Program-made: the position numbers and the translations under genes
Notes under the pieces: generated by a model
The model's database searches: none
The model's input: only the letters and a program-made list of their open reading frames with translations
Told to the model about the DNA's origin: nothing
Part shown: positions 1 to 64,000 of the stretch, piece by piece
Layout: each line of letters begins with the position of its first letter
Position numbering within the stretch: position 1 is the stretch's first letter
From: Candidatus Latescibacterota bacterium
Lineage (GTDB): Bacteria; Latescibacterota; UBA2968; UBA8231
Length of the DNA: 64,000 nt
Reading direction: 5' to 3'
Assembly (NCBI GenBank): GCA_965221775.1
Contig: CBDCSU010000006.1
Coordinates: forward strand, 2,240,001 to 2,304,000

Positions 1-239
1 GGATCATGGAGATCCTCTTCAGCGACGAGATCCCCACCCCGCGCGACGTCGTCATCATCGGCCTGGCCCACGCCTGCAACCTCTTCGAGCAGATCCTCTC
101 GGCCCGCGAGGTCGAGCACATCGCCCCCCGCATCGACGAGGTGCGCCGTCTCGACCTGATCAGCCAGGCCATGTCGCAGGCGATCTCCGACATCGAGGTC
201 TCCCTGGCCCTGGCCATGCACATGCCTCCCTACAGCTGA
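1..239 (+). CDS. GPP34/GOLPH3 (Vps74) family protein, C-terminal part (5' truncated by window edge)
   Basis: LFSDEIPTPRDVVIIGLAHAC...RIDEVRRLDLISQAM resembles the C-terminus of bacterial GPP34 proteins; frame is open from the window start. Confidence 0.65.
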   Translation, partial: IMEILFSDEIPTPRDVVIIGLAHACNLFEQILSAREVEHIAPRIDEVRRLDLISQAMSQAISDIEVSLALAMHMPPYS

Positions 240-243
240 GAGG

Positions 244-1518
244 ATGGCTGACCGCCCGGAGGTGCGTCTCGGCGCCCCGGCGCGTTTCGACTGGCGCGTC
301 GAGCGCGTTACCGACACCGCCGGGCACCGCCTCTCCGGGGGCAGCGGCGCCAGCGGCTGGGGCTACAACCAGTCCAACCTCGTTCGCTGCGGCGACGACC
401 TCTACGCCCTGAGCTGGCGGGACGACCTCACCCTGTGCGTCTTCCGGCGGCTCTCCGCGGGGAGCTGGGAGGCGGGGCCGGTGCTGCCGCCCGTCCCGCA
501 GAACGGCAACCTTCTGGTCGACTCCTCGGGACGGCTGCACGTCATCGGCGGCGACTGCGCCAGCTGGCACGCGCGCTTCGACGAGCCGGGGCGTCTCGAC
601 CGCTGGGAGCTGCGCCGCCGGGTCAGCGCCGACTCCCGCTTCGGCGCCGCCATCGACGAGCGTGACCGCGTGCTCGTCGCCGGGGGGCTGCCGCGCCTCG
701 CCTGGTACGTCCTCGACGGCTCCGCCGACTTCGCTGCCGCCGCCGAGGGCCAGATCCCCCACTCCACCGCTCGCGGATACCAGTTCGTCCTCTTCCGGGA
801 CGGCGCCGGCCACACCTTCTGCTCCGACGACTACTTCGTCGCCGGCGACCGCTTCCCCGACCAGCGCATCACCGTGCCCGACCCGGCCACGGGCGGCACC
901 CGCACGAAACGCACGCCCAAGGGCATCTACCCGGTCCTGAAGGCGTATTACTACTACAACCCGGATCTGCTCGGCTCTCCCGAAGACTGGCGGTGCACGC
1001 TGGTCAGCGACGTGAGCGACACCTGTGACGAGGACTCGGGGGCGCGCGGCACCACCGACCACCAGGACCTGTTCGCCGACGACGAGGGGCTGATCCACCT
1101 GGTCTACTACGAGAACCGCCAGCCGGCGCGCAGCGTGTGGGCCGCCATGGAGCAGGACGCCGCCCGCTCGCGCCTCTACCACGCCGTGGGACCGCCGGGC
1201 GGCCCCTTCCGCGCCTGGTGCCTGGGCGCCTTCAACAGCGGCCGCCTCTACCAGACCCCGGACAGACGCGTCCACTACCTGCTCACCCGGGGCCGCCGCT
1301 CGGCGGCCGAGTCGGTGTGGTACGCCGCCGGCGAGCCCGGCGACTGGGGGCGCATCAGCGAGCCGGTGAAGCTCGAGGGCATCGGCCCCCTGTGGCACCT
1401 GTTCCTCAACTCCACCCGCGCCGGCGGCACCCGCGCCGGGGTGATCGACGCGTACTGGACCGGCCCTTACGGCGGCAACAGCCACGAGGTTTTCCACGGG
1501 TGCCTGAAACCCTCGTGA
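244..1518 (+). CDS. hypothetical protein, probably beta-propeller/BNR-like
   Basis: 424-aa ORF with GC3-rich codons, GAGG SD; repeated 'DxxGRLHV/IHLVYY' strand motifs. Confidence 0.7.
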   Translation: MADRPEVRLGAPARFDWRVERVTDTAGHRLSGGSGASGWGYNQSNLVRCGDDLYALSWRDDLTLCVFRRLSAGSWEAGPVLPPVPQNGNLLVDSSGRLHVIGGDCASWHARFDEPGRLDRWELRRRVSADSRFGAAIDERDRVLVAGGLPRLAWYVLDGSADFAAAAEGQIPHSTARGYQFVLFRDGAGHTFCSDDYFVAGDRFPDQRITVPDPATGGTRTKRTPKGIYPVLKAYYYYNPDLLGSPEDWRCTLVSDVSDTCDEDSGARGTTDHQDLFADDEGLIHLVYYENRQPARSVWAAMEQDAARSRLYHAVGPPGGPFRAWCLGAFNSGRLYQTPDRRVHYLLTRGRRSAAESVWYAAGEPGDWGRISEPVKLEGIGPLWHLFLNSTRAGGTRAGVIDAYWTGPYGGNSHEVFHGCLKPS

Positions 1519-1531
1519 AAGGTCTGCCATC

Positions 1532-2671
1532 ATGAAGGTCTGCATCGTCGGCGCCGGGATCTTCGGCATGGCCGCCGCCCTGGAGCTGCGCCGCAGGGGG
1601 CACGAGGTGACCCTCATCGAGAGCGGCGAGATCCCCAACCCGGAGGCGTCGAGCACCGACGTCTCCAAGGTGATCCGCCGCACCATGTACCCGAACGAGA
1701 TCTACGTCGAGCTGGTGACTCGGGCGGCGGCCCAGTGGCGGGAGTGGCACGAGCGCACCAGCCGCTCGATCTACTTCCAGACCGGCAAGCTGATCGCCGT
1801 GCGCGGCTTCGGACCCGACCACGAGGCCCTGACCGGCTGGGAGACCCTGAGCCGCCTGGGCAAGGACGTCACCGAGCTGACGGTGGCGGAGGTGAACCGG
1901 CGGTTCCCCCAGTTCTCCGTCGGCGCCGAGGACCGGCTCTTCCACGATCCCTGGGCCGGGTACCTGCGCAGCGGCCAGGCCCTGGCCGACCTGGCGGGGC
2001 TGGCCCGGGACTCGGGAGTGGAGATCCGCCAGAACACGCGGGTCACCGCCGTCGAGGAGACCGCTTCCGGCGCCAGGGTGAGATGGGCCTCGGAGTCCCG
2101 CGACTGGGACCGCGCGGTCGTGGCGGCCGGACCGTGGGTCGGGGAGCTGCTGCCGGCGATGAAGCCGCGGGTGCGCATCACCCGGCAGCAGATGGCCTTC
2201 TTTGCGCCGCGGGATCCCGCCCCCTTCGAGCGCGGCCGTTTCCCCGTGTGGTCGATCCTGTCGCCCGGCAACCTCTGGTACGGATTCCCGCGGCTGCCCG
2301 AGGGGTTCGTGAAGATCGCCGAGGACAGCAAGGTCGATGACGCCGCCGTCGACGTCTCGCGGGAGCCGACGCCGGAGTTCCTCGACTGGGCGCGGCAGTT
2401 CGCGGCGGAGCGCATCCCCGCCCTCGGCGCCGAGATCGTCGGCGGCCGGTCGTGCCTCTACACCAACATGGCCGACATGGAGGACGAGCAGTTCGTCATC
2501 GACTGGGCCCCGGGGTGCCAGCGGGTGCTGATCGCCGGCTGCGGTTGCGGCCACGGCTTCAAGTTCGGGGGCGCCATCGGCCCGGTGATCGCCGACGCCC
2601 TGGAGGAGAGGGAGAACCACCTCGGAGATCTGTTCAGGATCGGAAACCGTTTCGAGAAGGGAGCGGCGTGA
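1532..2671 (+). CDS. FAD-dependent oxidoreductase, sarcosine/pipecolate oxidase (MSOX/SolA) family
   Basis: GAGIFG dinucleotide motif, SSTDVSKVIR, CLYT (covalent-FAD Cys position), GHGFKFG. Confidence 0.85.
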   Translation: MKVCIVGAGIFGMAAALELRRRGHEVTLIESGEIPNPEASSTDVSKVIRRTMYPNEIYVELVTRAAAQWREWHERTSRSIYFQTGKLIAVRGFGPDHEALTGWETLSRLGKDVTELTVAEVNRRFPQFSVGAEDRLFHDPWAGYLRSGQALADLAGLARDSGVEIRQNTRVTAVEETASGARVRWASESRDWDRAVVAAGPWVGELLPAMKPRVRITRQQMAFFAPRDPAPFERGRFPVWSILSPGNLWYGFPRLPEGFVKIAEDSKVDDAAVDVSREPTPEFLDWARQFAAERIPALGAEIVGGRSCLYTNMADMEDEQFVIDWAPGCQRVLIAGCGCGHGFKFGGAIGPVIADALEERENHLGDLFRIGNRFEKGAA

Positions 2672-3678
2672 TGTCGAGCGAGGCGAGGAGGATCTACGAC
2701 GAGGCGGTGGTCATCGACGGGCTGAATGTCAGCAACTGGGAGAGCGACGCCGTCTTCGAGGGGCTGCGGGCCGGCGACGTGACCGCCATCAACGCCACGG
2801 TGGCCACGTGGGAGAACTTCGCCCAGACCATGGCCCACCTGGCGGTCTGGATGCGGCGCTTCCGCGAGCGCGACGACATCCTGCAGGTGAAGGAGACGGC
2901 CGACATCCACGCCGCCAAGAGGCTCGGAAAGACGGGGATCATCCTCGGCTTCCAGAACGCCTCGCCCATCGAGAACGAGCTCGACCGCCTGGGGCTGTTC
3001 CTGGCCCTCGGGGTGCGGGTCATCCAGCTGACCTACCACGAGACCAACCTCCTCGGCAGCGGCTGCTGGGAGCGCAACGACGCCGGCCTGAGCAACTTCG
3101 GCGTCGACGCGGTGCGCGAGATGAACCAGCTCGGCATCGTCATCGATCTGTCGCACGTCGGTCCGAAAACGACCCTGGAGGCGATCGAGGTCTCCGAGCA
3201 GCCGGTGGCCATCACCCACGCCAACGCGCTCAGCTTCTGCGGCCACCCGCGCAACAAGGAGGAGGAGGCCCTGGTGGCCCTCGCCGAGAAGGGAGGCGTG
3301 GTGGGCGCCACGTCCTTCGCCAACTTCCTTCCGAGGGGGTTCGACTCGACGGTGGAGGATTTCGTCGATGCCATCGACGACATGGTGGGGCGAATCGGCA
3401 TCGACCACGTGGCCATCGGCACCGACTCCACCCACGATCAGCCCCTCGAGTTCTGGCACTACATCGTGTCGCAGCAGGGCACGAAGTTCCCCTCCACCTT
3501 CGCCGATGGGTCGGTGCCGTACACGGAGCTGAGCTTCCAGCCGAAGGGGATGGAGACCCCGGCGGAGTTCCCCAACCTAGCGGAGGCCCTGGCCGCCCGC
3601 GGCTACGGCGCCGACGAGATCGGCAAGCTGCTGGGCGGCAACTGGCTGAGTCTCTTCGAGCGGGTGTGGAATCCGTGA
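2671..3678 (+). CDS. membrane dipeptidase (peptidase M19) family
   Basis: VVIDGL, LGFQN, QLTY, IDLSH, ITHAN, HPRNK, IGTD motifs; ATG overlaps the upstream TGA. Confidence 0.88.
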   Translation: MSSEARRIYDEAVVIDGLNVSNWESDAVFEGLRAGDVTAINATVATWENFAQTMAHLAVWMRRFRERDDILQVKETADIHAAKRLGKTGIILGFQNASPIENELDRLGLFLALGVRVIQLTYHETNLLGSGCWERNDAGLSNFGVDAVREMNQLGIVIDLSHVGPKTTLEAIEVSEQPVAITHANALSFCGHPRNKEEEALVALAEKGGVVGATSFANFLPRGFDSTVEDFVDAIDDMVGRIGIDHVAIGTDSTHDQPLEFWHYIVSQQGTKFPSTFADGSVPYTELSFQPKGMETPAEFPNLAEALAARGYGADEIGKLLGGNWLSLFERVWNP

Positions 3679-4595
3679 GGGAGGGACCGCGGAGCGAGGA
3701 CATCGCCCGCATCGGGGACCTCACCGGCCGGCGCCCCACCGGCTTCCGCCGGGCCGCCGGAGGCTATACGCCGGCGGAGCGCTGGGTAGTGGAGCTGGAA
3801 GGCGGCGACAGGGTATTCGCCAAGATCGGCGTCGATGCGGGGACGGCGGGGTGGCTGCGCGACGAGCACCGGGCCTACACCGTCCTCGCCGGGGAGTTCA
3901 TGCCCAGGCTGCGCGGGTGGGACGACGGCGAGCGGCCGCTGCTGCTCCTGGAGGACCTGAGCCGCTGCTCCTGGCCGCCCCCCTGGGACGCCTCCCGGGT
4001 CGATCAGGTGCTCGAGGCTCTGGCCGCGCTCCGGGCGGTTGATGCCGCCGGCGTCCTGCCCCCGGTGGGCGAGCTGACGGGCGGCTGGCGGCAGGTCGCC
4101 GCGGAGCCGGAACCGTTCCTGTCCCTCGGGCTGGCCACCGGGCGCTGGCTGCGCGACCACGCCCCGGTGCTGGTTGCGGCCGCGGACGAGGCGTCCCTCG
4201 ACGGGCCCTCTCCCGCCCACCTGGACGTGCGCAGCGACAACCTCTGCTTCCGCGGCGGCCGGGCGGTGCTGGTAGACTGGAACCACGCCGTGGTCGCCCA
4301 CCCGGACCTCGACATCGCCGGATGGGCGCCGAGCCTGCATGCCGAGGGTGGCCCGCCGCCGGAGGAGATCCTGCCCGGCGCGGGACCCCTGGCCGCCGTC
4401 ATCAGCGGCTACTTCGCCGACAGGGCCGGCCAGCCGGTGATCCCCACGGCGCCGCGGGTGCGCGACGTGCAGCGCCGGCAGTTGCGCACGGCCCTGCCCT
4501 GGGCGGTGCGCGCCCTGGGGCTGGCGCCCCTCGACGGACCCGCCGCCGGCGGAGAAGCGTCCCTCAACCCCATTCAAGGGAGAATGACCCCGTGA
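3675..4595 (+). CDS. aminoglycoside phosphotransferase/choline kinase-like protein
   Basis: VFAK, LLLEDL, HLDVRSDN, VDW kinase-fold motifs; GTGA overlap with the upstream gene. Confidence 0.8.
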   Translation: MREGPRSEDIARIGDLTGRRPTGFRRAAGGYTPAERWVVELEGGDRVFAKIGVDAGTAGWLRDEHRAYTVLAGEFMPRLRGWDDGERPLLLLEDLSRCSWPPPWDASRVDQVLEALAALRAVDAAGVLPPVGELTGGWRQVAAEPEPFLSLGLATGRWLRDHAPVLVAAADEASLDGPSPAHLDVRSDNLCFRGGRAVLVDWNHAVVAHPDLDIAGWAPSLHAEGGPPPEEILPGAGPLAAVISGYFADRAGQPVIPTAPRVRDVQRRQLRTALPWAVRALGLAPLDGPAAGGEASLNPIQGRMTP

Positions 4596-5161
4596 CAACC
4601 CTGCCCGAGCTGTGGCTTCCCATCGTGGTGTCGGGAGCCCTGGTCTGGATCGTCAGCGCCGTCGTGTGGATGGCGCTGCCCCACCACAAGTCCGACTACC
4701 GCGGCTTGCCCGACGAAGAGGCGGCGCGCCAGGCGCTGCAGCCGCAGGAGCTGGCGCCCGGACTCTACAACATCCCCAACCTCGCCTCGCGGGCGGCGAT
4801 GAAGGAGCCCGAGAACCAGAGGAAGTTCGCCGAGGGCCCGGTGGCGTTCATTACGGTGCTGCCCAAGGGGGACCCGGCCATGGCCCGCCAGATGGTGACC
4901 ACCTTCGTCTACTTCCTCGTCGCCGGGGCCGCCGTGGCCTACGTCACCGGCCGCGCCCTCGGGCCCGGAGCCGAGTCGATGGCGGTCTTCCGCCTGGCCG
5001 GCGCCGTGGCCTGGCTTCTCTACGGCTGGGGGCGCGTCCTGGAGTCGGTGTGGTTCGGCGTGCCGTGGTCCCAGCAGGTCAAGCAGCTCTTCGACGCCCT
5101 GCTGTATGCCCTGGTGACCGCCGCCGTCTTCTCCTGGCTGTGGCCGGCCATGGGCGGGTAG
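4592..5161 (+). CDS. hypothetical integral membrane protein
   Basis: About 4 hydrophobic segments; LWLPIVVS...WMALPHHKSDY N-terminus; GTGA overlap. Confidence 0.75.
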   Translation: MTTLPELWLPIVVSGALVWIVSAVVWMALPHHKSDYRGLPDEEAARQALQPQELAPGLYNIPNLASRAAMKEPENQRKFAEGPVAFITVLPKGDPAMARQMVTTFVYFLVAGAAVAYVTGRALGPGAESMAVFRLAGAVAWLLYGWGRVLESVWFGVPWSQQVKQLFDALLYALVTAAVFSWLWPAMGG

Positions 5162-5346
5162 GCGCCCATGGCGCCGCGCGGGGTCTCGATGCTGACCTGG
5201 GCCCCGGCCCCGGCGGCCAGGGCCGGAAACAGCAGCAGGGAGGAGGCGGCCGGTTCGTCCATCGTGCGGCGCCGGCCTATCCTTTGCCCGCGGCTGTCAG
5301 AGGGTCCCACATACGCAGGAACCAGAGGCAAGGCGAGGAGCGCAAG

Positions 5347-6471
5347 ATGAAGATGTCGAAGATCCCCGGGTCGAGCGGGTGGCCCCTGCTGGCGCTGGTG
5401 CTGCTGGCCGCGTGCGGCCCGTCCGAGGAGAGGGAGTGGCAGGACGCCAGGATGAAGCGCAGCGCCGAGGCGTATGAGCAGTTCCTGGAGAAATACCCCG
5501 AGGGCGAGTTCGCCGCCGACGCCCGCGAGGCGCTGGAGACCCTGCGCTTCAAGCAGGCCCAGAAGGAGAACACCCTCGACGCTTTCACCGGATTCCTCGA
5601 GCTCCATCCCGACGGCCAGCATGCCGAGGAGGCCACCCGGACGGTGGAGATGATGCACTGGGTCCAGGCCCAGAGGCAGAACACCCAGGGCTCCTACGAG
5701 CGCTACCTCGAGAAGTACCCCGAGGGCCGCTTCGCCGACGACGCCGGGGAGCGGATCGCCCCCTTCCTGCTGGCCGGGCTCGCCCGCAGCCGCGAGCCCG
5801 CCGACTTCGAGGCCTTCCTGGAGCGCAATCCCGAGGGGGCGGCGGCGGACCACGCCCGCTCCCTCCTCGAGCGGCTGGTCTACCAGGAGGCGCGCGCGGC
5901 GGGCACGCCGGAGGCTTACCAAGCCTTCCTGGAGCGTTTCCCGGAGGGCAGGTACGCCGAAGAGGCGAGGCGCCGGGGAGCTCCCGGGATCCGTGCCGCC
6001 GCCGGCGAGTCGCGCTTGTGGACGCACTACGACGGCGGTGCGCCGGCCGGGTCCGGTGAAGGCTGGTCCTTCGCCGCGGGAGGCCCGCCCGCCGTGGTCT
6101 CCTACGGCGAGGGCGAGGCGCCGGCGCCGCGGACCGGGGCCTGGCGCGAGGTGATCGTCCGGCTCGAGAACAAGGCGTCCGAGAGCCGGAGCCTCACCTT
6201 CGAGGAAACGCTGGCCACGGGTTCGAGCGCCCTGGTCGCCGATGGCCGGCGGACGCTGGAGCGGCCGGTGGAGTTGCAGGCCTTCCGGATTCCCGGCACC
6301 CCGGCGGAGGCGGCCTCGCTGCTGGCCCCGGAGCTTGCGGGGGCGCTGGAGCTGCGCCTCGGCGCCGGCGGCAAGACCTGGCTCCTGCTGCTGTTCGATG
6401 TCCCTCCCAACCGCAACTCCCTGACGGTCGAGGTGGCGGGCCTGGACCCCGTGGAATTCGCCCTGCAGTAG
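5347..6471 (+). CDS. lipoprotein with five helical 'Y/FxxF/YLExYPEGxFAxxA' repeats
   Basis: GAGGAG SD; signal peptide with lipobox LLAAC; five repeats visible in the translation. Confidence 0.75.
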   Translation: MKMSKIPGSSGWPLLALVLLAACGPSEEREWQDARMKRSAEAYEQFLEKYPEGEFAADAREALETLRFKQAQKENTLDAFTGFLELHPDGQHAEEATRTVEMMHWVQAQRQNTQGSYERYLEKYPEGRFADDAGERIAPFLLAGLARSREPADFEAFLERNPEGAAADHARSLLERLVYQEARAAGTPEAYQAFLERFPEGRYAEEARRRGAPGIRAAAGESRLWTHYDGGAPAGSGEGWSFAAGGPPAVVSYGEGEAPAPRTGAWREVIVRLENKASESRSLTFEETLATGSSALVADGRRTLERPVELQAFRIPGTPAEAASLLAPELAGALELRLGAGGKTWLLLLFDVPPNRNSLTVEVAGLDPVEFALQ

Positions 6472-6484
6472 GGGACACGGGCGC

Positions 6485-7642
6485 GTGAGGGGGGTGCGGG
6501 GCAAGGTCCTGCTGGCGGTCGGCGGCCTGACGGCCGGCCTGCTGCTGAGCGAAGGGCTGCTCGCCTGGTGGAAGCCGCAGGTTTCCCGCCAGCCCTCCCT
6601 GTGGCGCTTCGACGACCGGCTGGGATGGCACCACGTCCCCGGCGCCTCGGGGTGGATGCGGCGGCCGGAGTTCGAGGTCGAGATGCGCATCAACGCCGAC
6701 GGGCTGCGGGACCGGGAGTATCCGCTGGACAGGCCGTCCGGCGGCTGGAGGCTCCTGGTCTTCGGCGACTCCTTCGTCGAGGGCTGGGGGGTGCAGGCGG
6801 AGGACGCGGTGAGCAGCCGGCTGGAGGCGAGGCTGCAGTCCGAGGCGCCCGGCACCCCGGTGGAGGCGATCAACTTCGGCGTGGCGGGGTACGGCACCGA
6901 CCAGGAGCTGCTCCTCTTCGAGCAGTCGGGCAGGCGCTACCGGCCCGATCAGGTGCTCCTGTTCTTCTACGCCAACGACCTGATCAACAACGCCAGCGAC
7001 AAGGGGATCGGCTCGGAGCGCGGGTACAAGCCGTACTTCCGCGTCGATCCGCGGGGGCGGCTGCGCCTCCTCGGGGTGCCGGTGAAGAGGAGCCGCTTCT
7101 GGGACGGATCGAGCGCCTGGCCGTGGGAGCACCGCCTGGACAAGTACCTCAAGGAGCGTCTCCACGTGTACGCCGCGGTGCGCAAGGCCTTCTCCGGCGC
7201 GGGGGTGCCCGAAGGGTCCCGGCAGCGCTTCTACGAGGTCCTCTACGGGGTGGAGGACGATCCGGCGGCCGAGCGCTACTGGCGGCTCACGGGGCAGATC
7301 CTGCGGGCCTTCCGGGAGAGCGCCTCGAGGGCCGGGGCCGAGCTGATCCTGGTGTACGCGCCGGCCATCGTGCAGGTGGAGGAGGAGAACTGGCGGATGA
7401 AGCGGGACCTCTTCGGGCTCATCGGCGAGTTCGACCTGGACAAGCCCAACCGCCGCCTGGCGGCGGCGGCGGCCCGCGACGGCATCCCGCTGCTGGACCT
7501 GTCTCCGGCGTTCCGCAAGCACACCGGGCCCCGGCGCCTCTACTACGAAGAGAGCCACTGGACGCCGGAGGGCCACGCCCTGGCGGCGCGTCTGGCGGCC
7601 GACTACCTGCTCCAGCGGCGGCGGCAGGAGGCCTCCCGCTAG
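6485..7642 (+). CDS. SGNH/GDSL hydrolase family (AlgX/AlgJ-like) protein
   Basis: N-terminal TM, INADGLRD, FGDSFVEG, NFGVAGYGTDQE, ND, ESHWTPEGH. Confidence 0.85.
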   Translation: MRGVRGKVLLAVGGLTAGLLLSEGLLAWWKPQVSRQPSLWRFDDRLGWHHVPGASGWMRRPEFEVEMRINADGLRDREYPLDRPSGGWRLLVFGDSFVEGWGVQAEDAVSSRLEARLQSEAPGTPVEAINFGVAGYGTDQELLLFEQSGRRYRPDQVLLFFYANDLINNASDKGIGSERGYKPYFRVDPRGRLRLLGVPVKRSRFWDGSSAWPWEHRLDKYLKERLHVYAAVRKAFSGAGVPEGSRQRFYEVLYGVEDDPAAERYWRLTGQILRAFRESASRAGAELILVYAPAIVQVEEENWRMKRDLFGLIGEFDLDKPNRRLAAAAARDGIPLLDLSPAFRKHTGPRRLYYEESHWTPEGHALAARLAADYLLQRRRQEASR

Positions 7643-7737
7643 CCCGTGGGAGGCGGCGTCCCGGTTGTCCCCGCCAGGCCCGGAGGGCCCGAAGGCCGCC
7701 CGCCAGGCGCGCCGCCGCCGGGGGGCGGTGAGCGCCG

Positions 7738-8979
7738 ATGAGCGCCGTCGCCGCGGTGTGCGGCTTCCGGCCGCGCAGCTTCAACCGCAACGTCCGGTCG
7801 TTCTACCTCTACGGGTTGTCCATCAACGCCGGGATGACCCTCTACTGGCTGCTCTACAACCTCTACCTGCTGCGCCTGAGCTACCAGGAGGACTTCATCG
7901 GCCAGATGGCGAGCATGGCGCCCCTGGCCACGGCCCTGCTGGCCCTGCCCACGGGGGTGCTCAGCGACCGCCTGGGGCGCCGCCCCTTCCTGATCGCCTC
8001 GGGTCTGCTCCTGGCCCTGTCGCAGGTGGGGCTGTGCCTGTCCACGGCCTCCACCGCCCTGCTGGCCTTCTCCTTCGTCGGCGGCGTGGCCAACGCCTTC
8101 ATCTGGGTCAACCACGTGCCCTTCCTCTCCGACAACGCCCATCCCTCCCGGCGCGCCGAGGCGATCGTCGTCTGGTCGGCGGTGCAGATCGTGGTGCGTA
8201 TGCTCCTGAGCCTCGTGGGCGGCTTCCTCCCCGGAGCGATGGCCTGGTTCCTCGGGACCTCCACCGAGCTGCCCGAGCCCTTCCGCTACGCCCTGTTCCT
8301 CGGGGCCGCCTGCTCCCTGGTCTCGGTGGTGCCCCTGCTGCGCATCCGCCGGCAGCCGGATGCGGCGCCGGTGCCGGAGCGAGACCCGGACGAGGGGGAG
8401 GACCCCCGCCGGCCGAGGGGCGTCTTCGCCGTCGTCGCCGTCACCGCCGGCATGCGCGGCTTCTCCATGGGGCTCACCTACCCCTTCTTCAACGTCTTCT
8501 TCGAGGAGGAGCTGCACATCGGCCCGGCGGCGATCGGCGCCGTGTTCTTCCTCAGCCACCTCGTGGGCCTGCCCTTCACCTTCAGCGTGCCGGCCCTGGT
8601 GCGCCGCTTCGGCGCCACCCTGACGATCCTGGCCAGCCGGGCGGTCTCCGGCGGAGCGGTGGGGATCATGGGCGCCCTCGTCACCCTGCCGGTGGCGCTC
8701 CCCATGTTCCTGCTGGCGCGCGCCGGTGAGGTCATCGACATCCCAGCCGACCAGCACTTCACCACCCGGGTGCTGCCGCGGCGCTACTGGGCGAGGGTCC
8801 AGTCCATCCGCGTCTGCGGCTTCCAGCTGCTGGCCTTCCTCGGCAGCCTGGCCGGCGGCGTCCTCATCCTCGAGCACGGCTACCTCCTGGTCTTCGGGCT
8901 GGCCGCTCTCTCGCGGACGGCGAGCGGACTGGTCATGGCGGCCTGGTTCGGGATGAGGCCGGACCGAGCGGCGCCATGA
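7738..8979 (+). CDS. MFS transporter
   Basis: About 12 TM segments; motif A GVLSDRLGRR. Confidence 0.88.
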   Translation: MSAVAAVCGFRPRSFNRNVRSFYLYGLSINAGMTLYWLLYNLYLLRLSYQEDFIGQMASMAPLATALLALPTGVLSDRLGRRPFLIASGLLLALSQVGLCLSTASTALLAFSFVGGVANAFIWVNHVPFLSDNAHPSRRAEAIVVWSAVQIVVRMLLSLVGGFLPGAMAWFLGTSTELPEPFRYALFLGAACSLVSVVPLLRIRRQPDAAPVPERDPDEGEDPRRPRGVFAVVAVTAGMRGFSMGLTYPFFNVFFEEELHIGPAAIGAVFFLSHLVGLPFTFSVPALVRRFGATLTILASRAVSGGAVGIMGALVTLPVALPMFLLARAGEVIDIPADQHFTTRVLPRRYWARVQSIRVCGFQLLAFLGSLAGGVLILEHGYLLVFGLAALSRTASGLVMAAWFGMRPDRAAP

Positions 8980-10583
8980 GTCCGGGTCCCGAGGGCTCGG
9001 CGCGAGGCCGCCGCAAGGTCCTGGCCACGGGTGGACTCGCCCATGCCATCCACGACGGTTTCACCGACTGCATCTACGTGCTGCTGCCGATGTGGGCGGC
9101 GGCCTTCGCCCTGACCCACACCGAGGTGGGGGCCCTCAAGCTGGTCATGTCGGGCTTTCTGGCGGCGACCCAGGTGCCGGCAGGCATCGTCGCCGAGCGC
9201 TACGGAGAGCGGGCCGTGCTCGTCGTCGGCACGGTCCTGGCCGGGGTCGCCTACGTGCTGCTGGGGTGGGCGGGCGGCTTCCTGAGCCTGGCCGCCTTCC
9301 TGGTGGTGGCGGGAACGGGCTGCGGCACCCAGCACCCCCTGGTCTCGGCCATCATCTCGAGGGCCTACCCGGCGTCGGGGCGGCGGGCGGCGCTGGGCAC
9401 CTACAACTTCACCGGGGACCTCGGCAAGGTGGTGGCGCCGGCGGCGGTGGCGGCGGGGGCGGCGGCGTACGGCTGGCCGGCGAGCGCCGCGGCGTACGGG
9501 ATCTTCGCCCTCTGCGGCGCCGCCGCCCTGGGGGCGCTGCTCCCGGGGAGGACCGCCTCGCCCAGGGAAGCGGAGCCCCGGCCGCGGAGGCAGGAGCCGA
9601 AGGGATGGGGCATCACCGACCGGCGCGGCTTCGCCATCCTCTCCGCCATCGGCATGATCGACAGCGGCGCCCGCCTCTCCTTCCTCACCTACCTGCCCTT
9701 CCTGCTGGTGGAGAAGGGCGCCTCGATCGCGACGATCGGCCAGGCCCTGGCGCTGGTCTTCGCCGGAGGGGCTGCCGGCAAGCTGGTCTGCGGCCACGTG
9801 GCCGAGCGCGCCGGCATCCTGCGCACGGTGGTCCTCACCGAGGCCGCCACCACGGCGCTCATCGCTGCCGCCATCCTGCTGCCCCTGGACATGACGATGG
9901 CGGTCCTGCCACTGCTCGGGGTAGCCCTCAACGGCACCTCCTCCGTACTCTACGGGACGATCGGCGACTTCGTGGAAGGCGACCGCCAGGCTCGCGCCTA
10001 CGGCCTGTTCTACACCCTGGGGATCGGCGCCGGCGCGGTCTCCCCCCTGGTCTTCGGCGTGGTCAGCGACCTGTGGGGCGTGGCCACGGCCCTGGCGGCG
10101 ATCGCCGGGTTCGTGGTCCCCGTGCTGCCCATGTGCCGGGTGCTGGGGCCGCGCCTGCGGGGAGCGGACTCGGAGCGGCGGCTGGTGCTGAGGCCGGCGA
10201 AAGCCGAGGATTCGGAGTTCGCCTTCGGCGTGAGGGCGGCGGCGTTTGGGTGGGACGAGGGCGAGGAGCGCCGGCGGCACGAGAGGCGCTTCCGGGAGCA
10301 GGAGTTCGAGGTGATCGAATGGGAGGGTGAACCCGCCGGCATCGTGGCCCTGGCCATGTCCGAGAACTGCCTGTGGCTGAAGCAGATCTGCATCGCTCCG
10401 AGCCACCAGGGGCGGGGCATCGGCGGCGCTTGCCTGCGGCGGCTGCTCGAGCGCGCCGAAAAGCGCGGCGTGCCGGTGCGCCTGCAGTCGCTGAAGGTCA
10501 ACCCGCGGGCCCTGGCCTTCTACGAGCGTCACGGCTTCCGCCGCACCGGCGAGACCGACACCCACTACCTGCTGGAGCATTGA
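8976..10583 (+). CDS. MFS transporter (Fsr-like) fused to a C-terminal GNAT acetyltransferase
   Basis: MFS core to ~aa 390, then LRPA...HQGRGIG...NPRALAFYERHGF in the same frame. Confidence 0.8.
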   Translation: MSPGPEGSARGRRKVLATGGLAHAIHDGFTDCIYVLLPMWAAAFALTHTEVGALKLVMSGFLAATQVPAGIVAERYGERAVLVVGTVLAGVAYVLLGWAGGFLSLAAFLVVAGTGCGTQHPLVSAIISRAYPASGRRAALGTYNFTGDLGKVVAPAAVAAGAAAYGWPASAAAYGIFALCGAAALGALLPGRTASPREAEPRPRRQEPKGWGITDRRGFAILSAIGMIDSGARLSFLTYLPFLLVEKGASIATIGQALALVFAGGAAGKLVCGHVAERAGILRTVVLTEAATTALIAAAILLPLDMTMAVLPLLGVALNGTSSVLYGTIGDFVEGDRQARAYGLFYTLGIGAGAVSPLVFGVVSDLWGVATALAAIAGFVVPVLPMCRVLGPRLRGADSERRLVLRPAKAEDSEFAFGVRAAAFGWDEGEERRRHERRFREQEFEVIEWEGEPAGIVALAMSENCLWLKQICIAPSHQGRGIGGACLRRLLERAEKRGVPVRLQSLKVNPRALAFYERHGFRRTGETDTHYLLEH

Positions 10584-10596
10584 AAGGGACCCCGAA

Positions 10597-12165
10597 ATGA
10601 TGGCGCGGCTCTCCGGCCTGGTCCTGCTGCTCCTCGGCGCCTCCGTCCAGAACGGCTCGGCCCGCGAGCATGCCGTTATGATGGGCGAGGCCGTCCTGTC
10701 CGGCGGCATCGCCTGGTCGCCCGACGGCGCCTGGCTGGCGGTGCCGGGCAGCTCGGGCATCTGGCTCCATGATGCGCGCGGCGGACGGCTCGAGATCCAT
10801 CACGACGCGGGTCTGGCCAGGTCCGTTGCGTTCTCGCCGGACAGCGGGACCCTGGCCGCCGGCATCGGCAGCGAGGTCCGGCTGTGGGAGGTCGACACCG
10901 GCCAGCCGAAGGCCGGCTGGGACGGCCAGACCTTCCTTCGGTCCGTTGCGTTCTCGCCGGACGGCGGAACCCTGGCCGGCGGCGGAGGGGATCACGCGAT
11001 CCGGTTGTGGGAGGTGGAGAGCGGCCGGCTCGAGGCGACTCTCGAAGGACATGCGGGCGAGGTCGAGTCCGTCGCGTTCTCAGCGGACGGCGGGACCCTG
11101 GCCAGCGGCGGCGGCGACTACACCGTCCGGTTGTGGGATCTGGAGACCGCCGCGCAGAGAGCCGTCCTTCAGGGGCATTCGGGCCGGATCGAGTCCGTCG
11201 CGTTCTCGCCGGACGCCAGGACCGTGGCCAGCGGCGGTTGGGACGGGACCGTCCGCCTGTGGGATGCGGAGACCGGACAGCCCGGGGCCATCCTGGAAGG
11301 GCGGGGGAGGTACGGGTCCGCCGGCTGGGTCTGGTCCGTGGCGTTCGTGGATGACGGGACGGTGGTCAGCGGCCATGACGATGGGATCCGGTTGTGGGAT
11401 GGGGAGACCGGCCGGCTCGAGTCCACCCTCACCCTCGACGGACACACGAGCTGGGTGTCGTCGGTGGCGGTCTCTCCCGACGGCAGGACCCTGGCCAGCG
11501 GCAGCCGGAGCGGCGGGGAGAGCCGCAGCGACGGCCGGTTCTACACGGTGCTGCCGTGGGATCTCAAGCCCCGCGCAAAGGTGGAGGCCAGGGTGACGGG
11601 TGCGGGGGCCGCGGGCCTGAACATCGACTTCTCCAGGAGCATCTCGGGCCGCCGGCCGCACTACGCCTGGAGCGCCGTCACCGACGCGTCCGGGCGCCTG
11701 CGACTGACCCTCTTCGGCGGAGCCACCGGTCTCTACCAGGCCCGCGCCATGACGACTGCCGGCGAGGCGGTGGCCAGTTGGTACAGCCTGCCCATCAACA
11801 GTCACAGGCTGGAGTCGCTGAACCTGACCGGTCCGGTGGCGGCCGGCCCGGCTCCGGCGGGCAAGGCGGCGGCTTCCGGGGAGGCGGCCGGGAGCGAGTT
11901 GCACCCGAACACGCCGAATCCCTTCAACGCCGGCACGCAGATCGCCTACCGGCTGGCCGACGCCGGCCCGGTGCGGCTGAGGATCTACAATCTCCTGGGC
12001 CAGCCGGTGCATACGCTGGTGGACGAGGTCCAGCCCGCGGGGGAGCACCGGCTGTCCTGGGACGGACGCGACCTGCGCGGCGCCGCGGTGGCGGCGGGCA
12101 TCTATGTCGTACGGCTGGACCATCCCGGAGGCGTGCAGACCCGGAGAGTGATGTGCCTCAAGTAG
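10597..12165 (+). CDS. secreted WD40-repeat protein with FlgD-Ig/T9SS-type C-terminal domain
   Basis: Signal peptide; ~7 GH...SVAFSPDG...LASG...VRLWD repeats; C-terminal NTPNPFN...IYNLLGQ...WDGRD. Confidence 0.88.
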   Translation: MMARLSGLVLLLLGASVQNGSAREHAVMMGEAVLSGGIAWSPDGAWLAVPGSSGIWLHDARGGRLEIHHDAGLARSVAFSPDSGTLAAGIGSEVRLWEVDTGQPKAGWDGQTFLRSVAFSPDGGTLAGGGGDHAIRLWEVESGRLEATLEGHAGEVESVAFSADGGTLASGGGDYTVRLWDLETAAQRAVLQGHSGRIESVAFSPDARTVASGGWDGTVRLWDAETGQPGAILEGRGRYGSAGWVWSVAFVDDGTVVSGHDDGIRLWDGETGRLESTLTLDGHTSWVSSVAVSPDGRTLASGSRSGGESRSDGRFYTVLPWDLKPRAKVEARVTGAGAAGLNIDFSRSISGRRPHYAWSAVTDASGRLRLTLFGGATGLYQARAMTTAGEAVASWYSLPINSHRLESLNLTGPVAAGPAPAGKAAASGEAAGSELHPNTPNPFNAGTQIAYRLADAGPVRLRIYNLLGQPVHTLVDEVQPAGEHRLSWDGRDLRGAAVAAGIYVVRLDHPGGVQTRRVMCLK

Positions 12166-12218
12166 GCGGGCGGCCCGGGAGCCGCCGGACCGGCTTGACC
12201 ACGGAAAGGAACCCTGCC

Positions 12219-12956
12219 ATGCGCGTCGTATGGAACACGCTCCTCGTCCTCGCCTGTCTCCTCGGGCACGGGGTGACCGCGGCCGGAGCGCAGGACGCCT
12301 CCTCTTTCGTCGTCGATGGAGACTGGCGCGACTGGGGCGGCGGCGGACCGGGTGAAGGGGACGAGCTATACGACGTCGCCCCCGACTCCAACAACACCAT
12401 AGATGTCATCACCTACGCCTACGGACACGGCTCCTTCGGCGAGCGCCGCCTCTTCACCTTCATCTTCCGGTTCCTGGAGGCTCCCTTCCAGGGATCCAGC
12501 GACACCTCGGTGCAACTGTTCTTCGACGTATCGGCGGACACGACCCAGGGCGAGGCCCAGCCTCCGTGGGTTGCCTTTCTCCCCGAGTACCAGATCGAGA
12601 TCGTCGGCCGCGACGGCGGCCTCACGACGGAGATCCACCGCCGTCTCGCCGGCGATGAGTGGGTCGTGACCGAAGGGGACGACATCGCCGAGGTGGAGGT
12701 GGCCCTGTCGGGTGAGTGGCTGGAAGGAGCGGTCCCCTGGCCGGCGCTGGGCGATCCCGGGACCACGGCGGAAGAGGAAGAGCGGGGGTACTGGCATTTC
12801 AAGTGGACGGTCCGGACGGGCCAGGACGGCTCCCATGACTACGTGCCGGACGGCACGAGCTATCCGGGAGTGCCGTGGGGTCCCATGGGAGGGCGCGTCT
12901 CGACCATGGTCTCCTCCGGAGGCTGGGGGTGGATCAAGAACGGAGTGTCGGAGTGA
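12219..12956 (+). CDS. secreted hypothetical protein with C-terminal WGxIK motif
   Basis: GAAAGGA SD, signal peptide, VDGDWRDW motif, ends SSGGWGWIKNGVSE. Confidence 0.7.
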   Translation: MRVVWNTLLVLACLLGHGVTAAGAQDASSFVVDGDWRDWGGGGPGEGDELYDVAPDSNNTIDVITYAYGHGSFGERRLFTFIFRFLEAPFQGSSDTSVQLFFDVSADTTQGEAQPPWVAFLPEYQIEIVGRDGGLTTEIHRRLAGDEWVVTEGDDIAEVEVALSGEWLEGAVPWPALGDPGTTAEEEERGYWHFKWTVRTGQDGSHDYVPDGTSYPGVPWGPMGGRVSTMVSSGGWGWIKNGVSE

Positions 12957-15088
12957 GGGTCCTCGGGCTGCCGCGTCTTGCGCTGTTGTTCCTGTGCCCC
13001 GGCATGGGGCTGGCGCAGGAGGAGTTTCCCATCGGGGCCTGGTTCCCGGGTCTGTTCAACGACCAGTCCGAGCGGTTCGCAGAGCGCCTCGACCAGGTCG
13101 AGGCGGCCCACTTCAACACGATCCACTCCGCCATCGAGGTCAGGAATGACGCCGCCGTCAACCGCGTCTTCATGGACCTCGCCCACGAGCGGGGGCTGAG
13201 GGTCCAGCTCTACAGCTGGAACGTGCCTCCCGGGTGGAGGGCCGCCAGCCGCCGCTACTGGACCAAGTCCCTGGAAGCGACGAGCCCCAGGTACTTCGTC
13301 CATCCCGTGGGAGAGCGGGCCGGAGGCGCATGGTTCGCCAATACCGGGGAGCACACCCCCGGCCTGATGCTGGACACGCCGTCCGAGGGCCGCGGCATCT
13401 TCCTGCGCTACCGGGAGCAGAAGCTGAACAGCCGGGGCCAGATCGTGGCCCCCAGGGCGCGGTACGTGGTCCATGTCTTCCGCATGAAGACCGACGACAA
13501 TGCCGGCGCCGACATAGTCGCCACCCTGCGCATTCTGCGACACTCGGATGGAGCCGTGCTGCGCACGCGAAGCGTGCGCAAGCTGCAGTTCCATGCCGCC
13601 GACACGTACCAGGACTTCGTGCTCAGGTATGTCCCGGCTGCCAACACCTATGTCAGGTACCAGGTGGAGTGGACCGGAGCGGCGAACCTCTGGGTGGACC
13701 AGATCCGGGCCCACGACGACTACTCCCACAGGCTCTTCGCGGGGCACCATGACGAGGCGATCCGGAGCGACCTGGCCGCCTATGACGGTGTCTCCGCCCC
13801 CGAGCCATGGCGGTTCTATGCCGACGACGAGCCCCAGTGGACGGAGAAGGACGAGAGCGTCGCCTACGTGAACCGCTTCATCAGGGAGCAGACCGGCAAG
13901 TCGGGGGTGGTGGCCTTCAACCGGCCGCAAAGGGACCTGCTGCGGCACTTCGTGGGCACGGTGGAGCCTTCGGAACTCCTGGTGGACTTCTACACCTTCG
14001 GGCTCAACGTGCCGAGCCCCGGTCAGAGTGGCTATGCCGCCGGTCTGCAGGGCGCCCTGGCCAGTCTCGTCTCCTGGTACGGGACCGCGCGGGAGGTGGT
14101 CCGGGAGGCGGGCATCCCGCTGTGGGTCCTCGTACAGGCCCATAGCTGGCCCGGCGGCCTGCGGGACCCGTCACCGCAGGAGATCCGCGTCCAGGTTCAC
14201 CTGGCCCTGGCCCACGGTGCCAAGGGCATCTACTACTTCATGTACTCCAGCCACACCAACGACGATGGCCGGCCCGACCTGCAGGGCCTGGTGGACCCAC
14301 ACTACAGAATCACCCCCAAATGGCGCGAAGTACAGGCCCTCAACCGGATGTTGCAGGAACACCAGGACACCCTCCTGCGGCTGGCTTCCGAGGCTGTCTT
14401 CGCCGGCGATGCGCCAACATCGTTCGTGCAGGGCCTCTCGGATCCGTCCGACTACCACCTCGGCACCTTCACCCACGCCGATGGAACCCGCTACCTGATG
14501 GTGGTCAACCGCCGCTGCCAACCCTCCCGCAACGTTCGCACAGTGACCATCGACCTGGATCCCTCTCGCCTGAACGGACCGGGTCGTCCCTACCTGGTGA
14601 GGGAGCTCTACGAGAAAGACGCGGTCGTCACCAACGGCGCCTTCCCCTCCGTTACCGCCTCCTTCGCTCCGGGTGAGGGCAAGCTGTTCCGGGTCGAGCC
14701 GTGGCCGGATCAGGTCACGCTGACCGGCGACGTGACGATTCCCGCGGGGGTGAAGCTCACCCTCCCCGAGGGCGGCACCGTGGTCTTCGCCCCGGGCGAC
14801 GAGACCGGGGGCGGTGAGGACGAGATGCGCTCGGAAGTCATCGTCGAGGGGGCTCTCGACGCCGGCGCGGGGGGCGTCACCTTCCGGTCATCGGATGACG
14901 CCGACAGTTCGTCGGGCAGCTGGTACGGCATCCGCGTGGCCCCGACGGGTCATGCCGACTTGTCCGGCGCCACGATCCGGGGCGGACTCCGCTGCGTCGA
15001 GGCCTGGGAGGCGAGCACCCTCGATGTGACGGGCGCGAACCTGGTCGACTGCGGCGAGGGGATCGCGCGGCTCCCGGCGGCGCCCTGA
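12953..15088 (+). CDS. secreted putative glycoside hydrolase-like protein (TIM-barrel-type domain plus C-terminal beta-helix-like segment)
   Basis: Signal peptide; FPIGAW, DDEP, PSPQEIRVQVHLALAHGAKGIYYF; C-terminal GDVTIPAGVKLTL...WYGIRV. Confidence 0.6.
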   Translation: MRVLGLPRLALLFLCPGMGLAQEEFPIGAWFPGLFNDQSERFAERLDQVEAAHFNTIHSAIEVRNDAAVNRVFMDLAHERGLRVQLYSWNVPPGWRAASRRYWTKSLEATSPRYFVHPVGERAGGAWFANTGEHTPGLMLDTPSEGRGIFLRYREQKLNSRGQIVAPRARYVVHVFRMKTDDNAGADIVATLRILRHSDGAVLRTRSVRKLQFHAADTYQDFVLRYVPAANTYVRYQVEWTGAANLWVDQIRAHDDYSHRLFAGHHDEAIRSDLAAYDGVSAPEPWRFYADDEPQWTEKDESVAYVNRFIREQTGKSGVVAFNRPQRDLLRHFVGTVEPSELLVDFYTFGLNVPSPGQSGYAAGLQGALASLVSWYGTAREVVREAGIPLWVLVQAHSWPGGLRDPSPQEIRVQVHLALAHGAKGIYYFMYSSHTNDDGRPDLQGLVDPHYRITPKWREVQALNRMLQEHQDTLLRLASEAVFAGDAPTSFVQGLSDPSDYHLGTFTHADGTRYLMVVNRRCQPSRNVRTVTIDLDPSRLNGPGRPYLVRELYEKDAVVTNGAFPSVTASFAPGEGKLFRVEPWPDQVTLTGDVTIPAGVKLTLPEGGTVVFAPGDETGGGEDEMRSEVIVEGALDAGAGGVTFRSSDDADSSSGSWYGIRVAPTGHADLSGATIRGGLRCVEAWEASTLDVTGANLVDCGEGIARLPAAP

Positions 15089-15093
15089 GCCGA

Positions 15094-15891
15094 TCAGGCA
15101 GGCAACTCGAAGTACCCCAGCTCTTCCATCCTCCGCAGCCAGCGGCCCCGCCTCGGGCTGCCGGCGGGATTCGTCAGCCATTCGGGCGGGTAGGAGGGCT
15201 CTCCCGGCCGTCCGAACTGGGCGCCCACATCCTTCGAGCCCACGGCGCGCTTGCGGGCGGCGGCCTCCTCGACCTCACCCCGGGGATTGTTGTAGAAGAC
15301 GCAGGTGCACATGCGGCGGCCGGCGGCGCCCCCCGAACTGGCGTGCCAGCAGCGCATGTCGAAGGCGACCACGTCGCCGGGTTCCGACCGGCAGACGTAC
15401 GCGGGGACGTCGGCCACCTCGAGCTCGAGGGCGCCCAGGGTGTCGCGCAGGTGTTCGTGGAAGCCGCGGCGGTGCGACCCCGGGATGAGCCGCAAGGCGC
15501 CGCTGCCGGCGTCCACCGGATCGAGGTAGAAGGCGAACTTGACGCCGTGGCAGTCCTCGTCCGGATCGGCCCGGTGGTCGGGGTGCCAGCGGGTGTCGCC
15601 CACGTAGCGGTTGGCGTCGGTGCCGATGCCGATGACGTCCTCGCCGTAGAGTTGCTCCGCCACCACGCAGAACCGCTCGTCCTCGAGGAGGCTGGCGAAG
15701 AGGGGGGTGCGCGGGTGCAGCATCATCGCCCAGTAGCGCTTCTCCCCGGTGAAGGGCTGATCGGCGTAGAGATGGTCGAGCTCGGTCTCGTACTCGAGGC
15801 GCAGGGTCTCCACCTCCTCCGGCGTGAAGAGGCCGCGGAGGGTGACGAAGCCGAAGGTCCGGTAGTGGGCGAGTTGCTGTTCGGTCAACAT
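15094..15891 (-). CDS. phytanoyl-CoA dioxygenase (PhyH) family protein
   Basis: MLTEQQLAHYRTFGF, WHPD, LRLIPGSH, GDVVAFD..CWH..RR. Confidence 0.88.
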   Translation of the reverse strand: MLTEQQLAHYRTFGFVTLRGLFTPEEVETLRLEYETELDHLYADQPFTGEKRYWAMMLHPRTPLFASLLEDERFCVVAEQLYGEDVIGIGTDANRYVGDTRWHPDHRADPDEDCHGVKFAFYLDPVDAGSGALRLIPGSHRRGFHEHLRDTLGALELEVADVPAYVCRSEPGDVVAFDMRCWHASSGGAAGRRMCTCVFYNNPRGEVEEAAARKRAVGSKDVGAQFGRPGEPSYPPEWLTNPAGSPRRGRWLRRMEELGYFELPA

Positions 15892-16003
15892 GGAAGGCTC
15901 TCCCGCGGGGGTGATCGATCGAGTGGGATCAAAGCCCCGGCCAGGGGGAGGTGCAAGTCCGGGACGGCTGGCTATCTTTGGCCGGCCTACGAGGAGAGAC
16001 GAG

Positions 16004-17326
16004 ATGACGAAGGAACTGCTCGCCGGCGCCGGCGGCACCCGGATCACGCCGCCCACCGGGCATCCCATGGGCGGCTACGGCGCCCGCGATCACGGAGCCG
16101 AGGGCGTCCACGATCACCTGCATGCCCACGCCCTGTTCCTCGACGACGGCACCACGCAGGCGGTGATCATCGCCAGCGACCTGATCGGCATGCGCTTCGA
16201 GCAGGTGGCCCGCGTGCGCGAGCTGGTGCACCGGGCCACGGGAGTGCCCGCGGCCAACGTCTTCCTCGCCTTCTCCCACACCCACGGCGGCCCCCTGATG
16301 TACACCGACTTCAGGGAGATGGAGGAGGCGGAGGCGACCTTCATCGACGCACTCTGCCACCTCATGGCCGGCACCGCCCGGCAGGCGGCCACCGCGGCGG
16401 GGCCGGTGCGCTGGGGCACGGGCCGGCAGCCGCTGCGGGTCGGCGTCAACCGCCGCGAGCGCCAGCCGGACGGCACGACCCGCATCGGCGTCAACCCGGA
16501 GGGCCCGGTGGCGCCCTGGGTCGACTCGGTCTGGTTCGAGCGCCTCGACGGCACACCCCTTGTGGTGCTCTGGCAGCACGCCGCCCACGGGACCTGCCTG
16601 GTGAGCGACAACTACCTGTTCACCGCCGACTGGATGGGCGCCGCCATGCGCCGGATCGAGGGCCAGCGGCGGGGGGAGACGGCCCTCTTCCTCAACGGCT
16701 GCGCCGGCAACATCAACCCCCATCCACGCGGCTCCTACGAGCTGGCCGGGGTGCACGGGAGCCGCGCCGGAGAGGCCGTGCTGAAGACGGTGCCGGAGGC
16801 GGGGGAGATGAGACGGGGCGGCCGTCTGCGCTGCGCGCAGCACGCCTTCGAGCTGCCCCTGGAGCCGATGCCCTCCCAGCAGGAGTGCGAGCGCGAGCTG
16901 GCCGAGTGGGAGCCCGCCTTTCTGGAACTCCAGGGCGAGTTCCACCGCAACTGGCGGGTCTGCCGCCACTACTGCGCCGCCCGGGAGCGCCTGCAGGCCC
17001 ACCGGAGCAATTCGGTAGCGTCGGGCCTGCCCCTTCAGATCCAGGCCCTGGCCCTGGACGACGTCGCCCTCGTCGGCCTGCCGGGGGAGATCTTCGTCGA
17101 GACGGGGACGGCCATCGCCGAGGCCTCGCCCTTCGCCCTCACCCTGCCGGTGGGCTACGCCAACGGCGCCATCGGCTACGTCCCCACCAGCGAGGAGGTG
17201 CCCCACGGCGGCTACGAGGTCCTCGACGCGAGGGCCCGCCACCAGGGGCGCAGGCTCGCCGACGATGCGGACCGGGCCCTGGCGGCCGGCGCCCTGCGGG
17301 CCCTGGAGCTGGCCGCGGAGGGCTGA
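16004..17326 (+). CDS. neutral/alkaline ceramidase N-terminal domain protein (amidohydrolase)
   Basis: ITPP, MGGYGAR, HDHLHA, SHTHGGP, NRR, GCAGNINP, LPGEIFVE, GYANG, GYVPT, GGYE. Confidence 0.85.
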   Translation: MTKELLAGAGGTRITPPTGHPMGGYGARDHGAEGVHDHLHAHALFLDDGTTQAVIIASDLIGMRFEQVARVRELVHRATGVPAANVFLAFSHTHGGPLMYTDFREMEEAEATFIDALCHLMAGTARQAATAAGPVRWGTGRQPLRVGVNRRERQPDGTTRIGVNPEGPVAPWVDSVWFERLDGTPLVVLWQHAAHGTCLVSDNYLFTADWMGAAMRRIEGQRRGETALFLNGCAGNINPHPRGSYELAGVHGSRAGEAVLKTVPEAGEMRRGGRLRCAQHAFELPLEPMPSQQECERELAEWEPAFLELQGEFHRNWRVCRHYCAARERLQAHRSNSVASGLPLQIQALALDDVALVGLPGEIFVETGTAIAEASPFALTLPVGYANGAIGYVPTSEEVPHGGYEVLDARARHQGRRLADDADRALAAGALRALELAAEG

Positions 17327-17336
17327 CCTCTTTCCC

Positions 17337-18497
17337 GTGGGTTACCTCGAAGCGCTGCTGACAGGTGTCGAGGCAGTGAGGCAGCGTCTGCCGGCGGTTT
17401 CTCACGCCGCCGAACGGGTGGCCGCGCGCCTCGAGGCCGGGGGCCGGCTCTGCCTGGCCAGCGTCCGTCCCGACTTCACGTCCGAAGGTTACACGCGCTC
17501 CGGGGGGCTGATGCTGGCGGAGGAGTGGACGCCGGAGACGGCGCTGTCGCCGCAGGACGCGGTGATCCTCGGCTGGTCCGGCGCCCCGCCGGAGCGGGAG
17601 CTGGAGTTGCTGGAGCAGTTGCGCTCCACGGGCGCCCTGATCGCCGCTATCGGTCCGGCCGGATGGCCGGGGGCGGATCCGCGGGCGGACGATCTCGCCC
17701 TGGAGAGCTCGTTCGCTTGGCCCGAGGCGGCGACCGCCCCCTTCGGCGGCGAGGCCTACCCGCTGACCTCGCTGCAGAACCTGCTCCTCCTGTGGGCCCT
17801 CACCGGAGAGATCGTCGCCGCCCTCACCCGCGCCGGGCGAATGCCGGCCATGTACCAGAGCGTGCTGGTGCCGGGAGCGAGGGAGCGCAACGCCCGCTTC
17901 GCCGGTTCCCCCTTTCACGAGACCCACGAGGTGCCGGCGATCCCCGCGGGGCGGCTGGGCGGGGACTACCTGGATCGCATGGCGGCGATCCTGCGGGCCC
18001 TGATAGCGGAAGAGGCGGGGGCGATCGAGGCCGTCGGCGCGGTCTGCGCCGAGGTCCTGGATGCCGGCGGCTGCATTCACGCGGGGCTGATCTCGCACTT
18101 CCCCATGTATCAGCTCGGGGCGCCGGGGGACCCGCCCTACATGCGGCCCCTGGCGCGGCTGCAGGGCGAGTCCCCGCGGGTGTCCGAGCTCGAGGAGAAG
18201 CTGCGGCCCGGGGACCTGCTCTTCTTTCTCGGGTACTACCGCCGTCCGGTGGATGCGTACGTCGCCGCGAGACGGGCGGGGGCGCGCATCGTCGAGGTGA
18301 TCACCGGCGACGGCACGGACGATCCACCGCCGCCGTCGCCGGACCACGTCATCCGTCCGAAGTGGCCCTTCGGCGACGCGGTGACGCCGGTGCCGGGGTA
18401 CGACGTGGAGATCCTGCCCGGCTCGGGGATCGTGCAGGCGGCGGTCTACTGGGCGGTGGTGGCGTCGATCAAGCAGGCCCGGGAGGGCAATGGATGA
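17337..18497 (+). CDS. hypothetical protein with two SIS-like half-domains
   Basis: Internal duplication (AAERVAARLEAGGRL / VCAEVLDAGGCI; D.VILG / GDLLFFLGY); start uncertain. Confidence 0.6.
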   Translation: MGYLEALLTGVEAVRQRLPAVSHAAERVAARLEAGGRLCLASVRPDFTSEGYTRSGGLMLAEEWTPETALSPQDAVILGWSGAPPERELELLEQLRSTGALIAAIGPAGWPGADPRADDLALESSFAWPEAATAPFGGEAYPLTSLQNLLLLWALTGEIVAALTRAGRMPAMYQSVLVPGARERNARFAGSPFHETHEVPAIPAGRLGGDYLDRMAAILRALIAEEAGAIEAVGAVCAEVLDAGGCIHAGLISHFPMYQLGAPGDPPYMRPLARLQGESPRVSELEEKLRPGDLLFFLGYYRRPVDAYVAARRAGARIVEVITGDGTDDPPPPSPDHVIRPKWPFGDAVTPVPGYDVEILPGSGIVQAAVYWAVVASIKQAREGNG

Positions 18498-18538
18498 TGC
18501 GGCGCGGCGAAGAGCCGGCGCCCGAGGAGGAGGAGGCG

Positions 18539-19615
18539 ATGAGCACGGCGGAGAGAACGACGGTGCCCCTCGACAGCGGGGAGAGGCTCACCGTCCGGGT
18601 GTGCGAGCCGCCCTTTCCCGGCGGCGGGGAGAACCTCTGCTGGTGGGGGGACGTCGCCGCCGACGTGATGGCGGGGAAGCTGCGGCCGTGGCTGCGCACG
18701 GCCTGGTACCTCGGCGAGATCGACGGCGAGCGGGCCGGGTACATGAGCTGCTGGACCCCCGCCGCCAGCCGCGAGATCGGGATCGTCGAGTTCGTCCGGA
18801 CGGCGGAGGCGCACCAGCGAAAGGGGGTCGCCTCGATCCTGCTGGGCCGCCTCGTGGAGGACTTCACCCGGGCCGGGGGCTTGGCCCTCTACCTGTGCAC
18901 GACCAACCCCCATGCCGGCCGGCTCTACGAGAGCCGCGGGTTCCGCTATCTCGTCGGCGACGGGATGCGCTACCTGGCGCCCGGCGCCGGGGAGTTCGAC
19001 CGCGACTACCTCGGCGGCGGCGGTCCGGCCGTGGTCCGCGATGCCACCTGGGCGGACCTGCCCGGGGCGGCGGCGCTCTTCAATCACCCGGAGCCGCGGT
19101 GGATCGTGAAGGACTCCCTGAGCCGGTGCTTCCACGACACCCGCTACGAGAGCCACTTCCTGAAGACCTTCCGGCGGCTGGAGGGCGGGCGGGGGGTCTG
19201 CGTGGCCCTGGAGAACGCCGCCGGCCGACTCGTCGGCCTGGCCACGACCGAGCGGCGGGACACCTGGGCCGAGCAGCACACGGCGGTGCTCAGCTTCCGC
19301 GTGGCGCCGGCCTTCACGAGTCGCTGCGCCGCCCTGCTGGGCGCGGCCGTGGAGCGCAGCGCCGCCCTGGGGATCTCGGTCATCCACGTCCACGCCGCCG
19401 ACTGCGACGAGGATCAGAAACAGCTGCTGCAGGGGGCCGGGTTCGCCGAGGAGGCGCGCTTCAGGGACCGGCTGCGCGTCGGTGGCGGCTTCGTGGACCT
19501 GGTGGTCTACGGGCGGAGGTCATCGCCGCCGGCGGCCCCTTCCTCCGACGAGGGCGAGTTCTACGGCGGGCGCCAGCCGTGGCAGCGGCAGCGCGTGGCG
19601 GATATGGGAGAGTGA
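18539..19615 (+). CDS. tandem GNAT family N-acetyltransferase
   Basis: HQRKGVA, AGRLYESRGF, second GNAT-like half ending GFAEEARFRD; strong GGAGG SD (alternative start at 18494). Confidence 0.8.
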   Translation: MSTAERTTVPLDSGERLTVRVCEPPFPGGGENLCWWGDVAADVMAGKLRPWLRTAWYLGEIDGERAGYMSCWTPAASREIGIVEFVRTAEAHQRKGVASILLGRLVEDFTRAGGLALYLCTTNPHAGRLYESRGFRYLVGDGMRYLAPGAGEFDRDYLGGGGPAVVRDATWADLPGAAALFNHPEPRWIVKDSLSRCFHDTRYESHFLKTFRRLEGGRGVCVALENAAGRLVGLATTERRDTWAEQHTAVLSFRVAPAFTSRCAALLGAAVERSAALGISVIHVHAADCDEDQKQLLQGAGFAEEARFRDRLRVGGGFVDLVVYGRRSSPPAAPSSDEGEFYGGRQPWQRQRVADMGE

Positions 19616-19640
19616 TCACCGACGCGCCAGGACCCAGGAA

Positions 19641-20822
19641 CTAGAACCCGTACTCCTCCTTGACCTCCGCGAAGGAGCGGACGGCGAAGTCCAGATCGTC
19701 CCGCGTGTGGGCCGCGGAGATCTGGGTGCGGATGCGCGCCCTGCCCTCGGGGACCACTGGATAGAAGAAGCCGATGGCGAAAACGCCCTTCTCCAGCAGG
19801 CGGGCGGCCACCTTCTGGGCCAGCGCAGCGTCGCCGAGCATGATGGGGACGATGGGGTGATTGCCGTCGTTGAGCTCGAAGCCGCGGGCCGACATGGCGG
19901 CCTTGAAGTACCTCGTGTTGGCGTGCAGCCGCTCGCGCAGCTCGCCGGAGGCGGAGATGATCTCGAGAGCCTTGAGGGAGGCGCTGACGATGCTCGGCGC
20001 CAGGGTGTTGGAGAACAGGTACGGCCGCGAACGCTGGCGCAGCAGCTCGACGATCTCCCGCCGGCCGCTGGTGTAGCCGCCGCTGGCGCCTCCCAGCGCC
20101 TTGCCGAGGGTGCCGGTGATGATGTCGACGCGGTCCATCACCTGGCAGAGCTCGTGGGTGCCGCGGCCGTTCTCGCCCAGGAAGCCGACGGCGTGCGAGT
20201 CGTCGATCATCACCAGGGCGTCGTGCTCGTCGGCCAGGTCGCAGACCCCCTTCAGGTCGGCGATGATGCCGTCCATGGAGAACACGCCGTCAGTGACGAT
20301 CAGGCGGAACCGGCAGTCGGCGGCTTGTACCAGCTTAGCCTTCAGGTCCTCGAGATCGGAGTTCCGGTAGCGCAGCCGCTTCGCCTTGCACAGGCGGATG
20401 CCGTCGATGATGCTGGCGTGGTTCAGCTCGTCGCTGATCACCGCGTCCTCGGGTCCGAGCAAGGTCTCGAAGAGGCCGCCGTTGGCGTCGAAGCAGGAGC
20501 TGTAGAGGATCGCCGCTTCGGCGCCGAGGAACTCCGCGATCCGGGACTCCAGCTCGTGGTGGATCGGCTGGGTGCCGCAGATGAAGCGCACCGAGGACAG
20601 GCCGTAGCCCCACTCGTCGAGACTCGCCCGGGCGGCCTCGACGATCTCCGGGTGGCCGGCCAGCCCCAGGTAGTTGTTGGCGCACATGTTGAGCACGCGG
20701 CGCCCGGCCACGTCGACCCGGGACTGCTGCGGCCCGGCGATCACCCGCTCGCGCTTGTAGAGCCCGTCCTGCTCGATACGCGCCAGCTGATCCCTGAGTT
20801 GCTCCTTCATCGTTCCGTACAT
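19641..20822 (-). CDS. kbl: glycine C-acetyltransferase (2-amino-3-ketobutyrate CoA ligase)
   Basis: [58 protein letters not shown]. Confidence 0.95.
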
Positions 20823-20833
20823 CGATCACTCCA

Positions 20834-21589
20834 CTAGATCATGAGATCGCCGCCGTTGATGTCGAAGGCGGCGCCGGTGATGTAGGGCGCGTCCCTCACC
20901 AGGAACAGCACCAGCCGCGCCACCTCCGCGGGCGTCCCGAGGCGGGCGATGGGGAAGCTCTCCTCGTAGGCCTGCAGCCGTTCGGGAGTGCAGTTGGCGC
21001 GGACCATCTCCGTGTCGATCAGGCCGGGGCAGATCGAGTTCGCCGTGATGCCGTGGGGCGCCATCTCCTTGGCGAGGGCCCGCGTGAAGCCGAGGACCCC
21101 GGCCTTGGCGGCCGTGTAGTGGGCGCCGCCGAGGGTGCTGACACTGCGGCCGGCTGACGACGACATGTTGATGATCCGTCCGTATCCGTTCGCCTTCATC
21201 GAACCGAGGACCGCCCGGCTGCACAGGAAGGTCCCCTTGAGATTGGCCTCCACCACGAGGTCCCACTCCGCCGCCGAGATCTCCTCGACTCTCGTCGGGC
21301 GCAGGACGCCGGCGTTGTTCACGAGGATGTCGACCTTGCCGAACCTCTCCAGGGCCCCGGCCACCAGCTCGTCGACGGCGGACTCGTCGGTCACGTCACA
21401 GCGCCGGCCCACGGCGCGGCCGCCGTCGGGGTCGATCTCGGCCGCGGTCCGCTCGACCTGATCGCGGTTCAGGTCACAGAGCACGACCCTCGCGCCGTCC
21501 TCCGCCAGGGTCCGGGCGATCTGCGCGCCCATCCCTTGCGCGGCGCCGGTGACGATGGCGACCTGGGGTTTTGACTCAGCCGGTGACAT
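20834..21589 (-). CDS. classical SDR oxidoreductase (FabG-like)
   Basis: TGAAQGMG, NNAG, YTAAK, CPGLIDT. Confidence 0.9.
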   Translation of the reverse strand: MSPAESKPQVAIVTGAAQGMGAQIARTLAEDGARVVLCDLNRDQVERTAAEIDPDGGRAVGRRCDVTDESAVDELVAGALERFGKVDILVNNAGVLRPTRVEEISAAEWDLVVEANLKGTFLCSRAVLGSMKANGYGRIINMSSSAGRSVSTLGGAHYTAAKAGVLGFTRALAKEMAPHGITANSICPGLIDTEMVRANCTPERLQAYEESFPIARLGTPAEVARLVLFLVRDAPYITGAAFDINGGDLMI

Positions 21590-22017
21590 CTCTCCACTCT
21601 CGCTTCCGGCCGTCGAGTTCCGGCTCGACGTTGACGGCGATCACTTCTGCCCGTCTCACTGCTTGCGGGGACCCGACAGGGCCAAGGCTTCGTCGCGGGC
21701 AGAACCCGTGGTGACAGGACGCGCAGTAGGCATACGGCCGCCCAGGGTCACCTGCCCGAGGAGCGTCTCCACCGTACGCGAGTGCGACGCTCGCGCACGC
21801 AGACGGCGCTCACACTGGGGGCAGGGGCCTCTTTTGCGTCAGCAACGGGCTGCGGCGGCGCTCGCCGCTGGCAACGCCTCAACTTATGACTCATCTATTT
21901 CTGCTATTTCTGCGCGGTGCCTTAGGAGGGTTCATAGGGTCTTCCCCTTGGGGAGCGGGAGTGATTCGCACCGGAGCAGGCTCCAACCTTGCGAGCTGGC
22001 AGGATTTCAGAGGGCTT

Positions 22018-22464
22018 CTACGACAGTGTCTCACCAGAAAAGTCCTCCACAAGAATCACCGTCCCATCCGTGTACAATTTGGCTATGAATGGTGGGCGAT
22101 GCTTCTTGACAAACTTCTCCATTCGGCGCCCGGCACGGAGGATGGTGGCCGCCATGGCCTCGCCGCCAAGCCTCTTGCCGACCAGAGCGAACAGGCGCGC
22201 CCCTGAGTCCTGTACGGCCAGCCTTTCGGATAGTCGGTGCTGGATCTTGCGGTCTTTGGTCAGTATAACCCATCCCTGCCGCGCGACGTGGGGAATCCAC
22301 TCTTCATCGGGGGCCGCTTGGTCAAAGTGGTCGTCGTGAGCCTGCACCTCAAGACCGGCTTTGCGGAGAGTACAAACGACAGTCTTGCCCCCCATGTTGC
22401 GGTCTATGAATAGCGGAGGCAGGTCAGGCGGCGAGGAGGTGCCGGGCTTCGAACCGGATGGCAT
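22018..22464 (-). CDS. PIN-like domain toxin (VapC45/Rv2019-like)
   Basis: FIDRNMG, HDDHF...DEEWI, WVILTKDRKI; lies directly downstream of a DUF433 gene. Confidence 0.8.
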   Translation of the reverse strand: MPSGSKPGTSSPPDLPPLFIDRNMGGKTVVCTLRKAGLEVQAHDDHFDQAAPDEEWIPHVARQGWVILTKDRKIQHRLSERLAVQDSGARLFALVGKRLGGEAMAATILRAGRRMEKFVKKHRPPFIAKLYTDGTVILVEDFSGETLS

Positions 22465-23128
22465 CTTCGATTATTCTCGGTTCTTGCCCGTAGTCCTGCG
22501 ATAGCACTTCGAAGGAGTCCCCGCCTTGGTATCTCTCGGCCAAGACAGCCGTGGGTATACCGGTGCCCCTGATCACTGGTCGGCCGAATGAAATCTTGGG
22601 GTTGATCATGACAATAGCCGCATCGTCGGCGGCAGAACATCCCTCTGAATCACTTCTAGGAGGATCTATGAATGGGAAGAATCGGACGGCGATTCCTTCG
22701 TCTCGCTCTATGCGTTTCAAATAGCGCCGCAGTAACTCCTTCAGGACGATCTGACCTTCTTGGGTCACACTCTCAACCACCGGATGCCCAAGCCCATCAA
22801 GGGTGAGCTGGTCGACGAATACATCCGTGCCGTCGGTCTCCATGTCTACTTCGATCAGAGGATGAGCCGAATCGTACTCCTTCTTCATGTAGGCAATGGC
22901 CCGGCGCATCTTCTGCAAGGACACACCCTGATTGCGAATGGAGCTCAAGACATGAGCTTCAACCAAGTTTCTAAAGGAGAGAAGACGGCTTCCCTCGGGG
23001 AAGTCGAAGACAGGGGCAAAGTTCACCCCGCCACTGAACCAAGAGTTCAGGGTAGAGGGAGGCGTATGGATGTACAGGGCGGCCTCGCTGCCACTGTACG
23101 CCGGTAGCCCCAGCACGTCGCGGGTCAC
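22424..23128 (-). CDS. DUF433 antitoxin (VapB45/Rv2018-like); start uncertain, frame open to 23266
   Basis: N-terminal HTH PAYSGSEAALY...STLNSW, LSFRNLVE, GVSLQKMRRA, C-terminal INPKISFGRPVIRGTGIPT. Confidence 0.82.
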   Translation of the reverse strand: MTRDVLGLPAYSGSEAALYIHTPPSTLNSWFSGGVNFAPVFDFPEGSRLLSFRNLVEAHVLSSIRNQGVSLQKMRRAIAYMKKEYDSAHPLIEVDMETDGTDVFVDQLTLDGLGHPVVESVTQEGQIVLKELLRRYLKRIERDEGIAVRFFPFIDPPRSDSEGCSAADDAAIVMINPKISFGRPVIRGTGIPTAVLAERYQGGDSFEVLSQDYGQEPRIIEDAIRFEARHLLAA

Positions 23129-23306
23129 TGCCTTGACGATCCGATTAGCATTGGCGACGGGTTTCTCTCGGCTGGGGTAAGGAGGGGACCGCACGCCCCC
23201 ACAGTCGATGCTGCTCATAGGGGCACCGATTTGGCATGAAAATAGGGACTCTTGGCTGAGGCGCAATCTCGCACGGGTGAGCTCCCAAGAGCGGCGGCTC
23301 CATGCG

Positions 23307-23445
23307 TGCGTCCATCGCGACGCTCAGATACACGAAGCCGTCCCCGTGTGCGTGTAGCGAGGCCCGCGACCCATATGCGGGCCGGCGACCGAAACTCCCC
23401 ACCGACCAAGTCGGAGGCGCCCCCCCACAGGCCGGCGACGGGTCG
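23307..23445 (-). pseudogene. degenerate IS3-family transposase (rve integrase core) fragment
   Basis: Split across frames: SDLVGGEF...ARIWVAGL / GDGFVYLSVAMDA, matching the IS3 OrfB pattern DLV.R.F...W..DITY...GFxYLAVVxD. Confidence 0.55.
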
Positions 23446-23679
23446 TGGAGAACCGTCGCCACCGGCAGACGCCACCTAACCCAGAAGAAACGCCGCCCAG
23501 GTGAGCGGTTCTCTGGTATTCATGTCGTCCACTCTTGCGGGGTACTTCCCTTCAACGTGTCGGCAGCCTCATGTCACGTCCGTATGGATGGCTTTGGGCC
23601 CCATCACCCCTGAAGCCCGATCACATCATCTGCGACGATGGTGGTCGTTCGGCCGATCAAATGGAGGTTGGCCTCCCGT

Positions 23680-25809
23680 TCACTCCACCGCTTCCGGCCA
23701 CTGGTACACGTGGACCTCCAGGGGCTGGAAGAGGTCGGTGAAGCTGCGGGACTCGGCCCCCGCCGAGCGGTCCTCGAACATCGCCCGGGGCCGCACCGGC
23801 CGGTCGAAACGCCAGGTGCCCAGGGCCAGCTCCGGCGTCACGTTGACGGCGATCAGGGTGTGGACGCCGTCGTGGAGGCGCTCGGTGAACTGGATCGCCT
23901 CTCCTTCCTGCTCCAGCTGCACGCTCCGCACCGTGGCGCCGGCGGCCAGGGTCGGGGCCAGGTGGCGGATCTCGCTGGAGAGCTTGAGGACCTCCGTCCA
24001 TTGCCGCGGATAGATCGCCACGTCGTTGGTGTACGGGGTACCGGGGATCCTGCCCCCGGCCGCGTAGAACACGAGCCCCTTCACGCCCCGCACCAGGGCC
24101 AGGTAGTTCATGGCCCGGATCTCCTCGCGGCTGGGGCGGAAACCCCCCTCGAGGGTGACGATCCGGCCGCGGTTGCTGTCGAGGCGGTAGTCGAAGGTCT
24201 GGGAGCAGAACCACACCTGCTTGCCCTCGGGTCCGGCGGCCTCGAAGGCCGCGTCGAGGGTCAGCTCGTCCATGGAGGTGATCGAGTTGTCGGGCAGCAG
24301 CGGGTTGAGGATGGGGTAGGAGTAGACGAAGTAGGCGTCCCCCAGGGCCCCACCCCACTGGAGCATGAAGGTGACGGGGTGGTTCGGGTCCCTCTCCCGG
24401 ATGAACCGGTAGGTCTCGGCGGCCAGGGCCGCCTGGTTCTCGCTGGCGTACTCGTTCCACCAGGCCAGGGTGGCGGGGTGGTCCTTGACTCGGGCGATCA
24501 GGTCGGTGAGACGACCGGGGTCGCCGCGGCCCAGGGCCTGGGAGGCGTAGTAGAAGTGGATGAGCCCCTTCATACCGATGGCCAGCAGGTCGTCCAGGGT
24601 CCGGGTGGAGGCTTCGCCGATGAGCTTGTAGTTGATCCCGGCCTCGACCGCCTGGGCCAGGTAGGGCATGTGACTCTTCTGCGAGACGTTGGAGGAGTAG
24701 ATGCCGACCGGGAAGAAGGGCTCGCCGTTGACGCGGAAGACATCCCCGTCGAAGCCCGACACCACCGTTACGGGCGCGTTGACGCCGAAGCGCCAGCGCA
24801 GCCGGTTGCCGGCGTTGCCCGCCCGGTCCGAGAGGGAGACGTCCACCTGGTGGACGCCGTCGGCCAGGGTCCCGGCGGCGTAGCGGAACCCGTCGCCGGT
24901 GATCTCGGCGCGGGAGGTGACGTCCTCGCCGTCGAGCAGGATCCGGATCGAGGCGGGGTCGACCCCCGAGCCGTCCTCGCGGAACCCGGCCGAGAGCAGC
25001 GGCGGACCCTCCACCGTCGAGTCCGGGGTCGGTCGAGGGAGCACCAGGGCCGGGGGCGTCGTGTCCTCTTGTGAGACCGGGGAGATCCGCGCCTTCATCC
25101 GGTCCAGCACCGTGATCCTCAGCTCCTTCCCGGCCTCGTACTGGGCGGCGATCTCGGCCTCGGACAGGGCCCGGCCGTAGAGCCGGACGTCGTCGATCTG
25201 GCCGGTGAAGAAGCCGCCCGGGCCCGGACCGTACACGCGGGTCCCCACGTAGAGGGACGCCTCCAGGGTGCCGGCCTCGAAGGGGTCGTTGTCCTGCGTT
25301 CCCCGAAGCTGGCCGTTCACGTAGACCCGGACCTCGCCGTCCTCGAAGGTGCCGGCCAGGTGGGCCCAGGTCTGCTGGCCGGGGCCGGGCCCGGAGGCGT
25401 TCCTGCCCTCGGGACAGTCGGTGACGCCGAAGTTCACCCGGTTCCGCGCCAGACTGAGACGGTAGTTCTGGCGCAGGATGCTGCAGCCGTTCTTCGCCAG
25501 CACTGCCTGCGAGGAGTTGACGGGCGTGTTGATCCAGCAGCTCACGGTGTGCGGCCCCGAGAACCGCAGGTGCTCCGAGTCGGGGATCTCCACGTGATCG
25601 TCCTGCCCGTCGAAGCGCAGGGCGTACCCCTCCGGCAGCGGCACGTACTCCGCCCCGTGGATGACACCGTCGAGGCCGTGGCCGCCGGCATCGCGGGCGA
25701 CGGTGCCTTCGCCCTCGTCGAAGGAGTAGTGGGCCACGAGGCCGTCCTCCTGGGCCGGGGCGCCGGCGGCGAGGAGGAGACCGAGGAGGATCAGCGTTCT
25801 GGATCGCAT
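23680..25809 (-). CDS. secreted LamG-like jellyroll + Ig-like + putative glycoside hydrolase protein
   Basis: Signal peptide; LVAHYSFDEG, WAHLAGTF, GQIDDVRLYGRALS; NGEPFFPVGIY; PSREEIRAMNYLALVRGVKG. Confidence 0.8.
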   Translation of the reverse strand: MRSRTLILLGLLLAAGAPAQEDGLVAHYSFDEGEGTVARDAGGHGLDGVIHGAEYVPLPEGYALRFDGQDDHVEIPDSEHLRFSGPHTVSCWINTPVNSSQAVLAKNGCSILRQNYRLSLARNRVNFGVTDCPEGRNASGPGPGQQTWAHLAGTFEDGEVRVYVNGQLRGTQDNDPFEAGTLEASLYVGTRVYGPGPGGFFTGQIDDVRLYGRALSEAEIAAQYEAGKELRITVLDRMKARISPVSQEDTTPPALVLPRPTPDSTVEGPPLLSAGFREDGSGVDPASIRILLDGEDVTSRAEITGDGFRYAAGTLADGVHQVDVSLSDRAGNAGNRLRWRFGVNAPVTVVSGFDGDVFRVNGEPFFPVGIYSSNVSQKSHMPYLAQAVEAGINYKLIGEASTRTLDDLLAIGMKGLIHFYYASQALGRGDPGRLTDLIARVKDHPATLAWWNEYASENQAALAAETYRFIRERDPNHPVTFMLQWGGALGDAYFVYSYPILNPLLPDNSITSMDELTLDAAFEAAGPEGKQVWFCSQTFDYRLDSNRGRIVTLEGGFRPSREEIRAMNYLALVRGVKGLVFYAAGGRIPGTPYTNDVAIYPRQWTEVLKLSSEIRHLAPTLAAGATVRSVQLEQEGEAIQFTERLHDGVHTLIAVNVTPELALGTWRFDRPVRPRAMFEDRSAGAESRSFTDLFQPLEVHVYQWPEAVE

Positions 25810-25902
25810 GGGGATTCGCTCCGGAAAGGGGCGTGACTTGCTCTCGGGCTGGGAATCCCCAAGTCTAGGCGCCTCGCTCGCAATCAGCCACGGGAGGCCA
25901 GG

Positions 25903-26853
25903 ATGCCGGAACACCGCACGAAGCCGGGGCCCGATTGGGAATGCGTCACCCGCCAGGCCCCCTGGCAGGCCCGGGACTCGCAGGGGGAGTTCGTCCACGA
26001 CGGCCACCTGTGGATCCTGGGCGGCTGGTTCTCGCCCACCACCACGGGCCCCCGGGACGTGTGGAAGTCGCCGGACGGGGCCCGCTGGACCTGCACGGTC
26101 GCGGAGGCGCCCTGGGAGTACGGCGACCTGCCGGCCACCCTCTCCTACGGCGGCCGCATGTGGGTCATGGGCGGCCGGCGCATGCCCGGCGCCGCCAACT
26201 GCAACCAGGTCTGGTCCTCCACCGACGGCGCCGACTGGAGCCTGGTGAACGCCAGCGCCGGCTGGTGCCCCCGGGTCTCGCCCTCCTTCGCCGTCTTCCG
26301 CGACCGCATGTGGATCATGGCCGGCACCGAGAACTTCTACGAGGACACGGCCGACACCCTGAAGAACGACGTCTGGTCCTCCGCCGCCGGGGAGAGCTGG
26401 CGCCTGGAGACCCGCCGCGCCGAGTGGCCGAAACGCACCCACGCCCAGGCCGCCGTCTTCGACGGCAGACTCTGGATCATGGGCGGCGGCGCCTGGCGGC
26501 CGAAGACGATCCCCCGCAACGACGTGTGGTGCTCGGAGGACGGCGTTCGCTGGACCTGCGTCACCGAGGCGGCGCCGTGGAAGCCGCGCATGTGGTTCTC
26601 GGTGGTCGTCTACCGGGGGTGCATGTGGCTCCTGGGCGGCTGGAACCGCGAGGACGGCAACTTCGGGGACGTCTGGTACACGCGGGACGGCGCCCGGTGG
26701 ACGGAGGTGAAGTCCCGGGTGATCTGGAGCCCTCGCCACGAGCACTCGGCGTACGCATTCCGCGACCGGATCTGGGTCGCCGGCGGCTACGGCGAGGAGC
26801 TGGACAGCGAGGTCTGGTCCCTGCACGTGCCCCCGGACTTCCCCGAGGGCTGA
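25903..26853 (+). CDS. kelch-like repeat beta-propeller protein
   Basis: About 6 repeats of W..R...V...G.MWxxGG...NDVWxSxDGxxW. Confidence 0.8.
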   Translation: MPEHRTKPGPDWECVTRQAPWQARDSQGEFVHDGHLWILGGWFSPTTTGPRDVWKSPDGARWTCTVAEAPWEYGDLPATLSYGGRMWVMGGRRMPGAANCNQVWSSTDGADWSLVNASAGWCPRVSPSFAVFRDRMWIMAGTENFYEDTADTLKNDVWSSAAGESWRLETRRAEWPKRTHAQAAVFDGRLWIMGGGAWRPKTIPRNDVWCSEDGVRWTCVTEAAPWKPRMWFSVVVYRGCMWLLGGWNREDGNFGDVWYTRDGARWTEVKSRVIWSPRHEHSAYAFRDRIWVAGGYGEELDSEVWSLHVPPDFPEG

Positions 26854-26885
26854 CGAGCAGCGCCGCCTCGCGTCCGCGGAGTTCC

Positions 26886-27398
26886 TCACCCGCGCAGGGA
26901 GTCCAGGAAGTCCCGCACCTCCGCATCCGACCGCAGGATCACCACGTTCTTCTGCGGCCGGACCTGGTCCAGCCGCCGCAGTATGCCCGGCAGGCGCGTC
27001 CTGTTGTAGCTCCAGATCCAGCGGAGGAACTCGACGCTCGGACGCTGCTCCCGGCACCCGGGGTGCAGGTCCGGGCGGCTTCGGCCCCAGTGGCGGAGGC
27101 TCCGCTTGAAGACGCGGAGGAGGCAGGTCGCGCGCGAGCGGGCCAGGAGGATCACGGTGTCGCTGGCGGCGATCCGATCCTCCATGGTGCCGCCGTAGTT
27201 GCCGTCGAGGATCCAGGCTTCGGGCCGAAGGAGCTCCGCGTGGCGGCGCTCCCACTCCTCCTTCGGCGGTCTCTCCCATCCGGCGCGCCAGTGGACGGCG
27301 TCCAGGTGGACCACCGGCAGGCCGAGCCGCGATCCCAGCTCCACGGCCAGGCGGGACTTGCCCGAGCTGGAGCAGCCGATGATGGAGATCCTGCGCAC
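26886..27398 (-). CDS. P-loop nucleotide kinase-like protein (FlaR/topology modulation family)
   Basis: GCSSSGKS Walker A, HLDAVHW, WILDGNY, RPDL..GC.E. Confidence 0.85.
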   Translation of the reverse strand: MRRISIIGCSSSGKSRLAVELGSRLGLPVVHLDAVHWRAGWERPPKEEWERRHAELLRPEAWILDGNYGGTMEDRIAASDTVILLARSRATCLLRVFKRSLRHWGRSRPDLHPGCREQRPSVEFLRWIWSYNRTRLPGILRRLDQVRPQKNVVILRSDAEVRDFLDSLRG

Positions 27399-27410
27399 TC
27401 TCGGGCCCCG

Positions 27411-29795
27411 TTACACGGCCTCCAGGAACTCGACGATCACGCCGGCCAGCTCCCGCGGCTTGTGCCAGCCGACGTCGTGGATGGTGTCGGGGATCCAGTG
27501 AACGCGCCCCTTGGGGATCGTCCGTTCCGCCAGGTCCATCATGCGCTCGCGCATGAGGCCGAAGTCGGTGGGGGCTTCCTCTGCCGGGGGGCGGGCGGCC
27601 ACCATCAGGGTCGGGCAGCTCAGGCGCGGCCAGGCGTCGGTGACGGGGTCGTCCCACATGGCACGGAGTATCTGCGCATGGTGCCCGGGCTGCAGGATGT
27701 CGTACGTCAGTCCGTCCCGGTCGTGGACCATGGTCTGCACGATGCGCTCGACCTCGCTGTTCCAGCAGACCGAGAGCTGGCCGCCGATGCGGGCCAGGAA
27801 CTCGGCCCGGGTACCCGACACGTCCCGCGGCCGGAACGTGTGCCTGAACTCCTCCCTGGTGGCGCCCGGCATCATCTTCGGGGCGACGAAGCCGCCGTCG
27901 ATCAGGACCAGCGCCCGCACTCGCTCCGGAAAGTGGACCGCCGCGGCGACGGCCACGTTGCCGCCCCAGGAGTGTCCGAAGAGGATGGCCTGCTCGAGGC
28001 CCAGCACGTCGAGCAGCCCCATGGCGTCAGCGGCGATCGAGGGCCCGTCGTAGCCCTCCGGGGCCTGGGTCGTGCGGCCGTGGCCGCGCTGGTCGGGCGC
28101 GATGATCCGGAAGCGCGCGCGGAGCTCGGGAGCGAGGAGGTCGTACCAGTGGGCGGAGGAGGCCAGGCCGTGAAGGGCCAGCACCGGTTGGCCGTCGCCG
28201 CCCCAGTCGAAGTAGCGCATTCTCAGGGACCTCACCTCCGCCCACTCTTCGCGGGGGCGGCGACTCGAGGTCTCGATCGGTTCGAAGGGATGGAGGTCGG
28301 GTTCGCAGGCGGTCGGAGCCTCTGGGCTTCCATCTGCCTCGGGCCTGGGGACCGCATCGGCGATGCCCTTGAGCATGTCCGAGAAGACGAGGCGGTGGAG
28401 CGGCCAGACGCCGTACCAGTAGGCCAGCCCGAGGAGCCCGACAGGGTCGAAGATCGCCGTCTGGCGAATGGTGGAGGAGCCTTCGACCTCGAACTCCAGC
28501 CACGCCCGTCCGGGCAGCTTCATCTCGGCCATCAGCCGCAGGCGGCGTCCCGGCTCGATCGCCTCCACCCGCCAGCAGTCGAGGGCATCGCCAACGGCGA
28601 GGGTTTCCGGGTGGCGCCGGCCGCGGCGCATGCCGACACCTCCGGCGGCCAGGTCCACCAGTCCGCGCAGCCTCCACAGCCAGTTGCCGTAGTACCAGCC
28701 GGTGCTTCCACCGATGCGCTCGACGGGCCCGAAGGCCGCGGCCGGCGGGCAGTCCACGCGCACGGTGCGGGAATCGACGAGGCGGCTCCCGAAACGTACC
28801 CCGCCCCAGTCGCGGAGGCCGCCGCTCGAAGCGAGGGCATCGGACCAGCGCGTCTCGGCGAAGTCGCGATCCTCGTTGCGGAGAGCGCCGGCGATCGCTT
28901 CGCCGACACCTTGGGGCTGGATGTGCGGGAAGGCGCGCCGCGCGGCGTCGCCGCGGACGACGGTCGGATGGCGGATGCTGTCGATGAGCTTGCGGCCGAC
29001 CCTGGCGTAGACGGGTGTCACCAGACCGAGCCAGAGGCTGGAGAGGCGAGGGGTCAGCAGCGGCACGGGGACCATCAGGCGGCGGAGTCGGCGCTGGCGG
29101 GCGTACTCCCGCATGAGGTCGCCGTACGAGACGCAGTCGGGGCCTCCGATCTCGAAGACCTCGTTGCCGTCCGTCTCCAGGTCGAGGGCGGCGGAGAGGT
29201 ACTGCAGCAGGTCCGTGATCGCTATGGGCTGGGCCGTGACCTTCACCCACTTCGGCGTCACCATGAGGGGGAGGCGTTCCACGAGGGAGCGGATCATCTC
29301 GAAGGAGAGACTCCCGGAGCCGATGACGACGGAAGCCCGGAACTCGAGGACCTGCACCCCCGACTCCCGGAGGACCTCGGCGACCTCGAGGCGGCTCCTG
29401 AGATGCGCGGAGAGCTCCTCGCTTCCATCGCCGAGTCCGCCGAGGTAGACGATGCGGCCCACGCCGGCACGGCTCGCTTCCTCAGCGAAATTGCGGGCGG
29501 CCCGGCGGTCCTGCTCCTCGAAGTCACCCCTCGAGCCCATGGAGTGCACCATGTAGAAGGCGGCGCGAACGCTCTCCATCGTTCCCTGCACGCTCTCGCG
29601 GTGGAGGAGGTCGCCCTCGACGATTTCGGTCGTCGCCGCGACGCGGCCCTCGAGGGCCCAGGGACGCCGGGACAGGCAGCGGACGCGTTGGCCCGCCGCT
29701 TCCAGCGCGCGCAGCAGCCGCCCGCCGACGTAGCCGGTGGCGCCGGTGAGGAGGACCGGCGAGTCCCGGTCCTCAGGGGCGGCGCTGGTAGGCAA
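27411..29795 (-). CDS. YbjT-like NAD(P)H-binding SDR/DUF2867 protein fused to an alpha/beta hydrolase
   Basis: TGATGYVG, YMVHSM, AEMKLPGRAWLEF, GLLGLAYWY; then HG, DQRGHG, GHSWGG, TIHD. Confidence 0.8.
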   Translation of the reverse strand: MPTSAAPEDRDSPVLLTGATGYVGGRLLRALEAAGQRVRCLSRRPWALEGRVAATTEIVEGDLLHRESVQGTMESVRAAFYMVHSMGSRGDFEEQDRRAARNFAEEASRAGVGRIVYLGGLGDGSEELSAHLRSRLEVAEVLRESGVQVLEFRASVVIGSGSLSFEMIRSLVERLPLMVTPKWVKVTAQPIAITDLLQYLSAALDLETDGNEVFEIGGPDCVSYGDLMREYARQRRLRRLMVPVPLLTPRLSSLWLGLVTPVYARVGRKLIDSIRHPTVVRGDAARRAFPHIQPQGVGEAIAGALRNEDRDFAETRWSDALASSGGLRDWGGVRFGSRLVDSRTVRVDCPPAAAFGPVERIGGSTGWYYGNWLWRLRGLVDLAAGGVGMRRGRRHPETLAVGDALDCWRVEAIEPGRRLRLMAEMKLPGRAWLEFEVEGSSTIRQTAIFDPVGLLGLAYWYGVWPLHRLVFSDMLKGIADAVPRPEADGSPEAPTACEPDLHPFEPIETSSRRPREEWAEVRSLRMRYFDWGGDGQPVLALHGLASSAHWYDLLAPELRARFRIIAPDQRGHGRTTQAPEGYDGPSIAADAMGLLDVLGLEQAILFGHSWGGNVAVAAAVHFPERVRALVLIDGGFVAPKMMPGATREEFRHTFRPRDVSGTRAEFLARIGGQLSVCWNSEVERIVQTMVHDRDGLTYDILQPGHHAQILRAMWDDPVTDAWPRLSCPTLMVAARPPAEEAPTDFGLMRERMMDLAERTIPKGRVHWIPDTIHDVGWHKPRELAGVIVEFLEAV

Positions 29796-30555
29796 TGGCG
29801 TAGAAGGCGCGGGTCCGGCCGCTGCGGTTGGGCTCGCTGCGGTGCCAGGTGTAGTTGGTGAAGAACAGGCCGTCTCCCGGCTTCGTGGCGACCAGCTTCT
29901 CGCGGGAGGAATCGACCTGATCCGGAGGGACCCGGTGGCGCATGAAGGGCTTGAACCCGTCGTCGTCCATGCGGCCCATGGGTGGATCGTCGTAGTAGGA
30001 CTCGTGGTCGACGAGGCGCCAGCCGCGGTGACTGGCAGGCATCACCGCCAGGGCGCTGGCCTCGGCGGCGACCTCCGTCAGGGGGATCCAGCAGTTGCAC
30101 CCCAGCTCGGGGGCGATCTTCCAGTAGAACGAGTCCTGGTGGAAGTAGCTGCGACCGCCCTGTTCCTCGGCGACGACGGCGTGCTTGACGCCGATCTGAT
30201 CGGTGTAGCGCTCCACCGGACCGTCGAGCAGGGCGGCCATGGCCGCCGCGAGCCTCGGATGGTCGGCGATCCGGGAGAAGACCTGTTCCTGGCTGGCCGG
30301 CTGCTGGATGCCGCCCGGCAGCGGGTCCCCCCCGGCCGACTCGTACCGTCGCGGGTCGAGGACCTGGAAGTGCCTCGACGGCCAGTCGGCCGGACCTCGG
30401 GCCAGCTCCATGGTGCGCCGGCGGGCGGCCTCGACCAGATCGGCGGGGATCAGGCCCTCGATCAGGCAGTAACCCTCCTCCCGGTACTGCCGCAGGTGGG
30501 CCGCCGTCGCGGCGCCGGTGTCGCGGCCCCCTGAAGAGGGCCTGTCGTTCTTCAT
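29773..30555 (-). CDS. phytanoyl-CoA dioxygenase (PhyH) family protein
   Basis: YREEGY, FHQD, MPASH, GDGLFF...WHRS..N..R. Confidence 0.88.
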   Translation of the reverse strand: MKNDRPSSGGRDTGAATAAHLRQYREEGYCLIEGLIPADLVEAARRRTMELARGPADWPSRHFQVLDPRRYESAGGDPLPGGIQQPASQEQVFSRIADHPRLAAAMAALLDGPVERYTDQIGVKHAVVAEEQGGRSYFHQDSFYWKIAPELGCNCWIPLTEVAAEASALAVMPASHRGWRLVDHESYYDDPPMGRMDDDGFKPFMRHRVPPDQVDSSREKLVATKPGDGLFFTNYTWHRSEPNRSGRTRAFYAIAYQRRP

Positions 30556-30556
30556 G

Positions 30557-31303
30557 TCAGCGGTACCTCGTCTTGCGGGCGACGACGATCATGCGGTCGC
30601 TGCCTCGATGAAAGGGTTCGCCGTTCAGGGAACCGAAGGCGGATTCCACCTCGAGTCCCGCCGCGGCGAGGAGTCCGCGCATCTGCGCCCGCGTGTAGAG
30701 GCGCTGGGAGGACCGGCTCTCCTCCGCCGGGATGCCGGCGATCACGCGCCGCCCCACGAGCCGCTCCCTCCGCGCGTCCCACCGAGACCGGTAGCGAACG
30801 CCGTGCTTGACGTCGAGGGGCCGGAAGTTGCGCAGGATCCGCTCGCGGTTCAGCTGGTCGATCAGGAGCCGTCCCCCCGGGCGCAAGGCGCGGGCGAAGC
30901 GCCGCACCAGGTCGGCGTTCTCGTCATCGGAAAAGTAACCGAAGCTGTTGAACCAGTTGCACACGGCATGGAACTCGTTCTCGAAGTCGATGGCCCGCAT
31001 GTCCAGGCACCGGAGATCGGCACGCACTCCCTCCCTTCGGAATCGCCGCCGGGCACGATCGACGAAGGTCCGTCGCAGGTCGATGCCGACGACCTTCACC
31101 CCGTGCCGCGCCAGGGGAAGGGCGACCCGTCCGGCGCCGCAAGGGGCGTCCAGGAGGTGCTGCCCCTTGCGGACCCGCAGCAGGCGGCGGAGGGAATCCG
31201 CCTCTTCTTCCCCGCCCTCGTCCGGGCGCAGCCACAGGTCTTCGTGCAGGGTCTGGAACCACTCCTGTCGTCGAGAAGGCCTGTCGCGGGAAGGAGTCGC
31301 CAT
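30557..31303 (-). CDS. class I SAM-dependent methyltransferase
   Basis: LLDAPCGAGR, DMR, NWFNSFGYF, LRPGGRLLID. Confidence 0.88.
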   Translation of the reverse strand: MATPSRDRPSRRQEWFQTLHEDLWLRPDEGGEEEADSLRRLLRVRKGQHLLDAPCGAGRVALPLARHGVKVVGIDLRRTFVDRARRRFRREGVRADLRCLDMRAIDFENEFHAVCNWFNSFGYFSDDENADLVRRFARALRPGGRLLIDQLNRERILRNFRPLDVKHGVRYRSRWDARRERLVGRRVIAGIPAEESRSSQRLYTRAQMRGLLAAAGLEVESAFGSLNGEPFHRGSDRMIVVARKTRYR

Positions 31304-31317
31304 GGCTCAGCGCGACG

Positions 31318-31875
31318 TCAGGATTCCCGATGAGGGTCCGATGGGATCTCCAGGTCTTCTCCGCAGGAGCCGCACCTCACTCGGATCTCAGTGAGGACCT
31401 TCGGCACGCGGTTCTCCGATCCGCAGCGGGGACATCTCACCAGGCGCGGCTGCAGGGGCTGCGCGAGGAACCCGGCCCGGGGCGTCCTGCCGAGTTGCAC
31501 GGGGAAGGCACTTGCGGCCACGTCCATGGCCTTCACGATCACGGTCAGTGGCGCCCGAAAGAACTCCTTACCCGGATTGACGCGATGGTCCTCCAGGGCC
31601 GAGTGGGTCCGGCCTTCCGCACGATTTCGATCCGAGACATGGACGAAGTAGACGAGCTTGAACTCCCCGTATACCGACGTCGAGGTGCTCAACTCGGATA
31701 CACGGGCATCCGGTGGCCTGGAGGACTGGCCGATCTTGTAGACGGGATCGACGAAGGAGCTGTTGCTGCAGGCATAGATCCAGCCCAGTCTCCGGTACTC
31801 CCGCCGCCTCTTGTCGAAGGAGGCGATCGCGGCATAGCTCAGCTGGATCGGATCGATGCCGGGGTGAGAGGTCAA
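31318..31875 (-). CDS. GIY-YIG (T5orf172/MUG113-like) nuclease-domain protein with C-terminal Cys4 zinc ribbon
   Basis: GWIY...YKIGQS.R.P..R..EL, E...H..L...RVN...EFF; CPRCG..NRVP...CGSCG; TTGA overlap with the upstream stop. Confidence 0.75.
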   Translation of the reverse strand: MTSHPGIDPIQLSYAAIASFDKRRREYRRLGWIYACSNSSFVDPVYKIGQSSRPPDARVSELSTSTSVYGEFKLVYFVHVSDRNRAEGRTHSALEDHRVNPGKEFFRAPLTVIVKAMDVAASAFPVQLGRTPRAGFLAQPLQPRLVRCPRCGSENRVPKVLTEIRVRCGSCGEDLEIPSDPHRES

Positions 31876-32636
31876 CACTTCCGTCCCGCGATGAGGAGTT
31901 TCCGGGGCAGTCCCTCGAGCGGGGCGTGTTCCCACGATTCCGGTCCATCGCCGACCTCGTCAAACTTGACCAGATCGGCTCCCTGCTCGATGACGGCGTT
32001 CAGGTACTGGGCGACGGTCCAGTGGAACTCGAACTGGCGGACCTCGCCCGAACCTTCCTGGCGCAGGTCCTCGGCGACGTCGTACTCGTGGGGACCGTTG
32101 TCATGGTAGCTGCACATGACCTCCAGCCGGTCCTCCCGGTCCTTCCAGATCCGCCGGAAGGGATGGTACTCGGTGATGAGGAAGAGGCCGCCGGGCCGCA
32201 GGATGCGGATCGCCTCGCGGTAGAAGCATCTCAGGTCCGAGACCCAGACGCCGACGTGGTCCGCCGTGTATGCGAGATCGAAGCGCCCGCTCTCCAGGCC
32301 ATGGAGATCGGTGACATCCGCCTCCACGAAGGCGACCTCCAGGCCCAGCTCGGCGGCGCGGTCCCGGGCGACGGCCAGTTGGCCGGAAGAGATGTCCACC
32401 GAGGTCACACGGGCGCCCATTCCGGCGAAGGCGAAGACGGCGAGGTTGTCGCCGCTGCCGAGGACGCAGACCTCCTGGTTCTCCAGGTCTCCGAGCAGGT
32501 CGAGTTCCTGCTCCAGAAAGACCTTCTCCGGCTGCCGGGGAGCGGTCCGCCAGAGGTCGCGCCGGTCCATCCTGGCCGCGTACTCGGGAGCTGCCAGGTT
32601 CCAGCGGTCCCTGTTGGCGCGGTGATATCGATTCAA
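31872..32636 (-). CDS. class I SAM-dependent methyltransferase
   Basis: NRDRWN, VLGSGD, VDIS, FDLAY, LRPGG, EYHP. Confidence 0.85.
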   Translation of the reverse strand: MNRYHRANRDRWNLAAPEYAARMDRRDLWRTAPRQPEKVFLEQELDLLGDLENQEVCVLGSGDNLAVFAFAGMGARVTSVDISSGQLAVARDRAAELGLEVAFVEADVTDLHGLESGRFDLAYTADHVGVWVSDLRCFYREAIRILRPGGLFLITEYHPFRRIWKDREDRLEVMCSYHDNGPHEYDVAEDLRQEGSGEVRQFEFHWTVAQYLNAVIEQGADLVKFDEVGDGPESWEHAPLEGLPRKLLIAGRKC

Positions 32637-32686
32637 AGGGGACTCGAACAGCGGGGGCTCGGCGCCGTCACGGCCCGGCGGGATCT

Positions 32687-35473
32687 CTACCGGGAAAAGG
32701 ACAGGCGCACGTACATGTAGCGGCCGAGGAAGTCGTAGGTGTTGGAGTCGGAGGTGCCGAGGAAGCCGTTGAAGATCACCGCGGGGGGCTCATCGAGCAG
32801 GTTGTTGATGCCGACGGTCAGCACCGTTTGCCCGAGGTTCGTGTTCAGCTTGCAGGAGCCGCGCAGATTGAAGGTGCTGTTGGCCTCGACCTCGCGGCTG
32901 ACCGGCTCGTCCACTTCGTCGCGGTAGAAGCCCTTGCAGTCGTCGTCCTCGCACTCCAGGAAGCCGCCCGTGTAGCGCCAGGCAAGGCCCACGGAGTACC
33001 CCGCCCTGGCCAGGGTCACGGAGGCGTTGTGCCGCCAGTCCGGGAACACCCCGAGGTCGTAGTAGCCCTTGCCCTGGACCAGTTCAGGACCATCGGGCGT
33101 GGGCAGGGTCGTGTCGTAGTTGAACAGGAGGTTGCTCTCCAGCTGCGTCGAGATGATGCCGAAGGGCAGGTCGGTCACGTGGCTGACGCCGAAATCGATG
33201 CCGCTGGTCTCGGTCTCGCCGATGTTGGTGGCGGTGGCCAGAACCCGACGGATCAGATGGTTGTCGTCGCGGATCACCTGGTCGCAGTGGGAGGGCGAGT
33301 CCTGGGAATAGCAGTTGCTCAGGATGAGGCCGGCCCCGAGGGCGCCGATCTCGTCCTCGATGGTGGCGGTGTAGTAGTCGGCGGTCAGGTCGAGGCCGTC
33401 CACGAACCCGGGCTGATAGACGATGCCCGCTGTGAGCATGTGGGCCTTTTCGGGATCGAGCTCGGTCGAGCCTCCCAACTTGGCCGCCAGCTGGGCCCTC
33501 GAGTCCTCGAAGTCGGCGGGGACGCCGTGGGCGGCGCAGTTGCGCTTCTGAAGATCGGTCAGCTCCCGGGCGTTGCCGGCTTCGTCCACCGTGCTGCAGG
33601 GATCGCTCACCAGGGGGAAGGAATCGGTGGAGCCGAGGAACATCTCGCCGATGCTGGGAGCGCGGAAAGCGTTCGACATGGTGGCCCGGAGGGCGATCCC
33701 GCCCGGGAGCTGGATATGGGAGCCGCCCTCATAGGTGAAGCCCGTGCCGAAGGTGTCGTAGTCGAAGGCGCGTGCGGCGGCGGTGAGATCGAGGCTCACC
33801 GGCTCTGCCTTGTAGACCGGCACCCGGGTCTCGATGTACGCGTCCCTGACCTCGTACGAGCCGTCGGTGGGCGCCTGCTTGCTGCCCGTCGTGTTCCCCG
33901 ACGCGGTCAGGGGATCGGGGATGTAGGCTCCCGCCTCCCGGCGCCAGGAGGCGCCGGCGGCCGCGGCCAGGGGGCCGGCGGGCAGGCGGGTCACGTCGCC
34001 GGTCAGGTTGTACTGCAGGATCTGCTGCCGCGAGTACCCCCTGGCTATGCCGGTGTACTGGATGTACTGGAGCATCTCCCGGGTGATGGTGCCGGCGCCG
34101 TGGAGGATGTCCAGCGGCACGCAATCGTCGGTGCAGTCCTCGTCCGGACCGAGGGCCCTGGCCAGGTTGCTGCGGATGAAACGGCCCTCGTTGACGTTGG
34201 TGCCCTCCGTGCGTCCGTAGGAGAAGGAGAGGTCTCCCTCGTAGCCCATGAGCTTGTGGCCAAAGCCCAGGACCAGGCGGTAGGTATCGATGTCCTGGAG
34301 GTAGTTGCGGTTGCTGGCCTCGACGAAGCGCCGGCGCACGTCGATGAAGTCGCGGCCGAACTCGTTGTAGCGGTTGGCGGCCGACACCGATATGTCCTCG
34401 AAGTGGATGAACAGGGGCGTGGGGGCCAGCTTCTGGTCCGACTGGCGGTTGGTGTAGAGCATCTCGAAGTAGGCCGTCATGCCGCGGCCCACGCTCCGAG
34501 AGCCGCCGAGGAAGGAGCTGTAGCGGGTCTGCGGAGTGTAGAGGTAGTTTTCGGGCTGGTAGTTGTAGAGATCGCCGCTGCCGTCGGAGGAGATCCCTTG
34601 CGGGTTGAAGGGGCGCCAGCCGGTCTCCGGATCGAGGTGGTAGGCCCCGGCGTCGTCGGTGGCCGCCACGAGGGCCTGCCAGGCTTCGTTGCCCACCTCG
34701 TCGAGGCGGTCGATGATGTGGCCTTCCGGCGTGGCCGAGCTGCCGTTCTTGTTGTACGTGCCGTCGTTGAGGCTCCAGTTGTAGGCCTTGTCGGTCTCGC
34801 TGAAGCTGCGGCGGCCGGTCCACACCGGCTCGCGGTTGTGGTAGCTCGCCGAGAACAGGATGTGGCCCTTGTCGCTCTGCACGCCGTAGCTCACGGAGAC
34901 GTCCCGGGCCTCCCCGTCGCCGGCGCCGGAGATCCCCTCGTAGAGATCGACCTCGAGCCCCTCCAAGGCGGAGCGGGTGATGATGTTCACCACGCCGCCC
35001 ACGGCGTCCGACCCGTACACCGCCGAGGCCCCGTCCTTGAGGACTTCGACGCGGTCGATGACGGAGGCGGGGATGGAGTTCAGGTCGACGGAGCCGTTGG
35101 CCCCGGTCCCTCCGGCCACGAAGCGCCGGCCGTTGAGCAGCACCAAGGTGCGCTGGGTGCCCAGGCCTCGCAGGCTGATGCGGGTGGAGCCGTCGCCGCC
35201 GTTGTTGGCCTGCGTGTTGATGGCGTTGGACTGCACGGTGAGGGTCTGCAGCACGTCACCGATGGAAGCCAGGCCACGGGCCCGGATCTCCTCCGTGGAC
35301 ATGACCACCATCGGCGCCGGTGACAGGCTCTCCTCGCTCTTGATGCGCGAGCCCGTCACCGTGACCTCCTCGAGCTGGTAGATCTTCCGCTCTTCGGCTT
35401 CCTCCTGGGCGAGGGCCCCCACGGACAGGACGCCGCCGGCGAGTGCTGCAAGGACTGCATGCCTGGTGCCCAT
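32687..35473 (-). CDS. TonB-dependent receptor
   Basis: Signal peptide; EEVTVTGSRI, LRGLG..RTLVLLNGRR, RVEVLKDGASAVYGSDAVGGVVNIIT; C-terminal YDFLGRYMY. Confidence 0.93.
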   Translation of the reverse strand: MGTRHAVLAALAGGVLSVGALAQEEAEERKIYQLEEVTVTGSRIKSEESLSPAPMVVMSTEEIRARGLASIGDVLQTLTVQSNAINTQANNGGDGSTRISLRGLGTQRTLVLLNGRRFVAGGTGANGSVDLNSIPASVIDRVEVLKDGASAVYGSDAVGGVVNIITRSALEGLEVDLYEGISGAGDGEARDVSVSYGVQSDKGHILFSASYHNREPVWTGRRSFSETDKAYNWSLNDGTYNKNGSSATPEGHIIDRLDEVGNEAWQALVAATDDAGAYHLDPETGWRPFNPQGISSDGSGDLYNYQPENYLYTPQTRYSSFLGGSRSVGRGMTAYFEMLYTNRQSDQKLAPTPLFIHFEDISVSAANRYNEFGRDFIDVRRRFVEASNRNYLQDIDTYRLVLGFGHKLMGYEGDLSFSYGRTEGTNVNEGRFIRSNLARALGPDEDCTDDCVPLDILHGAGTITREMLQYIQYTGIARGYSRQQILQYNLTGDVTRLPAGPLAAAAGASWRREAGAYIPDPLTASGNTTGSKQAPTDGSYEVRDAYIETRVPVYKAEPVSLDLTAAARAFDYDTFGTGFTYEGGSHIQLPGGIALRATMSNAFRAPSIGEMFLGSTDSFPLVSDPCSTVDEAGNARELTDLQKRNCAAHGVPADFEDSRAQLAAKLGGSTELDPEKAHMLTAGIVYQPGFVDGLDLTADYYTATIEDEIGALGAGLILSNCYSQDSPSHCDQVIRDDNHLIRRVLATATNIGETETSGIDFGVSHVTDLPFGIISTQLESNLLFNYDTTLPTPDGPELVQGKGYYDLGVFPDWRHNASVTLARAGYSVGLAWRYTGGFLECEDDDCKGFYRDEVDEPVSREVEANSTFNLRGSCKLNTNLGQTVLTVGINNLLDEPPAVIFNGFLGTSDSNTYDFLGRYMYVRLSFSR

Positions 35474-35596
35474 GGTCCGTCCCTTCCCTGGGGCCGCGGT
35501 ATCTCGGCGCGCGCGGACGAGCCACATAGAGTGCAAACCCCGACCGACGGTCAAGATCCGTGCGACGGCCGAAATGAGTGGGGTCCGGCCCTTCCC

Positions 35597-36265
35597 TCAG
35601 CCCTGCCGCCTCCTCATTTCCGCCACCGTGAAGTCGGGGGAGCTGTAGAAGGCGTGGATGCCGGCCTCCATGTCGCGGACCTCGGCGGCGACCTTGGCGA
35701 CCTGCTCCGCGTCCTTCACCGGAATGCGCACGCAACCATCGAGATCGGCCAACAGCAGGTCACCGGCCTGGATCCGCAGCTGTCCGGCGGTGACCGAGCC
35801 CCCGCAGCGTACCAGGTGGAAGACGCCGTGGCCGGGGACCGCGCCCCAGGCCCACACGGGAAGTCCGAAGCGCCGGATCCCGGGCAGGTCGCGGGCGGTG
35901 CCGTCGACGATGGCGCCGGTCACGCCCAGCCGCTTGTGGAGGGCGGCCATGCCGTCGCCGATGCAGGCTCCCCGGCCCGGCCGCGAGTCCACGTCCTGAA
36001 TGACCGCGACCATCGGTCCGTCGAAAGCCTCCAGGCCCTCGTAGTAGTCGGTCCAGGGGATCTGCGGCGAGTCGGGATCGTTGGTCGTGACCTCGGCGGT
36101 GACGGCGTAGCCCACCGCCGGACCCAGGTCCGGGAGCAGGCAGCGGATGGTGTGGTCGGTGTACTCCTCGTTCGGCAGGCCGGTGATCTCTGCAAGGGCG
36201 TTGAAGAGGGTGGGGGAGTCGAACCGGCTCAGGGCCTCGACGACTGCGGGGTCGGTGCGGGTCAT
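35597..36265 (-). CDS. RraA family protein (HMG aldolase-like)
   Basis: GYAVTA, IGDGMA, GAIVDGTARD, GDLLLADLDG. Confidence 0.85.
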   Translation of the reverse strand: MTRTDPAVVEALSRFDSPTLFNALAEITGLPNEEYTDHTIRCLLPDLGPAVGYAVTAEVTTNDPDSPQIPWTDYYEGLEAFDGPMVAVIQDVDSRPGRGACIGDGMAALHKRLGVTGAIVDGTARDLPGIRRFGLPVWAWGAVPGHGVFHLVRCGGSVTAGQLRIQAGDLLLADLDGCVRIPVKDAEQVAKVAAEVRDMEAGIHAFYSSPDFTVAEMRRRQG

Positions 36266-36288
36266 GGCATCTCTCTCGCCGTTGGGAT

Positions 36289-36813
36289 TCACAGCACCAG
36301 CTCGACCAGGCTCAGGCTCTTCCTGTCGAGCTCGCGGAGGTCGGGAATCTCGAAACGATTGCCGTCCACGTCGACCAGCAGCAAGCGGTGCTCTCCCATC
36401 CACTGGGCGCTCTCGGCGGCGTTCTGGACGACGAACTCGCGCCGGCCGCGGTTGGTCTCCACGTCCCAGTAGGAGGTGCCGAACTCGTTGCGCATGGACA
36501 GCACCCGCTGCACCGCGGAGGTCAGGTAGCGCCGGTCGAGCTCCGCCTCGACGATGGCGCGCATCTCCCCGTCGAGCTCCTTGAGGTCGGGGATCATGCA
36601 GACCTCCTCGTCCTTCTCGTCGAGGAGGGAGATGTAGCGGGCCGGATGGGACAGGGGCGCCGCGCGCACGACCTTGACGCGGGTGTAGGACCGGTCGCCG
36701 TCGATGGTGAGCCGCAGCATCCACGGCGGCTCGCGGAAGAGCCGCACCCGGGAGATGTCGACCTCCTCCGGGTGGGTCACCGTGATCGGCGCCGGCTGGT
36801 GCCCGGCCGTCAT
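36289..36813 (-). CDS. DUF1854 domain protein
   Basis: VRAAPLSHP..YISL, AELDRRYL, YWDVETNRG.R.F, DVDGNRFEI. Confidence 0.85.
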   Translation of the reverse strand: MTAGHQPAPITVTHPEEVDISRVRLFREPPWMLRLTIDGDRSYTRVKVVRAAPLSHPARYISLLDEKDEEVCMIPDLKELDGEMRAIVEAELDRRYLTSAVQRVLSMRNEFGTSYWDVETNRGRREFVVQNAAESAQWMGEHRLLLVDVDGNRFEIPDLRELDRKSLSLVELVL

Positions 36814-39083
36814 CCGCTCACGGCCATGACGGCCGTGGTCTCCTGCTGGGTCTTGACGAGCTTGTAGAAGAAGCCCTCGCGCCGCATCAGCTCCTCGTGG
36901 GTTCCGGTCTCGACGATGCGGCCGCCGTCGAGGACGACCAGCCGGTCGGCGGACCTCAGCGTCGACAGCCGGTGGGCGATGGCGAAGGTGGTCCGTCCTT
37001 CCACCAGCCTCGCGATCGCCTCCTGGATCTTCTTCTCCGTGGGCGTGTCCAGGGAGGAGGTCGCCTCGTCGAGGATCAGGATCTTCGGGTCGTGCAGGAT
37101 CGCCCGGGCGATGGCGATGCGCTGCCGCTCGCCCCCGGAGAGCCGGCTGCCCTGCTCGCCGACCACCATGTCGTAGCCGTCGGGCAGCTTGATGATGAAC
37201 TCGTGAGCGTTGGCCGCCCTCGCCGCGCGCAGGACCTCGTCGAAGGAGGCGCCGGGCTTGCCGTAGGCGATGTTCTCGGCCACCGTGCCGTTGAACAGGA
37301 ACGACTGCTGCGCCACCAGTCCGATCTGGGAGCGCAGGTCCTCGAGCCGCAGGCGGCGGATGTCGACGCCGTCGATCTCCAGCCGGCCGCGGGTGACGTC
37401 GTAGAACCGGCACAGGAGGTGGATCAAGGTCGACTTGCCGGCCCCGGACTTGCCCACGAGGCCGATCATCTCGCCGGGCTCGACCTCGAGATCCGCCTCG
37501 CGCAGGACCGGCTTGCCGGGATCGTAGCCGAAGAAGGCGCCGCGGAAGCGCACGCGGCCTTCGAGGCCCGGCCTCGGCAGGGCCCGCGGATCGTCGAAGG
37601 GCTCGGAGCGGGCGTCGATGACCTCGAAGATCCGCTCGGCGCCGGCATAGGCCCGCATCATGAACCCGTAGAAGTCGCCGAACCACTTCAGCGGCTGATA
37701 GAGCATCATGATGTACATGATGAAGGCCCAGAGCTCACCCGGTTTGAGTCCGCCCAGCACCACCTGCTGTCCGCCGAAGTACCAGACGAAGAACACGCCG
37801 GCGCTCATGAACAAGTTGGTAGTCATCCAGAACACCAGCCAGTGGCGCTCGGCGCTGACGCTCACGTCGCGCAGGTCGGTGTTGCGGCGCTCGAAGCGCT
37901 CGCCCTCGCGCTGCTCCTGGGCGAAGGCCTTGACCACGCGGATGCCGCGGATCGACTCGTTGAGGTGCGACGACAGGCGCGACCAGCGGGTGGAGAACCG
38001 CATCCAGTGCAGCTCCATGCGGTTCCAGATCAGCGTCGAGACGGCGAGGATCGCCGGGATCGGCAGCAGCACCCACAGGGTCAGCTCCCAGTTGGTGTAC
38101 AGCATGATGCCGAGGATCGTAACGACCAGCAGCCCGTTGCTGACCACGAAGGGGATGTCGAAGATCAGGTACTCCTCCACCAGGTCGGAGTCGTTCGACA
38201 TGCGCGAGATCAGGGCCCCCACCTTGCGCTTGTCGTAGAACCGCAAGGGCAGGAACTGCAGCGCCCGGTAGAGCTCGGCCCGCATCGCCTCGATGGCGCG
38301 GAAGCCGATCCAGTTGCCCACCCAGCGGCGGCCGACCCAGGCGCACCAGGCGAAGACGTTGATGGCCAGCAGGCCGAGGACGTACTCCACCAGCACGCCG
38401 TACTTCGCCCGCGGCTCCAGCTCCTCGCTGACGAGCACGTCGTCGATGACGACCATCGAGACCAGGGGAGGAAGCACATCGACGACGGTCTCGACGATCA
38501 GCAGCGCCAGCAGCAGGGCCGCGCGGCCCTTGTACGGCGCCATGTAGCGCAGCAGGCGCCCGAGGGTGCTCAGCTTGCTCACGCAGGCCGGGCAGACGCC
38601 GTCCTTCTCGGGCAGCACGCGGCCGCAGCGCTCGCAGCGGCTGCGCTCGACCTCGGTGGCCAGGTTCGGTGCCTCCCCCGCGGCCAGCTGGTTCAGACTC
38701 TCGGCGACCTCGGCGAACCTGGCGGCCAGGCTGTTGGAGTAGTACAGGTGCGCCGGCGCCCCCCGGCGGCGCTCGACCTCCATGCGTCCGCCGCCGACGA
38801 GGGCCTCCACCCGGGCGGCGCGCACCTCGGCGAGGGGGACCTCCTCGACCGCCGCAAGCTCGCCGCCGCTGCCGGAGGCCGGGAGCAGCAGCACCCTGCG
38901 GTCGGTGATCACCAGCCAGCCCTCGGCGTAGACGCCGTCCCCCGACATGTCCGTGGCCACCCGGACCCAGACCGGCTCGTCCGCCTCCGTCCGGCGGCGG
39001 ACCCGCTCCTCCACCGCCGCCGGCGCGGGCTCGCGGAAGGGCGACGGCCCGTCGGTGATCAGCTCTGTCGTGGTCGGCTTCAT
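36810..39083 (-). CDS. ABC exporter (TMD+NBD) with N-terminal PH-like and Cys4 zinc-ribbon extension
   Basis: CERCG...CPAC; GKSGAGKS, LSGGERQR, ILILDEATS, IAHRLST. Confidence 0.92.
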   Translation of the reverse strand: MKPTTTELITDGPSPFREPAPAAVEERVRRRTEADEPVWVRVATDMSGDGVYAEGWLVITDRRVLLLPASGSGGELAAVEEVPLAEVRAARVEALVGGGRMEVERRRGAPAHLYYSNSLAARFAEVAESLNQLAAGEAPNLATEVERSRCERCGRVLPEKDGVCPACVSKLSTLGRLLRYMAPYKGRAALLLALLIVETVVDVLPPLVSMVVIDDVLVSEELEPRAKYGVLVEYVLGLLAINVFAWCAWVGRRWVGNWIGFRAIEAMRAELYRALQFLPLRFYDKRKVGALISRMSNDSDLVEEYLIFDIPFVVSNGLLVVTILGIMLYTNWELTLWVLLPIPAILAVSTLIWNRMELHWMRFSTRWSRLSSHLNESIRGIRVVKAFAQEQREGERFERRNTDLRDVSVSAERHWLVFWMTTNLFMSAGVFFVWYFGGQQVVLGGLKPGELWAFIMYIMMLYQPLKWFGDFYGFMMRAYAGAERIFEVIDARSEPFDDPRALPRPGLEGRVRFRGAFFGYDPGKPVLREADLEVEPGEMIGLVGKSGAGKSTLIHLLCRFYDVTRGRLEIDGVDIRRLRLEDLRSQIGLVAQQSFLFNGTVAENIAYGKPGASFDEVLRAARAANAHEFIIKLPDGYDMVVGEQGSRLSGGERQRIAIARAILHDPKILILDEATSSLDTPTEKKIQEAIARLVEGRTTFAIAHRLSTLRSADRLVVLDGGRIVETGTHEELMRREGFFYKLVKTQQETTAVMAVSG

Positions 39084-39087
39084 GGGC

Positions 39088-41343
39088 TCAATCGGCGACG
39101 GCGATGATCCTCGAGGCCTCCTGCTGCATCCGCACGAGGCCGTGGAAGACGCCGCGCCGCTCCATCAGCTCCTCGTGGCTGCCCACCTCGACGATCCGTC
39201 CCTCCTCCAGCACCACCAGGCGCTCCGCGTCCCTCAGGGTCGACAGCCTGTGGGCGATGGCGAAGGTGGTGCGGCCTCTCACCATGCGGTGCACGGCCTG
39301 CTGGATCTGCTTTTCCGTCTCCACGTCCACCGACGAGGTCGCCTCGTCGAGGATCAGGATCTTCGGGTCGTGGAGCATGGCCCGGGCGATGGCCACCCGC
39401 TGGCGCTCGCCGCCGGAGAGGCTGTTGCCCTGCTCTCCGACCTGGGTCTCGTAGCCGTCGGGCTTGGCGACGATGAAGTTGTGGGCGTTGGCCAGCCGGG
39501 CGGCGGAGACGATCTCCTCGAACTTCGCCCCCGGCTTTCCGTAGCCGATGTTCTCGGCGATGGTCCCGGAGAACAGCACCGGCTCCTGGGAGACGATGCC
39601 GATCTGGCGCCGCAGGTCGCGCAGGTTGATGCGGCGTATGTCGACGCCGTCGATCTCGATGGAGCCGTGATCGACATCGTAGAACCGGGCGATGAGGTTC
39701 ACCGTCGTCGTCTTGCCGACGCCGGAGCGCCCCACGAGTCCGATCATCTCCTCGGCGCCCACGTCGAGGTCGATGCCTTTGAGAACCGGCTTGCTCTTGT
39801 CGTAGCCGAAGGTCGCGTCGGCGAACCGGATCCGTCCCTGCATCCCGGGCATGCGCACGGCCCGGGCGTCGTCGTACGACTCGGGTACGGTGTCGATGAC
39901 CTCGAAGACGCGCTCGGCGCCGGCGAAGGCCCGCGTCATCCAGGAGTTGACCTGGCCGAACCACTCCAGGGGCTCGTAGATCTTCGCCATGCACCAGCTG
40001 ATGGCCAGCAGGGTGCCGATGGTCAGCTCGCCGGCGATCACATCCTGGCCGCCGAAGTACCAGATGATGATCGCGCCGAGGCCGGTGAGGAAGGAGATGG
40101 TGGCGAAGAACACGGTGCGGTTGACGCCCGTGCGCACGCTGATCCCGGTGATCTTGCGGTTCAGGCGCGCAAAGGCGCCGATCTCGCGGCCCTCCTGGGC
40201 GAAGGCCTTGACCACGCGGATGCCGGTGAGGGCCTCGGCGGTGCGATCGGTCAGGTTCGACCACATCTCGCCCCAGCGCGTGAAGAGCCGGCGCAGGCGC
40301 CTCCAGAACACGGCGCCCCAGACCAGGATGAAGGGCACCGGGACCAGGATGTAGAGAGTCAGCTCCCAGTTCAGCCAGAGCAGGACCCCCAGGATGACGA
40401 GGATGACCAGGGCGTTGATGACGAGGTAGGGGAGACCGTCGACGAGGAAGTCCTGGAGCCGGCCCGTGTCGCGGGTGACCCGCGACATGAGGGCCCCCAC
40501 CTTGCGCTTGTCGTAGAACTGCAGCGACAGCATCTCCAGCCGGCGGTAGAGCTCGCCGCGGATGTCGGCCGTGGCCCGGGCCCCGAGCCAGGCGGCGATC
40601 CACCCGTGGACCCACTCGGCGGCCCAGCTGACGAGGCGGATCCCCACCAGGGCCAGAACCAGAAAGCCCAGCAGCCGGAGGCGGGACTCCGGATCTGCCG
40701 GGCTGTCGTCGGCGGCCTCCACGGGCACCAGGACCTTGTCGAAGAAATGCTTGATCACCCACGGTGACGCCGCCTCGGCCCCGGTGGTGACCAGGGAGGC
40801 GACAGCCAGGGTCACGACCTTCCACGGGTACGGCGCCATGTAGCGCGAGATGCGCTTGAGGGTGGACCACTTGCGGATGCAGGCGGGACAGACGCCGTCG
40901 CGCTCCGGCAGCAGCCGGGAGCACTTCCCGCACCGGAGGCGCTCGAGGCGCGGGTTGATGAGGAAGGGCTCGCCGGCGCGCAGCTGCTCCAGCCCCCGGG
41001 CCACCTCGGAGAACTTCTCCCCCATGGACTGGGTGTAGGGGACGGCCACGGTGGGGGCCGAGCGGCGCTCGATCTCGAGCCGTCCACCGCCGACGAGGAG
41101 CTCCGTACGCACCCGGGTCACCTCGGCCAGGGGGATCGACAGGGCGCCGTTGGCCGAGGGCTCGTCGACGACGACGATGCGGCGGGAGGATGCGGCCAGC
41201 CAGCGGCAGCCGAAGGCCCTGCCTTCCGCCTCCATGTCGGCCTGGACCTGGATCAGGGCCTCCTCCCTTTCCAGGGCGGCCAGGATCCTGGCCTCAACCT
41301 CGGGAGAGACGGCCTCGATCAGTCGTGATTCCGGGCTCGTCAT
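39088..41343 (-). CDS. ABC exporter (TMD+NBD) with N-terminal PH-like and Cys4 zinc-ribbon extension, paralogue of the adjacent gene
   Basis: CGKCS...CPAC; GRSGVGKT, LSGGERQR, ILILDEATS, IAHRLST. Confidence 0.92.
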   Translation of the reverse strand: MTSPESRLIEAVSPEVEARILAALEREEALIQVQADMEAEGRAFGCRWLAASSRRIVVVDEPSANGALSIPLAEVTRVRTELLVGGGRLEIERRSAPTVAVPYTQSMGEKFSEVARGLEQLRAGEPFLINPRLERLRCGKCSRLLPERDGVCPACIRKWSTLKRISRYMAPYPWKVVTLAVASLVTTGAEAASPWVIKHFFDKVLVPVEAADDSPADPESRLRLLGFLVLALVGIRLVSWAAEWVHGWIAAWLGARATADIRGELYRRLEMLSLQFYDKRKVGALMSRVTRDTGRLQDFLVDGLPYLVINALVILVILGVLLWLNWELTLYILVPVPFILVWGAVFWRRLRRLFTRWGEMWSNLTDRTAEALTGIRVVKAFAQEGREIGAFARLNRKITGISVRTGVNRTVFFATISFLTGLGAIIIWYFGGQDVIAGELTIGTLLAISWCMAKIYEPLEWFGQVNSWMTRAFAGAERVFEVIDTVPESYDDARAVRMPGMQGRIRFADATFGYDKSKPVLKGIDLDVGAEEMIGLVGRSGVGKTTTVNLIARFYDVDHGSIEIDGVDIRRINLRDLRRQIGIVSQEPVLFSGTIAENIGYGKPGAKFEEIVSAARLANAHNFIVAKPDGYETQVGEQGNSLSGGERQRVAIARAMLHDPKILILDEATSSVDVETEKQIQQAVHRMVRGRTTFAIAHRLSTLRDAERLVVLEEGRIVEVGSHEELMERRGVFHGLVRMQQEASRIIAVAD

Positions 41344-41384
41344 GGCGCGAAAAGGTACGCACCGGGGGGGTGCGGCGAGTCGAG

Positions 41385-41430
41385 GAAACAGCGCCCGCCG
41401 GCCCGGAGGCGTCCGGACCGGCGGGCGTTG
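41385..41430 (-). terminator. GC-rich hairpin downstream of the HTH gene, possible weak terminator
   Basis: Inverted repeat cagcgcccgccgg...ccggcgggcgttg, followed by only a short TGTTT on the minus strand. Confidence 0.45.
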
Positions 41431-41503
41431 GTCGATGATGGTTGCGCGGCTGCCGGGGGCAGCCCTCTCTCCGGCTCTCCCGTCGGAGCCGGATCCGTGT
41501 CTC

Positions 41504-41686
41504 CTAGGCCCGGGACCGCGCCGCCCGGCGGGCGTTGCGCTGGCGGGCGAAGGGCGTCTCGATACCGTACTGGCGGCAGAGGCGGCCGAAGGTGCCCCCC
41601 GCGATGCCCAGGGCCTTGCTGGCCTCGGAGTTGCTGTTGTAGACCCGGGCTGCTCTTTCGATCCACTCTCTCGGGACCTTCTGCAT
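41504..41686 (-). CDS. small basic helix-turn-helix protein (60 aa)
   Basis: Strong SD GAGGAAGGAG; MQKVPREWIERAARVYNSNSEASKALGIAGGTFGRLCRQYGIETP shows the Fis-like 'AS.ALGI...T..RL.R.YGI' pattern. Confidence 0.8.
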   Translation of the reverse strand: MQKVPREWIERAARVYNSNSEASKALGIAGGTFGRLCRQYGIETPFARQRNARRAARSRA

Positions 41687-41979
41687 CGGTCTCCTTCCTC
41701 TCGCGATGCATGCGAACGTCGCCGCGGTCTCGCCGTCGCGGGTGGTTCGCGAGTTCGGGCGGGACGACGCTGGCCTCCTGTTCCAGCAGCCGCGACCCCG
41801 CCGGGCGGGTGGATGCCGGCAGGCGGTGAGTGGGCCCGGTCCTGCGGACACCGCCCCCGAATCGGGAACCCCCGTCCGTCGACGGAGGCTCCGGCGCCGG
41901 CCCGCGTGCCGTACCGATCGCGGGTCCCGCGCTGCCTCGGAGTCCGGGGGGAGCGACCCCGGCGGACTCCGGGTGCAAC

Positions 41980-42025
41980 AAAAAAACCGGCTGCAGGTGT
42001 TCCCCTTGCGGGAGCCTGCAGCCGG
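41980..42025 (-). terminator. intrinsic (rho-independent) terminator
   Basis: Perfect 11-bp stem CCGGCTGCAGG (41987-41997) / CCTGCAGCCGG (42015-42025) followed by T7 on the minus strand. Confidence 0.85.
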
Positions 42026-42390
42026 CTGGCAGAAGCCGTTGGGATCCGATCCCCACGGCTGTCGTCGCTGTCGCTTCAGCGATTCAACCTCCGGGATCTC
42101 CTCCCGCTGCAGGCCCCGTGCGGGGCTTGATGACCGCCCCGCCCATGGTGGAACCGGGGAGGGTCATCGGGGTGATCTCGTTCTCGTGGAGCCGGTGGAA
42201 CCCCATCCCCCCTTCGCCCGGGCCCGATACGCCCCGGCAGCCGCCGGAGGCGGAGGGGGCGGTCGTTCCGGCGAACGCCGCCTGCGGACCCGTAAACCCG
42301 AACGGGTGCAAGGGGGATTGTGGGATTCGGCTGATCATCCGGCTCTCGAAAGCTCCTTGAAGTCCATCTGATGAGGTCCTGTGCAACGCG
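41980..42390 (-). ncRNA. putative structured non-coding RNA or attenuator leader of unrecognised family
   Basis: Bounded by a sigma70-like promoter and an intrinsic terminator; nested long-range helices and several hairpins. Confidence 0.45.
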
Positions 42391-42394
42391 AACG

Positions 42395-42424
42395 AACCTA
42401 TCCGGGGTTCCGGCACAATGTCAA
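42395..42424 (-). promoter_or_regulatory. sigma70-type promoter
   Basis: TTGACA (42424-42419), 18-nt spacer, TAGGTT (42400-42395). Confidence 0.6.
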
Positions 42425-42516
42425 GGGAAAAAGCGTCCCCCGCCCGGGTGGCGCGGTCCGTCGGGATCCAGCGGCGCAAAGTCCCCCCGGTCCGCCTCTC
42501 CCGCTTCGGGCCGCTT

Positions 42517-43878
42517 TCAACCGATGGCGGTCCTGAAGGCCTCGCCCCGGGCCGCATAGTCGGAGAACATGCCGAAGCTGGCGCAGCCCGGCGACAGCAG
42601 CACGACGCCGCCGGCCGGGGCCAGTTCGGCGGCCCGGCGGACCGCCGCCTCCATGGACGGGCAGTCGGCGGCCGCCGGCCCGCGGAATCCGGCCGCCGCG
42701 GCGGCCGAGGCGATGGCCGGACCCTCCTCTCCCAGGGTCACCAGCGCCGCCGCCGACCGGGCGATGGCGGCTCCCAGACCTGCGAAGGATCCGCCCTTGG
42801 AGGCTCCCCCGGCGATGAGCACCACCGGTCGGCCGGCATACGCCGCCAGGCCCGCCGCCGCCGCCTCCGGAGTCGTGGCCAGGGAGTCGTTGACGAACAG
42901 CACGCCGCCCCGCTCCGCCACCTCCTCGAGGCGGTGCGGGAGGGACTCGACGGCGCTCAGACCCTGGCCGACGGCCGCCGCGGAAGCGCCGCACAGGCGC
43001 GCCGCCCCGGCGGCGGCGCAGGCGTTGGCGAGGTTGTGGGTCCCCCGCAGACGGAGATCGCTCACCGCGGCCAGGCTCTCGACCCGGCCGTCCTCCCGCC
43101 AGCGGATCTCGCCCGCCTCGCTCCAGCAGCCATCGCCCTCCAGGGGCGGCGCGGCGCGGAACCCGAGGCTCCGCCCAGGGCTCCGGGCGGCGAGCTCGCC
43201 GGCGGTGGCGTCGCCGGCGCTGGAGACGACCCAGTCGCCGCGGCCCTGGCAGCGGCAGATCGCCGCCTTGGCCTCGACGTACTCCGCCCGGCTGGCGTGG
43301 TAGTCGAGATGGTCGAGGGTCACGGGCAGGATCACGGCCCCGTGGGGGCTTCGATCCAGATCCTGTAGCTGGAAGCTGGAGAGCTCCAGCACGACCACGT
43401 CCGCGGCGGACAGGTCGTCGAGGAAGCCGACGGGCGGTATTCCGATGTTGCCGCCCAGGTGCGGGGACAGACCGGGCTCGCGCCGCAGGATCGAGTCCAG
43501 GAGGGAAGCGGTCGTGCCCTTGCCCTTGGTCCCGGTGATGCCGATCACCGGCGCCGGGCAGCGTTCGAGGAAGAGCGCCGTCTGGCTGCTGACCTCCGTG
43601 CCGCGCCGGCGGGCCTGCTCCAGCTCCGGGCGCAGGGACGGGATGCCGGGGGAGCGGAAGATCAGGTCGAAGTCGTGGAGGCGGTCGAAGCACCCCGGGC
43701 CGAGGCGCCACTCCAGGACCGCCTCCTTCCAGGGGGCCCCATCGAGGCGGCGGGCCGGGTCGGCGTCGCAGACGGCAAAGCCGAGTCCACGGGAGGCCAG
43801 CCAGCGGCCCAGGGCCTGGTTCTCGACGCCGAGACCGAGGAGGGCCAGGCGGCGGTCCTGAAGAGCGTCGAGCTCCAA
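42517..43878 (-). CDS. murD: UDP-N-acetylmuramoyl-L-alanine--D-glutamate ligase
   Basis: SPGI, GITGTKGKGTT, GGNIG, VLELSSFQL, DHLDYH, HRLE, NDSLAT, LIAGG..KG, LSPGCASF...RG. Confidence 0.93.
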   Translation of the reverse strand: MELDALQDRRLALLGLGVENQALGRWLASRGLGFAVCDADPARRLDGAPWKEAVLEWRLGPGCFDRLHDFDLIFRSPGIPSLRPELEQARRRGTEVSSQTALFLERCPAPVIGITGTKGKGTTASLLDSILRREPGLSPHLGGNIGIPPVGFLDDLSAADVVVLELSSFQLQDLDRSPHGAVILPVTLDHLDYHASRAEYVEAKAAICRCQGRGDWVVSSAGDATAGELAARSPGRSLGFRAAPPLEGDGCWSEAGEIRWREDGRVESLAAVSDLRLRGTHNLANACAAAGAARLCGASAAAVGQGLSAVESLPHRLEEVAERGGVLFVNDSLATTPEAAAAGLAAYAGRPVVLIAGGASKGGSFAGLGAAIARSAAALVTLGEEGPAIASAAAAAGFRGPAAADCPSMEAAVRRAAELAPAGGVVLLSPGCASFGMFSDYAARGEAFRTAIG

Positions 43879-43888
43879 AGGGCGGCCT

Positions 43889-44959
43889 TCAGAGGGCGGC
43901 GACGTATTCGAAGAGGGTCCGCTCCAGATTGTCGAAGACCGACCAGCGCACGACCTCGTAACCGTGGGAGTTCTCCCGCGGATAGCCGATGGTGGCGCAG
44001 CGGGGGGCGCCGCCGGCCTCGAGCACGCCGGTGGCGTCCGATGCGGCGGCCGAGTAGACGGCGTACTGAAGGCCGGTCCCGGCGCGGACGGCGGCGGCGT
44101 CCAGCTCGGCGATCAGGCCCTGGTGGAAGTGGACCCTGCTGTCGCGGGACCAGGCGGCGGGTCGGCCGTCGAGCTCGAGGGCGGTGCCCCGCGGCATGGG
44201 GGTGGAGTCGACGGCGATGAAGGTCTCCACCTCGTTGCGGCGCACCCAGCCCCTGGCGCCCAGGAGTCCCGTCTCCTCCTGAACGAGGAAGCAGAGATGC
44301 AGGCTCCGCCTCGGTGTGAGGCCGGCCTGGCGCAACCGCTGGCACAGCTTGAGCAGCGTCAGGCTGCCGCCCCGGTTGTCGAAGATCCAGGCCGAGACGA
44401 GGGGATCCTCCTCGGGGCCGAAGACGTTCGGACCGCGCACTCCGGCCGCCGGCACGGCACAGGTGCCCACCCTGACCCCCAGGTCGGCCAGCTGCCCGGG
44501 GGAGCGCCCGGTGATCAGGCGGGTGTGCGCCCAGGTGATTCCCTGGCGGCCCTGGGCGAACCCGGTCATCGGATCTTCGGGATCGCTGGTGTGGGTGGAG
44601 CCGAAGCTCAGGTGAGCGGGCACGTCCCCGCCGTCGGCGACGAGCACCACCGGCCCCTCGCCGAGCTTGAAGGGGTGGAGCCCGCCGGAGCGCTGCACGC
44701 GAAGGGTGCCGTCGGCCTCCACCGCGGTGACCACCATGCCGATCTCGTCGGTGTGACTGGCGATGGCCACCCCGGGCCCCGGCTCGCGGCCGGCGATCCG
44801 GACCCAGAGGTTGCCCTGGCCGTCCTGGCGGGGCTCGGCGCCGAGGGCGCTCAGCTCGCCGGCCAGGAAGGCGGCCATGCGCTCCTCGCGGCCGGAGGGG
44901 CAGGGGACCTGCAGCATCCGGGTGAGGAGGTCGAGGGAGTCGAGAGGTCCGGGTGACAT
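43889..44959 (-). CDS. M42 family metallopeptidase
   Basis: PSGRE, SHTDE, DNRGG, QEETGLLGA, SDA, NSHGYE. Confidence 0.85.
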   Translation of the reverse strand: MSPGPLDSLDLLTRMLQVPCPSGREERMAAFLAGELSALGAEPRQDGQGNLWVRIAGREPGPGVAIASHTDEIGMVVTAVEADGTLRVQRSGGLHPFKLGEGPVVLVADGGDVPAHLSFGSTHTSDPEDPMTGFAQGRQGITWAHTRLITGRSPGQLADLGVRVGTCAVPAAGVRGPNVFGPEEDPLVSAWIFDNRGGSLTLLKLCQRLRQAGLTPRRSLHLCFLVQEETGLLGARGWVRRNEVETFIAVDSTPMPRGTALELDGRPAAWSRDSRVHFHQGLIAELDAAAVRAGTGLQYAVYSAAASDATGVLEAGGAPRCATIGYPRENSHGYEVVRWSVFDNLERTLFEYVAAL

Positions 44960-45059
44960 GGGGCGGAAGGTAGGGCGGGGCGAGTCCCCCGGCCATTGAC
45001 GCTTCCGGCCGGGGGCCGCAATCTCTGCCGGGCCCCGTGGACCCTTGCCTGGAGGCCCC

Positions 45060-45875
45060 GTGACCATCCGCCGCCGGTCGGCGCAGGCCCTGTGCCTGGC
45101 CGCCGTCCTCCTCCACCTGGCCGCCGCCGGTACCGGGGCGCGGGAGTCCGCCCCCGGGGGCCCGGCGGTGGGTCTCTTCGCCGCCGCCAGCCTGACCAGC
45201 GCGCTCACCGAGATCCTGCCGCGCCGGAGCTTCCCGCGGGTGCGGCTCTCCTTTGCCGGCTCCTCGTCCCTGGCGCGGCAGATCGATGCCGGCGCCCCCG
45301 CCGATCTCTACGTGTCGGCCAATCCGCGGTGGATGGACTACCTGGAGGAGAGGGGGCGCATCGACGCCGGGACGCGCTTCGACCTGCTCGCCAACCGCCT
45401 GGTGGTGGTCACGCCGGCGGGCAGCGGACTGGAGGTCGAGCCGCGGCCGGGGTTCGACCTGGCGGGCGCCTTCCGCGGGCGTCTGGCCCTGGGCGACCCC
45501 GACCACGTCCCGGCCGGGATCTACGCCCGCCAGGCGCTGCGGGCCCTGGGCTGGTGGCCGGCGCTGGAGCACCGTCTCGCCCCGGCCCCCGACGTGCGCG
45601 CCGCCCTGCTCTACGTCGAGCGCGGCGAGTGCGAGGCCGGCGTCGTGTACGCCACCGATGCCGCCGTCAGCCGGCGGGTGCGGGTGGCGGCGGAACTGGC
45701 GGACAGTCTGCACGCGCCGATCCGCTATCCCGCGGCGGTGGTCGCCGGCCGCGACTCCCCGGCCGTGCGGGAGCTTCTCAGGCGGCTGCGGTCGACCGGG
45801 GCGGCGGAGGTCTTCCGCCGGCACGGTTTCACCGTCCTCGCCGGCCCGGCGGGCCCTCCGCCTCCGGCGGAGTAG
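45060..45875 (+). CDS. modA: molybdate ABC transporter substrate-binding protein
   Basis: FAAASLT, GSSSLARQI, SAN, NRLV, VPAGIYA, VYATDA. Confidence 0.93.
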   Translation: MTIRRRSAQALCLAAVLLHLAAAGTGARESAPGGPAVGLFAAASLTSALTEILPRRSFPRVRLSFAGSSSLARQIDAGAPADLYVSANPRWMDYLEERGRIDAGTRFDLLANRLVVVTPAGSGLEVEPRPGFDLAGAFRGRLALGDPDHVPAGIYARQALRALGWWPALEHRLAPAPDVRAALLYVERGECEAGVVYATDAAVSRRVRVAAELADSLHAPIRYPAAVVAGRDSPAVRELLRRLRSTGAAEVFRRHGFTVLAGPAGPPPPAE

Positions 45876-45879
45876 CCCT

Positions 45880-46554
45880 TTGCTCACCCCCCTGGAGTGG
45901 GAGGTGCTGGGGCTGTCGCTGCGCGTGGCCCTGGCCTGCGTCCTCGTCAGCCTGCCCGCGGCGGTCGCCATGGGATGGCTGCTGGCGCGGCGCGACTTCC
46001 CCGGCAAGTTCGTCCTCGACGGACTGTGCCACCTGCCCCTGGTGCTGCCGCCCGTGGTCACCGGCTACCTGCTGCTGCGGCTGTTCGGCAAGCGGGGGCT
46101 CCTGGGGCCGCTGCTGGACGGCATCGGACTGTCCCTGGCCTTCGACTGGAAGGGGGCGGCCCTGGCCTCGGCGGTGGTCGCCTTTCCCCTGTCCCTGAGG
46201 GCGGTGCGGCTGGCCATCGAGGACGTGGACCCGCGCCTGGAGGCGATGGCGCGCACCCTCGGGGCGGGGCGGGTGCGGGCCTTCCTCACCGTCACCCTGC
46301 CGCTGGCCGCCTCCGGGCTCTGGGTGGGCGCCCTCCTCGCCTTCGCCCGCAGCCTCGGCGAGTTCGGGGCCACCATCACCTTCGTGGCCAACATCCCCGG
46401 CCAGACGCGCACGATCCCGCTGGCCATCTACACCAGCCTCAACCAGCCCGGCGGCGAGGACGCCGCCCTGCGCCTGGTGTGGATCTCGGTGGTCGTGTCG
46501 CTGGCGGCGCTGCTGGGCAGCGAGTGGGCGGCGCGCCGCAGGAAGCGCGGGTGA
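45880..46554 (+). CDS. modB: molybdate ABC transporter permease
   Basis: LPLVLPPVVTGY, ARTLGA, FARSLGEFGAT, NIPG.TRTIPLAIY. Confidence 0.93.
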   Translation: MLTPLEWEVLGLSLRVALACVLVSLPAAVAMGWLLARRDFPGKFVLDGLCHLPLVLPPVVTGYLLLRLFGKRGLLGPLLDGIGLSLAFDWKGAALASAVVAFPLSLRAVRLAIEDVDPRLEAMARTLGAGRVRAFLTVTLPLAASGLWVGALLAFARSLGEFGATITFVANIPGQTRTIPLAIYTSLNQPGGEDAALRLVWISVVVSLAALLGSEWAARRRKRG

Positions 46555-46558
46555 GGCC

Positions 46559-47638
46559 GTGCTGACCCTGCGTCTGCGCCGCCGCCTGGCGGACTTCGAG
46601 TTCGACGTCGACGTCCGCTGCGGGGCTGCCGCCACCGCCGTCTTCGGGCCCTCCGGAAGCGGCAAGACCTCGCTCCTCAACATGGTCGCCGGTCTGCTGC
46701 GGCCGGAGGCCGGCCGCGTCGAGCTGGACGGCGAGGTCCTCTACGATGCCGAGACCGGCATCGACCTGCCCCCGGAGGCGCGGCGGCTGGGCTGCGTCTT
46801 CCAGCAGGACCTGCTCTTCCCGCACCTGAGCGTGGGGGACAACCTGCGCTTCGGCTACGACCTGCTGCCGGCGGCGCAGCGGCGCTTCGAGCCCGGGAGG
46901 ATCGCCGAGCTGCTCGAGATCGGGCCGCTCCTCGACCGGCGGCCGCGGAACCTGTCGGGCGGCGAGCGCCAGCGCGTCGCCCTGGGGCGGGCGCTGCTGG
47001 CCTCGCCCCGGCTGCTGCTGATGGACGAGCCCCTGGCCTCGCTGGACCAGGGACTCAAGAGCCGCATCATCCCCTACCTGCGGCACGTGCGCTCCGACCT
47101 CGGCATCCCCGTCCTCTACGTCAGCCACTCGGCGGCCGAGATCCTGGAGCTGACGAACCAGGTGATCGTCCTCGAACGGGGGCGCGTCGCCGCCCACGGC
47201 GACTTCTTCCGCATCGCCTCCGACCCGAGGGTGCTGCCTCTTGTCGACGAGTTCGGGTTCGAGAACGTGCTGCCCGTGGAGATCGTGGCCAGCGATGCGG
47301 ACAGCGGCGCCTGCCGGGCGCGGTGCGCCGACCAGGAGCTGCGCATCCCCTGGTGCGACCGGCCGGTGGGCACGCGGCTCTTCGTCGGACTGCGGGCCGA
47401 CGACGTCATCCTCACGCGGTCGCCGCCCGAGGGGCTGAGCGTGCGCAACGCCCTGTCCGGGAAGGTCACGGAGATCGCCGAGGTCGGCGCCGTGCGGCTG
47501 GTCCACGTCGACGTGGGCCGGCGCCTGGCGGTGAAGGTCACCCCCGAGGCCGTGGGAGAGCTGGGCCTGGCGCCCGGGCTGCGCGTGTTCTGCCTCATCA
47601 AGACCCACTCCCTGAGGCTGGGTCCCGAGCTGGATTGA
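46559..47638 (+). CDS. modC: molybdate ABC transporter ATP-binding protein
   Basis: GPSGSGKT, LSGGERQR, LMDEP, VSH, C-terminal TOBE-like SVRNAL. Confidence 0.93.
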   Translation: MLTLRLRRRLADFEFDVDVRCGAAATAVFGPSGSGKTSLLNMVAGLLRPEAGRVELDGEVLYDAETGIDLPPEARRLGCVFQQDLLFPHLSVGDNLRFGYDLLPAAQRRFEPGRIAELLEIGPLLDRRPRNLSGGERQRVALGRALLASPRLLLMDEPLASLDQGLKSRIIPYLRHVRSDLGIPVLYVSHSAAEILELTNQVIVLERGRVAAHGDFFRIASDPRVLPLVDEFGFENVLPVEIVASDADSGACRARCADQELRIPWCDRPVGTRLFVGLRADDVILTRSPPEGLSVRNALSGKVTEIAEVGAVRLVHVDVGRRLAVKVTPEAVGELGLAPGLRVFCLIKTHSLRLGPELD

Positions 47639-47691
47639 GGCCTGCCTGGAGTGATTGCTCCCACCGGCGGAAACGGTTAGTGTAGCCCGCC

Positions 47692-48060
47692 ATGGCCCTG
47701 ACCATTCTGCGCACCGTGCGCCCGAGCCCCACCTGGCAGGACACCCTCATCTCCGTGCGCCAGGGGCAGCGCGTCGTCTTCGACGTGGAGGAGACCTGGT
47801 CGCCCGACATGCGCGACCAGATCGTCTGGTGCGGCGCCGACGGCGTCTACAACCACACCGCCGGCGAGGGCTACCTGATGCCCGGGGCCAACGTGGGCGC
47901 CCTGATCGCCCGCATCGGCGACGGCCCGGTCTTCGCCGTGGGCAGCCGCTGCGACACCCTGGCCGACTGCGAGGGCACCCTGTTCCTCGCCATGAACGAC
48001 CACCCCGGCCACAACTGCCAGGCCGGCAAGGTGGCCGCTCAGGTCATCCTCTTCGATTAG
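47692..48060 (+). CDS. small LecA/PA-IL-like beta-sandwich protein (putative lectin)
   Basis: WQDT..V..G, GALIARIGDGPVFAVG, GTLFLAMND. Confidence 0.55.
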   Translation: MALTILRTVRPSPTWQDTLISVRQGQRVVFDVEETWSPDMRDQIVWCGADGVYNHTAGEGYLMPGANVGALIARIGDGPVFAVGSRCDTLADCEGTLFLAMNDHPGHNCQAGKVAAQVILFD

Positions 48061-49094
48061 TGGCGGCCGGCGCGCCGCTCACCGACGCGCAGTGGACGGC
48101 GGCGGTCCACGACCGTCTGCGAGAGGTCGCGCCCGGACTGGTCCCCGGCCGTCCGGCCGTGGCCGCCATCCACCGGATCGCCGAAGACGTCTGGCGCCTG
48201 GACCTGTCGGACGGCGGGCGGGTGGTGGCCAAGCACCAGCTCCAGGGGCTGCTGACCCGCGGTGAGCCCCACGACCTGGTGCGTCTCGAGGTCGATGTCC
48301 TGCGCCACCTGCGTGGCCGAGGCTGCCCGGTGCCCGCCGCCTTCGGCGCCGACCCCGAGGCCCAGATCATCCTCCTCGAGTACGCCGGCCCCCGCACCCT
48401 CGCCGAGGTGCTGCCCGCGGAGGGGGATCCGGCCGACCGGCGCCGGTGGCTGAGGCGGATCTGGCGCGGCATCGGGTGCATCGAGAGCGGCCTGTCGGGC
48501 CGCGAGTGGGAGGGCCGCGCCGCCCCCGGGGCTTCTCGTGAGGAACTGGAGTGCTCCTGGGCGCGGGCGGGGGAGGAGGCCGTCACCGTCCTGCGCGACT
48601 TGCTGGCGCCCGGCGGCGGTTCGCCGTCGCCGGCGGAAGGAATCCTGCGGCGGCTGCACCGGCGCCTGGCGCGGTTTCCGGCCCGCCTCGGGCCGACCGA
48701 CTACCAGCCGGGCAACATCGTCGTCGACGCCGGCGGAGGGCGCCTGACCTTCCTCGAGTTGTCCAAGATCGGCTGGGACTGGACCCCTCGAAGAGCCGTT
48801 CAGTATACTTCGATCGCCGACGCCGAAGGGCCGGCGGAGACGTGCCTGCTCGACGCCGACAGCCTCGCGGGCAGCGGCCTCGACGAGGGGTCGCGGTCCT
48901 GCCTCGACGGGCACCACCTGATCTACCACCTGCTGCTGGCCGGGCGCTGGCGCCGGGACGGCGCCGCCCTTCCCCCTCCCTTGGCGCGCAAGCTGATCGA
49001 GCCCCTCAGCGCGGACCCTCTCACCGCCGAGTTGCGCCGCCGGCTCGGCGCCAACCACATCCTCTCCTTCCAGGATCGACCCCGTGAGCGATAG
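48060..49094 (+). CDS. phosphotransferase (APH/kinase-like fold) protein
   Basis: VVAK, VP, LLEYAG, TDYQPGN; start uncertain. Confidence 0.65.
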   Translation: MAAGAPLTDAQWTAAVHDRLREVAPGLVPGRPAVAAIHRIAEDVWRLDLSDGGRVVAKHQLQGLLTRGEPHDLVRLEVDVLRHLRGRGCPVPAAFGADPEAQIILLEYAGPRTLAEVLPAEGDPADRRRWLRRIWRGIGCIESGLSGREWEGRAAPGASREELECSWARAGEEAVTVLRDLLAPGGGSPSPAEGILRRLHRRLARFPARLGPTDYQPGNIVVDAGGGRLTFLELSKIGWDWTPRRAVQYTSIADAEGPAETCLLDADSLAGSGLDEGSRSCLDGHHLIYHLLLAGRWRRDGAALPPPLARKLIEPLSADPLTAELRRRLGANHILSFQDRPRER

Positions 49095-49356
49095 CCAATC
49101 CTTCGACTTCAAACCCCGGGCGCGGGGGCTGGTCATCGGCGACATCCCGTGGCTGGCGCGCATCACCGACAAGGCGCGGGCCACCGACCAGGGCCGCATC
49201 GGCGCCTACATCTACCCCTGCCCGGCGGACCAGCGTTTCCTGCAGAAGGTGCAGATGTCGGCCGAGGAGTTCACCCGGCTGGTGGCCGAGTGCGAGGACG
49301 ACGACGGCGTCATCGCCAGGATGAAGGCCCACCAGAAAGAGAAGGGACTGGATTGA
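49084..49356 (+). CDS. DUF5069 domain protein
   Basis: PR....G..WLARITDKARA...G.IG.YIYPCPAD..FL. Confidence 0.75.
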   Translation: MSDSQSFDFKPRARGLVIGDIPWLARITDKARATDQGRIGAYIYPCPADQRFLQKVQMSAEEFTRLVAECEDDDGVIARMKAHQKEKGLD

Positions 49357-50231
49357 GCGGCTCGGCCCCGCGCAGGCCGCGCCGCAAGGTGCGGGAGATG
49401 GAGGCCGTCGTCGCCGAGGTCCGGCAGGAGACCCACGACACGGCGAGCCTGTTCCTCGACATCGGCGACGAGCCGCGCGACTACGAGGCCGGGCAGTTCA
49501 TCACCATCGACCCCCACCAGTTCGGGTTCCTCCAGCAGACGATCGCCTACCTGGAGGAGATCAAGAGCGCCAGGGAGAAGCCGAGGGCCTACTCCATGGG
49601 CTCGGCCCCCCACGAGGAGCACCTCCTGATCACGATCAAGGAGGAGACCTACTGGCCGGGGGAGTCGAAGTACCCTCCCGTGCTGTCCCCGCCGCTGGCC
49701 CGGCAATGTCCCCCGGGCACCAGGCTGGAGATCCGCGGCTTCACCGGGCCGTACACCCTCTCGGCGGCCGCCGAGGGCACCCGCCGGATCCTCCATATCT
49801 GCGCCGGCTCCGGGATCGTCCCCAACTTCGCCCTCATCAAGCACTCCCTGCACGCCGGCGACGGTCTGCGCCACGTCCTGCTCTACAGCAGCAAGACGAA
49901 GGGAGACATCATCTACTACGACGACTTCGCCCGTCTCGCCGAGCGGCATCCCGAGCACCTCGAGATCCTCCACTGCATCACCCGGGAGGACCCGGCGGGC
50001 GTGGAGCCGCGGGCGCGGCGGGGGCGGATCGACCTCGAGCTGATCGAGAGCTGCATCGATCCGGAGGAGTCGATGGTCTACTGCTGCGGGCCCGGGGTGC
50101 TGCCCTGGGAGCGGAAGGAGGCCCGCGAACGCGGCGAGGAGCCGGAGCCGAAGTTCGTCGAGCACATGATGGCCATCCTGGCCGAGGTCGGGATCGACGA
50201 CAAGCGGATCAAGCGCGAGAGCTGGGGATAG
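49353..50231 (+). CDS. FAD/NAD(P)-binding oxidoreductase (FNR-type)
   Basis: YEAGQF, RAYS, GFTG, AGSGIVP, YCCGP, C-terminal ESW. Confidence 0.85.
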   Translation: MSGSAPRRPRRKVREMEAVVAEVRQETHDTASLFLDIGDEPRDYEAGQFITIDPHQFGFLQQTIAYLEEIKSAREKPRAYSMGSAPHEEHLLITIKEETYWPGESKYPPVLSPPLARQCPPGTRLEIRGFTGPYTLSAAAEGTRRILHICAGSGIVPNFALIKHSLHAGDGLRHVLLYSSKTKGDIIYYDDFARLAERHPEHLEILHCITREDPAGVEPRARRGRIDLELIESCIDPEESMVYCCGPGVLPWERKEARERGEEPEPKFVEHMMAILAEVGIDDKRIKRESWG

Positions 50232-50293
50232 GGACTGGCGCGCAGGTTCGCGTACGACGGGCGCGCCGAGCCGGGGTGCATCGGCGAACGAAT

Positions 50294-51307
50294 TCACGCG
50301 AGACCACGCGAGCAGGCCCCAGGCGGTCCCGGGGCCTGGAACCGTTCGCCGGCGGGCCTCAGCTCCTCCGGCGGCCGGCAATAGAGGCTGATCCGCGAAA
50401 GCTCGACGGGGTGGCCGCAGCTGACCTGCATGGCGTGCAGGTGGTAGCCCATGTCTCCGGGCCGCGGCGGCTCCTGCCCGGCCGCCGGCGGTCGGGGCCG
50501 GCCTCCCGCGACGTAGAGCGGTTCCCCCACCAGCGGAAACCCCGCCGCCGCCAGATGAATGCGGATCTGGTGCGGCCGTCCGGTGGGGATCTCCACCTCC
50601 ACCAGAGTGGCGCCGTCGGCGGGGCGGCGCTCGACCACCCGGACGTGGGAGACGGCCGGCCGCCCGTCGGGGTTGGCGGCGAAGACCTGGCCGGGATGGG
50701 AATGGGCCACGGGTCCGATGGGTGTCTCCACCGAGAACCGGTCCTCCATGCCGAGGCCCTGCACGAGGGCGCGGTAGAGCTTGTGGACGCGGCGGTTCTC
50801 GAAGGCGGCCGCCAGTCCCCGGCGCGCCTCCGCCGAGCGCGCGAAGAGCACGATCCCCGAGGTGCCGCGGCCCAGCCGGTGGGCCGGCGCCGGATGTCCT
50901 CCCAGCCGTTCCCGAACCGCGTGCAGAAGGGTGTTCTCCAGGAACTCGGCCGCCGGCAGGACCTGCAGCCCCGGCGGCTTGGCCACGGCGAGCAGGTCGC
51001 CGTCGTCCCGGATCACGTCGAAGCTGCGGGGCGCGGGGGGCTCGGTCCAGGGGGGGCGGTGGTACTCCAGCCGCTGGCCGGAGCGCAGCCGCGCCTCGGG
51101 ACCGATCCGTCCATCAGGGCCGCGGATCCGGCCCTCCTCCAGCCGCCGGCGCCACTGCGCCTCGGAGGAGTGCGGGTAGCGGCGCACGTAGAAGTCGAGC
51201 GCTTTCCAGCCGGCCGCCTCCGCGTCCACGGCGTCCGGGTAGACCCATCCGCGGTTGCGGCGGCGGCTCCATCCCGGCCTGTCGGCGGTTGACTCCAGGG
51301 AGTTCAA
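50294..51307 (-). CDS. RluA-family pseudouridine synthase-like protein (catalytic Asp replaced by Gly)
   Basis: KPPGL, HRLGRGTSG, K.YRALV, TGRPHQIRIHL, P.VGEPLY, LHA. Confidence 0.85.
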   Translation of the reverse strand: MNSLESTADRPGWSRRRNRGWVYPDAVDAEAAGWKALDFYVRRYPHSSEAQWRRRLEEGRIRGPDGRIGPEARLRSGQRLEYHRPPWTEPPAPRSFDVIRDDGDLLAVAKPPGLQVLPAAEFLENTLLHAVRERLGGHPAPAHRLGRGTSGIVLFARSAEARRGLAAAFENRRVHKLYRALVQGLGMEDRFSVETPIGPVAHSHPGQVFAANPDGRPAVSHVRVVERRPADGATLVEVEIPTGRPHQIRIHLAAAGFPLVGEPLYVAGGRPRPPAAGQEPPRPGDMGYHLHAMQVSCGHPVELSRISLYCRPPEELRPAGERFQAPGPPGACSRGLA

Positions 51308-51310
51308 GAG

Positions 51311-51347
51311 TTAGTATTTATTGGTTATTTTGGAATAATTATTGATT
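51311..51347 (+). promoter_or_regulatory. AT-rich ARG-box-like operator upstream of argC
   Basis: GGAATAATTATTGA (51332-51345) compared with the ArgR core TGAAT-W4-ATTCA; strikingly AT-rich patch for this window. Confidence 0.55.
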
Positions 51348-51360
51348 CGCGGAGCGCCCC

Positions 51361-52335
51361 GTGAGCCGCCCCACGATCTTCATCGACGGCCAGGAAGGTA
51401 CGACGGGCCTGCGCATCCGCGAGCTGCTGGCAGGACGCGCCGATCTCGACCTGCGCCTGATCCGCGACGAGGACCGCAAGGATCTGGGAGCGCGGCACCG
51501 CCTCCTGAACGAGGCCGACGTCGCCATCCTGTGCCTGCCGGACGCCGCCGCCGCCGAGGCCCTGGAGCTGCTGACTCCCGGCTCGGGCACCCGCGTCATC
51601 GACACCAGCACCGTCCGGCGCGTCGACCCCGGCTGGGTCTACGGCCTCCCGGAGCTGTCCCCGGGGCAGCGCCAGGCGATCCGCTCGGCGCCCCGGGTGG
51701 CCAACTGCGGATGCTACCCCGTGGGCTTCATCCTCGCGGTGCGTCCGCTGATCGAGGCCGGTCTCCTCGACGCCGCCACGCCCCTCACCGTCAACGCCGT
51801 CTCCGGCTACTCCGGCGGCGGCCGGCGCATGATCGAGGAGTACCGGGACCGCCCCGGCGCCGACGGCGAGGCGGGTTTCCCCATGTGCCTGTACGGCCTC
51901 GAGGGCGATCACAAGCACCTGGCGGAGATGCAGCGCTTCAGCCTCAGCGAGCACCCTCCCCTGTTCGTTCCCTCCGTGGACCACGCCTTCTGCGGCATGC
52001 TCACCAGCACCCCCGTTCCCGCCGCGGCCTGGCGCCGGACGGGTACGACGGCGGCCGAGGTCTTCGAGGTGTGGGCGGAACGCTATGCCGGGGAGCCCTT
52101 CGTCCAGCCCGTCGATCCCGCCGAGGCGCCGGACCATCTGCGCGGCGGCAGGTTTCTCGATCTCGGAGGCGCCAATCTCACGAACCGCCTCGACCTCTTC
52201 GTCTTCGGCCGTCCGGAAATCGGACTCGTGCTGGTGGGGAGGGAGGACAACCTCGGCAAGGGGGCCTCGGGCAACGCCGTGCAGTGTCTGAACCTGATGC
52301 TGGGCGTGGACGAGACCACCGGGCTGACGGCCTGA
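51361..52335 (+). CDS. argC: N-acetyl-gamma-glutamyl-phosphate reductase (type 2)
   Basis: IFIDGQEGTTGL, LCLPD, WVYGLPEL, GCYP, SGYSGGG, HKH..EM, DNLGKGASG.AVQ. Confidence 0.94.
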   Translation: MSRPTIFIDGQEGTTGLRIRELLAGRADLDLRLIRDEDRKDLGARHRLLNEADVAILCLPDAAAAEALELLTPGSGTRVIDTSTVRRVDPGWVYGLPELSPGQRQAIRSAPRVANCGCYPVGFILAVRPLIEAGLLDAATPLTVNAVSGYSGGGRRMIEEYRDRPGADGEAGFPMCLYGLEGDHKHLAEMQRFSLSEHPPLFVPSVDHAFCGMLTSTPVPAAAWRRTGTTAAEVFEVWAERYAGEPFVQPVDPAEAPDHLRGGRFLDLGGANLTNRLDLFVFGRPEIGLVLVGREDNLGKGASGNAVQCLNLMLGVDETTGLTA

Positions 52336-52338
52336 CCC

Positions 52339-53100
52339 GTGGCCCTGTCTCTCACCGACAGCCACTGCCACCTCGATCAGTTCGACCCCCCGGAGTCCGC
52401 CCTCGAGGAAGCGGCGGAGGCCGGCGTCGATCGCCTCGTCGCCGTCGCCCAGGACGCGGCCTCCATGGAGGCCGTCCTCGACCTGGCCGGCCGCTTCCCC
52501 GGCCGCGTCATCCCGGGCCTGGGGGTCCATCCGGTGGAGGTGACCCGGCGCGGGCTGGCGGGGGTCGAGCCCGACCTGGAGCTGCTCGCAGCCCGCCTGG
52601 CGGAAGCCGCCGTCGTCGGCGAGACGGGTCTGGACCACAAGTGGGCGGTCACCCCCGATCAGCAGGCCGAGCAGACCCGGGCCCTGGAGCGCCACTTCGA
52701 GCTGGCCCACCGCCACCGCAAGCCGGTGAACCTGCATTCGCGGCGCTGTCCTCGGCAGGTGATGGAGGCCGCCGCCGCCTTCCACCGGGACACGGGTCTG
52801 AACGCCCAGCTGCACTGGTTCACCCACTCGAAGAAGCTCGTGCGCATCTGCAACGACGAAGGGCTCTTCATCTCGGTGGGACCCTCCGTGATCTCGGACC
52901 CGGCCGCCGCCGGGGTGGCCCGTGAGATCGACGACAACCTGATTCTGCTCGAGACCGACGCCCCGGTGCCGGTGGGAGGAGCGGCCGGTCACCCGCGCAG
53001 GGCGCGGGAGGTGGCCGAGGAACTTGCCCGCCTCAAGGGCGTCGACATCGAGGAACTCGCCGTCCGCCTGGAGCGCAACCGGGTCCGCTATCTCGGTTGA
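52339..53100 (+). CDS. tatD: TatD family hydrolase
   Basis: DSHCHL, GVHP, GETGLD, LHSR, LHWF, ETDAP. Confidence 0.88.
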   Translation: MALSLTDSHCHLDQFDPPESALEEAAEAGVDRLVAVAQDAASMEAVLDLAGRFPGRVIPGLGVHPVEVTRRGLAGVEPDLELLAARLAEAAVVGETGLDHKWAVTPDQQAEQTRALERHFELAHRHRKPVNLHSRRCPRQVMEAAAAFHRDTGLNAQLHWFTHSKKLVRICNDEGLFISVGPSVISDPAAAGVAREIDDNLILLETDAPVPVGGAAGHPRRAREVAEELARLKGVDIEELAVRLERNRVRYLG

Positions 53101-53124
53101 CATCGGCCTTCCGGGGAACCTCTC

Positions 53125-54498
53125 GTGAGACGAATCTGCACCATGGGCAGCGGCTACGTCGGCCTGGTGACGAGCGCCTGCCTAGCCGATCTCGGCAACG
53201 CCGTCGTCTGCGTCGACATCGACGACAGCCGGGTCGAGCGGCTGCGCGATGGCCACCTGCCGATCTACGAGCCGGGCCTCGAGGAGCTCGTGGGCCGCAA
53301 CCGGGAACGCGGAAGGCTCACTTTCTCCGCCGACGTCGCCTTTGCCGTCAAGTCGTCCGAGATCGTCTTCATCTGCGTCGGCACGCCCTCCCTGGCGACG
53401 GGGGAGGTGGACATGTCGTGCGTCCATGAGGCGGCGCGTTCCATCGGGCGCTACGCGGAGGACTACAAGATCGTCGTCAACAAGTCCACGGTCCCCGTGG
53501 GCACCGGCGGCGAGGTGGGGTCGATCATCGCCGCGGAGCGGCCGGAGGCCGACGTGGACGTCGTCTCCAACCCCGAGTTCCTGCGCGAGGGGTCGGCCAT
53601 CGACGACTTCCTGCATCCTGACCGGGTCGTCATCGGCGCATCCAGCCGGCGCGCCAGGGACGCCGTCATCGACCTCTACCGGCCCCTCTACGAGCGCGAC
53701 GTGCCCATGGTCCTCACCGACCTGCAGAGCGCGGAGATGATCAAGTACGCCTCCAACGCGATGCTGGCGGCGAAGATCTCCTTCATCAACGAGATCGCCC
53801 GCCTGTGCGAGGCCTGCGATGCGGACGTGACCGCCGTGGCCCGGGGCATGGGCCTCGACGACCGCATCGGTCCCCGCAATCTCGGCGCCGGCGCCGGCTA
53901 CGGAGGCAGCTGCTTCCCGAAGGACGTGCAGGGCCTGGCGGCGACGGCGCGCGAGAAGGGGGTGGACGCCCCGGTGCTGCAGGCCATCGACGGCAGCAAC
54001 GCCATGCAGCGCCGGCGCATGGTCGGCAAGCTGCGCGGTCTGCTGGGCGGCTTCGAGGGCCGCACGGTCTGCCTGCTGGGACTCTCCTTCAAGCCCGACA
54101 CCGACGACATCCGCGAGGCGCCGGCCCTCGAGATGGCCGAGACCTTGCTGCGCGAGGGCGCCGCGGTGCGGGCCTACGACCCGGCCGCCATGGACCGCGC
54201 CACGGCGATGCTCCCGGCCCTGGGCTGTTGCGGCGATCCCTACGGCGCCGCGGAGGGGGCCGATGCCCTGGTGCTGATGACGGAGTGGAACGAGTTCCGC
54301 AACCTCGACTGGCCGCGCATCCGGGCGGTTCTCGCGGCGCCGAGGCTGCTGGACTGCCGCAACCTCTACGACCCGCGGGAGATGGCCGGGCTCGGCTTCG
54401 AATACGTCAGCGTCGGCCGTCCGGATCCCGGTCCCGGCGAGGACGCGCCCGACGCGAGGGGGCGGGTCCAGCCGGGGCGCCTGGCCCCGGTGGGCTGA
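53125..54498 (+). CDS. ugd: UDP-glucose 6-dehydrogenase
   Basis: GSGYVG, KSTVPVGT, SNPEFLREG, GYGGSCFPKD, FKPDTDD.RE. Confidence 0.92.
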   Translation: MRRICTMGSGYVGLVTSACLADLGNAVVCVDIDDSRVERLRDGHLPIYEPGLEELVGRNRERGRLTFSADVAFAVKSSEIVFICVGTPSLATGEVDMSCVHEAARSIGRYAEDYKIVVNKSTVPVGTGGEVGSIIAAERPEADVDVVSNPEFLREGSAIDDFLHPDRVVIGASSRRARDAVIDLYRPLYERDVPMVLTDLQSAEMIKYASNAMLAAKISFINEIARLCEACDADVTAVARGMGLDDRIGPRNLGAGAGYGGSCFPKDVQGLAATAREKGVDAPVLQAIDGSNAMQRRRMVGKLRGLLGGFEGRTVCLLGLSFKPDTDDIREAPALEMAETLLREGAAVRAYDPAAMDRATAMLPALGCCGDPYGAAEGADALVLMTEWNEFRNLDWPRIRAVLAAPRLLDCRNLYDPREMAGLGFEYVSVGRPDPGPGEDAPDARGRVQPGRLAPVG

Positions 54499-54500
54499 AG

Positions 54501-55514
54501 ATGGGCAGATCCCTGCTGATCACGGGCGGCTGCGGCTTCATCGGGGCCAACTTCGTGCGCCGCGTGCTGCGCGAGCACGCCGACTACGAGGTCGTCAACC
54601 TCGACAAGCTGACCTACGCCGGGAACCCGGCCAACCTGAGCGACATCGAGGCGGACCCGCGCTACCGGTTCGTCCACGGCGATATCTGCGACGCCGGCGT
54701 GGTGGACCCCTTGGTGGCGGAGGCCGACTGGGTCGTCAACTTCGCCGCCGAGAGTCACGTGGACCGCAGCATCCTGGGCAGCGCCGACTTCCTGAGCACC
54801 AACGTCCACGGAACCTACGTGCTCCTCGACGCGGCGCGCCGCCACGGCGTCGAGCGCTATCACCAGGTCAGCACCGACGAGGTCTATGGCAGTATCGACG
54901 AGGGCGCCTGGGACGAGGCCGAGCCCCTGGAGCCGCGGAACCCGTACTCGGCGACCAAGGCCAGCGCCGACCTGCTGGTCCGCGCCTTCAACGTCAGTCA
55001 CGGCGTGCCCACCCTGATCACCCGGGCTTCCAACACCATCGGCCCCTACCAGTATCCCGAGAAACGGGTGCCGCTCTTCATCACCAACGCCATGGACAAC
55101 CTGCCCCTGCCGGTCTACGGCAACGGGCTCCAGGTGCGCGATCATCTCTACGTGGACGATCACTGCGCGGCCATCGAACGGGTGCTCCATCACGGCGAGC
55201 CCGGACAGGTGTACAACGTGGGCGGGGAGAACGAGGCCACCGGCATCGAGGTGGCGCAGGCGATCCTCAGGCGGCTGGGCAAGTCGGAGGGGCTGTTGCA
55301 GTTCGTCGAGGACCGCGCCGGCCACGACCTGCGCTATGCCCTCGACTCGAGCCGGATCCGTCGCCTGGGATGGTCCCCGGCGGTCAGCGTCGAGGAGGCC
55401 ATGGACCGCACCGTGCAGTGGTACGTCGATCACGAGTCCTGGTGGCGGGAGATCCGCAACCGGGATGACTACAGGGCCTACTACCTGCGCCAGTACGGGG
55501 GGCGGCTCAATTGA
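54501..55514 (+). CDS. rfbB: dTDP-glucose 4,6-dehydratase
   Basis: [43 protein letters not shown]. Confidence 0.93.
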
Positions 55515-55572
55515 CCACCGGCGCCGGTGGCGGCGGCCCGCATCCGGCCCGCACGGGCCGCGGGGGATCTTC

Positions 55573-56019
55573 ATGAGCGGCGACCTGCGGATCCGCGTGA
55601 TCGTCGACTCCGGCCACGGCCCGCCCCGGTACGAGACCCCCCACAGCGCCGGCATGGACCTGCGCGCCCACCTGCGGGAGGGGATCGACCTCGCCCCCGG
55701 AGAGCGGGTCCTGGTGCCGACCGGCCTGCGGCTGCAGATACCGCCCGGGTACGAGGGCCAGGTGCGCCCCCGCAGCGGCCTGGCGCTGAAGCGCGGCCTC
55801 ACCGTCCTCAACGCGCCGGGCACGATCGACGCGGACTACCGCGGGGAGGTGGGGGTGATCCTCGTCAACCTGTCGGCGGAGCCGCAGCGGATCGAGCCGG
55901 GAGAGCGGGTCGCCCAGCTGGTGATCGCGCCGGTGACGCGCGCCTCCTGGGAGGAGGTGGACGAGCTGGACGAGTCGGAACGGGGCGGCGGCGGCTTCGG
56001 GTCGACGGGCGGAGGTTAG
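55573..56019 (+). CDS. dut: dUTP diphosphatase
   Basis: [37 protein letters not shown]. Confidence 0.95.
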
Positions 56020-56031
56020 CCCCCGCGGGCA

Positions 56032-56841
56032 TTACCCGTAGAACTTCTCCACGAGCGCAGGTTCCTTGTCACCCACGGTGGCGGGATTCAGCGCCCCGGG
56101 CCCGAAGACGACGGGAAAAGTCATCCCCGTGTCGAGGGTTCGGGTGCCGGCCTCCATGTAGGTGACGCTGAAGGCGCGCCGCGGTTGGTCGGTGGGATTC
56201 GTCCCCGACCGGTGCAGCAGCAGATTGTGCAGCAGGACCGCCTCTCCCGCTTCGGCCTCGAGGTGCTCCACCTTGCCGGGGGGCGCGTAGCGGGCCTCCT
56301 CCTCGGCCGACAGGAAGTGCCGCTCGTTGATGACGCCGTGAAGGTGGCTCCCCGGGACGATCTCCATCGCCCCGTTGGCCGCTGTCGCCTCGTCGAGGGC
56401 CGTCCACACGGTGAGGATGGGATTGCGGTCGATCCCCCAGCCGGCCCCCACGTCCTGATGCCAGGGCAGGGTCTGCTCCCAGCGGGCCGGCTTGTTCATG
56501 AACATGGACCGGAAGACGGAGACGGCCTCGCCGATGTAGCGCCGGCAGATCCGCTGAAACAAGGGGTGCTGCATGTAGGCCAGGAACAGGGGATCCTGCT
56601 CCAGGTCGTCGATGCGCCGGTACGACAGGGTCGCCGCCTCGTTCCCCAGCGTCCTCCGCAGCTTCCCGGTACCGGCTTCGAAGAGCTGCATCCGCATGTT
56701 GGTATAGCGGATCCGCCCGAGCATGAGGTCGTCGATCCGGCGCTGCAGGCCGGCCAGCTCCTCCGGCGCCGCCACCTTGCCCAGGCGCAGGTACCCCCGG
56801 GCGAGGAAGCCTTCGTGGTGGGTGTCGTCGAAGACGTTCAC
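56032..56841 (-). CDS. phytanoyl-CoA dioxygenase (PhyH) family protein
   Basis: MNKP, WHQD, NGAMEIVPGSH, LLHRS, RRA. Confidence 0.88.
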   Translation of the reverse strand: MNVFDDTHHEGFLARGYLRLGKVAAPEELAGLQRRIDDLMLGRIRYTNMRMQLFEAGTGKLRRTLGNEAATLSYRRIDDLEQDPLFLAYMQHPLFQRICRRYIGEAVSVFRSMFMNKPARWEQTLPWHQDVGAGWGIDRNPILTVWTALDEATAANGAMEIVPGSHLHGVINERHFLSAEEEARYAPPGKVEHLEAEAGEAVLLHNLLLHRSGTNPTDQPRRAFSVTYMEAGTRTLDTGMTFPVVFGPGALNPATVGDKEPALVEKFYG

Positions 56842-56884
56842 CGGGAGGGGGATGCGGAAGCCGGCGCGGCGAGGGCGCGGCGGG

Positions 56885-57172
56885 TCATCGAGGCCGGTTG
56901 GATCCCCCGCTGATGGCCGGCAGGAAGTGGACCTCGCTCGATGCCCCCACCTGCCGGCGCATGCCCTCGGCCGACACCTCGCCATCGACGGAGACGGCGA
57001 TGTCGGGGCGGATCCGGTCCCTCTCCTCGTCGACGATGCGCTGGCGGAAGCCGGGGTACTGCGTCTCGAGGGATTCGATCACCTGGCGGACGGTCTCACC
57101 CGCCACCTCGACCTGCTGCCGCCCGCCCGTGAGCTTGTCACGCCAGGGCGTGGGCACCCATACGGTCGGCAC
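56885..57172 (-). CDS. MoaD/ThiS family ubiquitin-like sulfur carrier
   Basis: V.VP..., GETV...LE..YPG, EVHFLPAISGG followed by an SNRPR extension. Confidence 0.85.
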   Translation of the reverse strand: MPTVWVPTPWRDKLTGGRQQVEVAGETVRQVIESLETQYPGFRQRIVDEERDRIRPDIAVSVDGEVSAEGMRRQVGASSEVHFLPAISGGSNRPR

Positions 57173-57180
57173 GGATCGGC

Positions 57181-59493
57181 TCAGTCGCCCGCCGCCATGG
57201 AGATGGCGCCGGATCCGAGCCCCGCGGTGATGCGGTCCGGACGCATGGGCAACTCGTTGAGGGACACCCCGGTGGCGCTCTTGATCGCCGCCGCCAACGC
57301 CGCCGGCGGGGGAGCGATGGAGGCCTCGCCGACGCCGCGCACCCCGTAGGGATGCCCGGGATTGGGGACCTCGACGATGATCGTCTCGATCATCGGCAGG
57401 TCGAGGGTTGTGGGAATGCGGTAGTCGAGGAAGGTGGAGTTGGCCATCCGGCCGTCCTCGGTGTAGAAGTACTCCTCGTTGAGCCCCCATCCGATCCCCT
57501 GCACGCTGCCGCCCTGCATCTGGCCTTCCACGTAGCTGGGGTGGATGGCCTTGCCGGCGTCCTGGATCACGGTGAAGCGCAGCACCGTCGTCTTGCCGGT
57601 CTCCGGGTCGACCTCGACATCGGCGATATTGGCCGCGAAGGAGCCGCCCACCCCCGATTCGGGGTCCACCGACCCGCTGCCGACGACGGGGCCGCCGGTG
57701 TCGTCGATCTTGCCGGCAAGCTCGCGGAAGTGCATCGACTGGCTGCCGTCGGTGGTACGGAAGGCGCCGTCGGAGAACTCCACTTGGGCGGGATCGACCT
57801 CCCAGACCTTGGCGGCGCGCTCGATCATCTGGTCCTTCACGTCCTGGGCGGCCTCGTAGGCGGCCCAGCCGGTGGCGTAGGTGACGCGGCTGCCGCCGGT
57901 GACGTCGGTGTAGCCGATGGCGCTGGTGTCGCCCACGCTCGGGTTGATGTCCTCCGCCTCGAGACCGAGGGCCTCGGCGAACTGCATGGCCACCGAGGTA
58001 CGCGTGCCCCCGATATCGGTCGATCCCTCGACGAGCTGCACCGTGCCGTCGTTGTTGACGCTGGCCGTGACCGCCGACTTCAGGCCGACGTTGAACCAGT
58101 AGCCGAGGGCGATGCCGCGGCCCCGGTTCGGCCCTTCGAGGGTGGAGCGGTAGTGCTCGGAGTCGCGCAGGACCTCCAGGCACTCCCTGGCCCCGATGCG
58201 GGGATAGACGATGCCGTCGGAACGCCGGGTGCCCTCGACGGCGACGTTGTCGAGGCGGAACTCGACGGGGTCCTTGCCGAGCTTCTCGGCGAGCTCGTCC
58301 ATGGCCTTCTCCACGGCGAAGGCCACGTGGGTGGAGCCCGGGGCGCGGTAGGCGAAGGAGCGCGGCTTGTTGACGACCACGTCGAAGCTGTCGACCACGG
58401 CGTTGGGGAAGTCGTAGCAGGAGAAGACGCACATGGCGGCGGCGAAGACCGGTGAGCCGGGGTAGGCGCCGGCCTCGAAGGCGATCCAGGCCTCCCCGGC
58501 GGTGAGCTTGCCCGAGGTGTCGGCGCCGATCTTCACGCGCACGCAGGATCCCGGTGTGGGCCCCGTGCCCTCGAAGCAGTCGGCGCGGGTCATGATGATC
58601 TTCACCGGCTGGCCGGTCTCGCGCGACAGCAGGGCGGCGGCGGGCTCGAGGTAGCTGGGGATCTTGCCGCCGAAGCCGCCGCCGATCTCCTGGGGCACGA
58701 CGCGGACCTTGCCGACGGGCAGGCCGAGAATGGCGGCGATCTGCTTCTGGGCGGTGAAGGCGCCCTGGGTGCTGGTCCAGACGGTGAGATGTCCGTCCGG
58801 GCTCCAGGTGGCGGTGCCGTTGTGGGGCTCGATGTAGCCCTGGTGCACCGTCGCCGTGTGAACCTCGGCCTCGGCGGTGACGGCGGCCTCCTCGAAGCCC
58901 CTGGCCAGGTCGCCGAGCTCGTGGCGCATGTGCGAGGCGATGTTGCTGCGGCGGCCCGTGTCCTCGCCGAACTGCTGGGTCGTCATGTCCTCGTGCAGCA
59001 TCGGCGCGTCGTCGCGCATGGCGTCGAGGACGTCCACCGCCGGCGGCAGCACCTCGTAGTCGACCTCGATCAGGGCCAGGGCTTCCTCGGCGGCGTGCAG
59101 GGTGGTGGCCGCCACGGCCGCCACGGCATGGCCGCGGTAGAGCGCCTTGTCGGTGGCGAGCACGTTGTCGCGCATGTGCTTGATGCGCGCCGGGCCCTCG
59201 CCGAGGTCGACGATCTCGTCGTCCGAGGCCGGAGCCGGCAGGTCGGCGCCGGTGACGACGGCGCGCACGCCGGGCACCTGCGCGGCGCGGCTGGTGTCGA
59301 TGGAACGGATGCGGGCGTGGGCGTGCGGAGAGCGGAGCACCTGCCCGTAGAGCAGTCCCGGAAGGCGCACGTCGCCGCCGTAGACGGCTCGGCCAGTGAC
59401 CTTGTCGGTGCCGTCGTGGCGGATCGGACGCGTGCCGATCACGTTGTACTGCCGGTCGCCGAAATCGCGGATCTTGCCGTTGCCGTCAGCCAT
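57181..59493 (-). CDS. xanthine dehydrogenase family molybdopterin-binding subunit
   Basis: KVTG, RSPHAHA, GGGFGGK, AYRAPG, GGSR, EGQMQGG, GVGE. Confidence 0.93.
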
Positions 59494-59561
59494 GGGTCAT
59501 TCCCCCGATTGCCAGGTAGGCAGCAAGCGGCGCCGGATCCTCCCGGGGATCCAGCGCCGGT

Positions 59562-60032
59562 TCAGTCGCTCTGATCCGCCGCGTCGAGAACGGCGCGGAC
59601 GATCTTGTCGTAGCCGGTGCAGCGGCAGAGGTTGCCCGCCAGCCAGTGGCGCACATCGTGCTCGCTCGGATTCGGATTGACGTCGAGGAGGGCCTTGCTC
59701 GCCACCAGGAACCCCGGCGTGCAGATGCCGCACTGGAGGCTGGCGTGCTCCAGGAACTTCCGCTGCAGCGGATGCAGTCCCTCGGCGCTGGCCAGTCCCT
59801 CGACGGTGGTGACCTCGGACCCATCCACCTCGGCCGCCAGGACCAGGCAGGAATCGACGAGCACGCCGTCGACCATGACGCTGCAGGCGCCGCAGTTGCC
59901 GTCGTTGCACCCTTCCTTGGTGCCGGTGAAGCCGAGATCCTCGCGCAGGACCTCCAGCAGGCTCTGGCGGGCCTCGCAGAGGAACTCCTCGGACTCCCCG
60001 TTGATCGTGCAGGAGACGTGTATCTTGCTCAT
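59562..60032 (-). CDS. (2Fe-2S)-binding subunit (CoxS/XdhC type)
   Basis: GTKEGC..G.CGAC, QCGICTPG, NLCRCTGY. Confidence 0.93.
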   Translation of the reverse strand: MSKIHVSCTINGESEEFLCEARQSLLEVLREDLGFTGTKEGCNDGNCGACSVMVDGVLVDSCLVLAAEVDGSEVTTVEGLASAEGLHPLQRKFLEHASLQCGICTPGFLVASKALLDVNPNPSEHDVRHWLAGNLCRCTGYDKIVRAVLDAADQSD

Positions 60033-60061
60033 GTCTTGTGTGGTCCTCTCGGTCGGTCGGG

Positions 60062-60985
60062 TTACAGCGAGTACGCGGGATGGCCGTTTTCCTGCACGGC
60101 GTTGGGAACGAACTGACCTCGGGCGCGCTTGACCGCCCCGACCAGGGCGCGCCGGGTCAGGACCCCCACCAGGTGGGTGCGGTACTCGGCGGGCCCGCGC
60201 ATGTCGGAGATCGGGCGGGCCACGGCCTTGGCCGCCTCGCCGGCGGCGGCGATCGACTCTTCGGTCACCGGCTGCCCCTCGAGGCTGGCGCCGGCGGCGT
60301 CGGCGGAGAGCGGCGTCGGAGCCACCGCGCCGAGGGCGATGCGCACCTTCCTGAAGGTCTGCCCCCGCCCCCGGCCGGCCAGCTCGACGTAGGCCCCGGC
60401 GCCGACGACGGCGATGTCCATCTCGTTGCGGGGGATGAAGCGGAGGTAGTGGGCGCCGGAGTTCTTGCGGTTGAGGGGAACCTGGATCCCCACGAGCAAC
60501 TCCCCGGGCTGCAGCACGCTCTGCCCCGGGGCGGTGCAGAAGTCCTTGACCAGGACCCGGCGGCGGCCGTCGGGCCCGGCGATCTCGGCGCGGGCGCCGT
60601 AGGCGATCAGCGCGGGGATCGTGTCGGCGCTCGGCGAGGCGTTGCACAGATTGCCGCCGAAGGTCGCCCGCCCCTGGATCTGGATGCCGCCGATGATCGC
60701 CGCCGCGTCGACGATGCCGGGGTAGCGCTCGGCGATCTCGGCGTCGCCGTAGATGCGGTGGCAGGGGACGGCGGCGCCGATCCTCAGGCCCGCGCGCGGG
60801 CTGAGGCGCAGCTCGTTGAGCTCGGGCACCTTCTTGACGTCGACGACACGCTCGGGCTGCAGGCGGCGAATCCGCATCTGCACGATGAGGTCGGTGCCTC
60901 CCGCCAGCGGCCGGGCGTTGTCGTGGGAGAGCAGTTTCACCGCCTCGCGCAGGGTCTCGGGGGCGGCGTATTCGAAGTCCTTCAA
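60062..60985 (-). CDS. FAD-binding subunit (CoxM/XdhB type)
   Basis: AGGTDL, ATFGGNLCNASPSAD, PISDMRG..EYR. Confidence 0.92.
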   Translation of the reverse strand: MKDFEYAAPETLREAVKLLSHDNARPLAGGTDLIVQMRIRRLQPERVVDVKKVPELNELRLSPRAGLRIGAAVPCHRIYGDAEIAERYPGIVDAAAIIGGIQIQGRATFGGNLCNASPSADTIPALIAYGARAEIAGPDGRRRVLVKDFCTAPGQSVLQPGELLVGIQVPLNRKNSGAHYLRFIPRNEMDIAVVGAGAYVELAGRGRGQTFRKVRIALGAVAPTPLSADAAGASLEGQPVTEESIAAAGEAAKAVARPISDMRGPAEYRTHLVGVLTRRALVGAVKRARGQFVPNAVQENGHPAYSL

Positions 60986-61091
60986 GAGTCGGCTCCCTCG
61001 TCTCCCGGGTCGCCTGCGGCCCTCGGATCAAAGGGCCGGCACCGGCGACTCTCGGCTTGATGGCACTTATGGTATTGATGCAGGGGCGGGA

Positions 61092-61119
61092 AAGATACCC
61101 GGCCGGATGGGCCTGTCAA
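61092..61119 (-). promoter_or_regulatory. sigma70-type promoter of the molybdenum hydroxylase operon
   Basis: TTGACA (61119-61114), 16-nt spacer, TATCTT (61097-61092). Confidence 0.5.
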
Positions 61120-61155
61120 CAAGACCGGAGGTCTCGCTGGGCAGTCGCTTCCGGC

Positions 61156-64000
61156 TCACATCGCGGCTGCCTTGGAGGCCTCTTCCGGGGGCCCGCGCAG
61201 GCGCGCCCAGCCTTCGAGGAGGAGGTCCAGAAGCTTCATGCCGGCGGGTACCCCGATCAGGATGATCACCGTCGCGAAGAGGATGCCGAAGGCGAGGCTG
61301 ACGGCCATGGGGATCAGGAACTGGGCCTGCAGGCTCCGCTCGAGGATCATGGGCAGCAGGGCGAAGAAGGTCGTGGCCGAGGTCAGCAGGATCGGCCGGA
61401 AGCGCTGGCGTCCGGCCTCGACGAGGGCCTCCTCCCGGGGGCGTCCGGCGGCGCGCAGCTGGTTGTAGAACGCCAGCAGGATCAGGGAGTCGTTGACGAC
61501 CACGCCGGAGAGGGCGACGACGCCGAAGAGGCTCAGCATGGCCAGGTCGAGGCCCATCAGCACGTGACCCCACACGGCCCCGATCATGCCGAAGGGGATG
61601 GCGCTCATGACGACCAGGGGCTGGGTGTAGGACCGGAAGGGAATCGCCAGCAGGGCGTAGATGGCGACCAGGGCGACGAGGAAGCCGCGGCCGAGACTGG
61701 CGAAGGACTCGGCCTGCTCTCGCTGCTCCCCCTCGTAGCTGTAGCGCAGTCCCGGGAACTCCCGGGCCAGGAGGGGCAGAAAGCGCTCCTGGAGATCCCG
61801 GTTGATCTCGTCCGCATTGGCCACGCCGGCGTCGACGCCGGCGGTGACGGTCACCACCCGCCGGCCGCCGCTGCGCTGGAGAGTGGAGTACCCGTAGTCG
61901 AGGCTCACGTCGGCGACATAGGGCAGGGGCACCTGGCCGCCGGACGGGGTCCGAACGCGCATGCCCTCGATGTCGGCCGGGTTGCGCCGCTCGGCCTCCG
62001 GATAGCGGACCACCACGCGGGCGTCGTCGCTTCCGCGCTGCAGGCGCAGGGCCTCGGCGCCGTAGAACCCGTGGCGCACCTGGGTCGCCAGGTCGGCCAT
62101 GGTCAGGCCGAGGACGCGGCCCCGGGGCTTGAGATCGAGGCGCATCTCGAGCTTCCCCTCCTGGAAACTGTCGCGGATCTCCTCGGTGCCCGGGTAGCCG
62201 CCGATCTCCTCCTTCAGCCGCTCCGCCCCCGCCGCGAGCAGGTCGAGATCCTCGGCGGAGAGCTGGATCTCGATGGCGTTGCCCACCGTGAACAGGCTCG
62301 ACCGGTAGACCACGGACTCGGGCCCGGGCAGGGGGCCGACGGCGGAGCGGATACGGGTGACGATCCCGGTGCTGGTCAGCCGACGCTCTTCGGCGGGCAG
62401 CAGCTCGATGGTGATCTCCGCCAGGTGGGCCTGGCCGCCCAGGCCGCCGACGGCGTCGAAGGCGGTGCGCCGGAGCATGGGCTGGTCGCCGATGATGCTG
62501 AAGAGGTTGCGGTAGATCGACGGCTCCTCCGGCTGGCGCGCGTCGATCTCGTCGCGCACTCCCATGGCCGCGGTCTCGATGCGCCGCACCACGTCCCGCG
62601 TCTGCCCGGCGGTGGAGCCCTGGGGCATCTCGACGGCGATGGTGACCCAGTCCGAGTCGATCTCCGGCATGAAGACGAACTTGATGTGGCCGCCGGCGAT
62701 GTATCCCGCGGTGGCCAGCAACAGGGAGAGGCCGGTGGCGATGGTGACGAAGGGACTGACGAGGGCCCGCCGCACGGCCGGGGTGTAGCCGCGCTCGATC
62801 ACCCACCGCAGGCCGGCGTTGACGCGTTCCGAGATGCGCCGGTGAAGCCGCACGGTCCCCGAGAGGGCCGATCCGAGGATGCGGGACGGGAGGCCGGGCG
62901 CCATGGAGAGGTGGGCGGGCAGGATGTAGAGGGCCTCCACCAGGGAGAGGAGGAGCACGGAGATGACGATGACCGGGATGACGACGATGAACTTGCCCAT
63001 GTTCCCCTCGACGAAGGCGAGGGGGAGGAAGGCGGCCACCGAGGTCAGGATGGTGAAGACCACCGGTTTGCCGACCTCCAGGGTGCCGTCCACGGCGGCC
63101 TGCACCCGTCCCTTCCCGAGTTCGCGGTGGGAGAAGATGTTCTCGCCCACCACGACGGCGTCGTCGACGACGATGCCGAGAGCGAGGATGAAGGCGAAGA
63201 GGGAGAGCATGTTGATCGACACGTCGAAGGGCTCGATGAGCAGGAAGCTGCCCAGGAAGGAGATGGGGATGCCCATCATCACCCAGAAGGCCAGGCGCAT
63301 GTCGAGGAACAGGCTCAGGCAGACGAAGACCAGGGCCAGTCCGAGTTGAGCGTTGCGCAGCAGCAGGTCCAGCCGGCTGCGCAGGAGCCGCGCGTCGTCG
63401 CGGACGTAGCTGATGTCGATGCCGGCCGGCAGGATTCCCCTCCGGTCCTCGACGTATTCCCTGACGTGCCTGGAGATCTCGAGGGCGCTCTCGTCGCCGG
63501 TGCGGTAGACGCCGACCACGGCCGCCGGCCGTCCCTGGAACCGGCAGATCAGGTCGCTGTCCTCGAAGCCGTCGACGACGCGCCCGATGTGGCCCACGGT
63601 CAGCGATGTTCCGTCGGGCCGAGTCTGCACGACGACGCCGTCGTACTCGCGTCCGTCGTAGAGCAGGCCCTTGGTGCGCACGAGCACCTCGCCCCGCTCT
63701 CCCTTCACGCTGCCGCCGGGCAGGTCGAGGCTGGTGCGCCGCACGGCTTCGGCCACGGCGCCGAGGGTGAGCCCGTGGCGCTGCAGGGCCGCCTCGGGGA
63801 CCTCGATGGCGATCTCGTCGGTGCGCACGCCCACCAGTTCCACCTGTGACACCTTGCCGGAGAGGCGCAGATCGTCGCGCACGCCCTCGGCGGCGGCCTT
63901 CAGGGCGCGCTCCGGCACTTCGCCGAAGAGGACGACGTCGATGACCCGGGTGCGCCGCACCAGCTCCTTGATGACCGGTTTCTCGGTCTCGGCGGGAAGA
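61156..64000 (-). CDS. RND efflux permease (AcrB/AcrD/AcrF family), 5' end outside the window
   Basis: LGIVVDDAVVVGENI, GVVVNDSL, RFRPILLTS, LIPMAVSLAFG. Confidence 0.93.
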   Translation of the reverse strand, partial: LPAETEKPVIKELVRRTRVIDVVLFGEVPERALKAAAEGVRDDLRLSGKVSQVELVGVRTDEIAIEVPEAALQRHGLTLGAVAEAVRRTSLDLPGGSVKGERGEVLVRTKGLLYDGREYDGVVVQTRPDGTSLTVGHIGRVVDGFEDSDLICRFQGRPAAVVGVYRTGDESALEISRHVREYVEDRRGILPAGIDISYVRDDARLLRSRLDLLLRNAQLGLALVFVCLSLFLDMRLAFWVMMGIPISFLGSFLLIEPFDVSINMLSLFAFILALGIVVDDAVVVGENIFSHRELGKGRVQAAVDGTLEVGKPVVFTILTSVAAFLPLAFVEGNMGKFIVVIPVIVISVLLLSLVEALYILPAHLSMAPGLPSRILGSALSGTVRLHRRISERVNAGLRWVIERGYTPAVRRALVSPFVTIATGLSLLLATAGYIAGGHIKFVFMPEIDSDWVTIAVEMPQGSTAGQTRDVVRRIETAAMGVRDEIDARQPEEPSIYRNLFSIIGDQPMLRRTAFDAVGGLGGQAHLAEITIELLPAEERRLTSTGIVTRIRSAVGPLPGPESVVYRSSLFTVGNAIEIQLSAEDLDLLAAGAERLKEEIGGYPGTEEIRDSFQEGKLEMRLDLKPRGRVLGLTMADLATQVRHGFYGAEALRLQRGSDDARVVVRYPEAERRNPADIEGMRVRTPSGGQVPLPYVADVSLDYGYSTLQRSGGRRVVTVTAGVDAGVANADEINRDLQERFLPLLAREFPGLRYSYEGEQREQAESFASLGRGFLVALVAIYALLAIPFRSYTQPLVVMSAIPFGMIGAVWGHVLMGLDLAMLSLFGVVALSGVVVNDSLILLAFYNQLRAAGRPREEALVEAGRQRFRPILLTSATTFFALLPMILERSLQAQFLIPMAVSLAFGILFATVIILIGVPAGMKLLDLLLEGWARLRGPPEEASKAAAM

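Follow-up and report, generated by a model that had tools for sequence, protein, structure and literature searches.

Organisation of the locus

The window, by which we mean the whole 64,000-nt stretch of Candidatus Latescibacterota contig CBDCSU010000006.1 that was analysed, carries on its minus strand a promoter, an open reading frame (ORF) of 84 codons, two hairpins in tandem (T1 and T2), a gene for a small HTH-like protein, and genes for two ABC half-transporters and a DUF1854 protein (Table 1). The initial annotation had placed a TTGACA-N18-TAGGTT promoter at one end of this leader region and a perfect 11-bp terminator with T7 at the other, and both are present as described. The promoter motif, CTTGACATTGT...TAnnTT, is aligned in every relative with upstream DNA, and a regular expression for it matches 22 of the 25 related loci; one of the others is cut by a contig end and two are decayed loci with no match. 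A consensus scan had missed the promoter because TAGGTT agrees with TATAAT at only three of six positions, whilst a simple terminator scan missed T2 because its loop is longer than 8 nt. The support for both elements comes from their conservation. The conserved promoter appears to be a strong one of the sigma-70 type, and its position predicts a transcription start near 42388. In the window's clade only, the 5' UTR holds a 10-codon mini-ORF (MDFKELSRAG), the stop of which overlaps the main start as ATGA.

Table 1. Features of the leader region and of the genes that lie behind it, with positions in the window
Feature	Position	Strand	Details
Promoter	42395..42432	-	T-rich stretch; -35 TTGACA 42424-42419, 18-nt spacer, -10 TAGGTT 42400-42395
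5' UTR, about 50 nt, predicted	42339..42388	-	start inferred from promoter
Leader ORF, 84 aa + TGA	42084..42338	-	MISRIPQSPLHPFGFTGPQ...AVIKPRTGPAAGGDPGG, then stop (TGA at 42086-42084); frame conservation
Hairpin GCCCC/GGGGC	42126-42113	-	read from sequence
Antiterminator 5' strand	42103..42114	-	codons G-P-A-A-G; core GCCTGCAGC at 42114-42106
Hairpin A, tentative	42061..42088	-	TCGCTG 42082-42077 with CAGCGA 42070-42065, basal GTTG/CGAC
T1 hairpin	42036..42058	-	CCGTGGGG...CCCAACGG; sequence and conservation
T2 intrinsic terminator	41980..42025	-	arms CCGGCTGCAGG (42025-42015) and CCTGCAGCCGG (41997-41987), then T7 (41986-41980)
Spacer T2 to HTH gene, 293 nt	41687..41979	-	clade-specific hairpin about 41970-41936
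HTH-like protein gene, 60 aa	41504..41686	-	strong Shine-Dalgarno GGAAGGAGA
GC-rich hairpin, 16 bp, weak T tail	41392..41427	-	between HTH gene and first ABC gene
ABC half-transporter 1, 751 aa	41343-39088	-	Pfam ABC_membrane + ABC_tran
ABC half-transporter 2, 757 aa	39083-36810	-	Pfam ABC_membrane + ABC_tran
DUF1854 protein	36813-36289	-	DUF1854 at 1.8e-41

A conserved leader ORF with a fixed C-terminus

The leader region had been regarded as holding no convincing protein and as forming a structured non-coding RNA of about 410 nt, possibly a riboswitch. Comparison with related genomes contradicts the first view and does not support the second: a conserved ORF fills the interval and its body has no conserved structure, a correction that only genomes of lower G+C made visible. 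In each of the 25 related genomes the frame stays open, over lengths of 63-173 codons, and promoter and stop are about 290 to 540 nt apart. In 17 lineages the stretch from predicted start to stop contains 15 in-frame stops against 158 in the other two frames, off-frame stops being plentiful even in related genomes of 52-61% G+C. Combined over the 17 lineages, a shuffle test of frame openness gives a Fisher p of 5e-11 (window alone, 697/2000), a figure which, like that of the permutation test below, overstates independence because the alignment rows are related. An identical 84-aa protein has been called by gene callers in three clusters.

The body of the ORF evolves fast, whilst its last ten or so residues are conserved. 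The stop codon occupies one fixed position, at which TGA (19), TAA (2) and TAG (1) are all used among 22 rows, and it is preceded by the conserved C-terminal sequence PAA[G/W]x[D/S][P/S]GG, with a pN/pS of 0.48 over the last eight codons and a 3-nt indel inside the end of the ORF. All four GCN codons are in use for the third alanine (8, 7, 4 and 3), as would befit synonymous variation. Other third positions are nearly fixed: the proline codon is CCT in 17 of 22 rows and the first alanine codon GCA in 21 of 22, the next alanine codon being free. Frame conservation, stop-codon turnover and the shuffle test agree, and the leader is predicted to be translated.

Elsewhere in the ORF there is little sign of a conventional protein. 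The aligned bodies contain no conserved residues and no visible runs of regulatory codons, and the substitutions that separate the leaders of two loci (L001 and L005) number 16, 24 and 15 at the three codon positions, with no excess at the third. Since these counts are flat, the coding case rests on frame openness, stop-codon turnover and the C-terminus. The body appears to be free of ordinary protein selection, which fits a leader. The peptide matches no family in Pfam, NCBIfam or PHROGs, and neither a signal peptide nor a conserved N-terminus was found in it. A six-frame search of the genome for the C-terminal motif gave one convincing instance only, and a role as a general sorting tag was rejected for want of a second. 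An antisense ORF was likewise rejected as a real gene, the best antisense frame having 27 stops over 19 loci and being open in four of the 19; the sense-frame stop count in this comparison is zero by construction and is no evidence.

Folding of the 5' region

Nested long-range pairings had been proposed for the first 300 nt of the RNA. The whole 416-nt RNA does fold better than its shuffles (z -4.55, 0/100), but for the ORF body alone z is only -1.5 in the window and averages -1.17 across 17 lineages, with strongly structured bodies in four of 17 relatives (z -5.2, -4.5, -3.0 and -2.6). In an 80%-identical relative, 24 of the window's minimum free energy (MFE) pairs are broken against nine kept through a change, and in distant relatives, beyond the close clade, the body cannot be aligned. 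The proposed pairings are not borne out by these comparisons. Covarying structure is instead found in T1, in T2 and in the alternative pairing described below, and not in the 5' body. Across the relatives, conservation is concentrated in the promoter, in roughly 15 codons at the end of the ORF, and in T1 and T2.

The observation that no known RNA family is recognisable here holds: a search of the window against Rfam gave no match at gathering score and, at a relaxed threshold, only two matches of chance level (E 2.9 and 4.6). ARAGORN likewise reported nothing in the window. RNase P RNA (296 bits) and tmRNA (180 bits) were considered and rejected, as both are located elsewhere in the genome.

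Tandem terminators and an alternative pairing

T2 consists of an 11-bp stem, a 17-nt loop region and T7. It is 96.8% paired in relatives, with four pairs changed on both sides, and appears in the full-length MFE structure of 23 of 25 sequences. T1 is conserved to a similar degree (96.9% paired, four pairs changed on both sides). In most relatives both hairpins have a U-run behind them, T1 being there a full intrinsic terminator with U7-9; the window's clade has lost the U-run of T1 (CTTCTGCC). The hairpins noted earlier from the sequence, including T1 and the GCCCC/GGGGC hairpin, are present. Hairpin A directly follows, and partly overlaps, the stop codon. A stem-loop is predicted at this site in most relatives, with another sequence, a z below -1 in 12 of 25 and a variable register. 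Either hairpin A or the sequence GATCCC was considered as an antiterminator specific to T1, but support for such a pairing is weak and its register varies, and the proposal is kept as tentative.

The initial annotation had also suggested that a segment upstream of T2 could pair with the 5' arm of the terminator, and this antiterminator proves to be both conserved and covarying. The core of the segment, GCCTGCAGC, is a copy of T2's 3' arm. It lies inside the leader ORF, 17-28 nt upstream of the stop, at a distance that is fixed save for one 3-nt indel. Pairing of 42103-42114 with 42014-42025 is found in 86.8% of cells over 12 pairs and 25 sequences, whereas controls in which the whole structure was slid give 32-46%. 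Five of the 12 pairs are changed on both sides, and compensatory changes can be read directly from individual loci: GGCCCGCAGC pairs with GCTGCGGGCC in L089, CAGCTTGG with CCAAGCTG in L091, and GCAGTTTG with CAAACTGC in L094. Cognate duplexes have a mean energy of -21.06 kcal/mol against -18.15 kcal/mol for permuted ones, and none of 10000 permutations is as good. When the RNA is cut before T2's 3' arm, the antiterminator helix is part of the MFE structure in 17 of 25 sequences and absent from it in eight. The location of the antiterminator strand inside the ORF points to control by ribosomes and not by an aptamer; a ribosome translating the leader would be able to reach it.

Transcription of the leader

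The interval is transcribed. The RNA evidence consists of assembled marine metatranscriptome contigs from four runs of one study, contig depth being a poor measure of level. The leader is covered from 42076 to 42340 in all four runs, at depths of 18.2, 5.6, 4.0 and 22.2, and contigs from three runs end at 42340. Gaps are left at 42050-42075 and upstream of 42340, and these carry no weight in the argument. RNA contigs of the HTH gene and its spacer occur in two of the four runs, at depths of 4.6 and 4.9, so that the leader RNA has the greater contig depth; on the HTH side contigs end at 41436 and 41496. A single contig, 41496-42049, passes T2 into the HTH gene. In the same four runs murD and the ABC genes have no RNA-contig cover, and the leader signal therefore does not look like carry-over of DNA.

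Downstream genes and distribution of the element

The small HTH gene with its Shine-Dalgarno sequence lies behind the terminator as first annotated. Its product matches Pfam HTH_50 only at E 0.0019 and 18.3 bits, short of the cut-off of 27, and no family in NCBIfam or PHROGs. It falls into 67 database clusters, for which, where a source name is shown, only 'hypothetical protein' is given. The HTH family is multi-copy, with 11 copies in the genome. The other ten copies were considered as further sites of the element, and it was found upstream of this copy only.

A terminator and antiterminator upstream of the HTH gene had been proposed to regulate that gene. The first part of this proposal stands; the putative regulated unit is larger, comprising the HTH gene, two ABC half-transporters and DUF1854. 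Behind the element, 22 of 25 loci have an HTH match and 19 of 25 an ABC match, the latter by tblastn with the N-terminal 400 aa of the first ABC protein as query. In L094 the ABC genes are deleted and the leader end is also degenerate. Among NCBIfam models the ABC proteins score best with NF052233, 'cyanophycin metabolism-associated ABC transporter', but their 618 and 620 bits fall short of its cut-off of 880. Both proteins have an extra N-terminal region of about 170 aa. The spacer between T2 and the HTH gene, 293 nt in the window, measures only 30-135 nt in 14 relatives.

Of the family's 76 genomes, 25 have the element, each in a single copy; the source genome contains one full-length match. 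It is confined to one Latescibacterota family, apart from one weak match. A scan of metagenomes with a loose pattern gave, among the matches listed, one of 80 that was confirmed by the covariance model.

A proposed leader-ORF attenuator and its alternatives

We consider the chances about even that the element is a ribosome-dependent transcription attenuator built on a leader ORF and resembling bmrB-bmrCD; such an attenuator would probably gate the ABC-exporter operon in these uncultured Latescibacterota. We infer the direction of the switch and its signal, as well as some function for the conserved C-terminal peptide. The promoter would drive the leader ORF (84 codons here, 63-173 in relatives) and the two hairpins after its stop, of which T2 would be the working terminator in the window, T1 having no U-run. 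The HTH and ABC1-ABC2-DUF1854 genes would then be reached mainly through read-through. The antiterminator, formed by the P-A-A codons and T2's 5' arm, would enclose the stop codon, hairpin A and T1. A ribosome on the last 12 or so codons would keep the antiterminator strand single-stranded and allow T2 to form, so that the transcript would end and an abundant short leader RNA would result. Where no ribosome is present when T2 is made, through poor initiation or an upstream stall, the antiterminator would form and the HTH and exporter genes would be transcribed. Control of read-through by leader translation is a proposal, the transcript data being contigs from one study. The conserved C-terminal peptide may act as a nascent-chain pause or sensor.

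Some features count against the attenuator, among them the lack of visible codon runs and the eight truncated RNAs whose MFE structure has no antiterminator. A clear Shine-Dalgarno sequence, such as the HTH gene has, is missing from the leader. T1, a strong terminator in most relatives, sits inside the antiterminator loop and is under no obvious control by the antiterminator. The 293-nt spacer of the window's clade could contain a promoter of its own, and there is an extra hairpin between the HTH gene and the ABC genes.

On a different reading, which we consider rather unlikely, the ORF is simply an ordinary gene. Its product would be small, disordered and fast-evolving, would be recognised by its C-terminal PAA[G/W]xDPGG and could serve the adjacent ABC and DUF1854 proteins in trans, whether as their cargo, their partner or their regulator. 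The sole effect of the tandem terminators would then be to keep the small protein at a high ratio to the transporter, much as leaky terminators behind precursor genes do in peptide-export clusters. The conserved ORF and C-terminus with their pN/pS of 0.48, the tight linkage to the ABC operon, the greater contig depth of the leader and the prediction of the ORF by gene callers would all suit such a protein, as would a length that is long for a leader peptide. A protein gene, however, gives no reason for a segment inside the ORF to covary with T2's 5' arm, nor for CCT and GCA to be nearly fixed while the next alanine codon is free. Moreover, the codon positions of the body lack the pattern that protein selection leaves, the peptide has no family, signal peptide or conserved N-terminus, and no second convincing copy of its C-terminal motif turned up in the genome.

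A more elaborate version of the attenuator gives the C-terminal decapeptide the role of a nascent-chain sensor, which would hold the ribosome at the stop in response to a small molecule tied to the DUF1854/ABC exporter and so set the fate of the tandem intrinsic terminators via the ORF-embedded antiterminator; the leader RNA or peptide might act in trans too. We regard this as distinctly improbable. If true, it would represent a new class of arrest-peptide attenuator, with intrinsic and not Rho-dependent terminators, from an uncultured phylum.

It is more doubtful still that the terminated leader of about 400 nt, or its conserved 3' domain, is a trans-acting small RNA, besides or instead of attenuating in cis, with a dual function like that of rnTrpL. 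The most conserved nucleotides are indeed the last 45 nt of the ORF and the 3' hairpins, leader RNA is present in every run whilst neighbouring genes are not seen, and the attenuator-derived rnTrpL offers a precedent, as outlined in the reports on it (PMC6614838, PMC7968998). Against this, the conservation of the 3' domain is fully explained by the terminators, the antiterminator and the end of the ORF, and there is only one full-length match in the element's own genome. Finally, a ligand-binding riboswitch or purely non-coding structured RNA in which the open frame is accidental, which would be new given the Rfam result and could draw on the z of the whole RNA and on the strongly structured bodies of four relatives, is very hard to credit in view of a frame conserved across 25 genomes, three different stop codons at a single position together with synonymous variation, the lack of an alignable or covarying aptamer and the wide range of promoter-to-stop lengths.

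Comparison with known attenuators

Leader-peptide attenuation is itself a known kind of control, and on the best reading the element belongs to it and is not a new riboswitch; what had looked like a large orphan riboswitch would then be a leader-ORF attenuator. Among described attenuators it is unusual to find a hypervariable ORF of 63-173 codons combined with a fixed C-terminal peptide, the codons of which contain an antiterminator strand, and with tandem terminators. If the model holds, Latescibacterota, which have no cultured representatives, would gain a first cis-regulatory element. The model would also provide a handle on the function of an exporter module of two extended ABC half-transporters and DUF1854, for which ribosome slowing or stalling on the leader would be the likely inducing condition.

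In the trp, his, leu and thr attenuators an antiterminator and an intrinsic terminator compete, the leader ORF overlaps one strand of the former, and the outcome depends on where the ribosome stands. The leader ORF described here overlaps such a strand in the same manner. Classical amino-acid operon leaders, however, have 14-30 codons with runs of cognate codons, whereas the present ones have 63-173 with no visible codon runs, and a regulator and an exporter lie downstream in place of biosynthetic enzymes. TnaC and SpeFL, of 24-34 codons, stall at or near the stop codon and control Rho-dependent termination. They share with the present leader the conservation of only the C-terminal residues next to the stop, a fixed stop position and a termination decision just downstream, stalling here being pure inference; they differ in that the terminators here are intrinsic and the ORF is longer.

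The closest parallel is bmrB-bmrCD of B. subtilis, in which, as outlined by Reilman et al. (2014, PMC4191407), a translated leader ORF and alternative stem-loops lie upstream of a heterodimeric ABC exporter. Both systems have a small ORF before a pair of ABC half-transporters and alternative stem-loops that include an intrinsic terminator; in that account the exporter is co-transcribed by read-through, whilst control by translation and read-through is proposed here. Despite this, no sequence relation was found between the two, and the present leader, which belongs to no family, exceeds that of bmrB in length and is hypervariable, its C-terminal decapeptide being conserved. It is followed by two tandem hairpin terminators after the stop, whereas the terminator of bmrB is described as lying within the ORF. 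Furthermore, an HTH gene stands here between leader and exporter, the ABC proteins have their extra N-terminal region of about 170 aa, and DUF1854 is added. A further parallel exists with rnTrpL/peTrpL of Sinorhizobium, for which the reports in question (PMC6614838, PMC7298713) describe an abundant terminated leader, a possible second role and a link to efflux genes, although the leader described here is of another size and sequence.

Organisation of the locus

The initial annotation had placed a promoter, a terminator, hairpins and a copy of one terminator arm (42106–42114) upstream of a small HTH gene, and all are present in the sequence. In the window they form part of an operon, running from the leader ORF through hairpins T1 and T2 (the latter an intrinsic terminator) to the HTH gene, two ABC transporter genes and a DUF1854 gene.

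Features of the element and its neighbouring genes, in window coordinates
Feature	Position	Strand	Basis or detail
murD, end	42517		flank of element
Promoter −35, TTGACA (perfect)	42424–42419	minus	sequence read
Promoter −10, TAGGTT	42400–42395	minus	18-nt spacer from −35
Long G+C-rich stretch	between promoter and terminator region	minus	sequence read
Leader ORF, 84 aa	42338–42084	minus	ATG at 42338, TGA at 42086–42084
Hairpin	42126–42113	minus	sequence read
Antiterminator strand (codons G-P-A-A-G)	42103–42114		pairs with T2 5′ arm, 42014–42025
Hairpin over and after stop codon	42082–42065	minus	sequence read
T1 hairpin	42058–42036	minus	sequence read
T2, 11-bp stem and T7	42025–41980	minus	sequence read
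Spacer from T2 to HTH gene, 293 nt	between 41980 and 41686	minus	sequence read
HTH gene, 60 aa, strong Shine-Dalgarno	41686–41504	minus	sequence read
ABC1	39088–41343		start (41343) flanks element
ABC2	36810–39083		
DUF1854 gene	36813–36289		

Two features are particular to the window and its close relatives. A 10-codon mini-ORF, MDFKELSRAG (42339–42371), ends in an ATGA that overlaps the leader start codon; it is restricted to the window's clade and absent from the 80%-identical locus L005. Directly 3′ of T2 lies a long hairpin, CCGGAGTCCG...CGGACTCCG (41936–41975), an insertion particular to the window's closest clade.

The leader reading frame

The stretch between promoter and terminator had been described as holding no convincing protein, a judgement made because openness at 72% G+C is uninformative alone: in the window, 697 of 2000 shuffles are equally open. 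Comparison with relatives overturns it. The same frame, up to the aligned stop, is open for 63–173 codons in 25 of 25 genomes, many of them only 52–61% G+C. Across 17 lineages, in-frame stops in the interval from the predicted transcription start to the ORF stop number 15, each of them close to the 5′ end, versus 158 in the other two frames. In the 15 lower-G+C lineages, 12–112 of 2000 shuffles are as open; the combined p over all 17 lineages is 5e-11, in which independence is overstated since the lineages are related. The antisense strand was rejected as a gene, not being consistently open.

The end of the frame carries further marks of coding. The 22 rows aligned in register end in TGA (19), TAA (2) or TAG (1), and the third alanine codon before the stop is GCG (8), GCT (7), GCA (4) or GCC (3). 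Glycine codons near the end also vary synonymously, pN/pS over the last 8 codons is 0.48, and one clade has a 3-nt insertion within this conserved end. The identical 84-aa product has been called by gene callers in three database clusters.

The body of the frame behaves otherwise than this end. It is unalignable between clades, substitutions between close pairs fall evenly over the three codon positions (e.g. 16, 24, 15), and the leader ORF matched no protein family. Selection acts on the openness of the frame and on the C-terminal end PAA[G/W]x[D/S][P/S]GG.

Conserved promoter, terminators and antiterminator

The promoter motif CTTGACATTGT...TAnnTT was found in 22 of 25 loci. T1 and T2 are 96.9% and 96.8% paired, respectively, each with four pairs changed on both sides. 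In most relatives T1 is a full terminator with a run of U7–9, which has been lost in the window's clade. The hairpin over the stop codon is weak and recurs in relatives.

The pairing of the terminator-arm copy with the T2 5′ arm, proposed earlier as an antiterminator, is retained with compensatory changes. Over 25 sequences 86.8% of cells in this helix are paired, and 5 of its 12 pairs have changed on both sides; when the partner is slid by 1–3 columns, pairing in the helix plus T1 structure falls from 91.2% to 32–46%. Among the related loci, compensation is seen in L089 (GGCCCGCAGC with GCTGCGGGCC, the T2 3′ arm being altered too), L091 (CAGCTTGG with CCAAGCTG) and L094 (GCAGTTTG with CAAACTGC). 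Cognate duplexes have an energy of -21.06 kcal/mol versus -18.15 ± 0.59 kcal/mol for permuted ones (0/10000 permutations), a difference inflated by relatedness. In RNAs truncated ahead of the T2 3′ arm, the minimum-energy fold holds at least 6 antiterminator pairs in 17 of 25 sequences, and T2 is formed in the full-length fold in 23 of 25.

Third positions inside the helix core are nearly fixed (proline CCT in 17/22, the first alanine GCA in 21/22), whilst that of the following alanine, which falls at the mismatch site of the helix, is free. The contrast is a signature of dual constraint.

Mechanism and alternatives

The best-supported reading, held with middling confidence, is that the element is a ribosome-dependent attenuator. 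While occupying the last ~12 codons, a ribosome would cover the antiterminator strand, so that T2, and in relatives T1 too, would form and a short leader RNA would be released. With no ribosome there, the antiterminator would form first and polymerase would read into the HTH and exporter genes. This architecture parallels that of bmrB-bmrCD, as set out in PMC4191407.

A trans-acting small protein, made from a leader with leaky terminators, is a rather unlikely alternative. A trans-acting or dual-function leader RNA is less probable still, and a true riboswitch, as first proposed, is very improbable. The 416-nt RNA is more stable than its shuffles (z -4.55), with the 3′ hairpins supplying most of that score; without the last 15 codons the window RNA gives z -1.5, and the body over 17 lineages ranges from -5.2 to +1.3 (mean -1.17). 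The nested long-range pairings of the initial annotation are unsupported, because predicted pairs break in relatives (24 broken and 9 kept through change in the 80%-identical relative; 5–7 broken, 3–5 kept via one-sided changes and none compensatory in three ~94–95%-identical relatives).

The Rfam search of the window gave no family for the element, as had been said from the sequence. ARAGORN found nothing in the window, and identity with RNase P RNA or tmRNA was rejected, both sitting elsewhere in the genome. Among the literature matches listed on leader peptides, riboswitches and attenuators there was no mention of Latescibacter, which is not proof that the element is undescribed.

Distribution among relatives

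When 61 relatives were searched at the DNA level, the full stretch was matched in 4 genomes of the genus, and 6 more matched over its last ~130 nt only. Genome scans with R1, a covariance model of the 3′ domain, gave single-copy matches in 25 of 76 family genomes (10 of 18 genera). In a phylum sample of 151 genomes, R1 matched 21 of 63 family members and, outside the family, gave one weak match of 38 bits. In the more distant relatives L006–L011, a PAPS-reductase (CysH)-like gene, named from reading its translation, lies on the opposite strand between murD and the promoter. Since this gene intervenes after murD in several relatives, the element moves with its downstream genes, not with murD.

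Downstream genes and operon decay

Downstream of the element, HTH and ABC matches occur in 22 and 19 of 25 loci, respectively. The gap to the HTH gene is 30–135 nt in 14 loci, and thus leaves little space for a separate promoter. The HTH family has 11 copies in the window's genome, of which only the window copy has the element upstream. The protein family is specific to this lineage, with matches in 70 of the 75 other genomes of the taxonomic family versus 1 of 92 genomes from the phylum's other families. Copies lie on contigs C1, C4, C5 and C6, two on the small 37-kb C1 and one, near 39111 on C4, just 3′ of a tRNA-like sequence that has AT-rich repeats, settings which suggest mobile elements. 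All database copies with a source name are 'hypothetical protein'.

For both ABC proteins the nearest NCBIfam model is NF052233, 'cyanophycin metabolism-associated ABC transporter', matched end to end and below cut-off. Both half-transporters have an additional ~170-aa N-terminal region with a CxxC...CxxC zinc-ribbon-like motif, for which Pfam gave sub-threshold zinc-ribbon matches only.

The element scores lowest where HTH or ABC genes are deleted or broken (L092, L093, L094, L095), and the leader end is altered in L094 and L095. Deletions in several genomes (L091, L092, L094; L006/L076) join the HTH start or spacer to the ABC2 C-terminal end, the fused loci keeping the element plus DUF1854; these fusions show operon decay. 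In L076 the ABC gene is matched by fragments only.

Expression

RNA data came as contigs from four runs of a single marine metatranscriptome study, from which ends, strands and reliable levels are not derivable. The ORF stretch (42076–42340) is covered in all four (depths 18.2, 5.6, 4.0 and 22.2), the spacer and HTH gene in two (4.6 and 4.9), and T2 is spanned by one contig (41496–42049). DNA carry-over is unlikely, because no contig of the four runs covers murD or the ABC genes. The contigs establish transcription of the leader and the presence of some RNA across T2, and nothing further.

In three of the four runs contigs end exactly at 42340, which lies 2 nt upstream of the leader ATG and misses the predicted transcription start by 48 nt. 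The RNA may be processed here or have a 5′ end of leaderless type, or the assembly may have broken at a position that varies between strains. The HTH gene and ABC1 are separated by a GC-rich hairpin of 16 bp (41392–41427) whose T tail is weak. It may serve as a second checkpoint, since RNA contigs reach 41436, just short of the hairpin, and the ABC genes beyond have no RNA cover.
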